A DNA stretch of 63,920 bases, filler included, from Aduncisulcus paluster (lineage: Eukaryota), in assembly GCA_024181965.1 (NCBI GenBank). It is 7 parts of 7 records of this genome, joined end to end, with 100 filler letters (N's around TTAATTAATTAA, not from the genome) between each part and the next. Parts side by side here need not be neighbours in the genome. Positions count along the whole stretch, not along the records: positions 46,355 to 54,945 come from BQXS01011542.1; 6 more parts are not named here. One strand, written 5' to 3'. Position 1 is the stretch's first letter. Each line of letters begins with the position of its first letter. A program made the translations under genes and the position numbers. Below are positions 1-63,920 of the stretch, piece after piece. The notes under the pieces are model-generated. The model saw nothing but the letters and a program-made list of their open reading frames with translations. It did not search any database and was not told the origin of the DNA.

Positions 1-412
1 GGACGGATAGTTTTTCACGAGCATCCGCTATAGACGTCTTCCATCCAAATTGTTGTCTCAGGTTGTGCCAAAAGTAACTTACCTTTGGATTTTCCTCCAT
101 CTTTTTCAACAAAAGTTGCCATTTGGGTGCTGGGAGTGTAGGGAGCATAGTAGTGTCGGAATAAACTTCTTCATCGGTACTTCTAGTCCAATCCACAGTT
201 GAGAGAGTTGTTTTTGTACTTGTTGAGTCATGTATATAAAAGTTACGAAATGTTTCTTCGTCTAGGTTATAAATTCGCTTTGCATCGTCAGAATTTATAC
301 CTAGAATTTTAAGCAAAAAGTTAAATAAAATAATATTGTTGATATTTTCGAGTTCTAAACCTTTGTAGGGGTCGAGGGAAACGCCTCGTTCCGAACCAAC
401 AGTTAACGTCAT
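1..412 (-). CDS. Hypothetical protein, 5' part (runs off the window start); possible 60-nt intron at 301-360
   Basis: ATG at 412 opens a stop-free frame to base 1 (MTLTVGSERGVSLDPYKG...INSDDAKRIYNLDEETFRNFY...). Not in the ORF track because it has no stop in the window. 301-360 is AT-rich and bounded by GT...TAG. Confidence 0.55.
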   Translation of the reverse strand, partial: MTLTVGSERGVSLDPYKGLELENINNIILFNFLLKILGINSDDAKRIYNLDEETFRNFYIHDSTSTKTTLSTVDWTRSTDEEVYSDTTMLPTLPAPKWQLLLKKMEENPKVSYFWHNLRQQFGWKTSIADAREKLSV

Positions 413-851
413 AATTGACGGATTACGGTAGTTGAAAACCTTCCTTTGTTAAAAAACCCCGAAAAATCGATGTGTGCCTATTTTCGATCTCGCGAACGTG
501 CCACAAGTTCAACGTTTTGTCACGAAAGGAAGCCTTAATTTTCTATACGTCCCTTTTTTCTTGATCTATATTGAAACAATACCAAAGTATGCATTTTCTT
601 TTCCCGTGCATCTTGAGTATCTCATAGTTTGAATGTCTTCCGCTCTCTTCGTTATTTTGCAATCAAAACTATTTCGGACCATTTTTGTATGCATTTAAGC
701 TATATATAGTAATGAAAATGAAAATTATGTTGATCTGAACTCGCTAATGCTGACTTTATCAAATTTTGCGATTTCATGCGTAGATTGTTGGTTTATTGAA
801 TGTCAAAAATAATTATATCTTTAATGATAATATATACAATGATAATTATTA

Positions 852-2732
852 TTATTTGATTCGATATTTGAGAGTTTGTTTCAATATTGCATCATCTTCT
901 CTCCTCTCTTTCTCTTCGATTTTCTCAAGAATTCCCTTCGAATTGATTATTTTCCGAACAATTGAAGACATATCTTTGTATATAAATCTATTCTCAACGA
1001 CTTCTATCTCGATTTGTAACGTATGTTCGAGATCGTCCACCATGTGTTTCCCTTGGGCGATGAGAATTGAATACGAGAGAAGTTTATCAGGAGGATTTGA
1101 TGATATGGATCCTATGCGCGGTGATGGTTGAGATATTTCGATAGCAGATAATGATGAGTACTCGTCTCCACCCTGAATGGTGTAATCGGGATGAAGAGAT
1201 TCCTGAACAATCGTCAGAGGGGTCGTGGAATCACTTTGCACCTTTACACAATCAGGAATTGCAGAAGAATTGTCTGTAGTGAGCCCAGGCTTTATGATTA
1301 ATGGAGATTGCCTCTGTAACTCCTTTTGCAGGAAAGAAAGAGTTGATGGAGAGAGGATTAAGTCATCTTTGGAATCAACGGCTGCCTTGATTATATCTAT
1401 ATAGTTTTTTGAGCTTAAATGATCGCTAATTGATGGTTGAATAAACACTTCAGTAGATTCGATTGCTTCAGGAAGAGGAAAAGAGGCCTGCTGCGGTCTA
1501 TCATCTGCTTTTCGCAAACACATCATATCCCTGCAACATTCAGAGAAGAAACACACCCTAGCATTCAGCTGTTTGATAATACTTTTTGAAAGACAATTAT
1601 CAATGTCGCATAGGACAACATCATCGATAAATTGTAGTGAAGCCAATGAATACACTTTATAATATATCGAGATTAATTCATGCTGCTGTTGAACTCTTTT
1701 CATGGACTTAGATCGATATGATGCATCAGCTGTTTCATGCTTTGACACTGGAACATGTTGTTCAATCGAAGAACAATGCGATAAAAAGTCCAGAGATTCG
1801 GACACTTTATACCCAACCGATGACATCCAATCCATAGGAATACTTTCACATAATACACACACAACGAATCTCGGGCAGCCACATTGAGTTGCTCTATCTT
1901 TAGCCCATTGAAGGACGGAAATGTGCTGCACTGTCAAAATATCAAAAGAGTCTATAAAAATGCCACATGATGATACAGGAATGAGTGTCTCGAAGGAAGG
2001 GGAAAGAGGCAAATGGGGGGAATGGAGCATCGAAAAGAGAATCATTGCAGAAAAAGGAAAAATCCCATCCCCAATTGTGTACCCAGATCCTATTTTATGC
2101 GAGAGAGCAGCATTTCCGAGTGGTTTTGGTTCCAAAACGATTGAAGTTTTTATCACATCAAGATCATCATCTTCAGGATCTTCACCTTTCAAACTGACAC
2201 TTTCCAAGCTTCTTGGTGAAGATGGCACATCAAAATGAAGTGTTGACATTATCATAGAACACTCTTTTAATATTTTGATACTGGCGTATAGATTGGACAA
2301 TGAAATTCCAATTGCGGGATTTGTTATTATTGTTTGTATAATATTAGAAGAAGAAATTCCAGGGGTTCTATTCACAGTAATATACATTCCAAGATCTTTC
2401 ACCTTCTCGTATGGATCGGATCCATCCGTTGACACCACTTCATCATCAGCATGAATAACAACAGAACAATTATTTTTCTTGACAATATCAACATCAGTAA
2501 ACCAAGGGGCATTCATGACAACTTTATGAACAAATCTACAAGATGATAAAATGAGGGCCCTATCTTCCATCGGGAATATCGGGGATTTTCCTTTCATTCT
2601 TTCAATCTCAATATCATTATGTATTCCGACAATAACAATACCATATGTTGAAGCCTGTCTGAGTAGGTTAAAGTGGCCAAAATGAGGCATATCGAAACAC
2701 CCATCCACCCAAACATAATTTACATCGCTCAT
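852..2732 (-). CDS. PCYT2: Ethanolamine-phosphate cytidylyltransferase-like (PCYT2/ECT1 family)
   Basis: N-terminal VWVDGCFDMPHFGHFNLLRQA (HxGH), GIHND and RTPGISSS motifs; a degenerate second cytidylyltransferase domain (FIDSFDILTVQH) follows. Confidence 0.8.
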   Translation of the reverse strand: MSDVNYVWVDGCFDMPHFGHFNLLRQASTYGIVIVGIHNDIEIERMKGKSPIFPMEDRALILSSCRFVHKVVMNAPWFTDVDIVKKNNCSVVIHADDEVVSTDGSDPYEKVKDLGMYITVNRTPGISSSNIIQTIITNPAIGISLSNLYASIKILKECSMIMSTLHFDVPSSPRSLESVSLKGEDPEDDDLDVIKTSIVLEPKPLGNAALSHKIGSGYTIGDGIFPFSAMILFSMLHSPHLPLSPSFETLIPVSSCGIFIDSFDILTVQHISVLQWAKDRATQCGCPRFVVCVLCESIPMDWMSSVGYKVSESLDFLSHCSSIEQHVPVSKHETADASYRSKSMKRVQQQHELISIYYKVYSLASLQFIDDVVLCDIDNCLSKSIIKQLNARVCFFSECCRDMMCLRKADDRPQQASFPLPEAIESTEVFIQPSISDHLSSKNYIDIIKAAVDSKDDLILSPSTLSFLQKELQRQSPLIIKPGLTTDNSSAIPDCVKVQSDSTTPLTIVQESLHPDYTIQGGDEYSSLSAIEISQPSPRIGSISSNPPDKLLSYSILIAQGKHMVDDLEHTLQIEIEVVENRFIYKDMSSIVRKIINSKGILEKIEEKERREDDAILKQTLKYRIK

Positions 2733-3029
2733 AACCCAATAATTCGATAAAACTGGCTAAAAGTCAATAAAATGTTATTTACAGTGGAACAAATTTTTGT
2801 AAATGTATGTCAAAAATGGAAATTCCATTTTACTCGTTCAATATTAGGAATTGATACCATTGAAGATACAATATAATATCAAATTTCATATTAAAAACAA
2901 ACAATTATTTTATTCCATTGATAATTATAATACTACCATCAGTACGAAACAAGTCAAGCAAAAAAGCATTCGCATCGAAAAAAACACATCAATGTCATTC
3001 ACTTTTTGAGAAATATCGAAGTGATAACT

Positions 3030-4145
3030 ATGTCCTTTAAACTCCCATCATTTTTCCTTAACAAACAGATAGTTTTTCTCAATTCAAAGAAATCGACCCT
3101 TTTTGGAGAATTGGGTAAAAAAAGGTCAATTCTCACGTTATGCATGTACCCATTTTCATTACAGCTTGAGGAAGCCCTTGGATATAGAGATTTTCTCCTC
3201 TGTGTTGATGAAAAGCTATCAAGTCATGAAACACAACAGAAACTAAAACTTAAGACCAAAACTGATGAATGTGTCAAAATGCTTATGGAACGAGATTCTC
3301 TCACAAAAGGGATATCAAGAGACTCAGAAACAATCGATTATCAACCAGATCAACACAAATACGATACAAAGGAAATATCAGTTCCTCAAACTACGGAATT
3401 AGCACCATTCGATACCTCACACGAATATCATCATACATTACACTTATCTGAGGATAAAAAAGGGATTGAAAAACAACTTCCAGTCGGTATAAAAACAAGA
3501 GAAAGATTAAGAGAAGAATATGCCATAAAACGAAGATTATCTGGCTCATATCAATTTATAGAGGAAGAAGAGCTTCAAAGCATACCAAATGTATCATCAA
3601 TTTTGGGCAAAAGAGGTCTAATGACAGCGTGTGGATCCGCCTCAGTTTGGGAAGAAGAGAAAACAATCTTGGAAGCGACGCCATATTGCATGTTCACAGG
3701 AAAAGCCACATTATCAAAATTTATAGGGACAGACAGTCCTTCATTGTCACCTTCAGTGTCTGATATGGGGAAATTGAAGACTCCACCAATGATAGATCGC
3801 AAAAAAGCATATTGTTCAAAAAAGGGGTATATTCCACCTTTTCTAACATTATTAATATTCCCACCAGCAATATTTGCAAGAACAATGATTGGAAAAATGA
3901 TACAAATTAAAACCCAGTTGACATCAACTCACCAATACTTGAAGAATAATCCATATGTTGCAGTCATGTTCATGGAGTCAGAATCTGAATACATTACATT
4001 TAAAAGATATTTCAACATCAATGATCAATCAATATCGTATGCGTATCTGCTGGATAAACGTTGTAAAGTGCTGGAGTATACTTGTGGCCCACCACTGGTC
4101 GAAGAAATGATTTCTCTTGCATATAGATGCCTTGAAGGATGGTGA
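3030..4145 (+). CDS. ATP10-like protein (thioredoxin-like fold) with a large internal insertion
   Basis: First ATG at 3030. The C-terminus (FKRYFNINDQSISYAYLLDKRCKVLEYTCGPPLVEEMISLAYRCL) and N-terminal LGKKRSILTLCMY resemble ATP10 family blocks; recognised by eye only. Confidence 0.5.
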   Translation: MSFKLPSFFLNKQIVFLNSKKSTLFGELGKKRSILTLCMYPFSLQLEEALGYRDFLLCVDEKLSSHETQQKLKLKTKTDECVKMLMERDSLTKGISRDSETIDYQPDQHKYDTKEISVPQTTELAPFDTSHEYHHTLHLSEDKKGIEKQLPVGIKTRERLREEYAIKRRLSGSYQFIEEEELQSIPNVSSILGKRGLMTACGSASVWEEEKTILEATPYCMFTGKATLSKFIGTDSPSLSPSVSDMGKLKTPPMIDRKKAYCSKKGYIPPFLTLLIFPPAIFARTMIGKMIQIKTQLTSTHQYLKNNPYVAVMFMESESEYITFKRYFNINDQSISYAYLLDKRCKVLEYTCGPPLVEEMISLAYRCLEGW

Positions 4146-4482
4146 AATGGAAATTTGAGCCACAAATATAGAAAAGTTCATATATTATCAGAATAGAGAG
4201 TTTCAAATTTCAAAACTTCAACCTATTCTATAAAAGAGAATATATAGCCATCAAAAAAATCAAAAAACAATATACGGATCAATTTAGATTCATATTAAGC
4301 CTAGTATAATCCGTAATATAACGAAAACTGAAAATTTAAAATATAGTCTTTGAAACTCGATATATCCATTATTCCATCGAAATTCCAGTTCTCAATGTAA
4401 ATTTATTCATCAAAAACAAAAATTATAAGTGAGACATTGAACGCAATCCATTAAAAAAATAAAATAATCAAAACAAACGCAA

Positions 4483-5649
4483 TTACTGAACATCACAATC
4501 ATCTCCTCCTTTATCTCCTTTAGCCTTTCCCTTTTTCTTTGAATCTCTAACAACTGTATCACTATCAGCTCTTCCAAAGGCACCTCCTTCCACTTTCTTA
4601 ACAACGATAGTCCCAGAATCTCCCGAAGCAAACTCACTGCTTCCGGAAGTGACGGAATCTCTGGCGATAGTTGAGGCATCATCAGCTCCAAAGGTGGCAA
4701 TATGATCCTTTTGAACAGTGAGAGCAGCTCCAGCGAAGGCAGCAGTTCCAGCTCCAATAGGACCTTCAGTTTCATCAGCTTCTTCGGCCTTCTTGGCAGC
4801 AACGGCAATCAATTCGGTCATCAGGGAACGTGGAAGAGGTTGAGTGAGGAATGGATGCTTGAGCAAGTCACCACAACGAAGTCTCTCTTTGGGATCGAGT
4901 TTCAAACATTTAGAGACAAAGTCACGGAAAATTTCGCTATGTTTCCCAGGGCTATTGAAAGTTGGGGGCCTCTTCAAGGTTCCAATCTTCATGAGAGCAA
5001 CGGAAGGACTCTTGTTTGAGTAAGGAGGACATCCTTGGGCCAACTCGATAGCAACGATACCCATACTCCAAATATCAGCCATAATAGTGTGCCCAGTCTC
5101 ATTAATAACTTCAGGGGCCATCCAATAGGGTGTTCCAATCATTGTAAAACGTTTACCCATAGTCTTGGCAACGGCACCACTGACACCAAAATCACAGAGT
5201 TTTAATTCACCATCCATGGTAAGAAGAATATTGTTTCCCTTAATATCTCTGTGGATGATGTGTTTCTTGTGGAGGTAGTCAAGTCCCTTTAAGGATTCAC
5301 GCATGACATAAGCAACTTCCCTTTCAGAAAGAACCCGCTCAGCGGTAACCATGACATCAGAAACAGCACCAGCTCCACAGAATTCCGTAATAAGCCAGCA
5401 TTCTGGAACAGCAGTCTCACGAACAGTGAGACGACCATAGAATTTGATAACATTCTCATGCTCACATTTCTCAAGGAATTGAACCTCTTGATCGATTTCC
5501 CACAAGTTATCATCACGTTCAAGTGGAATAGACTTCACGGCAATGATAGCACCAGTAGATTTGATGCGAGCTTGATAAACTTTTCCATAAGATCCTTCTC
5601 CGATCTCCTGGATCAGTTCAATATCTTCCCTGGTAATCTTTAAAGGCAT
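4483..5649 (-). CDS. STE20/GCK-family Ser/Thr kinase (MST-like) with C-terminal CaaX
   Basis: GEGSYGKV, IAVK, HRDIKGNN, DFG and GTPYWMAPEV (STE20 signature); ends KKKGKAKGDKGGDDCDVQ*. Confidence 0.93.
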   Translation of the reverse strand: MPLKITREDIELIQEIGEGSYGKVYQARIKSTGAIIAVKSIPLERDDNLWEIDQEVQFLEKCEHENVIKFYGRLTVRETAVPECWLITEFCGAGAVSDVMVTAERVLSEREVAYVMRESLKGLDYLHKKHIIHRDIKGNNILLTMDGELKLCDFGVSGAVAKTMGKRFTMIGTPYWMAPEVINETGHTIMADIWSMGIVAIELAQGCPPYSNKSPSVALMKIGTLKRPPTFNSPGKHSEIFRDFVSKCLKLDPKERLRCGDLLKHPFLTQPLPRSLMTELIAVAAKKAEEADETEGPIGAGTAAFAGAALTVQKDHIATFGADDASTIARDSVTSGSSEFASGDSGTIVVKKVEGGAFGRADSDTVVRDSKKKGKAKGDKGGDDCDVQ

Positions 5650-5924
5650 ATTAGTATTTTTGGTTGATTGATGTCGTTATGTATGACAAAAACAGCGATG
5701 AGAGACTTGAATCGTTTGATCGCTTTTGGCCGAAAATATAATATCGTGGGAATACAAAAACAAAATAAAGTGTGTGAAATGAGCATTGAGATTTACCGAT
5801 TTTAAAGTTTGAATCCACTCTAATATTGCATGGATTGTTGGCTATCGAATAATTATTCGATTTGTCTCGCTATCTCTCGTTATTACAAGTTGTATCTGAG
5901 CTTACAACTTTTATATAGTTCATA

Positions 5925-8717
5925 ATGAGTGAAGATGTAACGCAGCTATTATATGATGATGATGATTCTGATTCAATACAGATTCGATCCACCGATCAAA
6001 ACCTCTTCTTATCCTTCCCTAAATGGCATTTCACCGGAAAATGTAAGTATTATAATGCCAAAGACATTGATATGGATGACTTGCCAAACTTTAAGAAAAA
6101 GATATATGGTGTTTTAGGAATCCTTCCTGGATTCCATTATCATTTCCTTCTTTTAATATCAGAGGTGACAAATATTGGGTTTTTTATTGGCCATACAGTT
6201 TATAAAGTTAAATCAGTCGAAATTGTTCGACTTAGCAAATCGGGAGGATGGTATATATCGCCAGACGATGATTATATCGAAACAGCTCTGACAAACCATT
6301 TATCAAGCTCTTTTCTGTACTTTTCTCCTTCTGTTGATATGACACGAAGCTTACAAGAACGGCACATCCCCATCATTGGGCGGAAATATTTTAATTCCTT
6401 TGCATGGAATGGTGCCGCTGCCCGCTGCATTGGAGATGAATCAATTGCAAAATGCTTCTGTCCTCGTGCTGCCTATGGTTTTTTCGACCAACATACGGTG
6501 AATGTAAAGAACAATGAAGGTGAATTGATTGACATTAAGTTATCCCTCGTTGGTCGTAGAAGCAGTCGTAGAGGAGGAGTTCGCTACTGGAGAAGAGGAA
6601 TCGATGATGATGGATGGGCCAGTAACTTTGTTATGAGCGAATTTGTTGTAGAACTTCTTGGCAATGTATATTCTTTCATCCAGATCCGTGGTAGTGCCCC
6701 CATGGTATGGAAACAGACCTTAAACCTCAAATATAAACCTCATGTTGAAGTAGCCATGCCAGATCGGACGATGGACGCTTGTAAAATCCATTTCGACAAA
6801 CTCACTGGCCATTTCGGAAATATATGTTGCGTCTGCCTTCTTGACGACAGTGGCATTGAGAAACCGCTCTCCCAGGGCCTTACTATGACTCTTCCAGAGT
6901 GTGCTGGTGCCACAATGGAGAGTGTTCCCCCGAGTATGGGTGGGAGTTCCATCTGTCGAAAGTCGTCTGAGAGTTCAGACGAAGAATACAGTAGCCTTTC
7001 CAAATCGAGAAGTTCAAGTGAGTTGGGCGATAAAGCAGCTGATATTATTGATATTTCTACTATCAAAACAGTCAAAACCGAAGAAGAAGATATTGTTGAA
7101 GAAGACGAGGAAGAGGAGGAAGACGAAGAAAGAATTTCTTTGAAGAGTTCTAGTTCTGTATCAACGCATATTGTTGCTGATATTACAAAGCCAGCCTCCA
7201 AGAGTCACCTCCAGAAAACTCATGTTGGAGATGACAAGCTTGGAGAGGACTCTACCACGTCTTCCACTGGTATTGACTCCTCCGCGGTTCAATCCGACTA
7301 TGGTACTTTCTCTGCTTCCTCCCAGTCTACTAAGAAACCCACCAATAAGGATACGAGACCTGGGCACTTGCATTCAACGATGGCTACTTTGGCCGGGCAA
7401 GTCCCCGGTGAAAGAAAAGGTTCTGTGTCGTTCCATTTTTATGATTTCCACACAGAATGTAAAGGTATGAAGTATGAGAATCTGTGTGACATGTGGTGGC
7501 AAATTAAGCCAGAGGTTGAGAAATCTGGCGTGTTTGTGGCTCCTCTTAAACGTAGGAAAGGTGTATGTGGCCTAGAAGAAGGTGAAGACCGTCAAAGGCG
7601 TGTCCAGGATTCCCTTTCTACCAAGATTACAAGGAAGATGTCAACTGACGATTGTTCTGAAGAAATAGATGGAGCTCCATTGCCTAAAGAAGATGTAGAA
7701 GCGAACCATGAAGGAGATATTGAAGATAAAAGTAAGATTCTTGCTGATTCTGATGCACAGATCCTCTTCGAGGATGATCATCAACAGCTTAAACAGCCTA
7801 GCGGCAGCTCTAGTGCTCAAAATGAACAAGAAGAAGACCAACAAACTGCTGATGCATCCACTGCCGTTGCATCTGCTTCCATTGGTGATATTAAGAAACG
7901 GGAGATCTCACCACCTCCGTCTCCCTCTTCTTCACTCTCCCCCTCTTTCTCCTTTTCTCAGTCACATCCACACACCTCCTCACACACCCAGAAGCAGTGC
8001 GGAGTCGTGCGTACCAACTGTCTTGACTGTCTCGATCGTACTAACGTCTTCCAGACTCTCATATGCTCTCAGGTGTTGAGAGGCATCCTAAAGATGAACG
8101 ATTTATTATCGGTCAAAGATGTCAAGATATGGCACAAGGAAGTAGGCAGAAAGAAGAACAAGTTTGTGTGCTCTGATCCCCTCTCTTCTCTCCCACGCTT
8201 GAAAGCCTCATTCAAACAGCTTTGGTGTGATCATGGGGATTATTTAGCCAGACAATATGGAGGCAGTAATGCGATGAAGAGAGACTATGTTCAGTTTGGA
8301 AAGAGAACTCGTCGGGGTACAATCCTTGATGGTAAATATGCAGTCGAGAGGTACATAAAGAATAACTTTAGCGACGGTTTAAAACAAGATGGTATCGATT
8401 TGCTTCATAATAGACATGCCATTGGTCTCCATGGACTCCCCTACCGAACTCTTAACCAAGGAGAGCTCCAAGTTGCTCGTGGGACCCTCAAGGAGGACAC
8501 TACCCATTCAATACAGTCAGCTTTGGGTGCTTCTCTCCTGCTGAGTAGTGTGGCTGGTCTTGTCACGGGTAGTTCCTTTTCATCCATGCCCATGCACTTG
8601 AGATTACTGGTCGGATGTAGTGTGACAGTGGTCGTTTTCATATTCTTAATTTTTATTCTAATTCGTGGCGGTGAAGCTTTCGTTAACAAACCACTTATTC
8701 GACCCGATTTGCACTAA
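5925..8717 (+). CDS. SAC1: SAC1 phosphoinositide phosphatase
   Basis: RRSSRRGGVRYWRRG, QIRGSAP, DFHTEC, catalytic RTNCLDCLDRTN (CX5R), NNFSDGLKQDGIDL and two C-terminal hydrophobic helices. Confidence 0.93.
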   Translation: MSEDVTQLLYDDDDSDSIQIRSTDQNLFLSFPKWHFTGKCKYYNAKDIDMDDLPNFKKKIYGVLGILPGFHYHFLLLISEVTNIGFFIGHTVYKVKSVEIVRLSKSGGWYISPDDDYIETALTNHLSSSFLYFSPSVDMTRSLQERHIPIIGRKYFNSFAWNGAAARCIGDESIAKCFCPRAAYGFFDQHTVNVKNNEGELIDIKLSLVGRRSSRRGGVRYWRRGIDDDGWASNFVMSEFVVELLGNVYSFIQIRGSAPMVWKQTLNLKYKPHVEVAMPDRTMDACKIHFDKLTGHFGNICCVCLLDDSGIEKPLSQGLTMTLPECAGATMESVPPSMGGSSICRKSSESSDEEYSSLSKSRSSSELGDKAADIIDISTIKTVKTEEEDIVEEDEEEEEDEERISLKSSSSVSTHIVADITKPASKSHLQKTHVGDDKLGEDSTTSSTGIDSSAVQSDYGTFSASSQSTKKPTNKDTRPGHLHSTMATLAGQVPGERKGSVSFHFYDFHTECKGMKYENLCDMWWQIKPEVEKSGVFVAPLKRRKGVCGLEEGEDRQRRVQDSLSTKITRKMSTDDCSEEIDGAPLPKEDVEANHEGDIEDKSKILADSDAQILFEDDHQQLKQPSGSSSAQNEQEEDQQTADASTAVASASIGDIKKREISPPPSPSSSLSPSFSFSQSHPHTSSHTQKQCGVVRTNCLDCLDRTNVFQTLICSQVLRGILKMNDLLSVKDVKIWHKEVGRKKNKFVCSDPLSSLPRLKASFKQLWCDHGDYLARQYGGSNAMKRDYVQFGKRTRRGTILDGKYAVERYIKNNFSDGLKQDGIDLLHNRHAIGLHGLPYRTLNQGELQVARGTLKEDTTHSIQSALGASLLLSSVAGLVTGSSFSSMPMHLRLLVGCSVTVVVFIFLIFILIRGGEAFVNKPLIRPDLH

Positions 8718-8741
8718 AATTCATCCATTTTCTTATTCTAC

Positions 8742-8761
8742 ATATATATATATATATATAT
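8742..8761. repeat. (AT)n microsatellite
   Basis: About 10 AT units just 3' of the SAC1 stop. Confidence 0.9.
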
Positions 8762-9245
8762 CTTTTGATTTCATGATATCTTTGCCTGTTGGTTGTTTAG
8801 AACAATGCTAATTATTCTCGTTTTCTACTTCTATTCTATTCTTTTTTACATCGAAATCTATTATTTCCTTTCTTCAATTCTTATCTTTTCAGTATAATCT
8901 TTGCGATTTCAATATGTTTGTTTGCTTCTTCAGTCTCATTTTTTATTATTTTCTTTTACATTTTTAAAAATTTAATATTTTTTTTCCAAGATATTTTCCC
9001 AAACAAATCACGTAGAAACTCTTTCTTTTTGATTCCTCCACTGGTTTGACAATGGGAATTGTAACAGTTCCAATCGTGAATAACATGATTGTCCGGAACC
9101 TCAGTAGTCTACTGAGTCAGTAGTGTTATTGATAGCGGAATTATAGTAAATGGGTATCAATTTCTTTCGACAGTGTAGAATCTACGCTTTTGATTCTGCT
9201 TCAGAACAGACTGTTCAACTGTATTTTGAGAATAATATTCTTGTT

Positions 9246-11774
9246 CTATTTTCCATCAAAATCCTCAGCTCTTCTAAGAGCTCCAACTGCTCGAGAATAT
9301 TCATCAAAGAAATGTGTTTTTTTTCTACGATAAAATTTGATTATTTTTGAAAGAGAAGGTCTTTTCCATCCAGCACCAAGTTTTGGAAGTAGTAGATCTG
9401 GGTTTCTCCCGATGAAATCATCCACACGATACATCGCTTTCTCCACTTTTAGTCGTTCCTCGTCATTCTCAGCCGTGAGCTCTTTACAAATATCTGCCAA
9501 CAAGTTTGCCACTTCACGATAGGCACCATCTTGTATCCGAGTTAGGGTTTCGAATAATTGATATTTCCACAAGTCGAATATCGATTTCTCCTCAAAAACC
9601 TTAATACATTTTTCCACATCTATTTCAAGGTTCTGCCAGTATGACGAGGAGGATGAAGAGGAGGATGAAGAGGAGGAGGAAGAGGAGGATGAAGAGGAGG
9701 ATGAAGAGGAGGAGGAAGAGAAGGAAGCGGGAATAGAAAATGTTGGAGAAGTGGAAGAGAAGGAATCAAAGGAAGATGATGAGGAGGAGGCAGAAGAAGA
9801 AGAAGAAGAAGAAGAAGAAGAAGAAGAGGGAATAGAAGAGGAAGTGGAAGCGGAAGAAACTCCTGCTCTTTCTCTAAAAACATCATGGTCAAAAAGAGGA
9901 TTATGGCCATGAAATAAAGTTATGATACTCATTCCAAGGCTGAAAGCATCACTCTTCCTTGAAGAAGTTTTCCCACCACGAAGCAATTCTATTGAGATGT
10001 AGCCAGGGGTCCCACACGATAGCTTTCTTTTCTGAGGTGAAATAGTTGTCGCCGATTGGGATGAATGCTGGAGTTGAAAAGAATAAAGATACGATGTTGA
10101 GGAATTGGACACAGAATCCTTAATCTTGGCAAATCCCATATCACTAAGAAGGGTGGTGCACTTTGAACTATCAGGATGAACATGGATAAGGAAATTCTGA
10201 GGTTTTATGTCTCGGTGAGTGAGGTTTTTTTCTCCATCAAACACTGTACCAGCACATCGTATCATTTCGAGTGCAATCACTAAAATCTTAACAGGATCAT
10301 AGTCGAAGACTTCGCAATATTCTCCTTCTTCCTCATCTCGTTCATATTCTTGATCTTTACGACTCCAACTCTTTGCAAAGTCCATGACATTCCCACCAAG
10401 GCAAAATTCCATTAAAAAGCCGTAAACTCCCTTGTAATCCTCATTCAGAGAATCAAGAATGTACATGGGACGTGGAATATAGTGAAAACACATGGGGTTT
10501 GTGAATAAATTCATTTGGGTATAAAATTCTCTCCGACATATTTTGACAGTATCGTGATCTCCCTGGGTTACAATTAGTTTCAGAGCACAAGGGGATTTGA
10601 TACCCTTAATTTTAACAAGAAATACGTCTCCACATCCGCCATGTGCAATATAAGCGTAGAACTCAATATTATCAGCATCGAATAAGGAATAATTATTTTT
10701 TGATACCATATCTTTCTTCCGTTCACTTGGAGAAACTCTTTTGTTGTACTTACGTGGGTCAATACCTGTTGCTGATGTCTGATCTTCGTCACCCTCGAGG
10801 AGCTGCATCCGTTTATGCATTTCTTTAAATCCAAGAGGTGGCATATCAAGGCGAGAGGGCCATTCTTGGTCAATATTTGAAGAGGGATAATCGTAATATC
10901 GAGGTTTATAGGACATTGAAGAGGATTTCGAAGTTTGTGAAAAAGAAGAAAATGAGGAATGTGAGGAAGACGGAGAGATAATATCCGAAACACCATACTC
11001 ACTATATGAAGCACTCTCTACACGTAGAAGTGGTCTCTTAAGTTCACTTTCCGGAGATGATTGTTTGAATATTCCTTTAGGATTTGGACTCTTCCGAGAG
11101 GAGGGATTAAAATCCGGGTTAAAAGATTCCGAGGCGGATTCTTCATCCTCGTCCTTCTTCTGAAAGCCAGATTGAGAGTATTCCGAGGAGTCACGCTCTT
11201 TTTCGTCGGAATCTTCGATGGTAGAACGTGTACATCCACGATACTCATAACCATCCGAATGTCTTGAAGAGGAGCCGGCAAAAGATTGAGTATTTTTCTT
11301 GATTTGATTTGAGAGAAGGCGAATTCCATGAAAATACGGAGTGATCCCGGGATTTACACCTTCACATTCTAAAACGCACTTACTAACACCTTCTTTATCA
11401 ATTTCAAGATCATGCCATTCATATTCATTGCGGCTTGACATACTGGCAATCGAAAATATTATCAGTATCGGGCTACTGTACTGATCTGCAAAGTGGATTT
11501 GTATTTTTATGATTTTTGGCGTGCATGTTCTGCCGATACAAATTTGAATGCGATTAAGATTCTGAGAGTGTGAAAACGGCAGATGCATTTGGGAAAAAGC
11601 AATATGAGAGAGTCTAAAATTCAGGAATGGTATAATTGAGGGAGTAATATTTGTTTCCGAACGATTCTTGTCAGAGCCATATACATCTGAAGTATTAATT
11701 TCAATTGTCACCATTTCTGCTGTGGGACGAGCAATACCTCTTAAAATAAAGATTGACCGTGCATTTGGATGCAT
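9246..11774 (-). CDS. Divergent Ser/Thr protein kinase with N-terminal beta-sandwich-like domain and poly-Ser insert
   Basis: HGGCGDV, ALK, MEFCLGG, HRDIKPQN, DMG and GTPGYIS motifs; long poly-Ser tract at about 9640-9860. Confidence 0.85.
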   Translation of the reverse strand: MHPNARSIFILRGIARPTAEMVTIEINTSDVYGSDKNRSETNITPSIIPFLNFRLSHIAFSQMHLPFSHSQNLNRIQICIGRTCTPKIIKIQIHFADQYSSPILIIFSIASMSSRNEYEWHDLEIDKEGVSKCVLECEGVNPGITPYFHGIRLLSNQIKKNTQSFAGSSSRHSDGYEYRGCTRSTIEDSDEKERDSSEYSQSGFQKKDEDEESASESFNPDFNPSSRKSPNPKGIFKQSSPESELKRPLLRVESASYSEYGVSDIISPSSSHSSFSSFSQTSKSSSMSYKPRYYDYPSSNIDQEWPSRLDMPPLGFKEMHKRMQLLEGDEDQTSATGIDPRKYNKRVSPSERKKDMVSKNNYSLFDADNIEFYAYIAHGGCGDVFLVKIKGIKSPCALKLIVTQGDHDTVKICRREFYTQMNLFTNPMCFHYIPRPMYILDSLNEDYKGVYGFLMEFCLGGNVMDFAKSWSRKDQEYERDEEEGEYCEVFDYDPVKILVIALEMIRCAGTVFDGEKNLTHRDIKPQNFLIHVHPDSSKCTTLLSDMGFAKIKDSVSNSSTSYLYSFQLQHSSQSATTISPQKRKLSCGTPGYISIELLRGGKTSSRKSDAFSLGMSIITLFHGHNPLFDHDVFRERAGVSSASTSSSIPSSSSSSSSSSSSASSSSSSFDSFSSTSPTFSIPASFSSSSSSSSSSSSSSSSSSSSSSSSSSYWQNLEIDVEKCIKVFEEKSIFDLWKYQLFETLTRIQDGAYREVANLLADICKELTAENDEERLKVEKAMYRVDDFIGRNPDLLLPKLGAGWKRPSLSKIIKFYRRKKTHFFDEYSRAVGALRRAEDFDGK

Positions 11775-12437
11775 ATATTACAAAAATAGATTGATTTTGC
11801 TTTGATAGAAAATGTAATAGATATTTTGTTCAGTATAGAATGACAGAAATATAAAAATTGATATAAAAATTGGAAAATAGTCGGAAAATACAAGTAAGAA
11901 CATATAATCATGATAAAAGTTCAATAAAATGTTTTTTTTTTTCAGTGACATACTCAATTTTGTTTCAAAATTAATTCGGTATACATTTTCCTCAGAAATA
12001 TCACAACTGGAATCTATCAAACTTCTATTCAAGAGATAATTCAACATTAGAAACTTATATTGCCTTTTGTTTTCAAAGGAGGGGAATAAGGAAAGAATAA
12101 TTTTCTGTGGGGATCAGTGATTGTCCTGAAGATGATTTATTTTTCGCAAATCAGGTTGATCAAAAGAATGGCGAGGCATTTGCATGATTATTCCCTCTGG
12201 ATGTGCACAGAAATGATTTTATCATGAAAATAGTCGGAACATTCTTCCAAGGCCTGAGAATGAAAATTAATGGGATATTTAGATACATATATTTATATAA
12301 TATAATAATATGTAAGTATTATATAAATTATTATTTAATAACAGCTGTAATAGATTGAAAATATTGAATGAAAATGGAACCACGTTTGACATCGAGTGAT
12401 TGCTAAATATTATTAAGCTTAAGGCATTGATTACGGC

Positions 12438-15400
12438 TTAATCATACTCTTCGTCGTCATGGAACTGTGCCTCTCCAATTGAAGCATCTGCGTTTCCTGT
12501 GAATGGCTCTTGTAATGGTGACAGTTCACGTATTTCGGGGACAGCATTATTCCCAGCTGGTTGCATCATTCTTGGAGAACGCACCACAGTGGGAGAAGAA
12601 TAATATGCGTTGTTGCTCTGCTCGTAAAGTTTCCTGAGTTTTGCATAAGAAACTTTTTCCTTCGAAAGAGCAATGGCGGAAGAAGCTGAATGAGACGAAA
12701 CGCATTTAGCGATAATCAAAATAATTCCCAGAGCAACAGCCCCACCTCCAGCACCGACTCCAACGTAAATAAGCGCCTGAGTGTAGTCGGGATCAGGTAA
12801 TTCTGCCTCAGTTTTAGTGTAATTCTTAACAGAATAACGCGCAACTATTCTATAAATAGATCCCGTAGATATGGAGCATTTCACCCATTTCACATCATCT
12901 TCCGTTACAAGAGAGCAGAAATTTGTTGAAAAACTATCTCCATTAATGTCTTGCAGGACCTCCCATTCCTTTGTGCTATCATCGAACTTGAACACTCCAA
13001 AAGAGTAGTATTCATCAACGGTGTACTGGAGTTTGTCCTCAGAAAGAACACGAAGCTCAACAGCAGTCCCATCCATCGGAACAAAAGCTGGACCATCATG
13101 GAGGGTGTTACCATCAACGGTGGCAGCTGAAGATAGCTCTCCAGGTATTACAGTTGTCAAATGGGCTCCATTAGGATCATCAATGACGTCCACAGTCACC
13201 AACAAGGGAGATAAAATCTCATGGACATGATCATAGACTCCTTCCTCATCCAGAGCAGTGTATTCATCCTCGGGAATAACATAGCTAGTCGAGTCCAGTT
13301 GGTACAAGTGTACATTCACTCTGCCTGATAGGTGATCACTGTCAGCACGGAGATCAGCAGTGCTAATGGTTGCAGAGAAAGCCGCAGGACTATCAACAGT
13401 GAGCTCTGTGTTGGAAAAGTTTGGAATACGAGCCTCAATTTCACTAGTGGAGGTCACCCAGGATGATGAACCAGCCACATTAAGTACATCGCATACAAGT
13501 TGTTCGGAATGCGAAGCAGTGTCTCTCTTGTTCCACTCTTGAAGCATATATGGCATGTAATCCAGCCCAGCGATTGTATTGGAGGTTGTCGCAGTTGAAG
13601 AGGAGAAGGAGGACACAGCGGCGAGAGCAGATATGTACGAGGAACAGGCTGCAACTGAAGATGTAGCAATCACTTCAATGTCTTGGTCTATCATAGAGAA
13701 GCATGAAGCAGCAAGACTCGTGAACAAACTGGGCAAATAATCCTCTGACAAGGTTGTTCTGAGTCCCTGGGCAGTCATTGAGGGAGGATCAGGGATAGTA
13801 TGCTCAGTATCACTGGGATAGGCGAGGTAGTAAGCAATATCAGCAGTGTAGACAAGAGGAGGCAGTGAGAATCTTGAGAGAACAGTCCGCAGAACACCCA
13901 GGATTTCATCAGACTCGTCTTTACAGACAAGACCTTCATTGTGAAGAGCGATAAATGGAATCGCAGAGCCCAATTGCAAGACACTCTGGACAAGCGCTTG
14001 GGATTCTTGGCGAGTTAGAGGCGAAGCAAACAAAAAGTCAATACCAGTCAATATTTTACCCAAGATAGATGATCCACAAACCCAATTACCTCCAGTGTTA
14101 CTAACAACAGCCGCTGGGAATGTCATTTCATGGATCAGAGAAGACATCATGAGCAAATACTGAGATACTTGATGGTGATCACCGAGATTCATGGCAAATT
14201 CGAATTTATACAGCAGTTTCTCAACAGTTACGATCACTTCCCACTGCGATACCTTGTTGTAGGTGACATCCATAGCACTACTGACGTGTGAAACGGAAGT
14301 AAATCTCCTTGAGTCGTGAGGATCAAGAACAACACGAATCTCAGCTTTACGAGTCAAAGTAAGGGTCGATTGTGGGAATATTGAGCAAGGAATCATAGCT
14401 GAGTAACCGTCGTTCAGTCTTGTGTGTGGTAATGGCATCCAACTTCCCTTTCTACCGGATGAATCGACATATCTGACCTCATATCTGTAGGAAAATGCAT
14501 GATACGAAGAATAAGTACCATATATAGTGTGATAAATACGTATGTTGCCAGCCTTCCCACACGTGAAAGTGTCGTCATCAGCTCTCGACTCAATTGTAAG
14601 GCCAAGGGCACTGGGAGGAATCATTGGAGGTTGGAACCATATCGGCAATGACATTGTGATAGAGTTTGAGTAAGGAATGGTGGCAGAAAGTGACACTTCG
14701 AGTGTATGGAATCTACCCGAGGCATACATGAGATCCTCAAGTATAACAGCCCCAAGATCTCCACCTCCACTCACATTATCGTTATTCATTGTCAGAGTAT
14801 TGATGATACCATGGGACTGGGAAGATATGAGAGTTGTCTCATGGAAGAAATACGACGAATTGAACCCACTCTGAGTGAAATCAGAGTCTGTCCACAACGA
14901 TGACTCGTCAATCTCACTGAAATCAACGTACATATATTTGCCCCAATGGCCAATAGTCTCATCCATCGAAGTGGTCTCAAAAGCATCGAGATAACCACCT
15001 GTTTTGAACAAAACGGGAGTCATAGCTGCGTTCTTATCGGTATTATCCACAACATAGAGACGAACACAGTCGATTAGAGAATAATCCTCTCCAAGTTGTT
15101 CAATATCAACATCAAGAACAGCTAATACCTCAGGTTCCATGGGTACAACACTCCTGACACACACATCGACATCGACATAGCTCAGGTCAGCCGTTACAGT
15201 CCCGTTAACAGCAACTTCAGCACAAGAAGCGAAATCACTGTAATAAGTAGCCATATCGGCATCAGATAAGGGAGATATGGCAATATCGCCATGCACAAGA
15301 TCTCCAGCGTTGCTCTTACCATTCCTGGAAGTGTTAGAAAGGTATGAATATGTTGACCAACTTTCATTCATAGCTGTTACAATATCATCAGTAAAAGAAG

Positions 15401-17817
15401 GGATGTTTTGTGTCATTGCGACACACCAAGTACCCAAATTAATACTTTCGCCAGCACGAACGACAGCTCCACCGATGGAATCGACCTGGATGAGTTGAGG
15501 CAATGTAGGAACGAGTTTAAACACAATTGGTTGAGGGATGTCAACGGACATGGAGTATTCGTTGTCTGGATCACCTGAAGTATACGACAGAGTGATATCA
15601 GCATCGAGGGACACGTCACATGAATATNNNNNNNNNNNNNNNNNNNNTAATACTTTCGCCAGCACGAACGACAGCTCCACCGATGGAATCGACCTGGATG
15701 AGTTGAGGCAATGTAGGAACGAGTTTAAACACAATTGGTTGAGGGATGTCAACGGACATGGAGTATTCGTTGTCTGGATCACCTGAAGTATACGACAGAG
15801 TGATATCAGCATCGAGGGACACGTCACATGAATATGTTCCCCCACTAACGAATGATGGAGCAGACTGCATTGTCCCAGAAAGATGGTCAATCTCAATGCC
15901 ATATTCTGAGGAGGAGAATCCAGAGGCATGCTTGGTCATGGAACTGTATGACAAAGTACAATCCCACTGCCAAGCAACATTATCAACGCTCCAATACACA
16001 CTGTCACCTCCACACGTGTCCACGACAAGATGGTTGTACACTGAAAATGGTCTGGTGGATGAATATACCCGGTTGGCAAAGGGCACTGGGAATAGCGTCA
16101 ACGATGGAGCACCATTGAGAGAACCGACTGAGAATTCAATGTCAAAGTCAGCAGAAGCATCGTCAATAGCTTCACTATCAGTGTGACGCAGTGTCAAATC
16201 AACACGAATGGACGTGTTACCAATGGTGTAATCATCTAGAATGTCAATGTTTGGATCAGTTCCAGAGAGAACAGAACTATCGGCGTCCAAATCAGCACTC
16301 TGGTACAAGTCATAGTCCAGGAGATACTTCCCCCACCCCGAGGCATCGATATGAGAGGTCTGAATAAGGACTCCGTTGCACCCAGAGAGGGAAGAAGGCA
16401 AGTAGAGCTCTCCGGAAGTATTTGTGATATCAAGACCATCAGAAGCAGAGGAGAAGAGTTGGTTACTAGCATTTAAATATCCCGTGGTGGCTTCACTTAT
16501 CACAGTCTTTGTGCTGTCGCCCTGGAGTTTCAACGTATTGTCACTTCGGCCGAGAGAAGTCTCAACTGGATCGGGATAAATATCAATGCACATGCCATTC
16601 TTACACATCACACAGAGTCCATCTGTTCCGATGGTGCCATATGTATCATCGGTTGTATCGCTCTCATCATACAATATACCTTTGCATGAAGCAGCAGTGG
16701 TCGAGGCAATGGAGGTGTCGGTTGTGGAGGATAAACTCAGTTTATGATCAAAGATAAGTCTTATCCCTCTTCCTTCGTCAATCGTAACGACACCTATCTT
16801 CGTTGGGGTGTCTTTAATCGAACAATCACTGCCATCAAACCAAGGAAAACATTGACAGCCAGTTCCACTGATACATACCCCATTATCACTACATTGATCA
16901 CTGGCATCACAGGAAGTCACCGAATCGGTGCATGTATCACCACTGAATCCCTCGGGACACTGGCACACTCCGAACAGACACATTCCGCCATTCTCACAAG
17001 GAGCTGAACATGGAGTCACCATAGTTACACTTGAACAATCTCCACCGTACCTAAACTCATCACATACAGTGCTTGTAGCACCATCGTATCCACCAACACA
17101 GGATATGGGCTCGGTTACGGCCACATCACATGCAGGGATTTCACAACGATCCCCACTCCATGTCCCACAGTCCCAATCTCCCGTATCGCCATCACATTCT
17201 CCATGCAGTTTGTATAGGGACTTTTCTGATGTGCAAATGGGAATATCGCAATCATCACCAGTCCAAGTAACGGGAGGATCACCAGTATTGTCGAGATTAC
17301 AATCCCAGTATCTCTCAGTCCCATCACCGGCCACACATCCACCGTGAAGCTTATCTAAGGAAATGTCTTCATCACAGACGGGAGTTTCACAACAATCTCC
17401 TTCCCACTCACCTTCAGTGACACTATATAGATCGCAAGACCAGGAACCATCATCAAGTTCACCTCCATGCTGGTAATCATCACAGATTGGAATGTCACAA
17501 TCGCCTTCCTGCTTCCACATGTCATTTGAAAGATCGAGATTGCAGTCCCATTCCCGCTCTGTTCCGTCTCCTGCAACACAACCTCCATTAACTTTTCCAT
17601 CCGACAATTCCGAAGGGCATACCGCTTCATCACAACAATATCCTGTCCATTCTCCTTCAGTTGCAGAATTAGCATTGCAATCCCAAACACCATCAACTTC
17701 AGCACCATGTTCATAACTTGAACATTCAGATGAAATAAACGATGGGAAAATCGCTATTATTAAAAATAAAATGTTTATAAAAAACAAAAAATTCAGTTTT
17801 TCTCTTATACAGGGCAT
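12438..17817 (-). CDS. Large type-I membrane protein (about 1,723 aa): signal peptide, Cys-rich/EGF-like repeats, REJ/GPS-like region, single TM
   Basis: ORFs 15616-17817 and 12438-15929 join into one 5,172-nt frame once the 20-N gap and the duplicated 188 bp (15440-15627 = 15648-15835) are removed. EGF-like CENGGMCLFGVCQCPEGFSGDTC; TM ALIYVGVGAGGGAVALGIILII. Confidence 0.8.
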
Positions 17818-18620
17818 AATCTAATTTATAACCAAGATAGTTTAGTATTTTGATAAAGGAATTCTTAATACAAATAGAAATAAAAATATTATTAAGAAAA
17901 TAGAATAACTTTGTTTTATATTATTGAGCTGTTAGCAAAAAACGCACCAATCAGTGTCGGGCAAGAAATAATGCCGTTTCAGGGCATTGATGAAATAGAA
18001 GATGATAACAACGTAATGTTATAAAATCTATTTTCATAGAACATGGGAAAAATGTTTATTTCATGACGAAACTGGAACTGATAGTATTGGGCGAGATCTA
18101 TCGGATTTTACATCTCTAAAAAGATCATTCTACTTTAATTAATTGAAAAACCGGACCAATAATTGTTTTTAGAACTGTAGAGAGCGAGATTACATTTCTA
18201 CCTTCCCTTCGATCTCACTGACATTGATTTGATAAATAAAGCTTCATTTGATAACTGGGAAAGGAGTTTGGGGATGATCCAGACTGGTATACGATCCAAT
18301 CCCTTCGTTTTATCCACAAAGAAACTTAGACTGAAATTTAGTTTTCTATTTTGGAAATGTTACATGACTTATGTGTATAGTATAGTCAATATTTCCACCA
18401 GTCAAAGTCGAATCGTTCAACCCCATCCTCCTCATTCTGTACTGTGAGAATATATGCTCTTCCTATTGACCCTTGTAATACAACGATCGTATGGCCACGA
18501 TCCACTTCAAGATATGTTGCTCATTAAAAGCTCTCAGAGAGGGATTGAATCGTGGAAATGACAGAATGAAACAATTGGTCAAGGTAGCACAAAAATTCAT
18601 CAACATTCCGGCAATTAGTG

Positions 18621-19412
18621 CTATTTCAGTTCTCCACAATCGGCAATCACGACCTTTGATCTTGGCTTTCCACTCAATCTACCAACAGCTTCAATCTGCT
18701 TGAGAACATCTTTCCCACTATGAACAATCCCAAAGGCAACATATTTCCCTTGCAACCACGAACAAGCATCAAATGTGACAAAGAATTGTGACCCATTCGT
18801 GTTCTTTCCACAGTTGGACATCCCAAGAGTATACGGGGCATCATATGCCACANNNNNNNNNNNNNNNNNNNNGGCAATCACGACCTTTGATCTTGGCTTT
18901 CCACTCAATCTACCAACAGCTTCAATCTGCTTGAGAACATCTTTCCCACTATGAACAATCCCAAAGGCAACATATTTCCCTTGCAACCACGAACAAGCAT
19001 CAAATGTGACAAAGAATTGTGACCCATTCGTGTTCTTTCCACAGTTGGACATCCCAAGAGTATACGGGGCATCATATGCCACATCAAAGCTTTCATCTGC
19101 GAATGTCCGGCCATCAATAGCCGAATATCCTCCACTACCTTCCATCCCTTCCGTACTCGTGATGTCACCTCCTTGCATACAGAAATAAGGGATGATTTTG
19201 AAAATGGAAGATCCTTTAAGACTGAGTGGTTTTCCAATCCCTGGAATTCTACTTGCTTCACCTGTGCATAATAATCGGAAATTTTCACACGTTTTTGGAC
19301 ACTTACTTGAGAATAAATCAAACACAATCCGGCCAACAGGTTTATCATCAATATTCATATCAAAGAATACTTGAGTTACCATTTTATGAGAATATGATGA
19401 CCCTAAATCCAT
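18621..19412 (-). CDS. Cyclophilin-type PPIase domain protein (about 176-186 aa after removing the assembly duplication)
   Basis: VFFDMNID, CPKTCENFRLLCTGE, QGGD, NTNGSQFF and WLQGKYVAFG. 18642-18852 duplicates 18873-19083 across a 20-N gap. Confidence 0.92.
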   Translation of the reverse strand: MDLGSSYSHKMVTQVFFDMNIDDKPVGRIVFDLFSSKCPKTCENFRLLCTGEASRIPGIGKPLSLKGSSIFKIIPYFCMQGGDITSTEGMEGSGGYSAIDGRTFADESFDVAYDAPYTLGMSNCGKNTNGSQFFVTFDACSWLQGKYVAFGIVHSGKDVLKQIEAVGRLSGKPRSKVVIAXXXXXXXVAYDAPYTLGMSNCGKNTNGSQFFVTFDACSWLQGKYVAFGIVHSGKDVLKQIEAVGRLSGKPRSKVVIADCGELK

Positions 19413-20087
19413 ATTAAAATACTATTAATCTGATATATCTACAAGAAAAACAAAGTTTCATTTTTTCCTACTAACTACAACTAAATGAAAATCAATAATG
19501 ATAGAATTGAGTTGATAACTATATTATAAATGCTTTTAACAAAATATTTACATTGTATTTTATTGAATTTAAGACAAATCAATATTTTGAGTAGTATTAT
19601 GTTTATAAAACCATATTGAAGCCTTTAAATGGCAAGAGAGATCGTCATTATTTGGAACACATGCAATATTTAATGTTACTCTTAAACATTTCAAATCTGT
19701 TTTGTTGTTCAAATAGAGCTGTCGAAAAGGATTTTATCCATCATCAAGAATAATCAAATATTATGGTATTTTAAAATTTAAACATTAAAGCGCATTCTTA
19801 TTTTCATTTAATCCCACACAATTCCCCAGTTTTACCCACCATCCCCAAAAAATTGAAATTGACTCGTTATTATCCATTGATTTGGTTCACAATCAAACGT
19901 ATGTCAAGTTTTAATGTGTTTTTAATCTCCATGTTATGGTAGGATATGATTATTTATTCACGATATCTATTTGCATTCGTTCAATACCTGGATGGTTGTT
20001 GTTATTGCTGATCCCCATTCGATAATGCTCTATTTTTTATAATTTTCTCTCTAGAAACTTCCTTTGAAATTCGGTTTAAAAGGGAAT

Positions 20088-22365
20088 ATGAGTGAATTTG
20101 ATACCATTTCTTTTGAAGGTGAATTTCTAAAATGTAAGAAATATCCACTTTCAATCGAGGAACTCATTGCTAAACCTCACGATAGCAGTGATGGATTGAA
20201 AAATCTTCTTGATCAGAACCCTTCAACTTATTGGCAATCAGATGTGAGTTGTAAAAAGCAATTACTCACAATATCATTTCATTCTCCAGTTTTTGTTGGA
20301 AATTTATTCATTCACACATCTAAAGAAGACTCAGGCTATTATTATTATCTACCAAAAGACATTTCAATAACTTTTATTTCGCCTGACTCAACACGTGAGA
20401 GGGTTGATGGTCGTTTGCAATACAATTCATGTTCTGTAACACCTCATCCTTCGCCAGATCATCTTTGTAAGTCAGTGGAGATTCGTGTTAAGAATACTCA
20501 TTGGGGCGGCGTTGGCTATAGTTTTCGGATTTATAATCTTGGGATTGAGGAAAATGAGGAAGAAAGGAAGAAGAGAGAGGAAGAAAGGAAGAAGATAGAG
20601 GAAGAAAAGAAGAAGAGAGAGGAAGAAAGAAAGAAGAGAGAGGAAGAAAGAAAACAAGAAAGACATTCTGAATTCTTAGAATTCTTTTCAACTTCTATTG
20701 GGATATTTCAAGATAGAATAGCATTTCTTGAATCCCAACTAGCAACTGAACGTCTGACGGCTGCAACTGAACGTCAAGCAGCTGCAACTGAACGTCTTTC
20801 TCTTGAACGATCAATCAAATCCCTCCAACTTGAGCTGTCGTGTGTGTCTGCTCGTGTTGATGGTGGGACAGCCACAATCTCTCCTTCTCTCCAGTCTTCA
20901 TATGACTCTACTGTTGTCCAACGAAATGCTGTGCTCTCCCGTGTTGACAAGTACATTGATTCCTCGATATCAGATGTGTCGAAGTGCACGACTTCTCTCC
21001 TTGTCTCGAGTATCCCTCGTTCTCTGTGGCATGTGCAGAGTAATGGCAGTGATGGTTCCACTGTTCTTGTCCTTCGTGCCTTGAGTTTCTTACGATTCTT
21101 GGATGATTGTCCCCTTGTTGCATCCTCTTCTTCCTTTGATTCTTCTTCTTCATCTTCATCCTCTTCTTCCTCCTCTGTTCCACCAATGATGTGTAACCTT
21201 CATGAATGTATCCGTGTCATGACTCGTGATCTCTGTAGTGTCTCATCAAAACCCTCAGCGTCATCAACATCCCTTGATCAAGTTGAACCATTCCCTTGCA
21301 AACTCTCTCCACATTTCATTATATCTGAGTGCAAGTCGCCTATTCCCGATATCCCTTGTCTCTCCACTCTGAACGAGAGGATCCAGTATCTTGAGTCAAT
21401 CGCTTCTCGTGTGTGTTCATCTCTAACCCCCACCAATGTTTCCTGTATTATCACCACAGGTCAGCATTGTATCTCTCAACTTGCTCTTCTCCTGTCCCAT
21501 GCCGTTGGGATTGTTGATAGTGAGTGCAGATCTTCTTGTGACACCACAGCTCCTGGAGGTTGCAAATGTCCTGTTCCACCCGCTTCTTCCTCATCTGCTA
21601 CAAGTCTTCTCTCTGCATGTGACAATGTGTCTGCACTCCTTTCCAATTGTTTGAATAGCTTTGCTTCCAGTGCTCGCAGATTCACAGATCGAGTTGAACA
21701 ATATGAAACTGCAAGTGACCACTCCTGTGTTTCTTTCTCTGATCTTTCTGTCTGTTCTGATTGTACTGTTGATAGTGGAGGTGAGAAGGATGACAACAAG
21801 AACAATACTGACACTTGTACCGATATTCCTAGCTGGAGTGCAAAACTTCTTCTTGGTTCTTCCGGGAGTGATGTTTGGAGCAATGTTCTCTCTGAGTTGG
21901 GATGTTCTGTGTCTTCTCATGATTCTTGTGATAGTTCTTCTTCTTCTGCTGCTGCTTCTTCTTCTTCTGCTTCTTCTACTACTTCAAAGGATTCAGGTGA
22001 GCATTGTGACGATGACAAAGCTGCGGATGACGGTCTGACATCTTGTTCAACATCTTGCTCAACACCTTGGTCTGCTTCCATCTTGTCTTCCAAGTTCTTA
22101 CCATCACTCCATTCTGACATTTCCTCTCCTGTGATGCCATCGAGCTCATCAACTTCCTCTTTATCCCCATCCTCATCTCCATCTTTGTCTGCTCATTCAA
22201 GACATGCTGCTACATCTGACACACTTCACAACACACTGAGTGGCATGTCTGCCTCAAGTGTATCTAACTTACACACCAACCATCTCTCCTCCATCAAGAA
22301 CCTCAATGGTTGTCTTGATAAGCTTGGTGAGTATGTGTGTTCATATATTGTCCCATGTCTATCAC
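20088..22365 (+). CDS. Hypothetical protein: N-terminal DOC/APC10-like (galactose-binding-like) domain, coiled coil, Ser/Cys-rich region; 3' truncated
   Basis: NLLDQNPSTYWQSD motif, EEERKKR x4 (21-bp repeat at about 20556-20650); frame open to the contig end. Confidence 0.6.
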
Positions 22366-22465
22366 NNNNNNNNNNNNNNNNNNNNNNNNNNNNNNNNNNN
22401 NNNNNNNNNTTAATTAATTAANNNNNNNNNNNNNNNNNNNNNNNNNNNNNNNNNNNNNNNNNNNN
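22366..22465. other. Artificial contig linker
   Basis: N44-TTAATTAATTAA-N44, which places stops in all six frames. Confidence 0.98.
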
Positions 22466-22629
22466 GACTCAGATTCGATCTATTCATTCAGAAATGGGTG
22501 AATGATATTTATATTTATGTTTATGAATGTATAGTCTTTCCACATTCGTCTACTCAACTAAGAAAGGTCTTTAAAAATTCGAAAAATATCGTTTTTATGG
22601 ATATTTCATTGAATTTCAATTTTGATATT

Positions 22630-22905
22630 TCTATTTTTAGAATTTCTATTTTTAGAACTACTTTAATTATTTCGACCCGTTGAAAATTGAATTCACATCA
22701 AACTAATGATATTATGCGTGTGTGTTTGTTAAAATGGTGTTTTCAATTGCCTCAGTGATATTCCATTCCAAATTCACCAAGCCACCCAGTTTCTGTTGTT
22801 ATACAGACTAAAAACATGTTTTCAATCAATTTCAAACAATCCAGAAAGAGAATATTCGCAAATCCAAAGAACACATTTTATTTTTAGAAAATCTATTTTT
22901 AGAAT
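22630..22905. repeat. Dispersed TCTATTTTTAGAA tandem doublets (15-bp period)
   Basis: Doublets at 22630-22657 and 22879-22904; the same doublet recurs at 33267-33294 and, inverted, at 33511-33538. Confidence 0.75.
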
Positions 22906-23209
22906 GGACCAAATATATTCTCGCTCTAAATGGCGTTTTCTTGAATGAAATTTGCTCATTAGTGTTTCATTAATAAGTAAACCATCACTCTGTGGTATTA
23001 TACTATTGTCCAGGGTTTGTATCGTTATTGTTATAATTGTTAATCACACAATAACAACAACCTCTAGGATTCTATGAGATCAGCTCATTGAGATAGATAT
23101 CTCTTGTAGCCTTCTGTTATGATAATCAGGTTGGGATTCCTGCATTTCTTTATTCTTTGGAGTTCTTCAATGCATTGAAGTTCAATGCCAATAACCAAAT
23201 TCCTTTGTG

Positions 23210-26200
23210 CTACAAACCTTCGATATACTTTTGCCACATTCGTCCAAAAGTAAAATGTGAAACATCGTCAATCCTCAGCAATAACCTCGATTTCCTCATT
23301 CTAAGAGAGGATTCGGAGAGGATTATACATCTTCCAAGCTCTAACAATGAAGGGAATATCATGGGGTTAAAATCATCAAAAAAGAGAGACTCAACACCAG
23401 AACCCAATATAAACGCCGTGAGTTGATCGATTGGCCATTTGTCAAAAAGTTTGAATAAAGATTGAGCAATCAAACTCAAGACATTCTTTTGAAGCGATTT
23501 TGTACAATGTGACCATTCAACATAATGAAAACACTTAAAGATACGTTCAATGCCAAAAGACTCATCAATCCGACCAATTAAAGCAAAGAAAGTAAATATC
23601 TTGGAGATATCACGAATAATTTGGTCATTGGGCTCCAACACGAGGATTTCATCCAACCAAAGTAATATTTGAGACAGCAATAATGGATCAAAGTTTGGAA
23701 AGAGAGGGATGCAATCGGGCAATATTTGCAACATTTCTCTTTTTTGAGCATGACTTGCAATCACAAAGAGATCGAATATTTTCCCACAAAAAGAACGAAA
23801 AGAGAACGTAAATTCTTCATTCACTTGTGAAAACTTCTTGAATTGGCTATAAAATGGTTTAAAGAATTTGAACAATATGAAACCAACATCTTTTTCACAA
23901 TACTTGGCCATCAAATGGATGAACTCAGGAGATATAAACTCCCAAATCCCATTAGAACGAACAATATCAGCCACACATGGGATTAAAACTCCCTTTACGA
24001 TCGCACTTTGGCGTGCCGAAAGAGTGAAGAGCTGAGAAACATTCTTCAACAATCTCAAAAACAGAGAAAACGCTGAGAATAACCATTTTGATTTCCCCAA
24101 CCCAAGTAAGTGTGGGAATTTGGAACACAACAAGATGTGAAAATTGATTCTCGTCAATAGTTTATGAATCAAAGGATCATTTCTGAGCATAAGCAAATGA
24201 ATCCCACAGTGTTCCAGAACATACATCGACAAAGTACTGACTTTATCCATTTTCCCAACGATTTTGATTCGCAGAGAAAGATATATTTCTTCAATTGCTA
24301 AGATATATGCACACATATTCACCATCCCATCTCCACCATATTGTTCCAACATCTTATGAGCAATTTCCCTGTGATGAATGCCATTTTGTTCACAATCCAT
24401 CAAATCTTTGTCCTCAATCTCGACATGGTGTTGTTGGGAAGAGCTCGACGAATGACAACACTCATGATACATGGCAAGGTAATCTTGGAGCCAGAGTTCA
24501 CAGAACTTCAAATGCATGTTGTTAATATATGGAATACAATCGCCATACACCTTTGTCAGCTTCAGTGGTGGTGGTGGCATCGAATGTAAGGCAAGATTAA
24601 TGTAATTATCCTTACAAATGTGCAGACTCAAAACCTTGAACAAATTCACTAATTCGAGATTCTCATTGAAAGACTTTGCATATTGAACATACCAATTGAC
24701 GATCACAGGATTAATTAGTTCGTCTATGGATATTTTATGTCGCTCAGATGACGAAGAAGACATCATATATATTAGTCTAAAATAACTATCGAAAGTTGGA
24801 TGAAACAATTCCAAATATTTCCCATCGTGAACTTGAGGATCGTATTCTCCCGTAAAAACATCAAAACCAATTTCTTTAGGATCTTTTCCATTTTCAGACA
24901 TTATGAACAGGTTGTCATTTCTCGCTTTACCACAATAATACCCTTCTTGAAGCAATGCAAGAACCTTTGAGTGGAGGGTTGGAAGGAATTCAGCGATTTT
25001 ATCATGAAAAGAGGGTTGAAAACTTGCAGAGTAAAGAAAGTTTTGAACCCATAAGATGGAATTTGGACAGAAAGTATGTGCCAAAATGGAGTTTATATGA
25101 GGTCCAACGATAGAGATTATCTCTTTTCTTGTGACCGAATCACATTCAAACATAAGTTGGACAGCGCTCAAGAGAACAGAAGTACAATATCTTGAATGAT
25201 ATTCTATTTTGGGTAACAAATTAACCATGTGAGAAAGAATCCGTTTTTCAAGAAGCGTTTTCTTGAACTGTTTGAAATGAGTCAATTTCCGGATGATTTC
25301 CAGGATTGTATACTGGATTTCGGATGTAAAATATGAATTCTTTGAGGTAATGGTTGAAAAAACACTGATTTCATCATTAATCGGAATGACGTTGGATGGT
25401 TGCTCCAATAAATGGATCATATCTCCAAATATATCAACATCATGGTATATAATCTGTCCAAACAAGTGGGATTCAATAGATTTGCCCTTTTGATATTTAT
25501 ACCTTAAATTCTTCATTCTTCTAACCACCAAATAGAGGGCATAATAGAAAGTAGAACCCAAAAATAGATTATGGAAATCTTGAGGAATGGTTGAAGCCAT
25601 AATAATAGTATCGAACTTATGAGATTGTTCCACTGTGAGAGAACAAATGTCTGGGTGTGAAACATTCCATTTCCAGTTCGGACAGTGCCTTGGTATTTTA
25701 GTATCCACGGAGAATTGCTTAATAATAACATCACTCACCATTTTGTATCCTTCTTTCATCCTATCCATGTAGAATCCTATTTTAGAGAAAATAGCACTCG
25801 GCGTTCCTCTTTCTTTCATGAACAGTTGGGAAAACTCATCGAGAAATGCTTGGAAACAATAGAGACCAACATCAAAAATATTCGGTGGACAAAACATAAT
25901 TTTCCCACTTTCAACACGTTTCGCCCAATATTTGTTTCTTTCTTGAATCTTCTCCGAATCATCCATCAACAAATTCTCCCCATCTTGACTGAAATATTCC
26001 TCAGAACCATATTCTGAAAGGTCAGATAGTTTCCATGAAATTTCTCCCCAAACCGATATGGCTAATTTTAGAATATCACGGAGTTTCTGCCGATCTGGGG
26101 GTAACAAAGGGATGTCATAATCACGTTGCATCATAGATCTATATTCACGAGGGCATTTCTCAGAGCCATCCTCACAAGCTTCTGAATCTGAATCATTGAT

Positions 26201-26320
26201 GCATTTGGATAGAATTTCTTGCAAAAACTTCAATGCAAACATATCCTCATACATTATTGTCTCATCCATTTGTCGTTCAACATTAATCACCCAAACAATC
26301 ACGGATGCCAAGGCCTCGTG
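23210..26320 (-). CDS. Hypothetical alpha-helical (ARM/HEAT-like) protein, 5' truncated
   Basis: Open frame of more than 1,030 codons from the contig edge; amphipathic helical pattern, no recognisable motif. Confidence 0.7.
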   Translation of the reverse strand, partial: HEALASVIVWVINVERQMDETIMYEDMFALKFLQEILSKCINDSDSEACEDGSEKCPREYRSMMQRDYDIPLLPPDRQKLRDILKLAISVWGEISWKLSDLSEYGSEEYFSQDGENLLMDDSEKIQERNKYWAKRVESGKIMFCPPNIFDVGLYCFQAFLDEFSQLFMKERGTPSAIFSKIGFYMDRMKEGYKMVSDVIIKQFSVDTKIPRHCPNWKWNVSHPDICSLTVEQSHKFDTIIMASTIPQDFHNLFLGSTFYYALYLVVRRMKNLRYKYQKGKSIESHLFGQIIYHDVDIFGDMIHLLEQPSNVIPINDEISVFSTITSKNSYFTSEIQYTILEIIRKLTHFKQFKKTLLEKRILSHMVNLLPKIEYHSRYCTSVLLSAVQLMFECDSVTRKEIISIVGPHINSILAHTFCPNSILWVQNFLYSASFQPSFHDKIAEFLPTLHSKVLALLQEGYYCGKARNDNLFIMSENGKDPKEIGFDVFTGEYDPQVHDGKYLELFHPTFDSYFRLIYMMSSSSSERHKISIDELINPVIVNWYVQYAKSFNENLELVNLFKVLSLHICKDNYINLALHSMPPPPLKLTKVYGDCIPYINNMHLKFCELWLQDYLAMYHECCHSSSSSQQHHVEIEDKDLMDCEQNGIHHREIAHKMLEQYGGDGMVNMCAYILAIEEIYLSLRIKIVGKMDKVSTLSMYVLEHCGIHLLMLRNDPLIHKLLTRINFHILLCSKFPHLLGLGKSKWLFSAFSLFLRLLKNVSQLFTLSARQSAIVKGVLIPCVADIVRSNGIWEFISPEFIHLMAKYCEKDVGFILFKFFKPFYSQFKKFSQVNEEFTFSFRSFCGKIFDLFVIASHAQKREMLQILPDCIPLFPNFDPLLLSQILLWLDEILVLEPNDQIIRDISKIFTFFALIGRIDESFGIERIFKCFHYVEWSHCTKSLQKNVLSLIAQSLFKLFDKWPIDQLTAFILGSGVESLFFDDFNPMIFPSLLELGRCIILSESSLRMRKSRLLLRIDDVSHFTFGRMWQKYIEGL

Positions 26321-26420
26321 NNNNNNNNNNNNNNNNNNNNNNNNNNNNNNNNNNNNNNNNNNNNTTAATTAATTAANNNNNNNNNNNNNNNNNNNNNNNN
26401 NNNNNNNNNNNNNNNNNNNN
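26321..26420. other. Artificial contig linker
   Basis: N44-TTAATTAATTAA-N44. Confidence 0.98.
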
Positions 26421-26421
26421 A

Positions 26422-27501
26422 TGGAAGAAAGAGAAGAAGTTTTTCCAACCATCCTTGAAGCCTGAAGCATTTGAACCCCGTCATGTGAGGGAAGATGTTA
26501 TGACAGACATATGCAATGCCATTGAGATGGTTCTGTTCAACAAAACATCACTCAACAAGGTTATTGAGGAATGCTATCGTGTGTATTCGGAGTATTACGA
26601 AGCCTTCTTCGAGGATGGGCTGAGTCGTCTCTCAGAGTCTGGAATGTGGGTTGCCAAAAAATATGCCAGCGACCATAAGATAAAATTACCTTCTCCAGGG
26701 AAGACAAAACCATCCTCCAAACCTGCTGATGACGCTGATCTTGATGGTGTTGATGATCTTGACCTTGAGGATGAAGGAGACCTCTCATTCGTAGCTCCTG
26801 TGTGTTTTGAGACTGTAGCCAAAGAACTCTGGCACGCCTTTAAGATCCCCCCATCGTGTCTTTTCCCAGCTGAGAGTAGTTTCTTCACCCTCGTTCCATC
26901 TTTCCCACGTGCCCGTAGACTCTTCCTCCAGGCCATGCTGGTTCCATATCCCACCTTATTCATGAATAACTTGGAAAGAGTCCGTGAATGCATTCATCAA
27001 GAGGCCAATGAGAACTCCGACATCTTGAAAGCTCGTGGTATTACCATTCCCAAGGGCGAGGGAATGTTGGCCAGAGATGTGATGGCAGAACTGTTCAGTG
27101 TGGCTCTTGCTGACATGTTTTTATGGCTTCGGCAGGCAGGATCTGAAGCTTTACAACAGAAGATGATGGACATTTCAAAGCATTTTGATCCCATTTCAAC
27201 AAAATGTCCAACAGCAGCTTCTCCTGAAGATGCTGGAGATGGCGAGGCAGATGCGTTCAGGTGCCTCACGCAAGACCAACTGGATAAAATGTGTGTCTCT
27301 GGGCCTGGTGATTATTTACTGCGGTGCTGGATTAGCACTGAATGTCTCTGGGATGAATCTTGGATGAAGACTGCCTATTCATACCTTCCACTCATGATGG
27401 ATGAGCTTGTGGCCAGGGTCGGTGGTGCTGCTGACATTTACACCCAGATGCGAGTCAAGGAAAAGACTGGAGACAAGAAAGATGAGGGGAAAAGGAAATA
27501 A
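26422..27501 (+). CDS. Hypothetical protein, 5' truncated
   Basis: Frame open from the contig edge (WKKEKKFFQPSLKPEAF...) to TAA 27501; coding-like composition. Confidence 0.7.
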   Translation, partial: WKKEKKFFQPSLKPEAFEPRHVREDVMTDICNAIEMVLFNKTSLNKVIEECYRVYSEYYEAFFEDGLSRLSESGMWVAKKYASDHKIKLPSPGKTKPSSKPADDADLDGVDDLDLEDEGDLSFVAPVCFETVAKELWHAFKIPPSCLFPAESSFFTLVPSFPRARRLFLQAMLVPYPTLFMNNLERVRECIHQEANENSDILKARGITIPKGEGMLARDVMAELFSVALADMFLWLRQAGSEALQQKMMDISKHFDPISTKCPTAASPEDAGDGEADAFRCLTQDQLDKMCVSGPGDYLLRCWISTECLWDESWMKTAYSYLPLMMDELVARVGGAADIYTQMRVKEKTGDKKDEGKRK

Positions 27502-27778
27502 ATAACTTCAGTAAGCGAAGATCAACGTTGATATTCCAAATAATTATTATAATTCAATTAATTTACATTCTAATTAGAACAAAGAATACCATTCTTAGAA
27601 ATAGTCTATTTCAAATAGAAATTGAATGATCGGTTATTATAGTCAGCTATACATACTATAGCCGAAAAAGATCTTATATAACTTCAAAACAGAATGAACG
27701 ATATCTGACAAATGCCATCATTTGAATAGAATATATCATAAACCTTATACATTGCTCTTATCGCTGAATAATAGTACG

Positions 27779-29446
27779 TTAGATAATCGATACAATGCAT
27801 CCACTGGCTTGTAAAAGTTGAAGGATATCTTCCTTGGCCTTTTCGACTGATCCAGACACAGGAACGACAAGAGAGTGATTGCCAAGTCCATTCTGAGCAA
27901 ACAAATTAGAGTTCCTTGCAGTCACGACTACTTGTGTTCTGCAACAAGTGTCACAGACTGAATCACTCTTGACGCCCTTGTATGAGCCTTGGATCATTAC
28001 GCATGAGTTGAATGGAGATGTTCTTAATTTAATCACGAAACACTCTCCTTCCCCAAGGCAAGCAGACACGGCAACACTAAGTCCACTTTCAAAGTGACTT
28101 CTGAGAGCAACATCCTTGAAAGTAGGAATAAGAACAGAACTATGATCTGTACAATCACAGCAACAAGAAGACATGTCACATACTTCTTTTGATCCATGGG
28201 AACAACGGGGCATAGTTGAGCAAGAACCAGTCTTCCGTTTTTCAACTGAACCACTTCCTTCCACTTCATGAATCAATGGCCCAACAGAATCATCATAGTC
28301 GACTAAACTTTGCACTTTTGATGAGATATCTTCCATATCAACAACATGGGCTGGATCTTGTTCACTGCTGGCACCCTTTTCAATACAGAGGGAGAGTGCA
28401 GAGAGGGATGGCATTGGTGCTGTACAATGGGCTAATGTAAGTGATGCCGCAGAGTAAGATTGTAGGTTACACATAAATGGACTTCCAAATCGATATAAAG
28501 CTTCACCTTCAGATTCATCGGAGACAGAACGATGTTGCTCTCCTTCCCATACACCTGATCGATTCGTTGATAACACGTTTAGAAGAAGAGAAAGACAGCA
28601 AGTGCTCACTTCACCCTCACAAATAGCTTCAAGAGCAGATACAGCAAGACAGGGCAACACAGGAGTGGAGGGAGCATCAAGAAGTTTAAAACAGCCAATG
28701 GTGAATATATCCCACTTTCTTTCTCTCTGAAGTTGCCGAATGATAGCAAGAATACGGACAGAATCGGTAAGAGCATCTGAATCGGGCTCTTTTCCTTCTG
28801 ATAATTTAGACAGAAGATCAATATGAGATTTTGAAACTCGAACAGCAGGAATTGAACGAAGTGTTTCCAAGCTTTCCATGATAAATGTTAGAGGGATCTG
28901 ATCCACAACAGGGAAGCCATAATGGATCTTTTCATTGACTAACCATGGGGATATTTCACCAATGAGACCAATTTTCTTGGATCTATATTGTCTTAATCGG
29001 GATATTTGCATAAGATTTGCCCCGATTATGAGATCATAAACTTCAGGAATCGAGTGCGTCAAACTGCAGAGCTTTCCAAATCTTTTTAGAAAATAAGAGA
29101 TTTCTGTTGCAGAAGGGAGAGAATTACGCAATGAATTGCCATAAACAATGAGATGAGGATCTTTTTGCAGTGCTTGTCCAGGTTCGTTTGCTTTTAGAAT
29201 AGGAAAAGAATGGGAGATACTTGAAATCAGAAGATCTTCTGTACCACCAGTAATAGGAAATAAAATTATCGTTTTACATTCAAAAAAAGAGGATGGAATG
29301 CTATCTCCCGTTGTCCAATGGATAGAAAAAGAGAAATCAGAAATTTCTTTCTTTAAAGAGGCCAAAAACTTTTCTGCAACAATTTCTATTGATTTATCAC
29401 CCTTACTCAGATCACTTCGTGCACATATAATTGGAATATCAACCAT
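27779..29446 (-). CDS. L-fucose/L-arabinose isomerase-related protein (prokaryote type)
   Basis: TGGTE, NSLPSATEI, KIGLIGEISPWL, FTIGCFKLL, PCLAVSAL, CEGE, LAHCTAP, HFESGLSVAV, CRTQ and LGNH occur in the order seen in bacterial/archaeal fucose-isomerase-like proteins. Confidence 0.75.
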   Translation of the reverse strand: MVDIPIICARSDLSKGDKSIEIVAEKFLASLKKEISDFSFSIHWTTGDSIPSSFFECKTIILFPITGGTEDLLISSISHSFPILKANEPGQALQKDPHLIVYGNSLRNSLPSATEISYFLKRFGKLCSLTHSIPEVYDLIIGANLMQISRLRQYRSKKIGLIGEISPWLVNEKIHYGFPVVDQIPLTFIMESLETLRSIPAVRVSKSHIDLLSKLSEGKEPDSDALTDSVRILAIIRQLQRERKWDIFTIGCFKLLDAPSTPVLPCLAVSALEAICEGEVSTCCLSLLLNVLSTNRSGVWEGEQHRSVSDESEGEALYRFGSPFMCNLQSYSAASLTLAHCTAPMPSLSALSLCIEKGASSEQDPAHVVDMEDISSKVQSLVDYDDSVGPLIHEVEGSGSVEKRKTGSCSTMPRCSHGSKEVCDMSSCCCDCTDHSSVLIPTFKDVALRSHFESGLSVAVSACLGEGECFVIKLRTSPFNSCVMIQGSYKGVKSDSVCDTCCRTQVVVTARNSNLFAQNGLGNHSLVVPVSGSVEKAKEDILQLLQASGCIVSII

Positions 29447-29691
29447 CGATTTCTTTCAAAGAAAAAGTTTTCATGTGGCAAAAGTCTTTCATCCTAAAAC
29501 AGCGAATATTTTATGACTTCCTTAATTTGTTTTCGAGATATTATTGATTCGATACACTCAAATGATATTTTTTAAGATTATTTAACGCCAGAGTCAAGAT
29601 GATCATAAGAATGAGATTCTTTGCTTGGCGCTGATAATTATTCGTTGCGCTTTTCTGACAAAAACTATTTCCCTTTTCTCATTCTTACCCA

Positions 29692-32065
29692 ATGATAAAA
29701 AGTAAGGTCCCTTTCCCTCAAAGAAATGGATTTTCTATGGGAGTCAGAGTTAAACCAGTTTTTACCCTCTTGCTGCTTTTGTTTCTTCTATTTGTCCCTG
29801 GATTTTCAGTATTACCCAGCTGTAATGATACGTCATATCTGTGTTATAACTCTAGTATGAGTTATTCTTGCTGTGTGACTTTTTCTGACACAGCTTTTCG
29901 GAATGCAGTCTGTTCCAGCCTTACCCGAGCCAATAGTTGTGATGTGAAAACTTCTTGGGCCCCAGACGTTACTTCCCTTTCTTTATCATCTGTTGTGGTA
30001 GATTGGACCGGAATCGCTTATTTAACAAATTTTACGTCAATTATATTTTCGTCTGTTAATATTCCGGCCAATTATTTTTCTCAATTACCCGTTACTCTGA
30101 CGTCTCTCTCTTTCTATGATGGAAATGTTGATTTCTCCGATTTTGATGAATCTTGTTCTACTCTAAATTCTCTCGCATCATTAACCTTCCAAAACACAAA
30201 TCTTGCATCTGGATTGGATTTTTCATGGTTGTCCAACCTGACACAACTCGATGTTTCGAAGAATTCTGATGTGACGACTATTGGTCCCTTTCCAACTTCT
30301 CTCGAGACTCTCTCCATTGATGAATGCACATCCATTGAGTTCCCCACCTTCTTCAATGGCCTAGTCGATTCCTCTGGCTTATCTCTCCCTAATCTGGTCA
30401 CTCTGTCGCTCAGTGATACAAATGTTTCTAGTCTTGATCTTGTCCCTGAAAGTGTCACAGATCTTACTGCAGAGAATTGCAGCAACCTCTCCTCCTTTGC
30501 ATCACTTGCAACCCTCACATCTCTGAAGAATCTCAACATTAGCTCCTCTGGGGTTGGACTGAACCCAGATCTCAGTCCTCTGTCCTCTTTGAGTGCTCTC
30601 GAGTTCCTGGTCATAACCAACTCAAAGATCTCTGATCCGTCTGGGTTTTACTCGCTTTCTTCCACCGTTGTGTCTATCGATCTGAGTGGGAATTATATCT
30701 GTGGGTACAATCTGTCCTCATCCATGACGACTATTATGTCCGAACGCTTCAATGACACTGTTGGACGTATCATAACAACAGGTACACAGACATGCCAATG
30801 TTTTCTCACAGATGTTTCAGTACTTTCCACCTTGGTTGCCGATCGCAAGGCATGTGTAGAGACTCAAACTGGGGTTTCAGGCAATTGGAACTATACTGTG
30901 ATTCTGAGAGTTACACCCAATACACCGCTTTCAACGAGTACGAATGCGTCCCCGCTTGTCTTGGCGGGTGTCATAATGATTGGGAGATCTGTCATGTCGA
31001 TCCTGACGATCCAACCTCTGGCTTCTGTGATCATCCCATCCTTGACGGATCTATCCGGACATGGGTGGGCTCTCTGATGAACACTGACGATAAACTCGCA
31101 GATGATTCCTATTCCTTATCCGCCATCGTTGAGATCGAGCCAACAGTCACATCACTGAGCTTCACAGAAGATGGTTCCAGTATATCCGATCTCCGAGGCC
31201 TTGAACATCTCACATCCCTCTCCTCACTCACAATCAACGATGCTCAATCCCTCGTTGATCTGAGTCCCCTTGAGTATCTCCATCTCCTCTCTTACATTGA
31301 CCTCTCTGGATGTGGCGTCGAGGACACAACTCCCATCGTGTCCCATGAATCTCTTGTGTACCTCGATCTCTCTGATTGTCCATTAACAGACATTTCAGGT
31401 CTGGCCGACAAGTCTCTGCTGACATATCTTGACATTAGCTCCAACCAGGTCCCCAATGAGGATATCTCATCCGTTGACATATTCCTCGGTTTACATTCCA
31501 TCGAAGACCTCAGGTTCAATGGGTTGTCCAATGTGACGAGCATGCCTTTGATGAATTCTGCAGATGTCTCTACTCTTCAACGGCTTGAGTGTCAGAACAC
31601 TGGGATCCAGACCTTGAGTACTCTTGGAGATTATCAAGGAGATACTGTGACACATATTATTATGAACGGTGCAGATTTGCTCGAAAAGGACCCCGAGTTC
31701 TTTCGTTTTCCTCACTTGGATGTCCTTGAAGTGAATGATTCCTCTGTTCGCCCTGTCTTTATCCGTGAATGCACCTCTTTGACTGTTCTGAAAGCCAACA
31801 ATAATGGGTGGAGTAATTATTCTTATTATAGTATCTCATACCTCCAGGACTTAGTCAACCTCACAGAGTTACATCTCGAGGGAAACTACATCTCTGATCC
31901 TTCCCCCTTATATCACCTTTCAAGTCTCTCAATTCTAAAAATAGCAGAAAACATTATTTGTGGATCGGATGTTTCCGAGGCGCTCTCTTCTGTGTTCAGT
32001 CTAACTTCCCTGACTCACACCTATAAGTCTTCCCTTGCCTGTCCCTGTGAAGAGTTTCTTTCTGT
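29692..32065 (+). CDS. Secreted/surface leucine-rich-repeat (internalin-like) protein with a frameshift near 30896; 3' truncated
   Basis: Signal peptide and LxxLxLxxN repeats in both ORFs (29692-31077, 30792-32117). Coding sense switches frame at ...AAC TAT AC TGT GAT... Confidence 0.8.
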
Positions 32066-32165
32066 NNNNNNNNNNNNNNNNNNNNNNNNNNNNNNNNNNN
32101 NNNNNNNNNTTAATTAATTAANNNNNNNNNNNNNNNNNNNNNNNNNNNNNNNNNNNNNNNNNNNN
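32066..32165. other. Artificial contig linker
   Basis: N44-TTAATTAATTAA-N44. Confidence 0.98.
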
Positions 32166-33020
32166 GTGCCTTACTTTCTTACTGAATCCATTGTTGCCTT
32201 CACACAACGTCAATCCCTTATTCTTGTTTCATTGCCTTGGGATACTGACTCGAGCCACGATAAGTCAACGTTTTCGTGTTCTATTCCTGGATTTATGAGA
32301 ATGTTCCATCTGCCCGGTCTTTGCAAGGAGGAATGTGTCATGACATGTGAGAGATCTGAAACCTTTGATCGGTATATTCGAACTATTTCACCCGGGGATG
32401 ATGAGGTGAATATTTATGATCTTGTTGCCAATCTCGACCTTGACCCTTCTCCTCGACCTCCATTCCTCTTCCATGTGAACTCTAACAACAACTCACCGTG
32501 TCGTATAGCTCATTGTATCTCCGTTCCTTACATTGTTGATCTTCTCTCTGATCATATGAGTGTTCATGATGTTATCCGAGTGTTGAGTTACCCTTGGGTC
32601 TTGTGCCGACATTGGTTGGTCGAAATGATCATTCAAAAGATATATTTGGAGTGTGGAGATTCAATTTCTGACGTTATTTCTTCCTCATTATCCACTGGAC
32701 AGCCTCACCCCATTGTTGTCGCCCTGATATATGGGTCATCTCAATCCCTTGAGATCCTTGGGACTTATGGGGTGTGTTTGAGTGATTCTTTCAGTGTTGT
32801 TCTGACACCTTCAATGCTCCGGATGGATGATAGAGAACTCAAAGCTGAGGAGGTAATTCTAAAGATCGATTCACAACTTTCATCAAGTCTTTTGCATGAG
32901 ACATGTGAAACGTTATGCCCAGGGTTCCAATTTTGGAATCAAGATAACCTCCAAGCTCGAATTAATATTCTCATTGAAATGTATCTAAACACTCAAGTAG
33001 AAAGATTATTTCGGTTGTGA
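32166..33020 (+). CDS. Hypothetical protein, C-terminal fragment
   Basis: 284-codon frame open from the contig edge. Confidence 0.6.
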   Translation: MPYFLTESIVAFTQRQSLILVSLPWDTDSSHDKSTFSCSIPGFMRMFHLPGLCKEECVMTCERSETFDRYIRTISPGDDEVNIYDLVANLDLDPSPRPPFLFHVNSNNNSPCRIAHCISVPYIVDLLSDHMSVHDVIRVLSYPWVLCRHWLVEMIIQKIYLECGDSISDVISSSLSTGQPHPIVVALIYGSSQSLEILGTYGVCLSDSFSVVLTPSMLRMDDRELKAEEVILKIDSQLSSSLLHETCETLCPGFQFWNQDNLQARINILIEMYLNTQVERLFRL

Positions 33021-33959
33021 TATCAACAAATTGGGATCAGAAATAGGTTAGAAATGATTATATCATCATATTATCCTCACATTTGTTCGAGGATGATGTT
33101 ATGGACTCATTATCAAGGATTTCAGACAGGGATAATGGATTTCTCAACACTTCTCAATGGATAACATCACTAGTTAAGAAAGGATAATTTTTCTTGCGCA
33201 CATTTCATGAATAGTTAAGTTTAAAACATATGAATTAATTCAAATCAGCGAAAAAAATAGTGTATATCTATTTTTAGAAAATCTATTTTTAGAATAGACA
33301 TTTTGTAAACTTCAAAATAACGCATAATATTGTTTGAAAATGATAATAAAACTGATAATTTACTTATTTACTTATATTTGATAGATTTTTTAACTTCAGT
33401 TTGTTCACCTTCTTTGACTCTGATAAATGGTTAAATCCTTTCAAACCATTAGTCAAATACTTGTTATCTGATCATTTATTCTTGAAATAGAACCAAAATA
33501 GATTTTATGATTCTAAAAATAGAAATTCTAAAAATAGAGTTTGTGTCTTGATTTTATTCTGTTCTGAACTCTACCGACTTATTTTCCAGTTTATACGTCA
33601 AATTTAGACTCAAATATTATTCTGTTCGTTGATATCTCTATCTGGTGAACTAAAGCGATAGAAAAAGTGAGATTGACATTGATGGTGTTTATATAGACTG
33701 CATGATAGTTTGTGTCTGAGAATCACAGAGATATTAGAATCGTAACAACAGCTGGTATTAATACTAGGGATTAGGTTGATTTATGGGAAGAGTTTATTAA
33801 TCGATGTGAATTTGACGAATAGATAAGAACATTTGAAAATCCGAGCGAATTAATAATTAAAAAACATTCAAGAAACATTTCGAATTTCTTTTCGTGGTAC
33901 AATTTCAGTTATTTACAAAAGGTATTGTTACAAAAGACGGGTCAAGTTGGCCCATCCGA

Positions 33960-36809
33960 TCATACATCATAATCAACAACCTTTTTATATACGATTGGCG
34001 AAAGAACTGTGGCCTTTGCATACCTAGTTGTGAACTCAGGCATGTACGAGAACAATGAAAGTGTATCGGAATTGTTATCCTCGATCAAATGCCACATGAT
34101 GACCTTCACAGATGTTCCAGGAGGCATTGTGGCTATGATATCATGAACATCATCTCCAAGACAAATAATAACGAAACGATCACCATAAGCAGGAGAACGT
34201 TGAGGGGTCAAATCAGAAATTGTGGATAAGGAATAAAGATCAATATCTCCTGTATCCAATGTAATAACAGTCTTTGAAGCTCTTGGAGCAGTGAGGGTGA
34301 TGTTAAGGGTTCCATTCGTTCCTGATACATCCATTGAAGGCACTACAGATAAAAGAGAGGAATCGAGTCCATCTGGAGTGATGTTGTCGACGAGTAGGAA
34401 AGGGGAATCCCCAGATACCATTCCTACAACGCTTTCAGTAGTCTTGACACCNNNNNNNNNNNNNNNNNNNNGATGTTAAGGGTTCCATTCGTTCCTGATA
34501 CATCCATTGAAGGCACTACAGATAAAAGAGAGGAATCGAGTCCATCTGGAGTGATGTTGTCGACGAGTAGGAAAGGGGAATCCCCAGATACCATTCCTAC
34601 AACGCTTTCAGTAGTCTTGACATCCCATTTATCCTCAAGCTTACGTTGCACTTTCTTCATACATGCAGTGGAACCTGGAAATCCATATCCATATGTCATT
34701 CTACCATTAGAATCCTCAACAAGAGTGGGATTGACGTAACATGGATTTTCAGATGTCCAACGAGGAAGTATGAGCACAAAAGCGAGGAGCAAAACGACAA
34801 CTGAAAATATAATCTGCTCGAATATTCCACAAATAGAAGCCTTCTTTGATGATTTCTCGTGTTGTTCACTTTGTTCTGAGCTTGATTCTGGGGAAATATC
34901 AGTTGACCGAATTTCGTCCATGCCTGAATCAATATCACTCACAGGAAGTGGACTATCTTCTTCCTTGGCATCTGATTTGGGCCTAATCATCAAGGCCAGA
35001 GACCAGGGAATTCCAATTGCCGGAAAGAGAGAAGCAACCACAGAAGGAATGATATCAGCGAGGAGGCCATCAATCCTGATGACATAACTACTCATAACCT
35101 GGTAGATCAGAACAACTGTCTCGATGCCATACCAGGTGGCAGGAATTCCACAGATTCGAAACACAATTCGAGTGAGAAGGAATCGACTCAAACGTTTCCT
35201 ACGTTTTCTCTTCTTACTATCCTCTTTCTTCTGAGATTTCGAAGAATGACGCCGTATCATTAATACAATAAAACCAGCAAGTGCAGAAAAGAAAGCTCGT
35301 GTCACCCAAATCGTAGCTGATCCAACATCAAGGATGAGTAATATGACACATTCCATCGCCAGTAATATCAAACTTCCAGCCAATGTATTATCATGAGTTA
35401 GTTTAAACCCCTTGATACCCACTAAGATGGATATCAAACTTGACAGACAAACGTTGAAGAAGAACAAAAACCATGGGGAATTAAAACCTGCAAGGGACTT
35501 CACCAATCCAAACAATATCCCTGTTACGACGGACAGTATAATTGGAATGAATGTTAGACAAAAGAGAAGACCCGCATGGGCAAAGATATCTTTGATAGAT
35601 CCTCTCTCAGGAAGGACCAAGGCAATAACAACAATACCAGCAATTGACACAGCGCCAATACAATAATACAGCCACTGAGGGAGACATATCTGCCACAACA
35701 TAAGGTCGTGGCACACTTGATCACCTTTAACAGGATCCCAGGATGAAAGGGTGGCCATCAAAGTGTCACCTTCTCCCTGAAGGTATCCTTGACCAACACT
35801 CTCAATATTATCCAACGCAGTATGATAAATGACAGCATCCTTTGTGTAAACAAGGTCAACACCATAAACATTATCATTATCACCGTTACAGTAGTTAGAA
35901 AGGTCTGTAAAAGAAGCGATTATTCCTGAGCTATATACATCATTGCTGGCGGGCAGCATGCTAACGGAATTCCCACGTAGAGCATTTCCCATCCCATGAT
36001 CTTCATTAAGGCTTCGAAGCATAAGAAGACGACCTGGATGACCCATGGATTCAAGGTTGATGATTGGACCAACATTGCCAAACCAGGAATGCTGTTTTGC
36101 ACATTGTGAACCCATCATAGATTGCTCTTCTTCTCCAAGAAAAGCAAGAACAACAGGAACCTTTGGAAGAGATTTACCAAAAACGGTCGTATTAGCATAT
36201 GCCCTTGCCAATTCAAGCATGACTGAGATATGAATGGCATCATCACTTGCACCAGGACCTGTGTTATGAGAGTCTACATGAGCAGAGATCAGGAAATGCT
36301 CATCATTTGAATCGATATTTACAGGAATAATCCGAACAAAAATATTTGAAAAGTTCTTCACACTGGCTGTGGCATTAGCAAAAGTTTCCGCTTGATAATC
36401 ACATACCTGTTCCTCAATTTCAAAAGATATATTTCCAATTTCATCGGCGATATCTTTAAAATCGGACAATTGAGTTCTGATATAATTCATTGCATAGTCA
36501 TACCCGTCAGAGAAGATCATCCTATTATTCTTCGTTATTGAGCTTGTGTTAGCTATTTCGTTGAGAAAATTACGAGCTCTTTCTTCAGAAAATTTAGATA
36601 ATGCAGTAAATTCATCCTTGGGTTCTGGAGTACGATTTAGAGACCAAAGAACGATCAAAATAAATATGAATGGATATATAATAAACCAAAAACTAGGGAA
36701 AAGCAGCTTAATACATGAAAATTAATAACACTTCTTTGTTGTTATAATAATAGGAGGAGAGAATATTTACGATCAACAATCACATTTCACATACCTTAAA
36801 TGTTGACAT
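33960..36809 (-). CDS. M28 family membrane metallopeptidase (ERMP1/Pff1-like), about 862 aa; 15-nt first exon, intron 36707-36794
   Basis: Zn ligands in SAHVDS, GASDD, GEEEQSM, NLES and YHTALD, followed by multiple TM helices. ATGTCAACATTTAAG|GTATGT...TAAG|CTG restores an N-terminal signal anchor. Removing the 173-nt gap duplication (34299-34471) joins ORF 33960-34421 in frame. Confidence 0.88.
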
Positions 36810-37356
36810 TTCGAAATATTATATCAAAGATTGCAACCAAAAACACAAATTGAAGACATTGATGATCTGAATTAATTGCTGTCAAAGAGGATATTAAAAA
36901 AATTCACTAAAGATTTAAAATAAAATGTATAAATTTTCAAATTTGCCATTCTTCTCCCACGAGTTTCCATATTGGCAAAGATGTCATCACTGATGACCAT
37001 GGCATTGTCATTTGGCTGCATTCCCACGTATTATATTATAAAAAAGCCATCCAAACTCTGATTTGGAATATTTTAAAAATATGACGATGAAATATAGCAC
37101 CCATGATACTACTCGTTCAAGGAATGATACCTTTTCACGGTTATTTGTCACAGGCTGAATTTTATCTTCCATATTCAATCAAAATTAACACAATTTTACA
37201 AATATTATCCCTTTTTCTTTCTCTATTGGTATTATGTTTCGAGAATAGCGAGGAATTAGATATTCGCATTATTATTCGTAATGGCATCAGCAAAAATGCA
37301 ATAATTGCCTTTGTTTTTCATCTATTCCTTTTTATTATATATTTTTAATATTATTG

Positions 37357-39762
37357 ATGGAAATTGATTTTAGTTCCCTTTTTCAAGGAATAACATCTTC
37401 TCGACGAATCTTCCCATATAAACATGAAAATGTCAATGTCTATGTCTTTAGAAATTGTCCACCGGATGAAGTTAAAACAAATATTCTGTTTTTGCATGGA
37501 TTTTGTATGCATGCCAATGTATATGAGCATATTTATCGAGCTTTATTGTCTTTTATTCCAAAATGCGTTATTATTGCTCCTGATCAAATTGGGTATGGTA
37601 TTTCCACAGGAAACAAAAGTGATTTTACGAGTTTACATGATTGGATTGAAGTTGCATATAGGACATTTTGTCTTGTTGTTCCACCCAAATCCGAGTCAAA
37701 ATATCTTTCCTCATCTACTATTGATCAAATTCCCTTCAATCCTACTGAAATGCCATATCTATCACGGACTCGGAACCCATTCCCAAATATTTCTTCATCC
37801 TTTATTTTTGGACATTCTCTTGGTTGCGTCATTACTCTCTTTTTATCCATTCTTCACCCAGAAACTCGTAAAAATGGTGGGGTAATCATGTCTGCACCAT
37901 GCATGGCCATTGATTTTTGGACTCGTCATACTTTCTGGTTAAAAGTTCTATATCGATTGACACAATCCTCAATTCTATCCAAACATGTGTATATTCCCAT
38001 TGGATTAGCTATTAGTAGACACGGGAGTGAAAGTCCATATGCTTTATCGGAAGGGCAGCTGTCAAGAGTTATATCTACAGATGATTTCGAGGATATTGAA
38101 GATTCCTCCCTATCTTCATGTGATCCTCATTCAACAGAAGTCCCATCATACCAGTCACCAAGTCGTTGTATTGATGATGCAAGTGCCATCAAGGACTCTC
38201 ATATAAAATCAAGTGAAATGGACGTGGGAACCATTATTTCGTCAAGAACTGTCATCAAGGATGGGAAGAAACATTTTGGACCTGCAATAACCCCCCTCAA
38301 AGATAACCCAAAAGTCAAAACTGATGCTGAGATTTTAAGAGCTTTAAGGAATATTAAGAAAGCAAAGAAAGGGAAGAGACAATGTCTTGTATTCTCAAAG
38401 AAAGTCTCAAAAGCCGAAGAAGAAATCCCATCTGATCTAAGGTGTAAATATCCAGATTCTACCCTTACTTCTTCACAGAGATTTCCTCCAGAAGATAAGG
38501 AAATGTCTCGTAAACCCAAACCTATTCCATACTCCGACACTTCTCCAATAGCTCCTGAGTCATTTGCTTTGACTTCCTTACTATGTGGATGCATTTCAAC
38601 AAGAGATTGCAAAAGCAAAAGCTCTCGGAAGGGGAGGAGAAAGTTCTTTGATGGGGACAAACAGAGAAAGAAACATCATCAGTCTTTGCCAACGCATCAA
38701 CAGGAAGGAATGACAGCTCCAACTTCCACCTTAGCAAAAACAAGGAGGAAGAAGAAGGGTGAATTGCTGTTTGATGAAAATAGTCATATATCACAGCAAG
38801 ATGACAGAGGTGACGATTTGCATGATATATGTTCTTCCAGTCATTGTGATTGTGGTGAATCATCAACTTTTGCTTCTCACAATATTCACCAACGATCATG
38901 CCTTCCATCAGTTGGTTCTAGGTGTCCTCCAAGAACAAGACTTGACATTTCTAGTAGAGATGGAACAGTTGATGCTTCTATTTCTCCATCCCTTAAGAAA
39001 TTCCACCCCCATCCCTTATTGATACGTCAAAGAATCATTTCTAGCCATCGATCAAGTGTTTTCTATAACCCATGCAACAAATACAACAAGATCGGATCAT
39101 TCACCATGTCCTTATCAGCCATCAAAGTCCCTATACTGTTCACATACTCTGCCAGGCAAGTATTGAATGAGGCAGCTTGGTTGTATAATATTCGCTTCCA
39201 CGATCAACATTCGAGGATTGGACAAGATCTCAGAGGAATTGAACCTCGAGATGGATCTATTATTAGATCTAGTTCTGATGGTTCCTTGGTAGATGAAGGT
39301 GAAGGAGATGATGATGAAAGGATGGGTGATTTGTTAGCTCCGAGAGAAGGAAGTGGGATGAGATCATCAGCTTTATTATTAAGAGATAGAGAAGATAGTG
39401 AAGAAGATTCAAATTCTATTGGACAAACATCAGCTGTGAGACAATCTGTTGACATGGGTTCGGAGGGAGCTGAAGATTATGAGGAACAAGGAGAGCAAGA
39501 AGTGGAAGAGATGAGAACAGAATATTTGTACAAAGATGAGATGAAACCACAAGCATCGAGTATCAGAAGCCATGTTTGTCCCACAACAGAATCCATTAGT
39601 GATCCTGCCACTGATCCAAAAATAGAATGGTCTATTAATACCAATCAAGTATCAATCAGTGCAAGAGACCATGCAGACCCCTCAAAAGAATCGACTTCGA
39701 TTGAAGCTGAGTGTGAGGAGACTTGGATGGGAATACTCACAAAGATTCTGCAAGTGGAATAA
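37357..39762 (+). CDS. Alpha/beta hydrolase (monoacylglycerol lipase/Hydrolase_4-like) with long low-complexity insertions
   Basis: FLHGF oxyanion motif, APDQIGYGIS, nucleophile elbow FGHSLG and IMSAP. Confidence 0.8.
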   Translation: MEIDFSSLFQGITSSRRIFPYKHENVNVYVFRNCPPDEVKTNILFLHGFCMHANVYEHIYRALLSFIPKCVIIAPDQIGYGISTGNKSDFTSLHDWIEVAYRTFCLVVPPKSESKYLSSSTIDQIPFNPTEMPYLSRTRNPFPNISSSFIFGHSLGCVITLFLSILHPETRKNGGVIMSAPCMAIDFWTRHTFWLKVLYRLTQSSILSKHVYIPIGLAISRHGSESPYALSEGQLSRVISTDDFEDIEDSSLSSCDPHSTEVPSYQSPSRCIDDASAIKDSHIKSSEMDVGTIISSRTVIKDGKKHFGPAITPLKDNPKVKTDAEILRALRNIKKAKKGKRQCLVFSKKVSKAEEEIPSDLRCKYPDSTLTSSQRFPPEDKEMSRKPKPIPYSDTSPIAPESFALTSLLCGCISTRDCKSKSSRKGRRKFFDGDKQRKKHHQSLPTHQQEGMTAPTSTLAKTRRKKKGELLFDENSHISQQDDRGDDLHDICSSSHCDCGESSTFASHNIHQRSCLPSVGSRCPPRTRLDISSRDGTVDASISPSLKKFHPHPLLIRQRIISSHRSSVFYNPCNKYNKIGSFTMSLSAIKVPILFTYSARQVLNEAAWLYNIRFHDQHSRIGQDLRGIEPRDGSIIRSSSDGSLVDEGEGDDDERMGDLLAPREGSGMRSSALLLRDREDSEEDSNSIGQTSAVRQSVDMGSEGAEDYEEQGEQEVEEMRTEYLYKDEMKPQASSIRSHVCPTTESISDPATDPKIEWSINTNQVSISARDHADPSKESTSIEAECEETWMGILTKILQVE

Positions 39763-39810
39763 TAAACTCCAAGTTGTAAAATCTATATACAATTAATATA
39801 ACCTTTCAAT

Positions 39811-39905
39811 CCATTATACTGTACTATACTATACTATACTGGGTGATAATAGTACAGTATAGTACAGTATAGTACAGTATAGTACAGTATAGTACAGTAT
39901 AGTGG
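39811..39905. repeat. Fold-back element with (AGTACAGTAT)x5 minisatellite
   Basis: Five 10-bp units at 39851-39900; 39811-39830 is the reverse complement of 39886-39905 at 19/20 positions. Confidence 0.85.
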
Positions 39906-40133
39906 TTTAGTTTAGAACATCACAAATATAAAAACATTCCACACAATAATACATCAAGTCTTGATTCAAGATGAGAGTGACAGATTTCTGTCACAGAATG
40001 CGAATTAGGTACAGAATACTATTCTGACTCAGAATTTCTCTGAGAATAGTAAAGTAAAGTACAGTATACTATCTATCCAATAGGACATTATCCACTATTA
40101 ATAACCCACTGGTGTTGCTGAGCATGCTTTCAT

Positions 40134-41420
40134 TCACATGTCATCATAAAGATTCAGATTCAATGATCCCTGGGTCGAATTCCTCATTCTACACACCATA
40201 TGCCCAGAGTTGCCTACACGCCCTCTGACTCTCTCTTCTGTGTTCTCAAAGATATATACCTCATCGGTGGTGGACCAATCAACAAGATTCACTTGACATC
40301 GTGATGAATCAAGACACTCCAAGTCAAATGTGCCCGAATATAGGTCTTCACCGAGCATGGCAGTGATGGTACCACTGTTAGCTTCAACAATAATACTCCC
40401 CCCAACACGTTGAAGCGTCAAAGATCCATTCTGAACACTAGATTCTATTCCTTCATCGACAATAAACCCATTGATATAGGCAGATCCTGTTCCCAAAGCT
40501 AAATCACATTTCGAGGCTGAAATATTGACAAGTTCGATGTTACCATTGGTTAGTTGCGTGGTTAACGAAGTAAAATAGGAATCTACTCCAGTTATAACGA
40601 TATCACCTTCATAAATACTGGTGAATAAGGACAGTTCAAGTTCAGCAGGGAATATTATTGACACATTGAGCTGAATACAAACGCCCTTTATATTATAATC
40701 AGGAGTGGGAGGTAGAGGAGGAGGCGTTGGATCACCATAACTATCAATCATTGAATCACATTGGCATTCGTCAGAATTGTCAGAAAGATAGCCAGTACAT
40801 ATCAAATCACAGCGACTAACCGGCTTAGTCATTGCACTATAGCTCTCTTGATCAACAATCATTACTCCAGTCGTGAATCCATCTTGATTATATATTGGTT
40901 CAACAATAGGCGCAATTCGATCGAAAGTAGATTTTTTCAGAGCTGAATATTCAATAACAACAGACACCGTTTTTTTAGTTTCATCCGAACGATAATAATG
41001 CATTGAAACCTGTGGTTTTACCTCATATGAAATATTCTCAGAATTTGAACTGATATCAATCTGACCTTTTGGGAGGCTAATAATAACGTCAGAAAAGGCG
41101 GATGTTCCATCATCGTTGTACATTTCATAATTATATTCAATATGTTCTTTGAAATGAGGATTAGAACATATAAAATAGGTCACAACAGTGGAAAGTGAGA
41201 TAAGTCCGACAACAATCGCAAAAATAATAAAAGCAAAAAGCCACCGCTCTAATTTTTCCTTTTTTAAATGTTGATACGCTGTGTGATGGATATCATCAGA
41301 AATTGATGATGGGTGCTCATCGGAATATTCTTTTCCATTAAGGGCTTCATAATCACCAAAAAGAAGGCATTGAGATTCGCCAGAAGATATAGCATCCATG
41401 TCAGAATAATTCTTTTTCAT
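40134..41420 (-). CDS. Type-II membrane protein with DUF4097/adhesin-like beta-strand repeats
   Basis: Single TM (WLFAFIIFAIVVGLISLSTVVTYFI); repeated TNGNIEL, GTGSAYI, QNGSLTL, NSGTITA units. Confidence 0.6.
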   Translation of the reverse strand: MKKNYSDMDAISSGESQCLLFGDYEALNGKEYSDEHPSSISDDIHHTAYQHLKKEKLERWLFAFIIFAIVVGLISLSTVVTYFICSNPHFKEHIEYNYEMYNDDGTSAFSDVIISLPKGQIDISSNSENISYEVKPQVSMHYYRSDETKKTVSVVIEYSALKKSTFDRIAPIVEPIYNQDGFTTGVMIVDQESYSAMTKPVSRCDLICTGYLSDNSDECQCDSMIDSYGDPTPPPLPPTPDYNIKGVCIQLNVSIIFPAELELSLFTSIYEGDIVITGVDSYFTSLTTQLTNGNIELVNISASKCDLALGTGSAYINGFIVDEGIESSVQNGSLTLQRVGGSIIVEANSGTITAMLGEDLYSGTFDLECLDSSRCQVNLVDWSTTDEVYIFENTEERVRGRVGNSGHMVCRMRNSTQGSLNLNLYDDM

Positions 41421-41550
41421 TAATTTCCCATGGGGAACGAGAAAACTTGGATTTCAAACTTAAATTCTGATGTCTTTCAATAATCCCAATTTAATACTTC
41501 TTTTTCATTATTATCGAATATTAAAATAAAATATAATGGTATTTTACTTT

Positions 41551-42225
41551 TCATTTTTCGCTGGTTTTAGGACTAGGGAAAATTGACATTTTATCTTTCA
41601 TATGTTCATACATTTCAATGAATTCTTCGTATTGCATAACATCTTTGACACTGCTTCCATATTCTTTCATTATACTTTTCGCTGACTCAGGCGAAACTCC
41701 AACCTGAGAAGCAATTTGAAGTAGATCGGAGATTGATATTATGGAAGGAGTAGAAAATGTATCATAATCTAATTTAGGCGATGATTTTGGTATACCAATG
41801 ACGCTTTTATCGTCCTGATCATCATTTTGTGATGTTTCAGTTTCATGTCCTTCATCAAGATCGTTTTTATCATCTTCCTTAGCTTCTTTAATTTCTTCTG
41901 GATCTTCAATAACAACTTTCAAAAGATCTTCAACGCTAGTTTGAGCAAGGCGGGAGAATAAAACCTTGAGATCATCTTCGAAAGATCTTGATTTAATTAA
42001 ACTAATTACAGTCTCATAAAAGACAGGATATTCAACAATTTTGGCTGAAGATCCAAGTGGATTTATGGAAATACTATCAAATAATTCTTTACATGCAACT
42101 TTGGAGATGGGAAAACCAAGTGATCGCAAAGAAGCAAAGAACCCACTATCATCAAGTTGAGAATAATCATCTGCAAATATTCGATATGTTTCTTCAATAT
42201 CTTCTGTATCTATAAGAAGTGACAT
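41551..42225 (-). CDS. Divergent EF-hand (calmodulin/centrin-like) protein
   Basis: IEETYRIF...LRSLGF...VEYPVF...EDDLKVLF...ISISDLLQIA...MQYEEFIEM follows the centrin layout with degenerate loops. Confidence 0.6.
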   Translation of the reverse strand: MSLLIDTEDIEETYRIFADDYSQLDDSGFFASLRSLGFPISKVACKELFDSISINPLGSSAKIVEYPVFYETVISLIKSRSFEDDLKVLFSRLAQTSVEDLLKVVIEDPEEIKEAKEDDKNDLDEGHETETSQNDDQDDKSVIGIPKSSPKLDYDTFSTPSIISISDLLQIASQVGVSPESAKSIMKEYGSSVKDVMQYEEFIEMYEHMKDKMSIFPSPKTSEK

Positions 42226-42894
42226 TCGATATTTTCTGTGTATTATGTGATTTTTGAAAAAGAGATATTTGTGATTATTCTAGAATAAATAATGGTAATT
42301 TTTAGTTAAATGTTCAAATAAAAACAATAATCCTAGTATTTTAAAGCCTGTTTATACTTTCAACAAGGTGTGGTGACAAAAACAAAGAATGAAGAATTTG
42401 AAAGGGCGATTTCCAATGCTATCTATCGTATAATTAAAATAAATATCATTTATTTTGCAAATAATAATGTCCAATATTAATATACTTATCTGATGAGTTA
42501 GAAATGGAAAAACCGTATAAATGGTAAATAAGGTGAATAAATCTAAAATCAAGATAAATTGTGAATAATGACCGAGCGAATGTTTAATAATAATTTAGAA
42601 TGGCAGCATAATTCCATTACAAAAGGTGTTTATCCATTGAGATTATCGACGGATCCATTTAGTAGTACTAACAACTGAGTTGTAGTACAACTGGGGATGT
42701 CTTCGATACCTTTAGCAGACATAAGGACAATAGAGCGGAAGTAATAGAGATAGATGTGACAAGGAATAACTAGTTTTTGTAGTGTATTGCACGATCAACC
42801 CAAAGACTACGACTATAATGTACTCAATATAACAAAGAAATACATTGATTTTGAAGTATTTTGTCAAATATATTCTTTATAAATTGTATTATTA

Positions 42895-44328
42895 TTATCC
42901 CTTTTTGTTCTGACACATTGAAGGAAAAGGTTCCCAAACAAGTCTGGAAGGATCGAGAGTTTCTTCGCCTAACCATTTCTTTGCCTTTTCCGGCGGACAA
43001 TATATGACAGAATCTCCCCTTGGAAGGTCCTTTATGAGCTTTAAAGCAGCCAGGGTCTGATACACTTGATCAACCTGGATGTGCGTTACTTGGGAGATCT
43101 GTTGGATAGAAGCCTCTTTCTTGTCCTTCAAATATCGAATGATCTCTCGTTTCCAGTATGATAAGAACAGAACAAGCCCAAGATCAGACAAAGGTTCCTC
43201 GGGACCAGCGATTCTTCCCTCTTTCTTTGCCAACATATAGGACATGGCTACCAACTTTCGACCATAGCCACAACCTTGATAGCATGGCACTGTTGCAATA
43301 CAACTGAGGATATTCTCACTCTCTTTCTCTTTGCTGAAATAACCAACCATGTGATATCCATACTCATCTTTTCGGCACATAACATAGTATAAAAAGGCTT
43401 CAACTTCATAAAACAAAGCCTTGTCATCCAAGAAAAACTTTGCAAAGAGACATAAGTTCTGACAATATACCTTTTGCAACCTTCCATCGACTTCAANNNN
43501 NNNNNNNNNNNNNNNNGACATGGCTACCAACTTTCGACCATAGCCACAACCTTGATAGCATGGCACTGTTGCAATACAACTGAGGATATTCTCACTCTCT
43601 TTCTCTTTGCTGAAATAACCAACCATGTGATATCCATACTCATCTTTTCGGCACATAACATAGTATAAAAAGGCTTCAACTTCATAAAACAAAGCCTTGT
43701 CATCCAAGAAAAACTTTGCAAAGAGACATAAGTTCTGACAATATACCTTTTGCAACCTTCCATCGACTTCAAAACAGCTTACATTGGCATCCCGATATAT
43801 CTCATCTCCAGGTGGGTATCGAAGATCACATTTCGACCGATGCCGTTTGTAGCGAATGGGATCACTGAAATATGACAAACAAAACTCACAGATATAAAGT
43901 TTCTCACAGGCTCCATATTCATCGGGATAGGGAGACCAATACCACGTGGAGATTTCATACTTTCCAAACTCAACTTTGGCAATAGTTTTGGCTTTGATTT
44001 CAACATGTTCTTCGGTTCTGGGTGCTCGAAGACGCTTACTCGACCGTGTTTCATCAGATTTCGATACTTTCTGTGCCGGGCGGATTTCCCTTTCTGGAAT
44101 CCAGGAATCCCACCGTTTGTTCATTCCAATAAAATGAATATAGTATTCTATTACATCTTCGTGTATTCTACTTCCACAAATTTGAGCACGAGCTGAATAA
44201 AGGTATAAATGAGAAAATGATTAGAAAAATGATTCTATTCGCAATCTACATATAGTATAATGAAACATACCCCATTCACCATCAAATTCAACCTCAACTT
44301 TCGAGGCTGAATTATATTGAAATGTCAT
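42895..44328 (-). CDS. MYST-family histone acetyltransferase (Esa1/Tip60/MOF-like), about 359 aa; intron 44193-44270
   Basis: Tudor-knot (YYIHFIGMNKRWDSW) completed by exon 44271-44328 via GTATGT...CTAAT...CAG; WYWSPYP, C2HC finger (CEFCLSY), CQNLCLFAK, GYFSKEK, LSCI and PEEPLSDLG. 43241-43496 duplicates 43517-43772 across a 20-N gap. Confidence 0.95.
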
Positions 44329-44500
44329 ATTGACGGCAAAAGAGTTCAAATTCCCTATCTATTTCATTAAATGTAATTATAATACAATACCTCACTTCTC
44401 AGTTCATTTATCTTCATTGTTATTGTTAATCAATTTGAAATCAGCTATCTGATGGTTCTATAACGGTGCATTTTCTTTTTGTTTCATTTTGGAGACAATC
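44329..44500. promoter_or_regulatory. Putative bidirectional promoter between the MYST HAT and MED10
   Basis: 172-bp AT-rich spacer between divergent ATGs at 44328 and 44501. Confidence 0.55.
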
Positions 44501-45043
44501 ATGGATATATTGGCATCTGTTGAGGAGAATGCTGCTGAATTAGAGAAAATGACGAAAGAAATGATTGACCAAATTACTAGATTATCGCATTGTAGCAAGG
44601 ACGTTTTAGATGTCTCGAAAACTCCTGATCAGAAGTCAAAAGCTTTATGTGATATGCAATCTGAACTGTAAGTATACTTTTTAATTATTACTTCCGTGAA
44701 TTTATTTTTCTCTCCCTCTTATTATGTTTTATTATAATTTTCACACCACAGAGTAAGTATTCCGCCATCATTGACTTCATTAACTGAAAAAGCAAAGGAA
44801 TTTGGTGAAGATGAGACTGGTGTTGCTCTTGATGTCACAGTACTCGAATATATAGATAGAGGAGAACCTCCAGAAAAATATACTCATGTTCAATCAAAGG
44901 ATATTCTCAAAGATAATAAGGTGATTGCCACTAAAATTCAAGCATTAACAAGGACACATCAAATATTTCTTCAGGAAGTAGAGAAAATATTACCTGGTTA
45001 TACCAAACACTATAGAACCCTCCTCAAGCCTTACCATGAGTGA
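44501..45043 (+). CDS. MED10: Mediator subunit MED10/Nut2-like, 152 aa; intron 44668-44751
   Basis: A GTAAGT...CAG intron joins ORFs 44489-44671 and 44771-45043 in frame; VLEYIDRGEPPEKYT resembles the Med10 signature (EYIDxGxNPxxYT). Confidence 0.7.
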
Positions 45044-46020
45044 GCAAATATTATTCTGCTCATAAATGTTTTGGATTATGGATAAATTATGATATAAATG
45101 CTTTAAAATACCCTTGGGTATCAATGACCTCGATCCAGTTGTACTATTAGTACTTATTCATATATCCACTTTTGAAGCACATTTTGTCATTCTGAAATCA
45201 TATGACACCGATAAATATTCTGATCAAATGTCATTTAATGCGTTCATTCTAACATTAGTCTAATGTCTTTAGATTTGCATGATCTTTGCCTTCAAAACAA
45301 TTACTGCATAATCTCTGAATTGATGATCTGACTCTTCAGCAGTTCTGTAAATTAGATCTACAGACTGTTATACAGAACTACTCAGTACTAGATCTCTACT
45401 GACCATAGAATGGTACAGTCTGTATCCATGGCATAGAATGAAATAATTATCAATAAAATACAATAATATTATTTCCTATCCCCTTTGATTTTTAATTGAC
45501 CCTTAAATGTGATTTTTGTTGTGTGTTTTCATCCGAGAAAACTCTAAAATTGGATTGATGAGTGAAACAATCATTTGAATTTTTTATTCTCCTTTTTTTT
45601 CGCTTATTCGTTCAGTTGCAGCCCCCACTTTTCCACCCTCTGTCTAGAGAATGAAAGTTTACGAGTAGTTTTCAATGATTTCTGGAGGACTATACAACGT
45701 GGGATAGAATGGTGGCAACTCCAACGGTATCTGGGTGGGATGTGGATTTCATGTTGAAAAATGATTGCATCTCAATATAGTTACCAATATTTATTTAAGA
45801 GATAACAATGTTTTGTATGATTGAAATGTGTCTTTCGTTCTTTTACGAAGAAATGTCTTAAAGATGGTATTCTGCTTTTGGAGTTGTCACACGATTATGG
45901 AAAACATAGACAATAACTCATGTTAATTGAGATATTAAATAAATATGGCATTTTTTTCATGTTTTCTCATTTTGAAAGTTTATTTTCCATTTTTGATGAT
46001 AATGAAAGAATATTAGAAGG

Positions 46021-46158
46021 ATGGATGTTGGCAAAATTCTTCGAACAAAGGATATATATATGATTGCAAAGGAATTCGACGAAGATAATAATGGTTATCT
46101 GGATATGCTTCAAGCCAAGTGTGCCTACAAAGCTATAATGGGAGAATTTCCATCAGAT
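46021..46158 (+). CDS. First exon of an EF-hand protein (3' truncated by contig end)
   Basis: MDVGKILRTKDIYMIAKEFDEDNNGYLDMLQAKCAYKAIMGEFPSD, then a GTATGT donor at 46159; DEDNNGYLD is an EF-hand loop. Confidence 0.6.
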
Positions 46159-46254
46159 GTATGTATTTAAATTTTAGATGAATATTTGATTTGATATTGA
46201 ACCAATTTTGTTTATTGGTCCCTTCTTTATGGTGTTATATCCTATTTTTCTTTT

Positions 46255-46354
46255 NNNNNNNNNNNNNNNNNNNNNNNNNNNNNNNNNNNNNNNNNNNNTT
46301 AATTAATTAANNNNNNNNNNNNNNNNNNNNNNNNNNNNNNNNNNNNNNNNNNNN
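46255..46354. other. Artificial contig linker
   Basis: N44-TTAATTAATTAA-N44. Confidence 0.98.
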
Positions 46355-46968
46355 GTGAAGTTCGGTGTATCATCGAGAGCAAGGGTTTCGTGAAGGGACA
46401 CCGCAGACACAGCAGAACTGAGAGCAGCAATAGATGGAATGAAGACAGTAGGTGCACTGGAGGAAGTCGAAGAGGTGACTACACAGTGTTGACAAACCAG
46501 CTGAGCTATAAAAGGCCTAATACTATATAGATGTCGCGAACACACAGCGAAGACTTTTTTAGGTCCCGACCTAGATCATACCGTGTTTGTCTCTTTTTTC
46601 GGTATGACCTAGGTAGGGACCATATGGTCATACATAGGTCATACTATAGGGTAGACCGGAGACGTCCGAAGATACAGTTTCAGTCGGAAAATTTGTGAAA
46701 AACCTATTTTTAGATCCCTCTGAGAAAAACCAAAGTCCGAAAAATTCTCTCTCACAACGTTCCAAAATCCCGAAATCCCATGAGTTCCGATTTTGCTACA
46801 AGATAAAATATGGAATTTAAATTTGCAATATTTTATTAAAATTACTTGAAGTTTTCAAAAAAATAAAATATAAAAATTCCGATCTTAACAGCTTCGTTGA
46901 AACGAATTGTGTTTGGGATTAACGAATTATAATAACGTATAATTGTTAATTATGTATTAATATTAAGC

Positions 46969-47096
46969 TGTTAGAAGGAATTTAAGGAATGGAGTCAACA
47001 TTATTGGTTGACGATGTGTCAACATACTATTCATTTGAAAGCTTTGACAAGAACCTTCAGAATAATAAATTTGAACTCGAGATTTATTGTATAACA
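46969..47096 (+). repeat. LTR-like unit (128 bp)
   Basis: TGTTA...TAACA termini, internal AATAAATTTG (47064), immediately upstream of gag-like ORF 47126. Confidence 0.45.
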
Positions 47097-47125
47097 GTAA
47101 TCAACAGTGAATTCACTGATTAATT

Positions 47126-47536
47126 ATGTTAAGAACAGATTTAGAACCACCCTTTCTTGTTACTATGTCGAAATCGAAATGGAAGGATTTCGTCGAGAAG
47201 TACAAAATTTATAAAGCGAAAGGTGGTAAACAGTTATGGGTCAGCTTGGTAAAACCTAAATTATTGGAAATACTGTTAACGTTATATTGTTTCGAAGACG
47301 AGAGGGATGATATTGTTCTAACTGAAGACGAGATGACGGATTCAGTGTGTTTTGCAAGTATTTATGATGGAAAGAAGATAGGCATTGAAAACGATGGGGC
47401 TGAGAAGTTATTACGGAAGGTTAATAAGGCGTATGCCCCCTCTTCAACTGTAGCGCTTTATGATGCATTGAAAATTTTAACGATGAAGACCCCAGTGACG
47501 ATGGAAACATTGTGCCGGCCTTGGCACATGACCTAA
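47126..47536 (+). pseudogene. Gag-like N-terminal fragment truncated by the LTR-like unit at 47511
   Basis: PPFL...WKDFVEKYKIYKAKGG motif shared with the other gag ORFs. Confidence 0.6.
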
Positions 47537-47608
47537 AAATAGATCGTGATTATCTTGTAATTAGTAAATTTGCTTCAGTTATATATTGTCTTTATTATTA
47601 CTGGCACA
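47511..47608 (+). repeat. LTR-like unit (98 bp), putative 5' LTR of the gag-protease element
   Basis: TGTGCC...GGCACA termini, internal AGTAAATTTG (47563), 18 nt upstream of the gag ATG at 47627. Confidence 0.6.
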
Positions 47609-47626
47609 TTTTGATCAAAATCACCT

Positions 47627-48842
47627 ATGGTACTACCATTAGTAATGGAGATTGATAATTTTACACCGCCGTTTTTATTGCATTTTGGAGCGTCCGAATT
47701 TCACAAATTCTCTGAACGTTTCGAGCAATATCGAGCCCGTGGAGGTGCAGCTCATCTGTTTACTATGATCGAGTTAGATGTTTTGCCCATTTATTGTGAT
47801 GCTACGGGTGCAGTTCTGACGAATCCAGATGAAGACGCATGCCGACAGATTCAGGATATTAGAACTGAGGAACGAACATTTATTAAGGATGTTCAACAAT
47901 TCTTTGGAACATTGTCTGGTTTAGATGCATTGTACGCATTCGAAGAGATTAAGCTTACGAAAATCTCTGTTAAGTCTGTCGCTGTATATGTTAAGGCGTT
48001 CAGAAAGACATTAAGAAGGGTCACGGAGGATGAACGTCCATCTGGCTTCACTTCTTAAGAAGTACTTCCTGCAGGGAATTGAAAACCTTTATTTCCGAAC
48101 ACGTTGCGAATCTGCTTTGGACTCAATCAGGGAAATCGACATTTCTGTACTCACGAAGATGATTTTTGCTCAACAAGCAATTGTTACTGAGGGAATTGAA
48201 GAATTCCAGCGTTATTGCTCTGTCCCCGCTAAAAGGCACTCGTCCTCTGCTGATCGACGCGACAAAACAGAAAAAAAGGAGAAAAGCTTCCATAAGAGAA
48301 CCGGTCCGCCTAAGGACTTATCTAAAATTCGCTGTTTTAATTGCCAAGCCATGGGACACTTTGCTAAGGATTGCCCTGTAAAACGTAAGGCTGAAAACAA
48401 AGGAAGGCAGAAGTTTAAAGCATTTAGTTCCTCAAACGAAGAGACTCAACGTCCGATCATTTCAGTACAGATCCTTGGAGATGGAACGACGGTTTTGAGT
48501 GAACAGATGCCCGCCTTGTTGGATTCCGGAGCGACTTGTTCCTTTATTGGGAAAGATAACCTCTTAGCTGAGCATTTTGTGCCTCAGAAGTTGGTGAAGA
48601 GCGAAATTGAGCTGGGTGATGGCAGGAAGATTCAGTCAACTCGTCAAGTGTCTCTTCGCCTGCGTATCCATCCAGTGACGACCTGTTCTGCGGTTATTAT
48701 CCGTCAAACTTTCACTGTCATTCCCATGCAGACGACTAGTGAGGAAATAATATTCGGTTATCCGGATATCCTCAAAAAGGGTCTCCTTGATATTATACAG
48801 CAGCCCCAGAAGAAGGAGGAGGTGCATGAACCTCTGATGTAA
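47627..48842 (+). mobile_element. Retrotransposon gag-aspartic protease gene with a +1 frameshift near 48040-48058
   Basis: Gag motif, CCHC knuckle CFNCQAMGHFAKDC and retropepsin LLDSGATCSF...IIFG; stop after the protease. Confidence 0.85.
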
Positions 48843-50523
48843 ACACGTTCCTGAGAGAGACATCGAGGGTTGTCTCAAATATGAGAGGATTTTTGGGCGT
48901 AGCTAACCCAGGGGAGGCGTAAGTCTTATTAATTTTATTTATCTTGCTCCCCTTGTCTCTTCCTTGCTTCCCCCGATGACCCTCCCCTGTATTTCTGTTT
49001 TCTTTGTAAAAAAAGGGGGGGTCCCCAACGATTTTTCTTTGTTTTTTGTTTGAAATAATTTAAGAAATTTATAAAGTAAATGTTTTAACTTAAGATTTAT
49101 TATAAAACTGATATTTTGGTATGACCTAGGTCAGGGTATGGTATAACCCCTGTATGACCAGGTGGTCAAATGTACTCTATAGGTTGGTATGACCTAGTGG
49201 TCCAGACCTAGGTCAGGACCATCGGTATGACCTAGGTCATACCTAAAAAAGTCATCGCTGTGTATTGCAGCACCATTCTTCCTGGTCCCGAAGAAGGGAA
49301 CAGACGAAAAAAGAGAGGTACACGACCTGAGAGCACTCAACAAGAGACTACCGAAACTTCCTTTCAAGTTAACAGCACTGGAGGAAGCCCTGTATGTGGG
49401 GGAGAGTCGACCATTCATGACGAAGTTGGACCTGAGAAAGGGTTACTGGCAAATACTCGGTCTGCCCAAGAGACAGAAAGCTATTGGGTACACACATTGG
49501 GAAAAGAACTATACAATCAAGGGTCCTACCTTTCGGCGCGATGGCCAAAAATATGTCAACCGAAAATTTGGAGGTTTGTGTTTGACATTGGTCTAGACCT
49601 ATTTTATTTTACTTTTCGTTGTGGTGGTTATCATCGCTGTATTATACAGCATAGTATGCTGATATCTTTTTGTAAATTCTTGATTTTCTTCCCGTTGAGC
49701 TGTTATTTAATGTCAGAACCGACTATATCCACCATTTATGAAGAATTGGAATAGGTTTTCTTCAGGGATGCCCATTTTGACTCGGGATCCAAAAAGACTA
49801 AAGGTAAGTGATTTAATTGTTTTNNNNNNNNNNNNNNNNNNNNGTACACACATTGGGAAAAGAACTATACAATCAAGGGTCCTACCTTTCGGCGCGATGG
49901 CCAAAAATATGTCAACCGAAAATTTGGATGTTTGTGTTTGACATTGGTCTAGACCTATTTTATTTTACTTTTCGTTGTGGTGGTTATCATCGCTGTATTA
50001 TACAGCATAGTATGCTGATATCTTTTTGTAAATTCTTGATTTTCTTCCCGTTGAGCTGTTATTTAATGTCAGAACCGACTATATCCACCATTTATGAAGA
50101 ATTGGAATAGGTTTTCTTCAGGGATGCCCATTTTGACTCGGGATCCAAAAAGACTAAAGGTAAGTGATTTAATTGTTTTATTAACTCTCTCCGAGAACGT
50201 ATTGCCTCAAAATTGAAAAAGTTGTCGGAATCATCGCTCTGAGATTCCTGATTGAGCTATTAAAGAAAGAATTTTCTGCTAGTTCAAAGAAGAAACCAAG
50301 AATCCTCTCTTTAGGGAAGAAAGAGGATATTATTAAAACAGAGATTCTCAAGAATGAAATGTTTGGCGAAATCTTCCACAGAGCCTCCGAGGGTAAAATT
50401 TTCCAATTCTATTCTTTTCACCTTAAATTCAAGGTCCAGGAAAAGTATAATAAGAAAACCTATTAGACTTTTTAGTGAAATTCCAATATTTAAGAGGCAA
50501 TTATTGATGAGGGAAATTTACTC

Positions 50524-50619
50524 TGTAATGGTTCTCAGTTCTATTTATAGAACCATTGGATGTTAATATTTCTAATAAACTTGCTTAGGTTATAAGTTTT
50601 TAAATCTATATCCGTTACA
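50524..50619 (+). mobile_element. Solo LTR (96 bp) with 4-bp target-site duplication ACTC
   Basis: ACTC|TGTAATGG...CCGTTACA|ACTC; internal AATAAACTTG (50574). Confidence 0.75.
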
Positions 50620-50845
50620 ACTCCTATGAAATTGAGTTCTATTGCCTGGAATCAAGCTGGGGTGAATTCATAAAAAAAAGATACCTTGCAAGAAGAACAT
50701 CCTGTTGAGTTTTTGGTTTCTTTTCAAAGTTAACCGAAATTGCTCAATATAGCTTCTCAGTTTCATCAAATCACTTGAACACACATACCCATGGCTTTCA
50801 ATCCCCATTCAACTCATCGACTGCTTCGAGTCTAAAGAACTTGTC

Positions 50846-51193
50846 TTAAGCGCTGAAACAATCATCTTGATCAAAATCATCAATTTCAGTATCAATATTC
50901 AGCTTAACAGCTTCGGAAATTCGAGAAAATACTAATGCTTTCCCTCTATCAGCTTGATACGACTTTAATTGTTTCTTAAAAATAAAATAAGATTCCTTAG
51001 TGAACTTTGTCCATCTTGGGGCGCTAAGGATTGATGTTTCAACCTTTCCAAAGGTTTCTTGTTTCTCCTTTGATAAAATGCTGGGTTGAGTAACATAAGT
51101 ATCCTTAGGTTGGTCCATTGTCAAGGAACTCGTAGTTAAATAGCTCGGATTAAATCTTCTTGCGTCGGTTTCCCGGAAATCGTAACGATCCAT
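50846..51193 (-). pseudogene. Gag-like N-terminal fragment
   Basis: APRWTKFTKESYFIFKKQLKSYQADRG; close paralogue of 54624-54945. Confidence 0.6.
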
Positions 51194-51439
51194 TCGTAAT
51201 CAATAAAATTTCAGAAATCAGTTATTAAATCAGTCAAAATATCTTTAATCAGATTGTAATAATGGAATCTACCATAACGGAATAATTTTTCTGTTATACT
51301 ACGCCAAAATTTACTAATCTGCCGTTAAATATTTTTTCAGCTGGTAACTTTCAAATTCGGTGACAAAGTCAATTGTGGCCTTCTTGTCGCAGCTTTTTAG
51401 TACTACTACCAATAGTATTGGTCGCTGGACTGAGCATGT

Positions 51440-51601
51440 TGTGATGGCTACCGGCACTAACCGGCATTACCGGTATGCAGCCGATTATTCTTTTATTAAT
51501 AAATTTGCTAGCCACTTGCATACCGCAAGTCAAATTTCCCGTTCTATGAATAAGCTAAGAATGGAGCACCGGCTTCGTTAGGAAACCGACTTTACATCAC
51601 A
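51440..51601 (+). repeat. LTR-like unit (162 bp)
   Basis: TGTGATG...CATCACA perfect 7-bp terminal inverted repeat, internal AATAAATTTG (51498), upstream of a gag-like ORF. Confidence 0.55.
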
Positions 51602-51689
51602 TCCTGATAACTTTTCTTTATTGGGAACAGACACATCGACTTCATCGACCAGTTTTTCCGATCAATTGACTGTTCAGAAGAATTCGATA

Positions 51690-52346
51690 ATGACTCTTAC
51701 CAAACTCGTGGAAGAGCAGCAGAAAGCCATGGACATAATGGCTAAAGCTATTCATAATCTCTCTGATAAGCTTGAAGGAAGAGAAAAGCTTGAAGGAAGA
51801 GAAAAACTTAAAGAATGTCCTCTTAAGAAAGTCTCGACTTCAGCTTCGATTATTGACAAAATTGTCCTAAATCCCACTGATACCCATAGTAGTGACTCTC
51901 CGTTTATTGTTAATCCCTTTCTAACCCTTTCCCAAAAGGATTACAAAGAAAATAGTAGTGCCGGGACTCGAACCCGCGCATTCCATCTCGATGGCGAAGA
52001 ACCTAACAGGGGGAAAATCCCAAAAACTGTCAAGATTGTAAGAAAAAGGACAACTCCTGGACTCTATGAAGCCAGGATACGAGATGATATTATCCCAAGA
52101 GTCGGCCAAGACATAGGCAAACCACCAATCCTTGAAATCCTCAGCGCGAAAGCATACGAGACGTTTGTTACTCAATACAAAGCTTACGGGAGCAAAGGTG
52201 GGATACGCCCTATATATGCATGTGTATCTGATAAAGTCGCCAGACTAATAATCTCATACTACCCTGATTCAGATGTCCCCCGAAGACCTCTCCAAAGTTG
52301 TCCAAAAATAACAAGATCAGATCACTTCTCTAATGGGTGGAATTGA
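51690..52346 (+). pseudogene. Gag-like ORF (truncated after the capsid-like motif)
   Basis: First ATG 51690; PPILEILSAKAYETFVTQYKAYGSKGG. Confidence 0.55.
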
Positions 52347-53682
52347 TAAACTAATGACGATGATGCAATCCATGATAACGCAGAATCATGATATTGTTAC
52401 TGAACAAGCGTTTATTAGAGAAGAACTCCTTCCTGCAAGGAGCAAGTCTGACCCGCCTCCGCTGCCGTTATCTCAACCACCGTCAAAGGCGGCGAAGAAA
52501 TCCCGTCTCAGAGCGGAGGATTTGGTTGAATTGAAAGCACAAGAATCCTTATTTAGCCCTGACCCGACGCCCCCAGCGTCCATTGCCCAATCTACCATCC
52601 ATCTGGTACCACCTATTCTGAAGGAGATGGATGTGAAGCAGTACACCCGGTTCATAGCCGATTATAAGGCTTATGTTATCAAGGGTGGGACAAAACCCAT
52701 AGAGCACTGCTTATCGTCCAATGTATGTCGATTAGTGAGATTCTATGCTCTCCCTGAAGAAAAGGACGAACCGGTTATGACGCTGTTGAGAAATCGTCTA
52801 GCCCCAGTAACAGCTGACGACTTATTCAATCGCCTTTCTCAAGTGGATTTTACATGGGACAACTCCCTTAAGTGTATTGACAAGTACAATTCATCGTTTA
52901 TCACGGTTGTGGATTCAGCCCCTGACATTGTTAAAGAAAGACCCACTACAATTGCAAAATTGTATGTAAAGAAAGTTTACGTCCGCAAATTGACCATTTC
53001 GTTGTATCGTCTGATAGATGATGGGACGACTGACCTTGCTACACTAGGTAGGGTTCTCAGAGACACAGCCGAAAGATTGTTGAGCGATGGGTGGACGCTA
53101 AGAGTCAAGAAACCTCAACCACGTAAGTCTGAGTTCGGTAGTGATTCTAAGAAGGACAAACCTGACTTCCCGGTCACTGATTCAAAAGGTGATCGACCCT
53201 CACGGTCTAGAAAAGGCTGTTCTCATTGTGGAATGAGTAATCATTCGATTGATCATTGTTTTAAGCTTCATCCAGAACTCCGCTATAACAAGATGTCTAC
53301 TGAACTGCATTCGAATGAGTTTCATATTCCAATTTCATTCCTGGGCTCTCAGTCTGGCTGTGATGCTTTAATAGACACGGGTTCTGAATGCAATGTAATC
53401 CATCCTGATTTCTTCAAATCCTGTGACCTTGGCCCCACTAAACCATGTGAGCACACAATTCGCTTTGGTAAAGATTCCAAAACAACAGCTGTTGAATGTA
53501 TAGAGCCTTTTATAGTATTTCAGTCATCTACAGAGAAGCAATGTATTGCCCCTATGCTTCTTCTGATTTCTGATGTTGCTGGGGATGATAAACTAATTAT
53601 ATCAGGTAATTGGGCCAGGAACCATGGATTACTTGATGTGATTGCACGCTCGGTGCTGAATGGGAGTTTCAAAACACTGTGA
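52333..53682 (+). CDS. Intact retrotransposon Gag-aspartic protease polyprotein (449 aa), no RT/RNaseH/integrase
   Basis: PPIL...FIADYKAYVIKGG, CCHC knuckle CSHCGMSNHSIDHC and retropepsin ALIDTGSECN...LIISG. Confidence 0.85.
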   Translation: MGGIDKLMTMMQSMITQNHDIVTEQAFIREELLPARSKSDPPPLPLSQPPSKAAKKSRLRAEDLVELKAQESLFSPDPTPPASIAQSTIHLVPPILKEMDVKQYTRFIADYKAYVIKGGTKPIEHCLSSNVCRLVRFYALPEEKDEPVMTLLRNRLAPVTADDLFNRLSQVDFTWDNSLKCIDKYNSSFITVVDSAPDIVKERPTTIAKLYVKKVYVRKLTISLYRLIDDGTTDLATLGRVLRDTAERLLSDGWTLRVKKPQPRKSEFGSDSKKDKPDFPVTDSKGDRPSRSRKGCSHCGMSNHSIDHCFKLHPELRYNKMSTELHSNEFHIPISFLGSQSGCDALIDTGSECNVIHPDFFKSCDLGPTKPCEHTIRFGKDSKTTAVECIEPFIVFQSSTEKQCIAPMLLLISDVAGDDKLIISGNWARNHGLLDVIARSVLNGSFKTL

Positions 53683-53726
53683 ACAAAAGAAAAGGTTTTA
53701 ACCAATCTGCTCAAAGAATCTTGGTT

Positions 53727-53809
53727 AAAGAGGGCGTTGTAATGGTTTAGAAATAATCAGTAAATTTGTCGACCCAACTTTTGTTGTTATATATTTTTAT
53801 TTGTTTACA
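53727..53809 (+). repeat. Polypurine tract plus 3' LTR-like unit (72 bp)
   Basis: AAAGAGGG(CGT), then TGTAA (53738)...TTACA (53809); internal AGTAAATTTG (53759); starts TGTAATGGTT like the solo LTR at 50524. Confidence 0.6.
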
Positions 53810-54623
53810 ATAGTATGTCGATTAAAAATGTAGGTGATGAGCTGAATGATTTAAGGGCAGCAAAGAAATGATATGAAGTATATAGATTAGAGGCATTTGG
53901 GCTCTCTAAGGTTAATCCGAAGAATGCTGTTCCTTCGGTGATTCATATTGTGGATAGTCATACGTCTTTGACTAGAGTACCGAATTATTACTAATAATAA
54001 TCTAGTAGATTCGAGAGGTTCCATATTATCCTTTTTGTGGCTTTAAGGGTCATTTAGAATATGATTGTAAAATTAAAGCAAGGATGAGCCGAGAGGTAAA
54101 ATATACGTGAAAAGGGAGAAGGAAGTTTAAATGCGGCAAGAGCTCTTCAAGAAACGATAAGAAGCAAGGTTTCCAACATCACAAGCAAACCAGTCAATTC
54201 TGGAAATAATGAAACTTCGACCAATACAAAGATAAGATGGTTTTCAATGCTAGAGCAATATATGGAAATATGTAAGAATTTGGGAAAACTTGCACGACTG
54301 GTTGTTTAGTCCAATATAATGGAATAGCCCACAAGGGTCTTCTTTCTTTCTTATTATTTAGAATAAAATGTAGCACTTTGTGAAGAAGACTTTGGTGGGG
54401 CTGATATGGATGATGATCAAGGATATTTGTGTCATGTTCCATCATCTGAAGATGATATGGCTATTATTGTCCCGCACGAGCTCTCTGATGTTATGGATTA
54501 GTAAATTTTGGCGTAGTATAACAGAAAAATTTTTCCGTTACGGTAAATTCCGTCAATTACAACCCGATAGTGATATTATTTATTGATTTGATAAGTGATT
54601 TTTTTTGATATTATTGATTACAA

Positions 54624-54945
54624 ATGGATCCAACGAGTCGTTACGATTTCCGCGATACTGATGCCAGACGATTCAATCCAAGTTATTTGACTACAAGTTC
54701 TTTAACGATGGACACTTATATTACCCAACCAAGCAAGTTATTAGAAGAGGAACATGAAACCTTTGGGAAGGTCGAAACATCGATTCTCAGAGCCCCAAGA
54801 TGGACAGAATTCACGAAGGAATCTTATTTCGCTTTTAAAAGACAATTTGAATCGTATCAAGCTGATGGAGGAAAGGCTTTAGCATTTTCTCGCATTTCTG
54901 AAGCTGTTAAGCTCAATATTGATACCGAAGTGGACGATTTTGATA
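54624..54945 (+). CDS. Gag-like ORF, 3' truncated by contig end
   Basis: APRWTEFTKESYFAFKRQFESYQADGG; inverted paralogue of 50846-51193. Confidence 0.6.
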
Positions 54946-55045
54946 NNNNNNNNNNNNNNNNNNNNNNNNNNNNNNNNNNNNNNNNNNNNTTAATTAATTA
55001 ANNNNNNNNNNNNNNNNNNNNNNNNNNNNNNNNNNNNNNNNNNNN
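54946..55045. other. Artificial contig linker
   Basis: N44-TTAATTAATTAA-N44. Confidence 0.98.
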
Positions 55046-55395
55046 ATTCGAAATAGGGATGTCTCTGTAACTGTAGCCTTTTCAATAATATAATCAAAAA
55101 ATTTAAGTATTAATTGTTTTTGTGGTTTTAAATTCTCTTTAAGGCACTGAATATGAGAACGTGAGATAATGTGGTCAATTAATGACGAATAAGAGTTTAA
55201 AAACTCTCTTTTACAAAATAAACATTGTATATTAGAATTATTTATAATTTTTAGCTCTGAAGATGTTGTAAAAGATAATATTTCAAGGATGTCTTTTTTG
55301 TTCACACCAAGCGAACCATGAAGAATGGTATAAACTGTTTTGGAACGTCTTTTTCTCATTAAAATGTCTTCTAATTGTTTTGTTTTTAATTTCAT
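55046..55395 (-). CDS. Partial protein with a U1/matrin-type C2H2 zinc finger; 3' truncated, start uncertain
   Basis: CLFCKREFLNSYSSLIDHIISRSH (C-x2-C...H-x5-H). Confidence 0.45.
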
Positions 55396-56127
55396 TTGTT
55401 CCAATTATCTTGGCTTCATAAGGTACGTAGAATATGTAATATTCCTATTACTAATCTGTTTCTATCCATTCTGATAGTTTTTTTCCAATATACATTTTAA
55501 TGACATATTATTTTATTTATTTATTATTCTTTTTAACGAGGTCGATATTTTTGAGAAAGCTTGCAAAAATCGACCTGGAAATCACATGATCTACCTTGAA
55601 TTATCATGACTCATGATTCATGAGTCTCCCAAGTAGTGGGAATTTCCCACTGGGAAATGAGAGAATTGATACAGCAATGCTGTAACAGCATACAGAATAT
55701 TGAATATTCATTATTTACTCATTTAACGATTTGATACCTTATCGATCCATCGAAGACTTGACAAACATGCACCGCAATGCAGTGACTGCATGAAATGGCA
55801 TCAAGATTCAGGTGAAAATACAAACTTTCTTTTGATAAAAAAGTATTGGTATTATCAGTGGGTTTAAATTATTACAGGAACATGGGATCAAATCATATTA
55901 TCGAGAAAAGGTTAAATTAGAAGCTATGTATACTACAGGAAGGAGAAATAAATATCTATAACCGAGTGTATGAGAAGAAGAAGAACGACTACTCCCTCAA
56001 TCTTCAAAAAAAAAAGGAGAAGATATCGGTTGTGTAAAAATAAAATATTGTAAATTGAGCAATAAATATCAATAAAATAATACAAAAATAATATAAAGAG
56101 ATAAAATTTGAATCAATATACCTTCAT

Positions 56128-59106
56128 TCATCTTGAATATTCGTCATATGAATACATGCCAGAATACTCTTGATCCTCGGCCAAAATAGGAGTTTGAGAA
56201 GGAGTTACAGTTGTCGATATTTCGTCATCCATCGAAATTTCATCGAGAGCACTCCTGACAAGATTTCCACGAGAACGAGGAGTGAGAGGAAGACGCTGTG
56301 AGGACCTCGAACTAGATCTTGAGGCGGAAGAAGCTGAGTGTGGTCTCTTTCCAGGTGTATCGGGTTGCATTGGATCGCCTTTCCTCTTCGGAGGATGTGG
56401 GGAAATGATGCACCCGCTTGACTTTCGCATGGGAGATGGAGAATTGGCACGTTCCTGAGGAGTTGACCCAATAGAAGAGGAGATATACCTTCGACTTCTC
56501 AATAGACGCTGACTCTGTTCCTCTCTAACTTTCTTGTTATGGGCCTGATTCTCACGGTGTTTCTGACGCTTCTGTTCCTTGTCTTTCTCCATTCTTAGTT
56601 TTAGTTCTGAAGCTCTTGTTCCATTCATATATCCCATGCTTGAGGGAGAAGGAGACCAACTAAGTTCCTCATCGTGTTCTTTTGAGACAGTAGAAGCTGA
56701 TTCATCTCTTGTACGAGCACTTCCACGTTCGACGGAGGATCTTGATGGACTAGCTCCAACTTTATCTCCATGTTTACGAGACTTTCTTGGGCTTCGATGA
56801 CGATGATGTTTGGTTCTCATAATTCCTTCATCTTCACTCACATATGGATCCGTACTTTCCTCATCAAGTGTCACAACACCAGCGAGAGTCTTGACATCAT
56901 CACTGACTCCCTTGACAGCGGGGGAACTCTGGATAATGACAGAAGGGTCACGGGAAGCATTGGAAGTTGCATCGAGATGGGCACCAGAGCCATGACACGA
57001 TACACCAGCGAGATCTTTCCGCTGAGGAGTTCTGGGAAGGACAGAAGGAGAGCCAATGGGAACACCTTCGGATTTACGTCTTGTACGAATGACCTTCAAC
57101 ATGCTCGTTCTTATTTTGTAAGGAAGAGAGGAAGGAGGAGGGATAGTTGCATCGACTATTCTCTCATCCACTCTATAAAATGTAACAATTTGGCACAAAA
57201 GATCACAGCAAGCACACAACAAAGACCCATACGCTGGAGAGAGTGGGGGAGAGTGGGCTGCAAGAGCACTATGGAAGAATGAAGAGGATAGAGAAGCGAC
57301 AGTGTATCCAAGACCAGTTGGCATAAGGAAGAAGGACAGTGTCTGTGGTAGGTGAAGTAAGGAGAGCCACTCATCGTATACAGGCTTCATCACACACTGT
57401 ATTGTCTCATTTACGGCAGGTTCTTTGATTAGAGGGTGTAGAAATGCCTTTGGAATGCCAACAGACGATGATGGTGCATTGGGAGAACTGGAACGATCAG
57501 GAGTTGGGGTATTTGACTGTGTTGACGAAGGACGAGCACTCACACGACCACTTCTCTCATGAATACGACTGGAAGTTCTAGATGCTTGCCTTGAACGACT
57601 ATGGGAAGCTCTCGGTTGGGATGGAGGTCTAGCCTGTGATTGTCTACTCTGTGATGGTCTGCTTTGAGACTGTCTGCTTTGAGACTGTCTGCTTTGAGAC
57701 ACCCTTGGTTGGGATGTTTGTTCAACCCCAGGAGACAAAGCATCAGCTTCAGACTCAACCCTAGTATTAACCTCACTCACTTCTTCATATTGACGTCGCA
57801 TATACTGCTGCTGGCTCTGCTGAATCTGTTTGGGAGTCTTCGGAGACATTAGACCCATTTGTTGTTGCGAGAGTTCCTTTTGAGTCACCACACCTGCACG
57901 CCACTTGTTCCTCTCTTCTTCATCGCCTTGACGACTACTGGCACCATATCTCTGAGCAATGTAAGCAATCGACACGGTAGATTTCGAAGACTTCAATGAT
58001 AAGGGTTCGTGAATAACAGATATCCCGGTGCTGACTGCAGGACGCCGTGAGAGATCTCTGAATGGCTTCTCTTGCTGCTGTTGAGTCTGTTGGATTGACG
58101 ATGACCTTGAACGACCCTCAGAAGGAAACCTTACAGAAGTCAGCATCATGGCAGGCATTCCACTTGATGAGATGCCCCATTTCTCAGCGATCTGATGTCT
58201 TCCCTGAATTCCATCCTCAGCACTCACATCATCGTCAAAGAAAGTGGCAGTATTGAATGCACTACTTCCGGACTGATAACCTTTCTGATGAGTAGAATCA
58301 CCTTCGAAATCGTGGTGATACACTGTTGATGGAGGCTTTCGACTTGAACGAACACCTATCGCAGATCGTACCACACGAGAACCTTTTTTCCTGGCTTCTT
58401 CCTCCTGGGCAGCGTAAGCAGCGGCGGCCACAGCAGCGGCAGCAGTGGCAGCAGCACTCTTCTTCTGACTCTGACCTCGCTTGTCCTGTGAGGTTGTCTG
58501 TGCTCCACTTCCACTCTCAGGTGCATGCTTCTCACGAGCAGTTCCCTTTGCTTCCTGGTCATCTTCATCTTCCTCGAACAACTGAGCATTCGTTATAGTA
58601 CCTTCCATTCCTTGTGGAACATGGGAGGACAATGATGAATGCTGAGTGTCTCTAGCAAGGATTGGACCACTCGTATGAGGTCTGGGAATGGCTCTAATCT
58701 TATGTTGCTCTTTCTCTTTCTCCTCATCTTCCTCCTCATCTTCTTCTTCCTCTTCCTCGAACAACTGAGCATTCGTTATAGTACCTTCCATTCCTTGTGG
58801 AACATGGGAGGACAATGATGAATGCTGAGTGTCTCTAGCAAGGATTGGACCACTCGTATGAGGTCTGGGAATGGCTCTAATCTTATGTTGCTCTTTCTCT
58901 TTCTCCTCATCTTCCTCCTCATCTTCTTCTTCCTCTTCCTCTTCCTCCTCTTCCTCCTCTTCCTCATCGTCAGAGGGTGAGTGTGTTTTGTGGGCAGTAA
59001 CGGAAGAAGTGCCATAAGATGTTGAAGAAGTGGGAGCAACGGTTGAGGAAGAAGATGTTGATGATGATGTTGATGGGGAAGCTGCACGGCTTGTAGCCTT
59101 TGAAAT
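56128..59106 (-). CDS. Hypothetical low-complexity (Ser/Gln/Glu-rich) protein, 5' truncated
   Basis: Frame open from the contig edge 59106 (97 codons upstream of the tracked ORF) to 56128; includes a 183-bp tandem duplication and SQSRQ repeats. Confidence 0.75.
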   Translation of the reverse strand: MSKATSRAASPSTSSSTSSSSTVAPTSSTSYGTSSVTAHKTHSPSDDEEEEEEEEEEEEEEDEEEDEEKEKEQHKIRAIPRPHTSGPILARDTQHSSLSSHVPQGMEGTITNAQLFEEEEEEDEEEDEEKEKEQHKIRAIPRPHTSGPILARDTQHSSLSSHVPQGMEGTITNAQLFEEDEDDQEAKGTAREKHAPESGSGAQTTSQDKRGQSQKKSAAATAAAAVAAAAYAAQEEEARKKGSRVVRSAIGVRSSRKPPSTVYHHDFEGDSTHQKGYQSGSSAFNTATFFDDDVSAEDGIQGRHQIAEKWGISSSGMPAMMLTSVRFPSEGRSRSSSIQQTQQQQEKPFRDLSRRPAVSTGISVIHEPLSLKSSKSTVSIAYIAQRYGASSRQGDEEERNKWRAGVVTQKELSQQQMGLMSPKTPKQIQQSQQQYMRRQYEEVSEVNTRVESEADALSPGVEQTSQPRVSQSRQSQSRQSQSRPSQSRQSQARPPSQPRASHSRSRQASRTSSRIHERSGRVSARPSSTQSNTPTPDRSSSPNAPSSSVGIPKAFLHPLIKEPAVNETIQCVMKPVYDEWLSLLHLPQTLSFFLMPTGLGYTVASLSSSFFHSALAAHSPPLSPAYGSLLCACCDLLCQIVTFYRVDERIVDATIPPPSSLPYKIRTSMLKVIRTRRKSEGVPIGSPSVLPRTPQRKDLAGVSCHGSGAHLDATSNASRDPSVIIQSSPAVKGVSDDVKTLAGVVTLDEESTDPYVSEDEGIMRTKHHRHRSPRKSRKHGDKVGASPSRSSVERGSARTRDESASTVSKEHDEELSWSPSPSSMGYMNGTRASELKLRMEKDKEQKRQKHRENQAHNKKVREEQSQRLLRSRRYISSSIGSTPQERANSPSPMRKSSGCIISPHPPKRKGDPMQPDTPGKRPHSASSASRSSSRSSQRLPLTPRSRGNLVRSALDEISMDDEISTTVTPSQTPILAEDQEYSGMYSYDEYSR

Positions 59107-59206
59107 NNNNNNNNNNNNNNNNNNNNNNNNNNNNNNNNNNNNNNNNNNNNTTAATTAATTAANNNNNNNNNNNNNNNNNNNNNNNNNNNNNNNNNNNNNN
59201 NNNNNN
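59107..59206. other. Artificial contig linker
   Basis: N44-TTAATTAATTAA-N44. Confidence 0.98.
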
Positions 59207-59208
59207 CG

Positions 59209-59451
59209 TGGTGTTCTCTCAAGAAGGCTAATGCTACCGTTGCCGAATGTGTATTGGATGTTTTCAAGGATCTCACACAGTTGCATGTGAGTGATCGTAT
59301 CTCTGTTCGTGAAGCTCGTGAAAGGCTTGCCCCAATCAAGAAATTCGTTCCAAAGATCGGTGATGGGTTCAAATTCCCAACTGTGGAGGAATTGATTGAG
59401 TACTACAAGAAGAAGCATGAATCAATGGTTATGGATATTGTTTCTAAATAA
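59209..59451 (+). CDS. C-terminal fragment of a kinase paralogous to 9246-11774
   Basis: VAECVLDVFKDLT...DRISVREARERL...PKIGDGFKFPTVEELIEYY aligns with VANLLADICKELT...ERLKVEKAMYRV...PKLGAGWKRPSLSKIIKFY. Confidence 0.7.
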   Translation, partial: WCSLKKANATVAECVLDVFKDLTQLHVSDRISVREARERLAPIKKFVPKIGDGFKFPTVEELIEYYKKKHESMVMDIVSK

Positions 59452-60069
59452 TCCCATTCTCTTGAGTGAAAATTAGAAAGGAGGGAGGGGGAGAGGTGGA
59501 ATGTTTATTTATTTGTGTGAAATATATGTAGTAAAGATGGTATTTCATTGTTGAGAGAGTTTTGAGAAGCCCTACGAATCCAAGGCACTGTTGACATTGT
59601 TATTCTAGAATTTTAATTGTAGGGATAGCAAATTTACTGATTTCAATAATGAATCACAACATGAAACTTGAACAATCGATCTTCAAGATCCAGTTCTGAA
59701 ATTTTGAATCCTACTCGATTGTTTGGAGCCAATACGAAAATGAATTCCAAGTATTTGATGAGATCAGAGTATTAGCATTTCAAATAGGGCTAAATTGTAT
59801 GCAAACAAAAAATATTATTCACGTTGGGTTGTTGGATTCGGTCCGAATCTGGCAGGCAGTGCCTGAGGTGGCTGGACTAAAAAAATTGATGCCTAGTTGC
59901 ATGCATTTTCCAATTTTTATCATGCCAAGTGCATGCATCTTAAAATTTTAAGTGTATGCCTGATATACAGCCCGCTGTCTCAAGACTTTGTCTAAATTAA
60001 GCATTTTGGATGTTTATTTCACATTATTACAACCATATTTAGATGTAGTAAAACTCTAAGATGATTTTA

Positions 60070-63000
60070 TCATTCTTCCAGTTCTGGCTTCTCATCCGTT
60101 TCTAATTTGGATAGTAGACCTTGCATTCTCCTGATAGCTAACTCTCTCAAAGGCTCAACTGTTGATAACTGTATTCTTTCAAACAACCCTAATGGAGGCA
60201 TGGGTAAAGAAGGAAGAGGAATTACAGAGGGTAAATCGTCATCAATGTTGGTTCGTTTGGCATGCTTCTTCCTACGTTTCTTCAAGCGTTGAGCAAGGAT
60301 ACTTGAATGGCTTTGCTTTGAGCTTGTTCCATTCTGATCACCTTCCCCACGTCTGTCCTGAGAATCCTCAGATATCGACTCATCTCCAATCACGCGATAA
60401 ACATCTTCAAACTCAACGATCATCTCTTCATCGCGTGTCTTGGCTCTCCGTTCTTTGGCTTCGGTATCCTCTCCATCCATTCGTTCCCATTCCATTTCTG
60501 CCCTTCGAACTTCTTCAAAGGCAACTGCTTCCTTGCGCTCTTTTTCTTCCCGTTTCTTTCTTGCCTCTTCGCGTTGTTTTCCGCCAAAGTCTCGCTCTTT
60601 GAGCTTTTTCACCTTTGATCTTGAGAATGAAGAAGGTGAAGAAATAACCAATGCGAGACGATCATTTGAACTGAATAGATTGAAAAGATGGAAAATAGAG
60701 ACAGGGGACAATTCAATATCGCAGAGAGAGAGGAAGAGAAGGGAAGTAGAGCCTAAAAACATAGGGAATGATGGAGAGGGAATCCTTTCCCGAAGAGCTA
60801 TATCTGTGAGAGTGGAAGAGGAAATGGGAACTGGTAGGGGGCGAGCACTTGCAATGGGGTCATTTTCATCGGGTTCTCGGAAGGAAGAGGCCTGTGAACT
60901 CTGTATTGAAGCACGAGTAGAAGCAAGGGATCGAATATTCTTGGCAAGATCCATGATTTCTGATTTGTCCTTGCCGACCCACTCAGTTTTCTTGGATAAT
61001 GAATCTCTTCTGCCAGATGATTGGGCTGAATCACGGTCAGTTGTTTGTCCACGATGAGTCAAATCGCCTGATTCACTCTTAACAATCATCGAGTCAACTG
61101 TTGATCCGTCACCATCGGAACTAAGAGTCTTTCCAGCAGCTAATTCTTTCCACTCCCATGAACCCTCATTCCAAGCACTCACTTTCCACTGACGCCACCA
61201 GGGGAAGATTTCATTACACATTTCACGTATGACAGTGTCTCGAATCTCTTTCGTGACCATCTCAAGCGTACGGGAAGCCAATTTATCCTCATCAATGATA
61301 TACTCTTGGCAAGGAGGGGCATAAGAGGCAGAGTCTTGGGATTTTCCACCTTTACCTGTCTTGGCGGCAGCTTTACCGGCACTTTTACCGGCTCCAGCCT
61401 TGCCCCCACCTTTGCCCTTCCCACCAGAACTCTCTTCTTTCGCAAGAGTTTCCCATTTCTCTTTCTTTTTCGCAACCTCAGACTCGATTCGTGCTTCCAA
61501 TATCTTGAAACAAACCTCGTCAAAGCCCTCTTCAAATATTTTAATGAGACGCGCGAGGTTTTTAGGTGTGTGAACTTCCATTGCCTTGACTAGATACTCA
61601 ACATCTTCTTCGGCAACAGTTTCGTTATGGTCAAAGATCTTGTTCGAAGTCACGGATCCATATATAGGCAGTCCACTCAGACTTTCTGTGAGGATATCAA
61701 TGGTCTCGGTAGAAGCCTTTGCATAGCTCAGATCAAGGCTATCGACAGAAATAAATCTAAAAAATGGAATATCTCCGTACATACTTTGGTTCTTGTTGGA
61801 CTTGATTTGTTGAGTTGGATCGGCCATGTCAAGGGAATGATGGCAGTGTTTAATATACTCAAGAACAGTGTCAAGGTACAATCTTACATTGGATATCACT
61901 GGGAAAGGAAGCAGATAGGAGAAAGCACTGGCAATGTTGAGAATGGTGGTGTCTTTGGCTCCAGTAATACGAAGCGAGGAGATTCGTTGTGCCATTGGTC
62001 TCATTAAATAACGGACAAACAGACGAATGGATGGAACACGAAGTCCAGATGCCAATAAACAATCGGAAGAATCGGTAAGTCCAGTGGGAAGTGACAAAGA
62101 ATTAGAATGAGAAGAATCATCGGAACTAGGTTTGGCAGTCATTGCCTTGGCCTTTGGATTATATAATATCTTTGCTCCATGTTTGGGACAATCTTCAAGA
62201 CTAATATCAAGATCATGGAGAGCCTTTTTGAGGGGTGATATACGAATACATTCGTTCACAAACTCAATCGCTGGGAGTATTTTCTCACGTTCTTGGTCAG
62301 TTATAACATTTTGAGATATTTTTAGATCAGTGTCGTCGGGGGATTCATCAGTGCCATCAAGATCACAGTGGTCAAAGGCAAATAAACGCCAATGTGGGAT
62401 ATCGTATCCAAATAACATGGGAGACACAAGAAGTTTTATGATGTTTTCCATGGTATTTTGCTTGATTGTCAAATGTTTAAACTCGATCTCCATGACACAT
62501 TGTTTGGTATTCAAAAAGGATGTGGCCAATTCTAATCTTTGCTCTGTCGGATTTGAAATAATATCTTGAAGACTAGAAGCGAGACCAATTTGTGTGCTAG
62601 TTGAGGAAGAAACGTCCTTTTTATCGTCCTTTTTACCTTTCGAGGGCTTACCTTTGCCTTTACCAGAAGTTTGCGAAGTATCTGAATCTGGAAGATTTTT
62701 ACACGATTGAATGATAACTTTCAGCCTATTGGCAATGATTGAATCCATGAAATCACGGAAGATATCATCGTTGGCAGGTAAAATTCCGATACATATCTTT
62801 GTCACATCATTCGCCTTTGCAAGAGCACAGTTAACGGCATACATTGTCATTTGATCAAGGTACCAACCACTGAAGGACAACGTTTGGCAGGGGGGAAAGG
62901 TAAATTCAGCTGGAAGGCGTCGTTTGAAACAAACGAGATCTGCTGGGGGTTCATTCTCCAAAACTTGTCCCTTTGAAGATTTATCACTTTTTCCTCCTTT

Positions 63001-63333
63001 GGAAGGTTTGCCTCCTTTTTTAGAACCCTTTTTATCAACAACTTGGCTTTCGTCTTCTTCGTCATGCAATATGATCTCTATCGGAATTAATGGGGCTAAA
63101 CATGGGTGAATGGGAGCTTTAAAATGTTCTATTATGTCAAAATAATCCTTCAAAAAAAGACCAGAATAGTCTTCTGGCTGATATAAAGTACCTTTTGGAT
63201 TATTGGATGGATCCGAGTAAAATTTGAAAAGTTGTTCGTTTCTCTCATCTGATGTATATTGAAAAGGCATTTTTTTTCGGTATAACGAAGAAAATAACGG
63301 AACATGGAAACGTAAAACGCAATATCCATTCAC
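60070..63333 (-). CDS. Hypothetical protein, possibly degenerate RNI-type LRR (weak LRRC71-like resemblance)
   Basis: 1,087-codon ORF with Lys/Gly-rich inserts and LRR-like segments (VDSLDLSYA, LLFLSLCDIEL); start may be the ATG at 63270. Confidence 0.65.
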   Translation of the reverse strand: MNGYCVLRFHVPLFSSLYRKKMPFQYTSDERNEQLFKFYSDPSNNPKGTLYQPEDYSGLFLKDYFDIIEHFKAPIHPCLAPLIPIEIILHDEEDESQVVDKKGSKKGGKPSKGGKSDKSSKGQVLENEPPADLVCFKRRLPAEFTFPPCQTLSFSGWYLDQMTMYAVNCALAKANDVTKICIGILPANDDIFRDFMDSIIANRLKVIIQSCKNLPDSDTSQTSGKGKGKPSKGKKDDKKDVSSSTSTQIGLASSLQDIISNPTEQRLELATSFLNTKQCVMEIEFKHLTIKQNTMENIIKLLVSPMLFGYDIPHWRLFAFDHCDLDGTDESPDDTDLKISQNVITDQEREKILPAIEFVNECIRISPLKKALHDLDISLEDCPKHGAKILYNPKAKAMTAKPSSDDSSHSNSLSLPTGLTDSSDCLLASGLRVPSIRLFVRYLMRPMAQRISSLRITGAKDTTILNIASAFSYLLPFPVISNVRLYLDTVLEYIKHCHHSLDMADPTQQIKSNKNQSMYGDIPFFRFISVDSLDLSYAKASTETIDILTESLSGLPIYGSVTSNKIFDHNETVAEEDVEYLVKAMEVHTPKNLARLIKIFEEGFDEVCFKILEARIESEVAKKKEKWETLAKEESSGGKGKGGGKAGAGKSAGKAAAKTGKGGKSQDSASYAPPCQEYIIDEDKLASRTLEMVTKEIRDTVIREMCNEIFPWWRQWKVSAWNEGSWEWKELAAGKTLSSDGDGSTVDSMIVKSESGDLTHRGQTTDRDSAQSSGRRDSLSKKTEWVGKDKSEIMDLAKNIRSLASTRASIQSSQASSFREPDENDPIASARPLPVPISSSTLTDIALRERIPSPSFPMFLGSTSLLFLSLCDIELSPVSIFHLFNLFSSNDRLALVISSPSSFSRSKVKKLKERDFGGKQREEARKKREEKERKEAVAFEEVRRAEMEWERMDGEDTEAKERRAKTRDEEMIVEFEDVYRVIGDESISEDSQDRRGEGDQNGTSSKQSHSSILAQRLKKRRKKHAKRTNIDDDLPSVIPLPSLPMPPLGLFERIQLSTVEPLRELAIRRMQGLLSKLETDEKPELEE

Positions 63334-63632
63334 ATCCCAAAAATATTAGATTTACATCGAATAATTGCAATATATTATTAACTAAAGTAGCGAAATTTAC
63401 ATACATGACCAACTCATTCATGCTAACTTCTAGTATTTACGAAAAGACGACAATTTTGTTGTTCTTTTTTTTTGAGTTGGTTTCCTGTTAAAATGTTAAT
63501 AACTCAAATACACTAGATTGGTATACTACTAAAAAAACAAATTAATGGGATTTATTTTATTATCATTCTCAAATCAGGAAGAAAATGATTTTGCTCAATA
63601 TATTTAGAAATGGGTGAAAAAAAAGAAATAAA

Positions 63633-63920
63633 CTACATTTTAGCATGGCATATGGGACAATATTTTACGTTTTTCACGTCTACACTCATTTTAGCACCGC
63701 ATTTGTTACATGTCTTTGAATCTGTTGGAGAAACGATAACTCCTGAAGCCGAACAGACGTTACTGACAATTCCGCATCCTCTGCATATTGGATCGAATGA
63801 ATCATTGACAAACCCACACACGCACTCACGTTTAGTTCTCTGAATCTTGAACAAATCACCAACCTCATCATCATGCTCAAACATCCCGTCGTCAAAATCT
63901 TCACTCTCATCATCAAATTG
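63633..63920 (-). CDS. C-terminal zinc-binding fragment resembling IFT121/WDR35
   Basis: CVCG...CRGC...CSASG...CNKC...YCPICHAKM*; the pattern matches the IFT-A subunit C-terminal Zn domain. Frame open to the window end. Confidence 0.55.
   Translation of the reverse strand, partial: QFDDESEDFDDGMFEHDDEVGDLFKIQRTKRECVCGFVNDSFDPICRGCGIVSNVCSASGVIVSPTDSKTCNKCGAKMSVDVKNVKYCPICHAKM

Follow-up and report, generated by a model that had tools for sequence, protein, structure and literature searches.

A DNA transposon whose only coding content is gag and protease genes raises the question of whether it mobilises these genes or has simply been entered by other mobile elements. Such an element, 2,781 bp long (46482–49262), splits a reverse transcriptase (RT) gene of Aduncisulcus paluster in the DNA stretch analysed here (the window, 63,920 nucleotides including filler between joined parts). 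We conclude that it is a single-copy nest of five mobile families, partly deleted, and not a hybrid that spreads capsid genes. Its features are as follows.

46355–46481, + strand: host, 5′ part of a decayed, DIRS-like RT fragment whose frames overlap and whose last letters are the left TA; continuous in contig C10187
46480–46481, no strand: left target-site duplication (TSD) copy TA; from empty copy C10187
46482–46486, no strand: outer tip CACAG, doubling as the left copy of the 5-bp duplication of the solo LTR
46487–46542, + strand: solo LTR (56 of 63 bp) of a mini LTR retrotransposon, in the left TIR tip; shared boundaries
46543–46657, − strand: left arm of the predicted CMCT-clade element, including subterminal repeats; 91% to C11579, 84% to C12405, 79% to C139
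46658–46909, no strand: spacer, 252 bp, single copy; matches the same locus (C4524) only, depth 1214
46910–47106, + strand: 5′ LTR of Gypsy-type element A, 197 bp, TGTT..AACA; same boundaries in C526, C12386, C11506 and C9988
47107–47116, + strand: palindrome GTGAATTCAC where the primer site of element A is expected; C526 has it behind its LTR too
47120–47510, + strand: gag A, 5′ part, interrupted by element B; 94% nucleotide identity to C526 and C5581
47511–47608, + strand: 5′ LTR of Gypsy-type element B, 98 bp, TGTGCC..GGCACA; same start and end in C12564, 72%
47609–47620, + strand: palindrome TTTTGATCAAAA where the primer site of element B is expected; read from the sequence
47627–48842, + strand: gag-protease of element B; Pfam zf-CCHC 1.4e-7, RVP 0.0046
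48893–49262, − strand: right arm of the predicted CMCT-clade element; 97.8% over 370 bp to C11579
49263–49264, no strand: right TSD copy TA; from empty copy C10187
49265–49484, + strand: host, 3′ part of the DIRS-like RT fragment; 99.5% to C10187, RVT_1 E = 0.048

Boundaries, host and transposon family

The element begins with CACAG (46482) and ends with CTGTG (49262), between TA copies at 46480–46481 and 49263–49264, exactly as an earlier note on this DNA had placed it. That note had also reconstructed on paper that excision leaving one TA restores the host RT. Natural copies now provide the same evidence: C10187 runs uninterrupted through the RT with a single TA, and a contig of run X1 fuses 46479 to 49263, the empty-site joint, at a depth of 1300. 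Several further observations of the note were reproduced, namely eight subterminal repeats GTATGACC in both orientations (five forward and three reverse in the element, none in the remaining window), a perfect 20-bp palindrome at 49224–49243 in the right arm, the absence of a transposase match within the element (tblastn), and the absence of matching 3′ LTRs (self-BLAST found no second LTR copy inside). A left boundary at 46543 was rejected in favour of 46482, which agrees with the empty site as well as with the TA duplication. A Transib/RSS reading of CACAGTG at 46482 was also rejected, this string being the accidental sum of the tip and the TG of the solo LTR.

Comparison of RT sequences identifies the interrupted host as a DIRS-like fragment. 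It is 47–48% identical to a DIRS-like RT family (48% to the RT of C12412 versus 27–39% to Gypsy RTs), and in a relative, C12441, the RT-RNase H ORF is overlapped by a tyrosine recombinase ORF (Phage_integrase, E = 7e-7), as in DIRS-like elements; the host's own copy is truncated. The flanks of the element and the same DNA of the empty copy differ by 4 substitutions in 1131 bp, and the last 221 bp of the right arm show 1 difference from C12543 and C11344, by which the insertion appears to be young. Between the two locus copies there is, in addition, a 162-bp indel, and a break lies 418 bp to the left; beside so few substitutions, structural events seem to be frequent at this locus.

Both arms correspond to ends of longer, autonomous copies. 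The right arm, which contains conserved G+C boxes, subterminal repeats, the palindrome and the TIR down to CTGTG, is their promoter-side end, upstream of ORF1 and the transposase in C10948 and C10977. The left arm is their 3′ end, downstream of a transposase stop codon, as in C139; its 41-bp TIR (46543–46583) lies behind the 56-bp solo LTR, and the arm carries 1–3 private changes in its 115 bp and stops abruptly at 46657. A cargo-free sister with both ends (C11579) is only 828 bp long.

The earlier note had proposed to find an autonomous partner and to classify its transposase. Such partners exist: two-ORF elements, 4.2 kb in length, that have 2-bp duplications and whose transposase ORFs are intact (C10977 and C10948). 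A 219-aa ORF1, which belongs to no known family, lies ahead of the transposase. In the window, as in C11579 and C10977, the CA..TG termini read CACAG..CTGTG, and a 2-bp TSD (TA, AT, TT/AA) flanks all three elements that have both ends on one contig. The C10977 transposase contains FMDG (408), IIGD (494), CPWC (514), KTHLLLH (760) and GER (near 786); its DDE, C(2)C and H(3)H motifs are conserved in paralogues, and the DDE residues are probably catalytic, judging from their position. With the structural model of this protein (pLDDT 75.6), Foldseek gave RAG1 as the top match (E = 2.3e-6) and 43 matches at E ≤ 0.001, and the matches listed were all RAG or RAG-like. VIA-align ranked RAG1 (Z 13.5, rmsd 4.5, 349 aligned) above BbRAGL (12.5), the P element (11.3) and Transib (10.5). 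The partner transposase is thus predicted, on its modelled fold, to be a RAG1-fold DDE enzyme of the CMCT clade and kin of EnSpm/Plavaka, in line with the CMC-type call that the note had made from the CAC ends.

No Pfam family reached the cut-off for the partner transposases or ORF1 (2 partners, 23 homologues), and no Transposase_21/TnpD-type match appeared in the same set, where divergence may mask one. The Plavaka profile PF18759 matched 2 of the 23 homologues below the cut-off (E 6.7e-4 and 0.049), and Atlas gave a Plavaka lead of 0.92 with recognition just below its threshold. Among 1.8 billion representative proteins, all 13 homologues whose source was looked up (of 23) came from the same species, as did all 3 proteins found by a word-indexed search. 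Having no clear relative outside this genome in these searches, the transposase is a candidate new branch, apparently a very divergent one, of a known group.

Passenger genes and the solo LTR

The cargo had been described as retroviral gag and protease. Gag and protease are indeed present, but they are Ty3/Gypsy retrotransposon genes and apparently not retroviral ones, each gag with its own 5′ LTR. An env Pfam match was found in none of the 4 relatives scanned, and the two complete ORFs finish in a chromodomain; the window copies stop before pol. The full PR-RT-RNase H-IN order plus chromodomain is present in 2 of these 4 relatives, the other two ending at contig edges; this order comes from relatives at 24–41% identity and is absent from the window copies. 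Element B has TG..CA LTR ends, and a solo copy of the LTR A family in C11506 has a 5-bp TSD, both typical of Ty3/Gypsy LTRs. LTR A is 88–91% identical to the copies in C526, C12386, C11506 and C9988, and gag A matches an intact gag-pol (E = 1.5e-10). Contig C5581 runs uninterrupted across the B insertion point and is therefore an empty site for B in gag A.

Gag B encodes a CCHC zinc knuckle (48330–48377) and a protease DSG motif (at about 48522). Its frame is broken near 48043–48051 (a frame change relative to 3 of the 4 relatives tested), and a stop at 48840–48842 lies where relatives continue into RT. A second frame break behind the protease, suspected by eye, was not established by tblastn, which leaves the stop alone. 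The gag-protease B letters are identical over 1326 bp in a separately assembled X1 contig. The gag and protease genes are passengers, one truncated and one frameshifted, without RT, integrase or 3′ LTR. In run X2, 8 of 30 bins have coverage, which gives no information about expression.

The solo LTR in the left tip belongs to a non-coding, TRIM-like LTR retrotransposon of only 248 bp with 63-bp LTRs. This family has 13 matches in 11 contigs with common boundaries, including copies with two LTRs (C9037 and C8665) and solo copies with a 5-bp TSD (C12726 and C11952); at the left tip the LTR is flanked by a 5-bp CACAG duplication. An ARAGORN search of 2 mini-TRIM loci for tRNA genes gave no match. 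The solo LTR is a fifth layer, so that of the four-layer nest which the earlier note had offered as an option the nesting stands and the number of layers does not. The 252-bp spacer has no match beyond its own locus (genome contigs, tblastn), and for this reason was rejected as a known repeat or transposase remnant.

Origin of the nest

The other option of the earlier note was a Pack-type DNA transposon, a class I/class II hybrid that mobilises gag-protease; as a multi-copy family it would co-mobilise these genes and possibly use them. The ends and TSD are intact, gag/protease is the sole coding content, and the left junction is common to three contigs. However, these three (the window's own contig, C4524 and C12412) represent one locus, because the RT flank is the same in all of them and so is the solo LTR, and were dropped from the ten contigs bearing a family terminus. 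In the genome-wide terminus check, gag cargo was present in none of the seven others, the result that the note itself had named as speaking against its proposal. In run X1 the cargo has a single-copy depth of 1205–1340, whereas the right arm reaches about 11,000–32,000, a depth that suggests some nine or more copies of it. Neither gag is whole, A being truncated and B frameshifted. The element shares with Pack-TYPE elements its non-autonomous nature, intact TIRs, TSD and lack of transposase, but the same cargo does not recur at several insertion sites (0/7; single-copy depth). We consider such a family very improbable, its copy number refuting it for this genome.

A wrong joining of repeats of several families is also improbable, if somewhat less so. 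The assembly is a fragmented short-read one of 23,235 contigs, no X1 piece covers the whole element, 3 of the 4 inner junctions are covered by 29–30 letters on the repeat side (under the 31-letter rule), and X1 may be the sample behind the assembly itself. On the other hand, X1 contigs show 0 differences at 46628–46938, 47445–47624 and 47596–48921 at about equal depth, and matching TSDs on both sides together with a natural empty site would have to be coincidence.

Formation of the single-copy nest at this site is in our view somewhat probable. A non-autonomous CMCT-clade transposon, presumably mobilised in trans by the two-ORF autonomous elements, would first have entered the decayed DIRS-like RT and duplicated TA, as the empty copy, the TSD and the partners show. 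Gypsy element A would then have landed inside the DNA transposon, as its LTR suggests, and element B in gag A, as the empty site in C5581 shows. Subsequently, a deletion may have taken the 3′ portions of both B and A together with neighbouring transposon interior, fusing B to the right arm, and a separate break, seen as the junction at 46657, would have trimmed the left arm. Finally, the mini-TRIM would have entered the left tip and been reduced to a solo LTR, as its TSD shows.

Nesting in place is favoured by the lack of cargo in the seven contigs, by a cargo depth that matches the empty-site joint, and by the cargo-free sister. The start of each inner layer coincides exactly with that of an LTR that opens with TG and whose family lives independently at other places. 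Gag A and its sister differ at 7 amino acids, of which outgroups favour the window at 4 (two of these calls resting on one outgroup), the sister at 1 and neither at 2; by this comparison, neutral as to age, the window gag A appears no more decayed than its sister. The frequent structural events also favour nesting in place. In maize, LTR retrotransposons are described as common within Ds elements (PMC3260210), a further point in its favour. Against it, the insertion appears young (4/1131; 1/221), yet source copies were not found in the genome contigs for B (best DNA match 65–72%) or A (94%). Moreover, the frame break is already in B, about eight events would be needed in a short time, the spacer is absent from the sister elements, and a separate event is required for the left junction.

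These difficulties would be eased if an older A/B nest with its 252-bp flank had been enclosed elsewhere by young ends, or built in an older copy, and the composite had hopped once by cut-and-paste into the RT, the solo LTR following later. Capture might have involved two neighbouring copies each losing the inner end, as proposed for Pack-CACTA in the account of PMC6379663, or gap repair with template switch. A single step would cover the TSD-less junctions (46657 and 48893–48896), the unique spacer, and the missing A and B sources and the B frame break beside very young flanks. Single-copy depth is expected because cut-and-paste leaves no second copy; both ends are intact, intact transposase ORFs are present in the genome, and private changes are few in the left arm (1–3 in 115 bp) and the right (1 in 221). 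In C12543 and C11344, whose outer flanks differ, the same right end is also fused to a piece of an LRR gene, and relocation of nested retrotransposons by a maize macrotransposon is described in PMC3260210. Against a hop, no donor site, donor copy or donor of the cargo was found in the genome contigs; gag A shows no excess decay, and segregation or loss could also account for the missing sources. In-place nesting is also a commoner event than capture and hop. We regard a single hop as a possibility to be held with some doubt. Even after one, a single copy with broken genes would fall short of a functional class I/class II hybrid.

The nest as such matters little, similar piles being common in repeat-rich genomes. 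Its value lies in documenting, at good resolution, five mobile families of a little-studied lineage, and in having led to intact autonomous elements whose RAG1-fold transposase offers the CMCT/RAG1 phylogeny a candidate new branch. A hop of the whole composite would amount to Pack-CACTA-like capture in a protist. Tentatively, a deeply divergent, currently active CMCT lineage may have served as a Pack-type shuttle in a free-living fornicate, moving an older two-element Gypsy gag-protease nest to a new site in one hop; this would carry Pack-CACTA-style capture beyond plants into Metamonada, with retrotransposon genes relocated by a DNA transposase.

Comparison with known systems

Ds of maize is a hAT element with an 8-bp TSD. 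Ds and Ds-like elements as described in PMC3260210 resemble the present one in being non-autonomous TIR elements whose interior is replaced or enlarged by an LTR retrotransposon while ends and TSD stay intact; they differ in that here two nested 5′ halves lack 3′ LTRs and a solo LTR lies in the TIR tip. Pack-CACTA and Pack-TYPE elements, by the accounts in PMC6379663 and PMC13317346, share CACTA-like ends around foreign DNA and breakpoints in both subterminal regions. Pack-CACTA1a, as portrayed there, carries host gene fragments and amplifies, whereas here one copy holds transposon debris with no identified donor. In the open-access literature, we found no paper on transposable elements of Aduncisulcus or on non-autonomous TIR DNA transposons carrying retrotransposon fragments.

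The CMCT clade, as listed in PMC12730594, comprises EnSpm/CACTA, Mirage, Chapaev and Transib together with Plavaka, ESTA and Lanisha. By the descriptions given there, fungal EnSpm has a 3-bp TSD, PlavakaA ends in TGT..ACA and PlavakaB in CATCA..TGATG, and ESTA uses TA only. None of the sub-lineages so described combines CACARC ends with a variable 2-bp TSD (TA, AT and AA): the Plavaka termini differ from the CACARC ends found here, and ESTA's restriction to TA from the three duplications seen.

Elements A and B resemble Ty3/Gypsy chromoviruses (Metaviridae) in their TG..CA LTRs, 5-bp TSD and gag-protease, and intact relatives in the genome hold PR-RT-RNase H-integrase-chromodomain in one ORF. 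Unlike chromoviruses, they have short LTRs (98 and 197 bp) and a palindrome at the expected tRNA primer site, and both copies are truncated. The mini-TRIM, like the TRIM and SMART elements described in PMC3281118, is non-coding with two short LTRs and a 5-bp TSD; at 248 bp, with 63-bp LTRs, it is shorter than SMART (292 bp), given there as the smallest then known in 2012.

The element and its layers

The TA-bounded element that the earlier note had placed between CACAG and CTGTG in a reverse transcriptase (RT) fragment was borne out by a natural empty copy and by a contig of the public sequencing run X1. It measures 2,781 bp (CACAG at 46482 to CTGTG at 49262), and has a TA dinucleotide on either side. 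The window is a series of joined contigs; the one that opens with this element is G000:C11542 (window 46355-54945), from an assembly of 29.6 Mb and 23,235 contigs. In contig C10187 this RT is uninterrupted and has just one TA; of 1131 bases compared with the flanks of the element, 1127 agree, and the downstream neighbour is the same. In the X1 contig, at depth 1300, position 46479 is directly followed by 49263. The eight subterminal octamer repeats (none in the rest of the window) and the perfect 20-bp palindrome were also confirmed. The host RT is DIRS-like, since the closest RT family has an overlapping tyrosine recombinase ORF. The layers of the element are as follows.

46487-46542: solo LTR, 7 bp short, with CACAG as its duplication; the parent element has two LTRs, 5-bp TSDs and a length of 248 bp
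46543-46657: left arm
46658-46909: spacer, unique sequence
46910-47106: LTR of element A, 197 bp; same boundaries in four other contigs, one a solo LTR with a 5-bp TSD
After LTR A: gag A, cut at 47510; contig C5581 is uninterrupted across the cut point
47511-47608: LTR of element B, 98 bp; ends shared with one relative at 72%
After LTR B: gag-protease B, with zinc knuckle and protease; frame break at about 48043-48051, stop at 48840 where relatives continue
48893-49262: right arm (switch from B at 48893-96)

The two gags belong to large endogenous families, with 104 and 65 genome matches. Intact members encode PR-RT-RNase H-integrase-chromodomain, which marks them as Ty3/Gypsy chromoviruses; the cargo is gag/protease as first described, but probably not retroviral. 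LTR A looks mosaic (first half 94/99 to the C526 type, second half 97/99 to C9988). A perfect palindrome lies directly behind each 5' LTR (47107-47116 and 47609-47620), at the expected position of the tRNA primer site.

The RT fragment stops 220 bp right of the element. Beyond it (window 49485-50705) lie ends of the CACA type and, on the plus strand, a disrupted homologue of CMCT-clade ORF1. The empty copy carries 162 bp extra right of the RT fragment, between short direct repeats. An exact 300-bp duplicate (49488-49787 and 49844-50143) flanking an N gap is probably a scaffolding overlap, since C10187 holds one copy only; a similar duplicate surrounds the gap of the ORF at 42895-44220, which we take from its motifs to be a MYST-type acetyltransferase. 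Further Gypsy debris lies on both strands: a second gag-protease on the plus strand (52312-53682), and on the minus strand a pair of gag-like ORFs that are related to each other (50846-51199 and 54618-55001).

The family of the ends and its transposase

A terminal-pattern search of the genome gave 12 matches on 10 contigs (reversed control, 0). C11542, C4524 and C12412 represent the present locus, leaving seven other contigs with the terminus. None of these seven was among the 13 contigs matched by the cargo; on five of the seven only one end is present, which leaves the interior partly visible. A multi-copy family mobilising gag-protease, as the Pack-type proposal had it, is therefore extremely improbable and is refuted for this genome, where the cargo has a single-copy pattern; this evidence does not establish the element as a Pack-TYPE transposon.

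Among the relatives, the 828-bp copy in C11579 is complete, lacks coding sequence and has duplicated AT. The element in C10977 (L061:582-4816) spans 4,235 bp; its duplication is TT/AA, and it contains ORFs of 219 and 927 aa, a pair also found in C10948 (L060), and in C139 the C-terminus of the same transposase family lies 183 bp ahead of an end almost identical to the window TIR. From this layout, the right arm is the promoter-side end and the left arm the 3' end of the family. The elements of C10977 and C10948 look intact and autonomous; the 219-aa ORF, which has no Pfam family, precedes the transposase. Many subfamilies occur, with a common conserved promoter-side block of paired C-rich and G-rich boxes.

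In C12543 (L010:1-1077) and C11344 (L011), the same right end is joined to the 5' part of a gene from a leucine-rich-repeat family, and the outer flanks differ. These sequences hint that the family carries foreign DNA, as possible Pack-type cargo; adjacent deletion would also account for them. In C12405 (L066:4500-5255), a left end of the family is joined, by eye, to the apparent start of a Tc1/IS630-type transposase gene, which looks like another chimera of this kind.

With 49 out of 133 candidates scored, the partner transposase matches the genome at least 54 times, and its motifs FMDG, IIGD, CPWC, HxxxH and GER follow the expected order D, D, C(2)C, H(3)H, E. The top structural match of its predicted fold (pLDDT 75.6) was RAG1 (Foldseek E 2.3e-6; Z 13.5, rmsd 4.5 over 349 residues), with BbRAGL, P element and Transib ranking next. 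Pfam gave only sub-threshold Plavaka matches, in 2 of 23 homologues, and Atlas led to Plavaka and RAG1 (0.92), with recognition slightly below its threshold. A phmmer search of 1.84 billion representative proteins returned 23 matches, and all 13 whose source was looked up came from Aduncisulcus paluster, a free-living fornicate. In PMC12730594 the CMCT clade is defined by the DDE/C(2)C/H motifs, by CA..TG ends and by TSDs of 2-5 bp. All three are found in this family, and through its partner the element is a CMCT member, but the family matches none of the sub-lineage descriptions that were compared.

Assembly integrity and origin of the nest

No X1 piece spans the whole element, and at three of its four inner junctions the coverage reaches just 29-30 letters into the repeat, as a misassembly would allow. 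X1 depths, which are not copy numbers and may come from the sample behind the assembly, were 1205-1340 for cargo-specific contigs, 1300 for the empty joint, about 2500-2700 for shared flanks and about 11,000-32,000 for the right arm. This pattern agrees with the assembly, in which the locus occurs once filled and once empty (as alleles or very recent duplicates), the ends are numerous and the cargo is single. Misassembly has a low probability.

The best reading, with somewhat better than even probability, is a nest built in place: a non-autonomous CMCT element would have inserted into the host RT, A and then B would have inserted into it, and a deletion and the solo LTR would have followed. 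We infer that the solo LTR arrived after the last transposition of the element, since the TA duplication fits the outer tip. Against an in-place nest, the insertion is young, yet the genome holds no source copy for A (best 94%) or B (best 65-72%), and the spacer and left junction demand extra events. In a rival reading of lower probability, an older nest would have been enclosed by young ends at another site and the whole moved in a single hop, along the lines of the Pack-CACTA model (PMC6379663; PMC13317346); a single copy would then be expected, since cut-and-paste leaves one. When changes in gag A were polarised by outgroups to tell the two readings apart, a weak test of seven sites, the window residue was favoured at four and the sister at one, with two undecided; gag A thus gives no sign of long decay.

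Comparison with known systems

The parent of the solo LTR is a mini LTR retrotransposon (L031:74-321 in C9037) of 248 bp, with identical 63-bp LTRs, a 5-bp TSD and a 122-bp interior, and its LTR bin is the deepest in X1. The interior contains a tRNA-arm-like stretch, in which ARAGORN called no tRNA gene. It is shorter than the SMART element as described at 292 bp (PMC3281118). LTR retrotransposons are described as common within Ds elements, and nested retrotransposons as moved by a Ds/Ac macrotransposon (PMC3260210). The present element resembles such a retrotransposon-stuffed non-autonomous copy, and the main value of the locus lies in leading to a divergent transposase and a TRIM of very small size, not in the idea of a hybrid.
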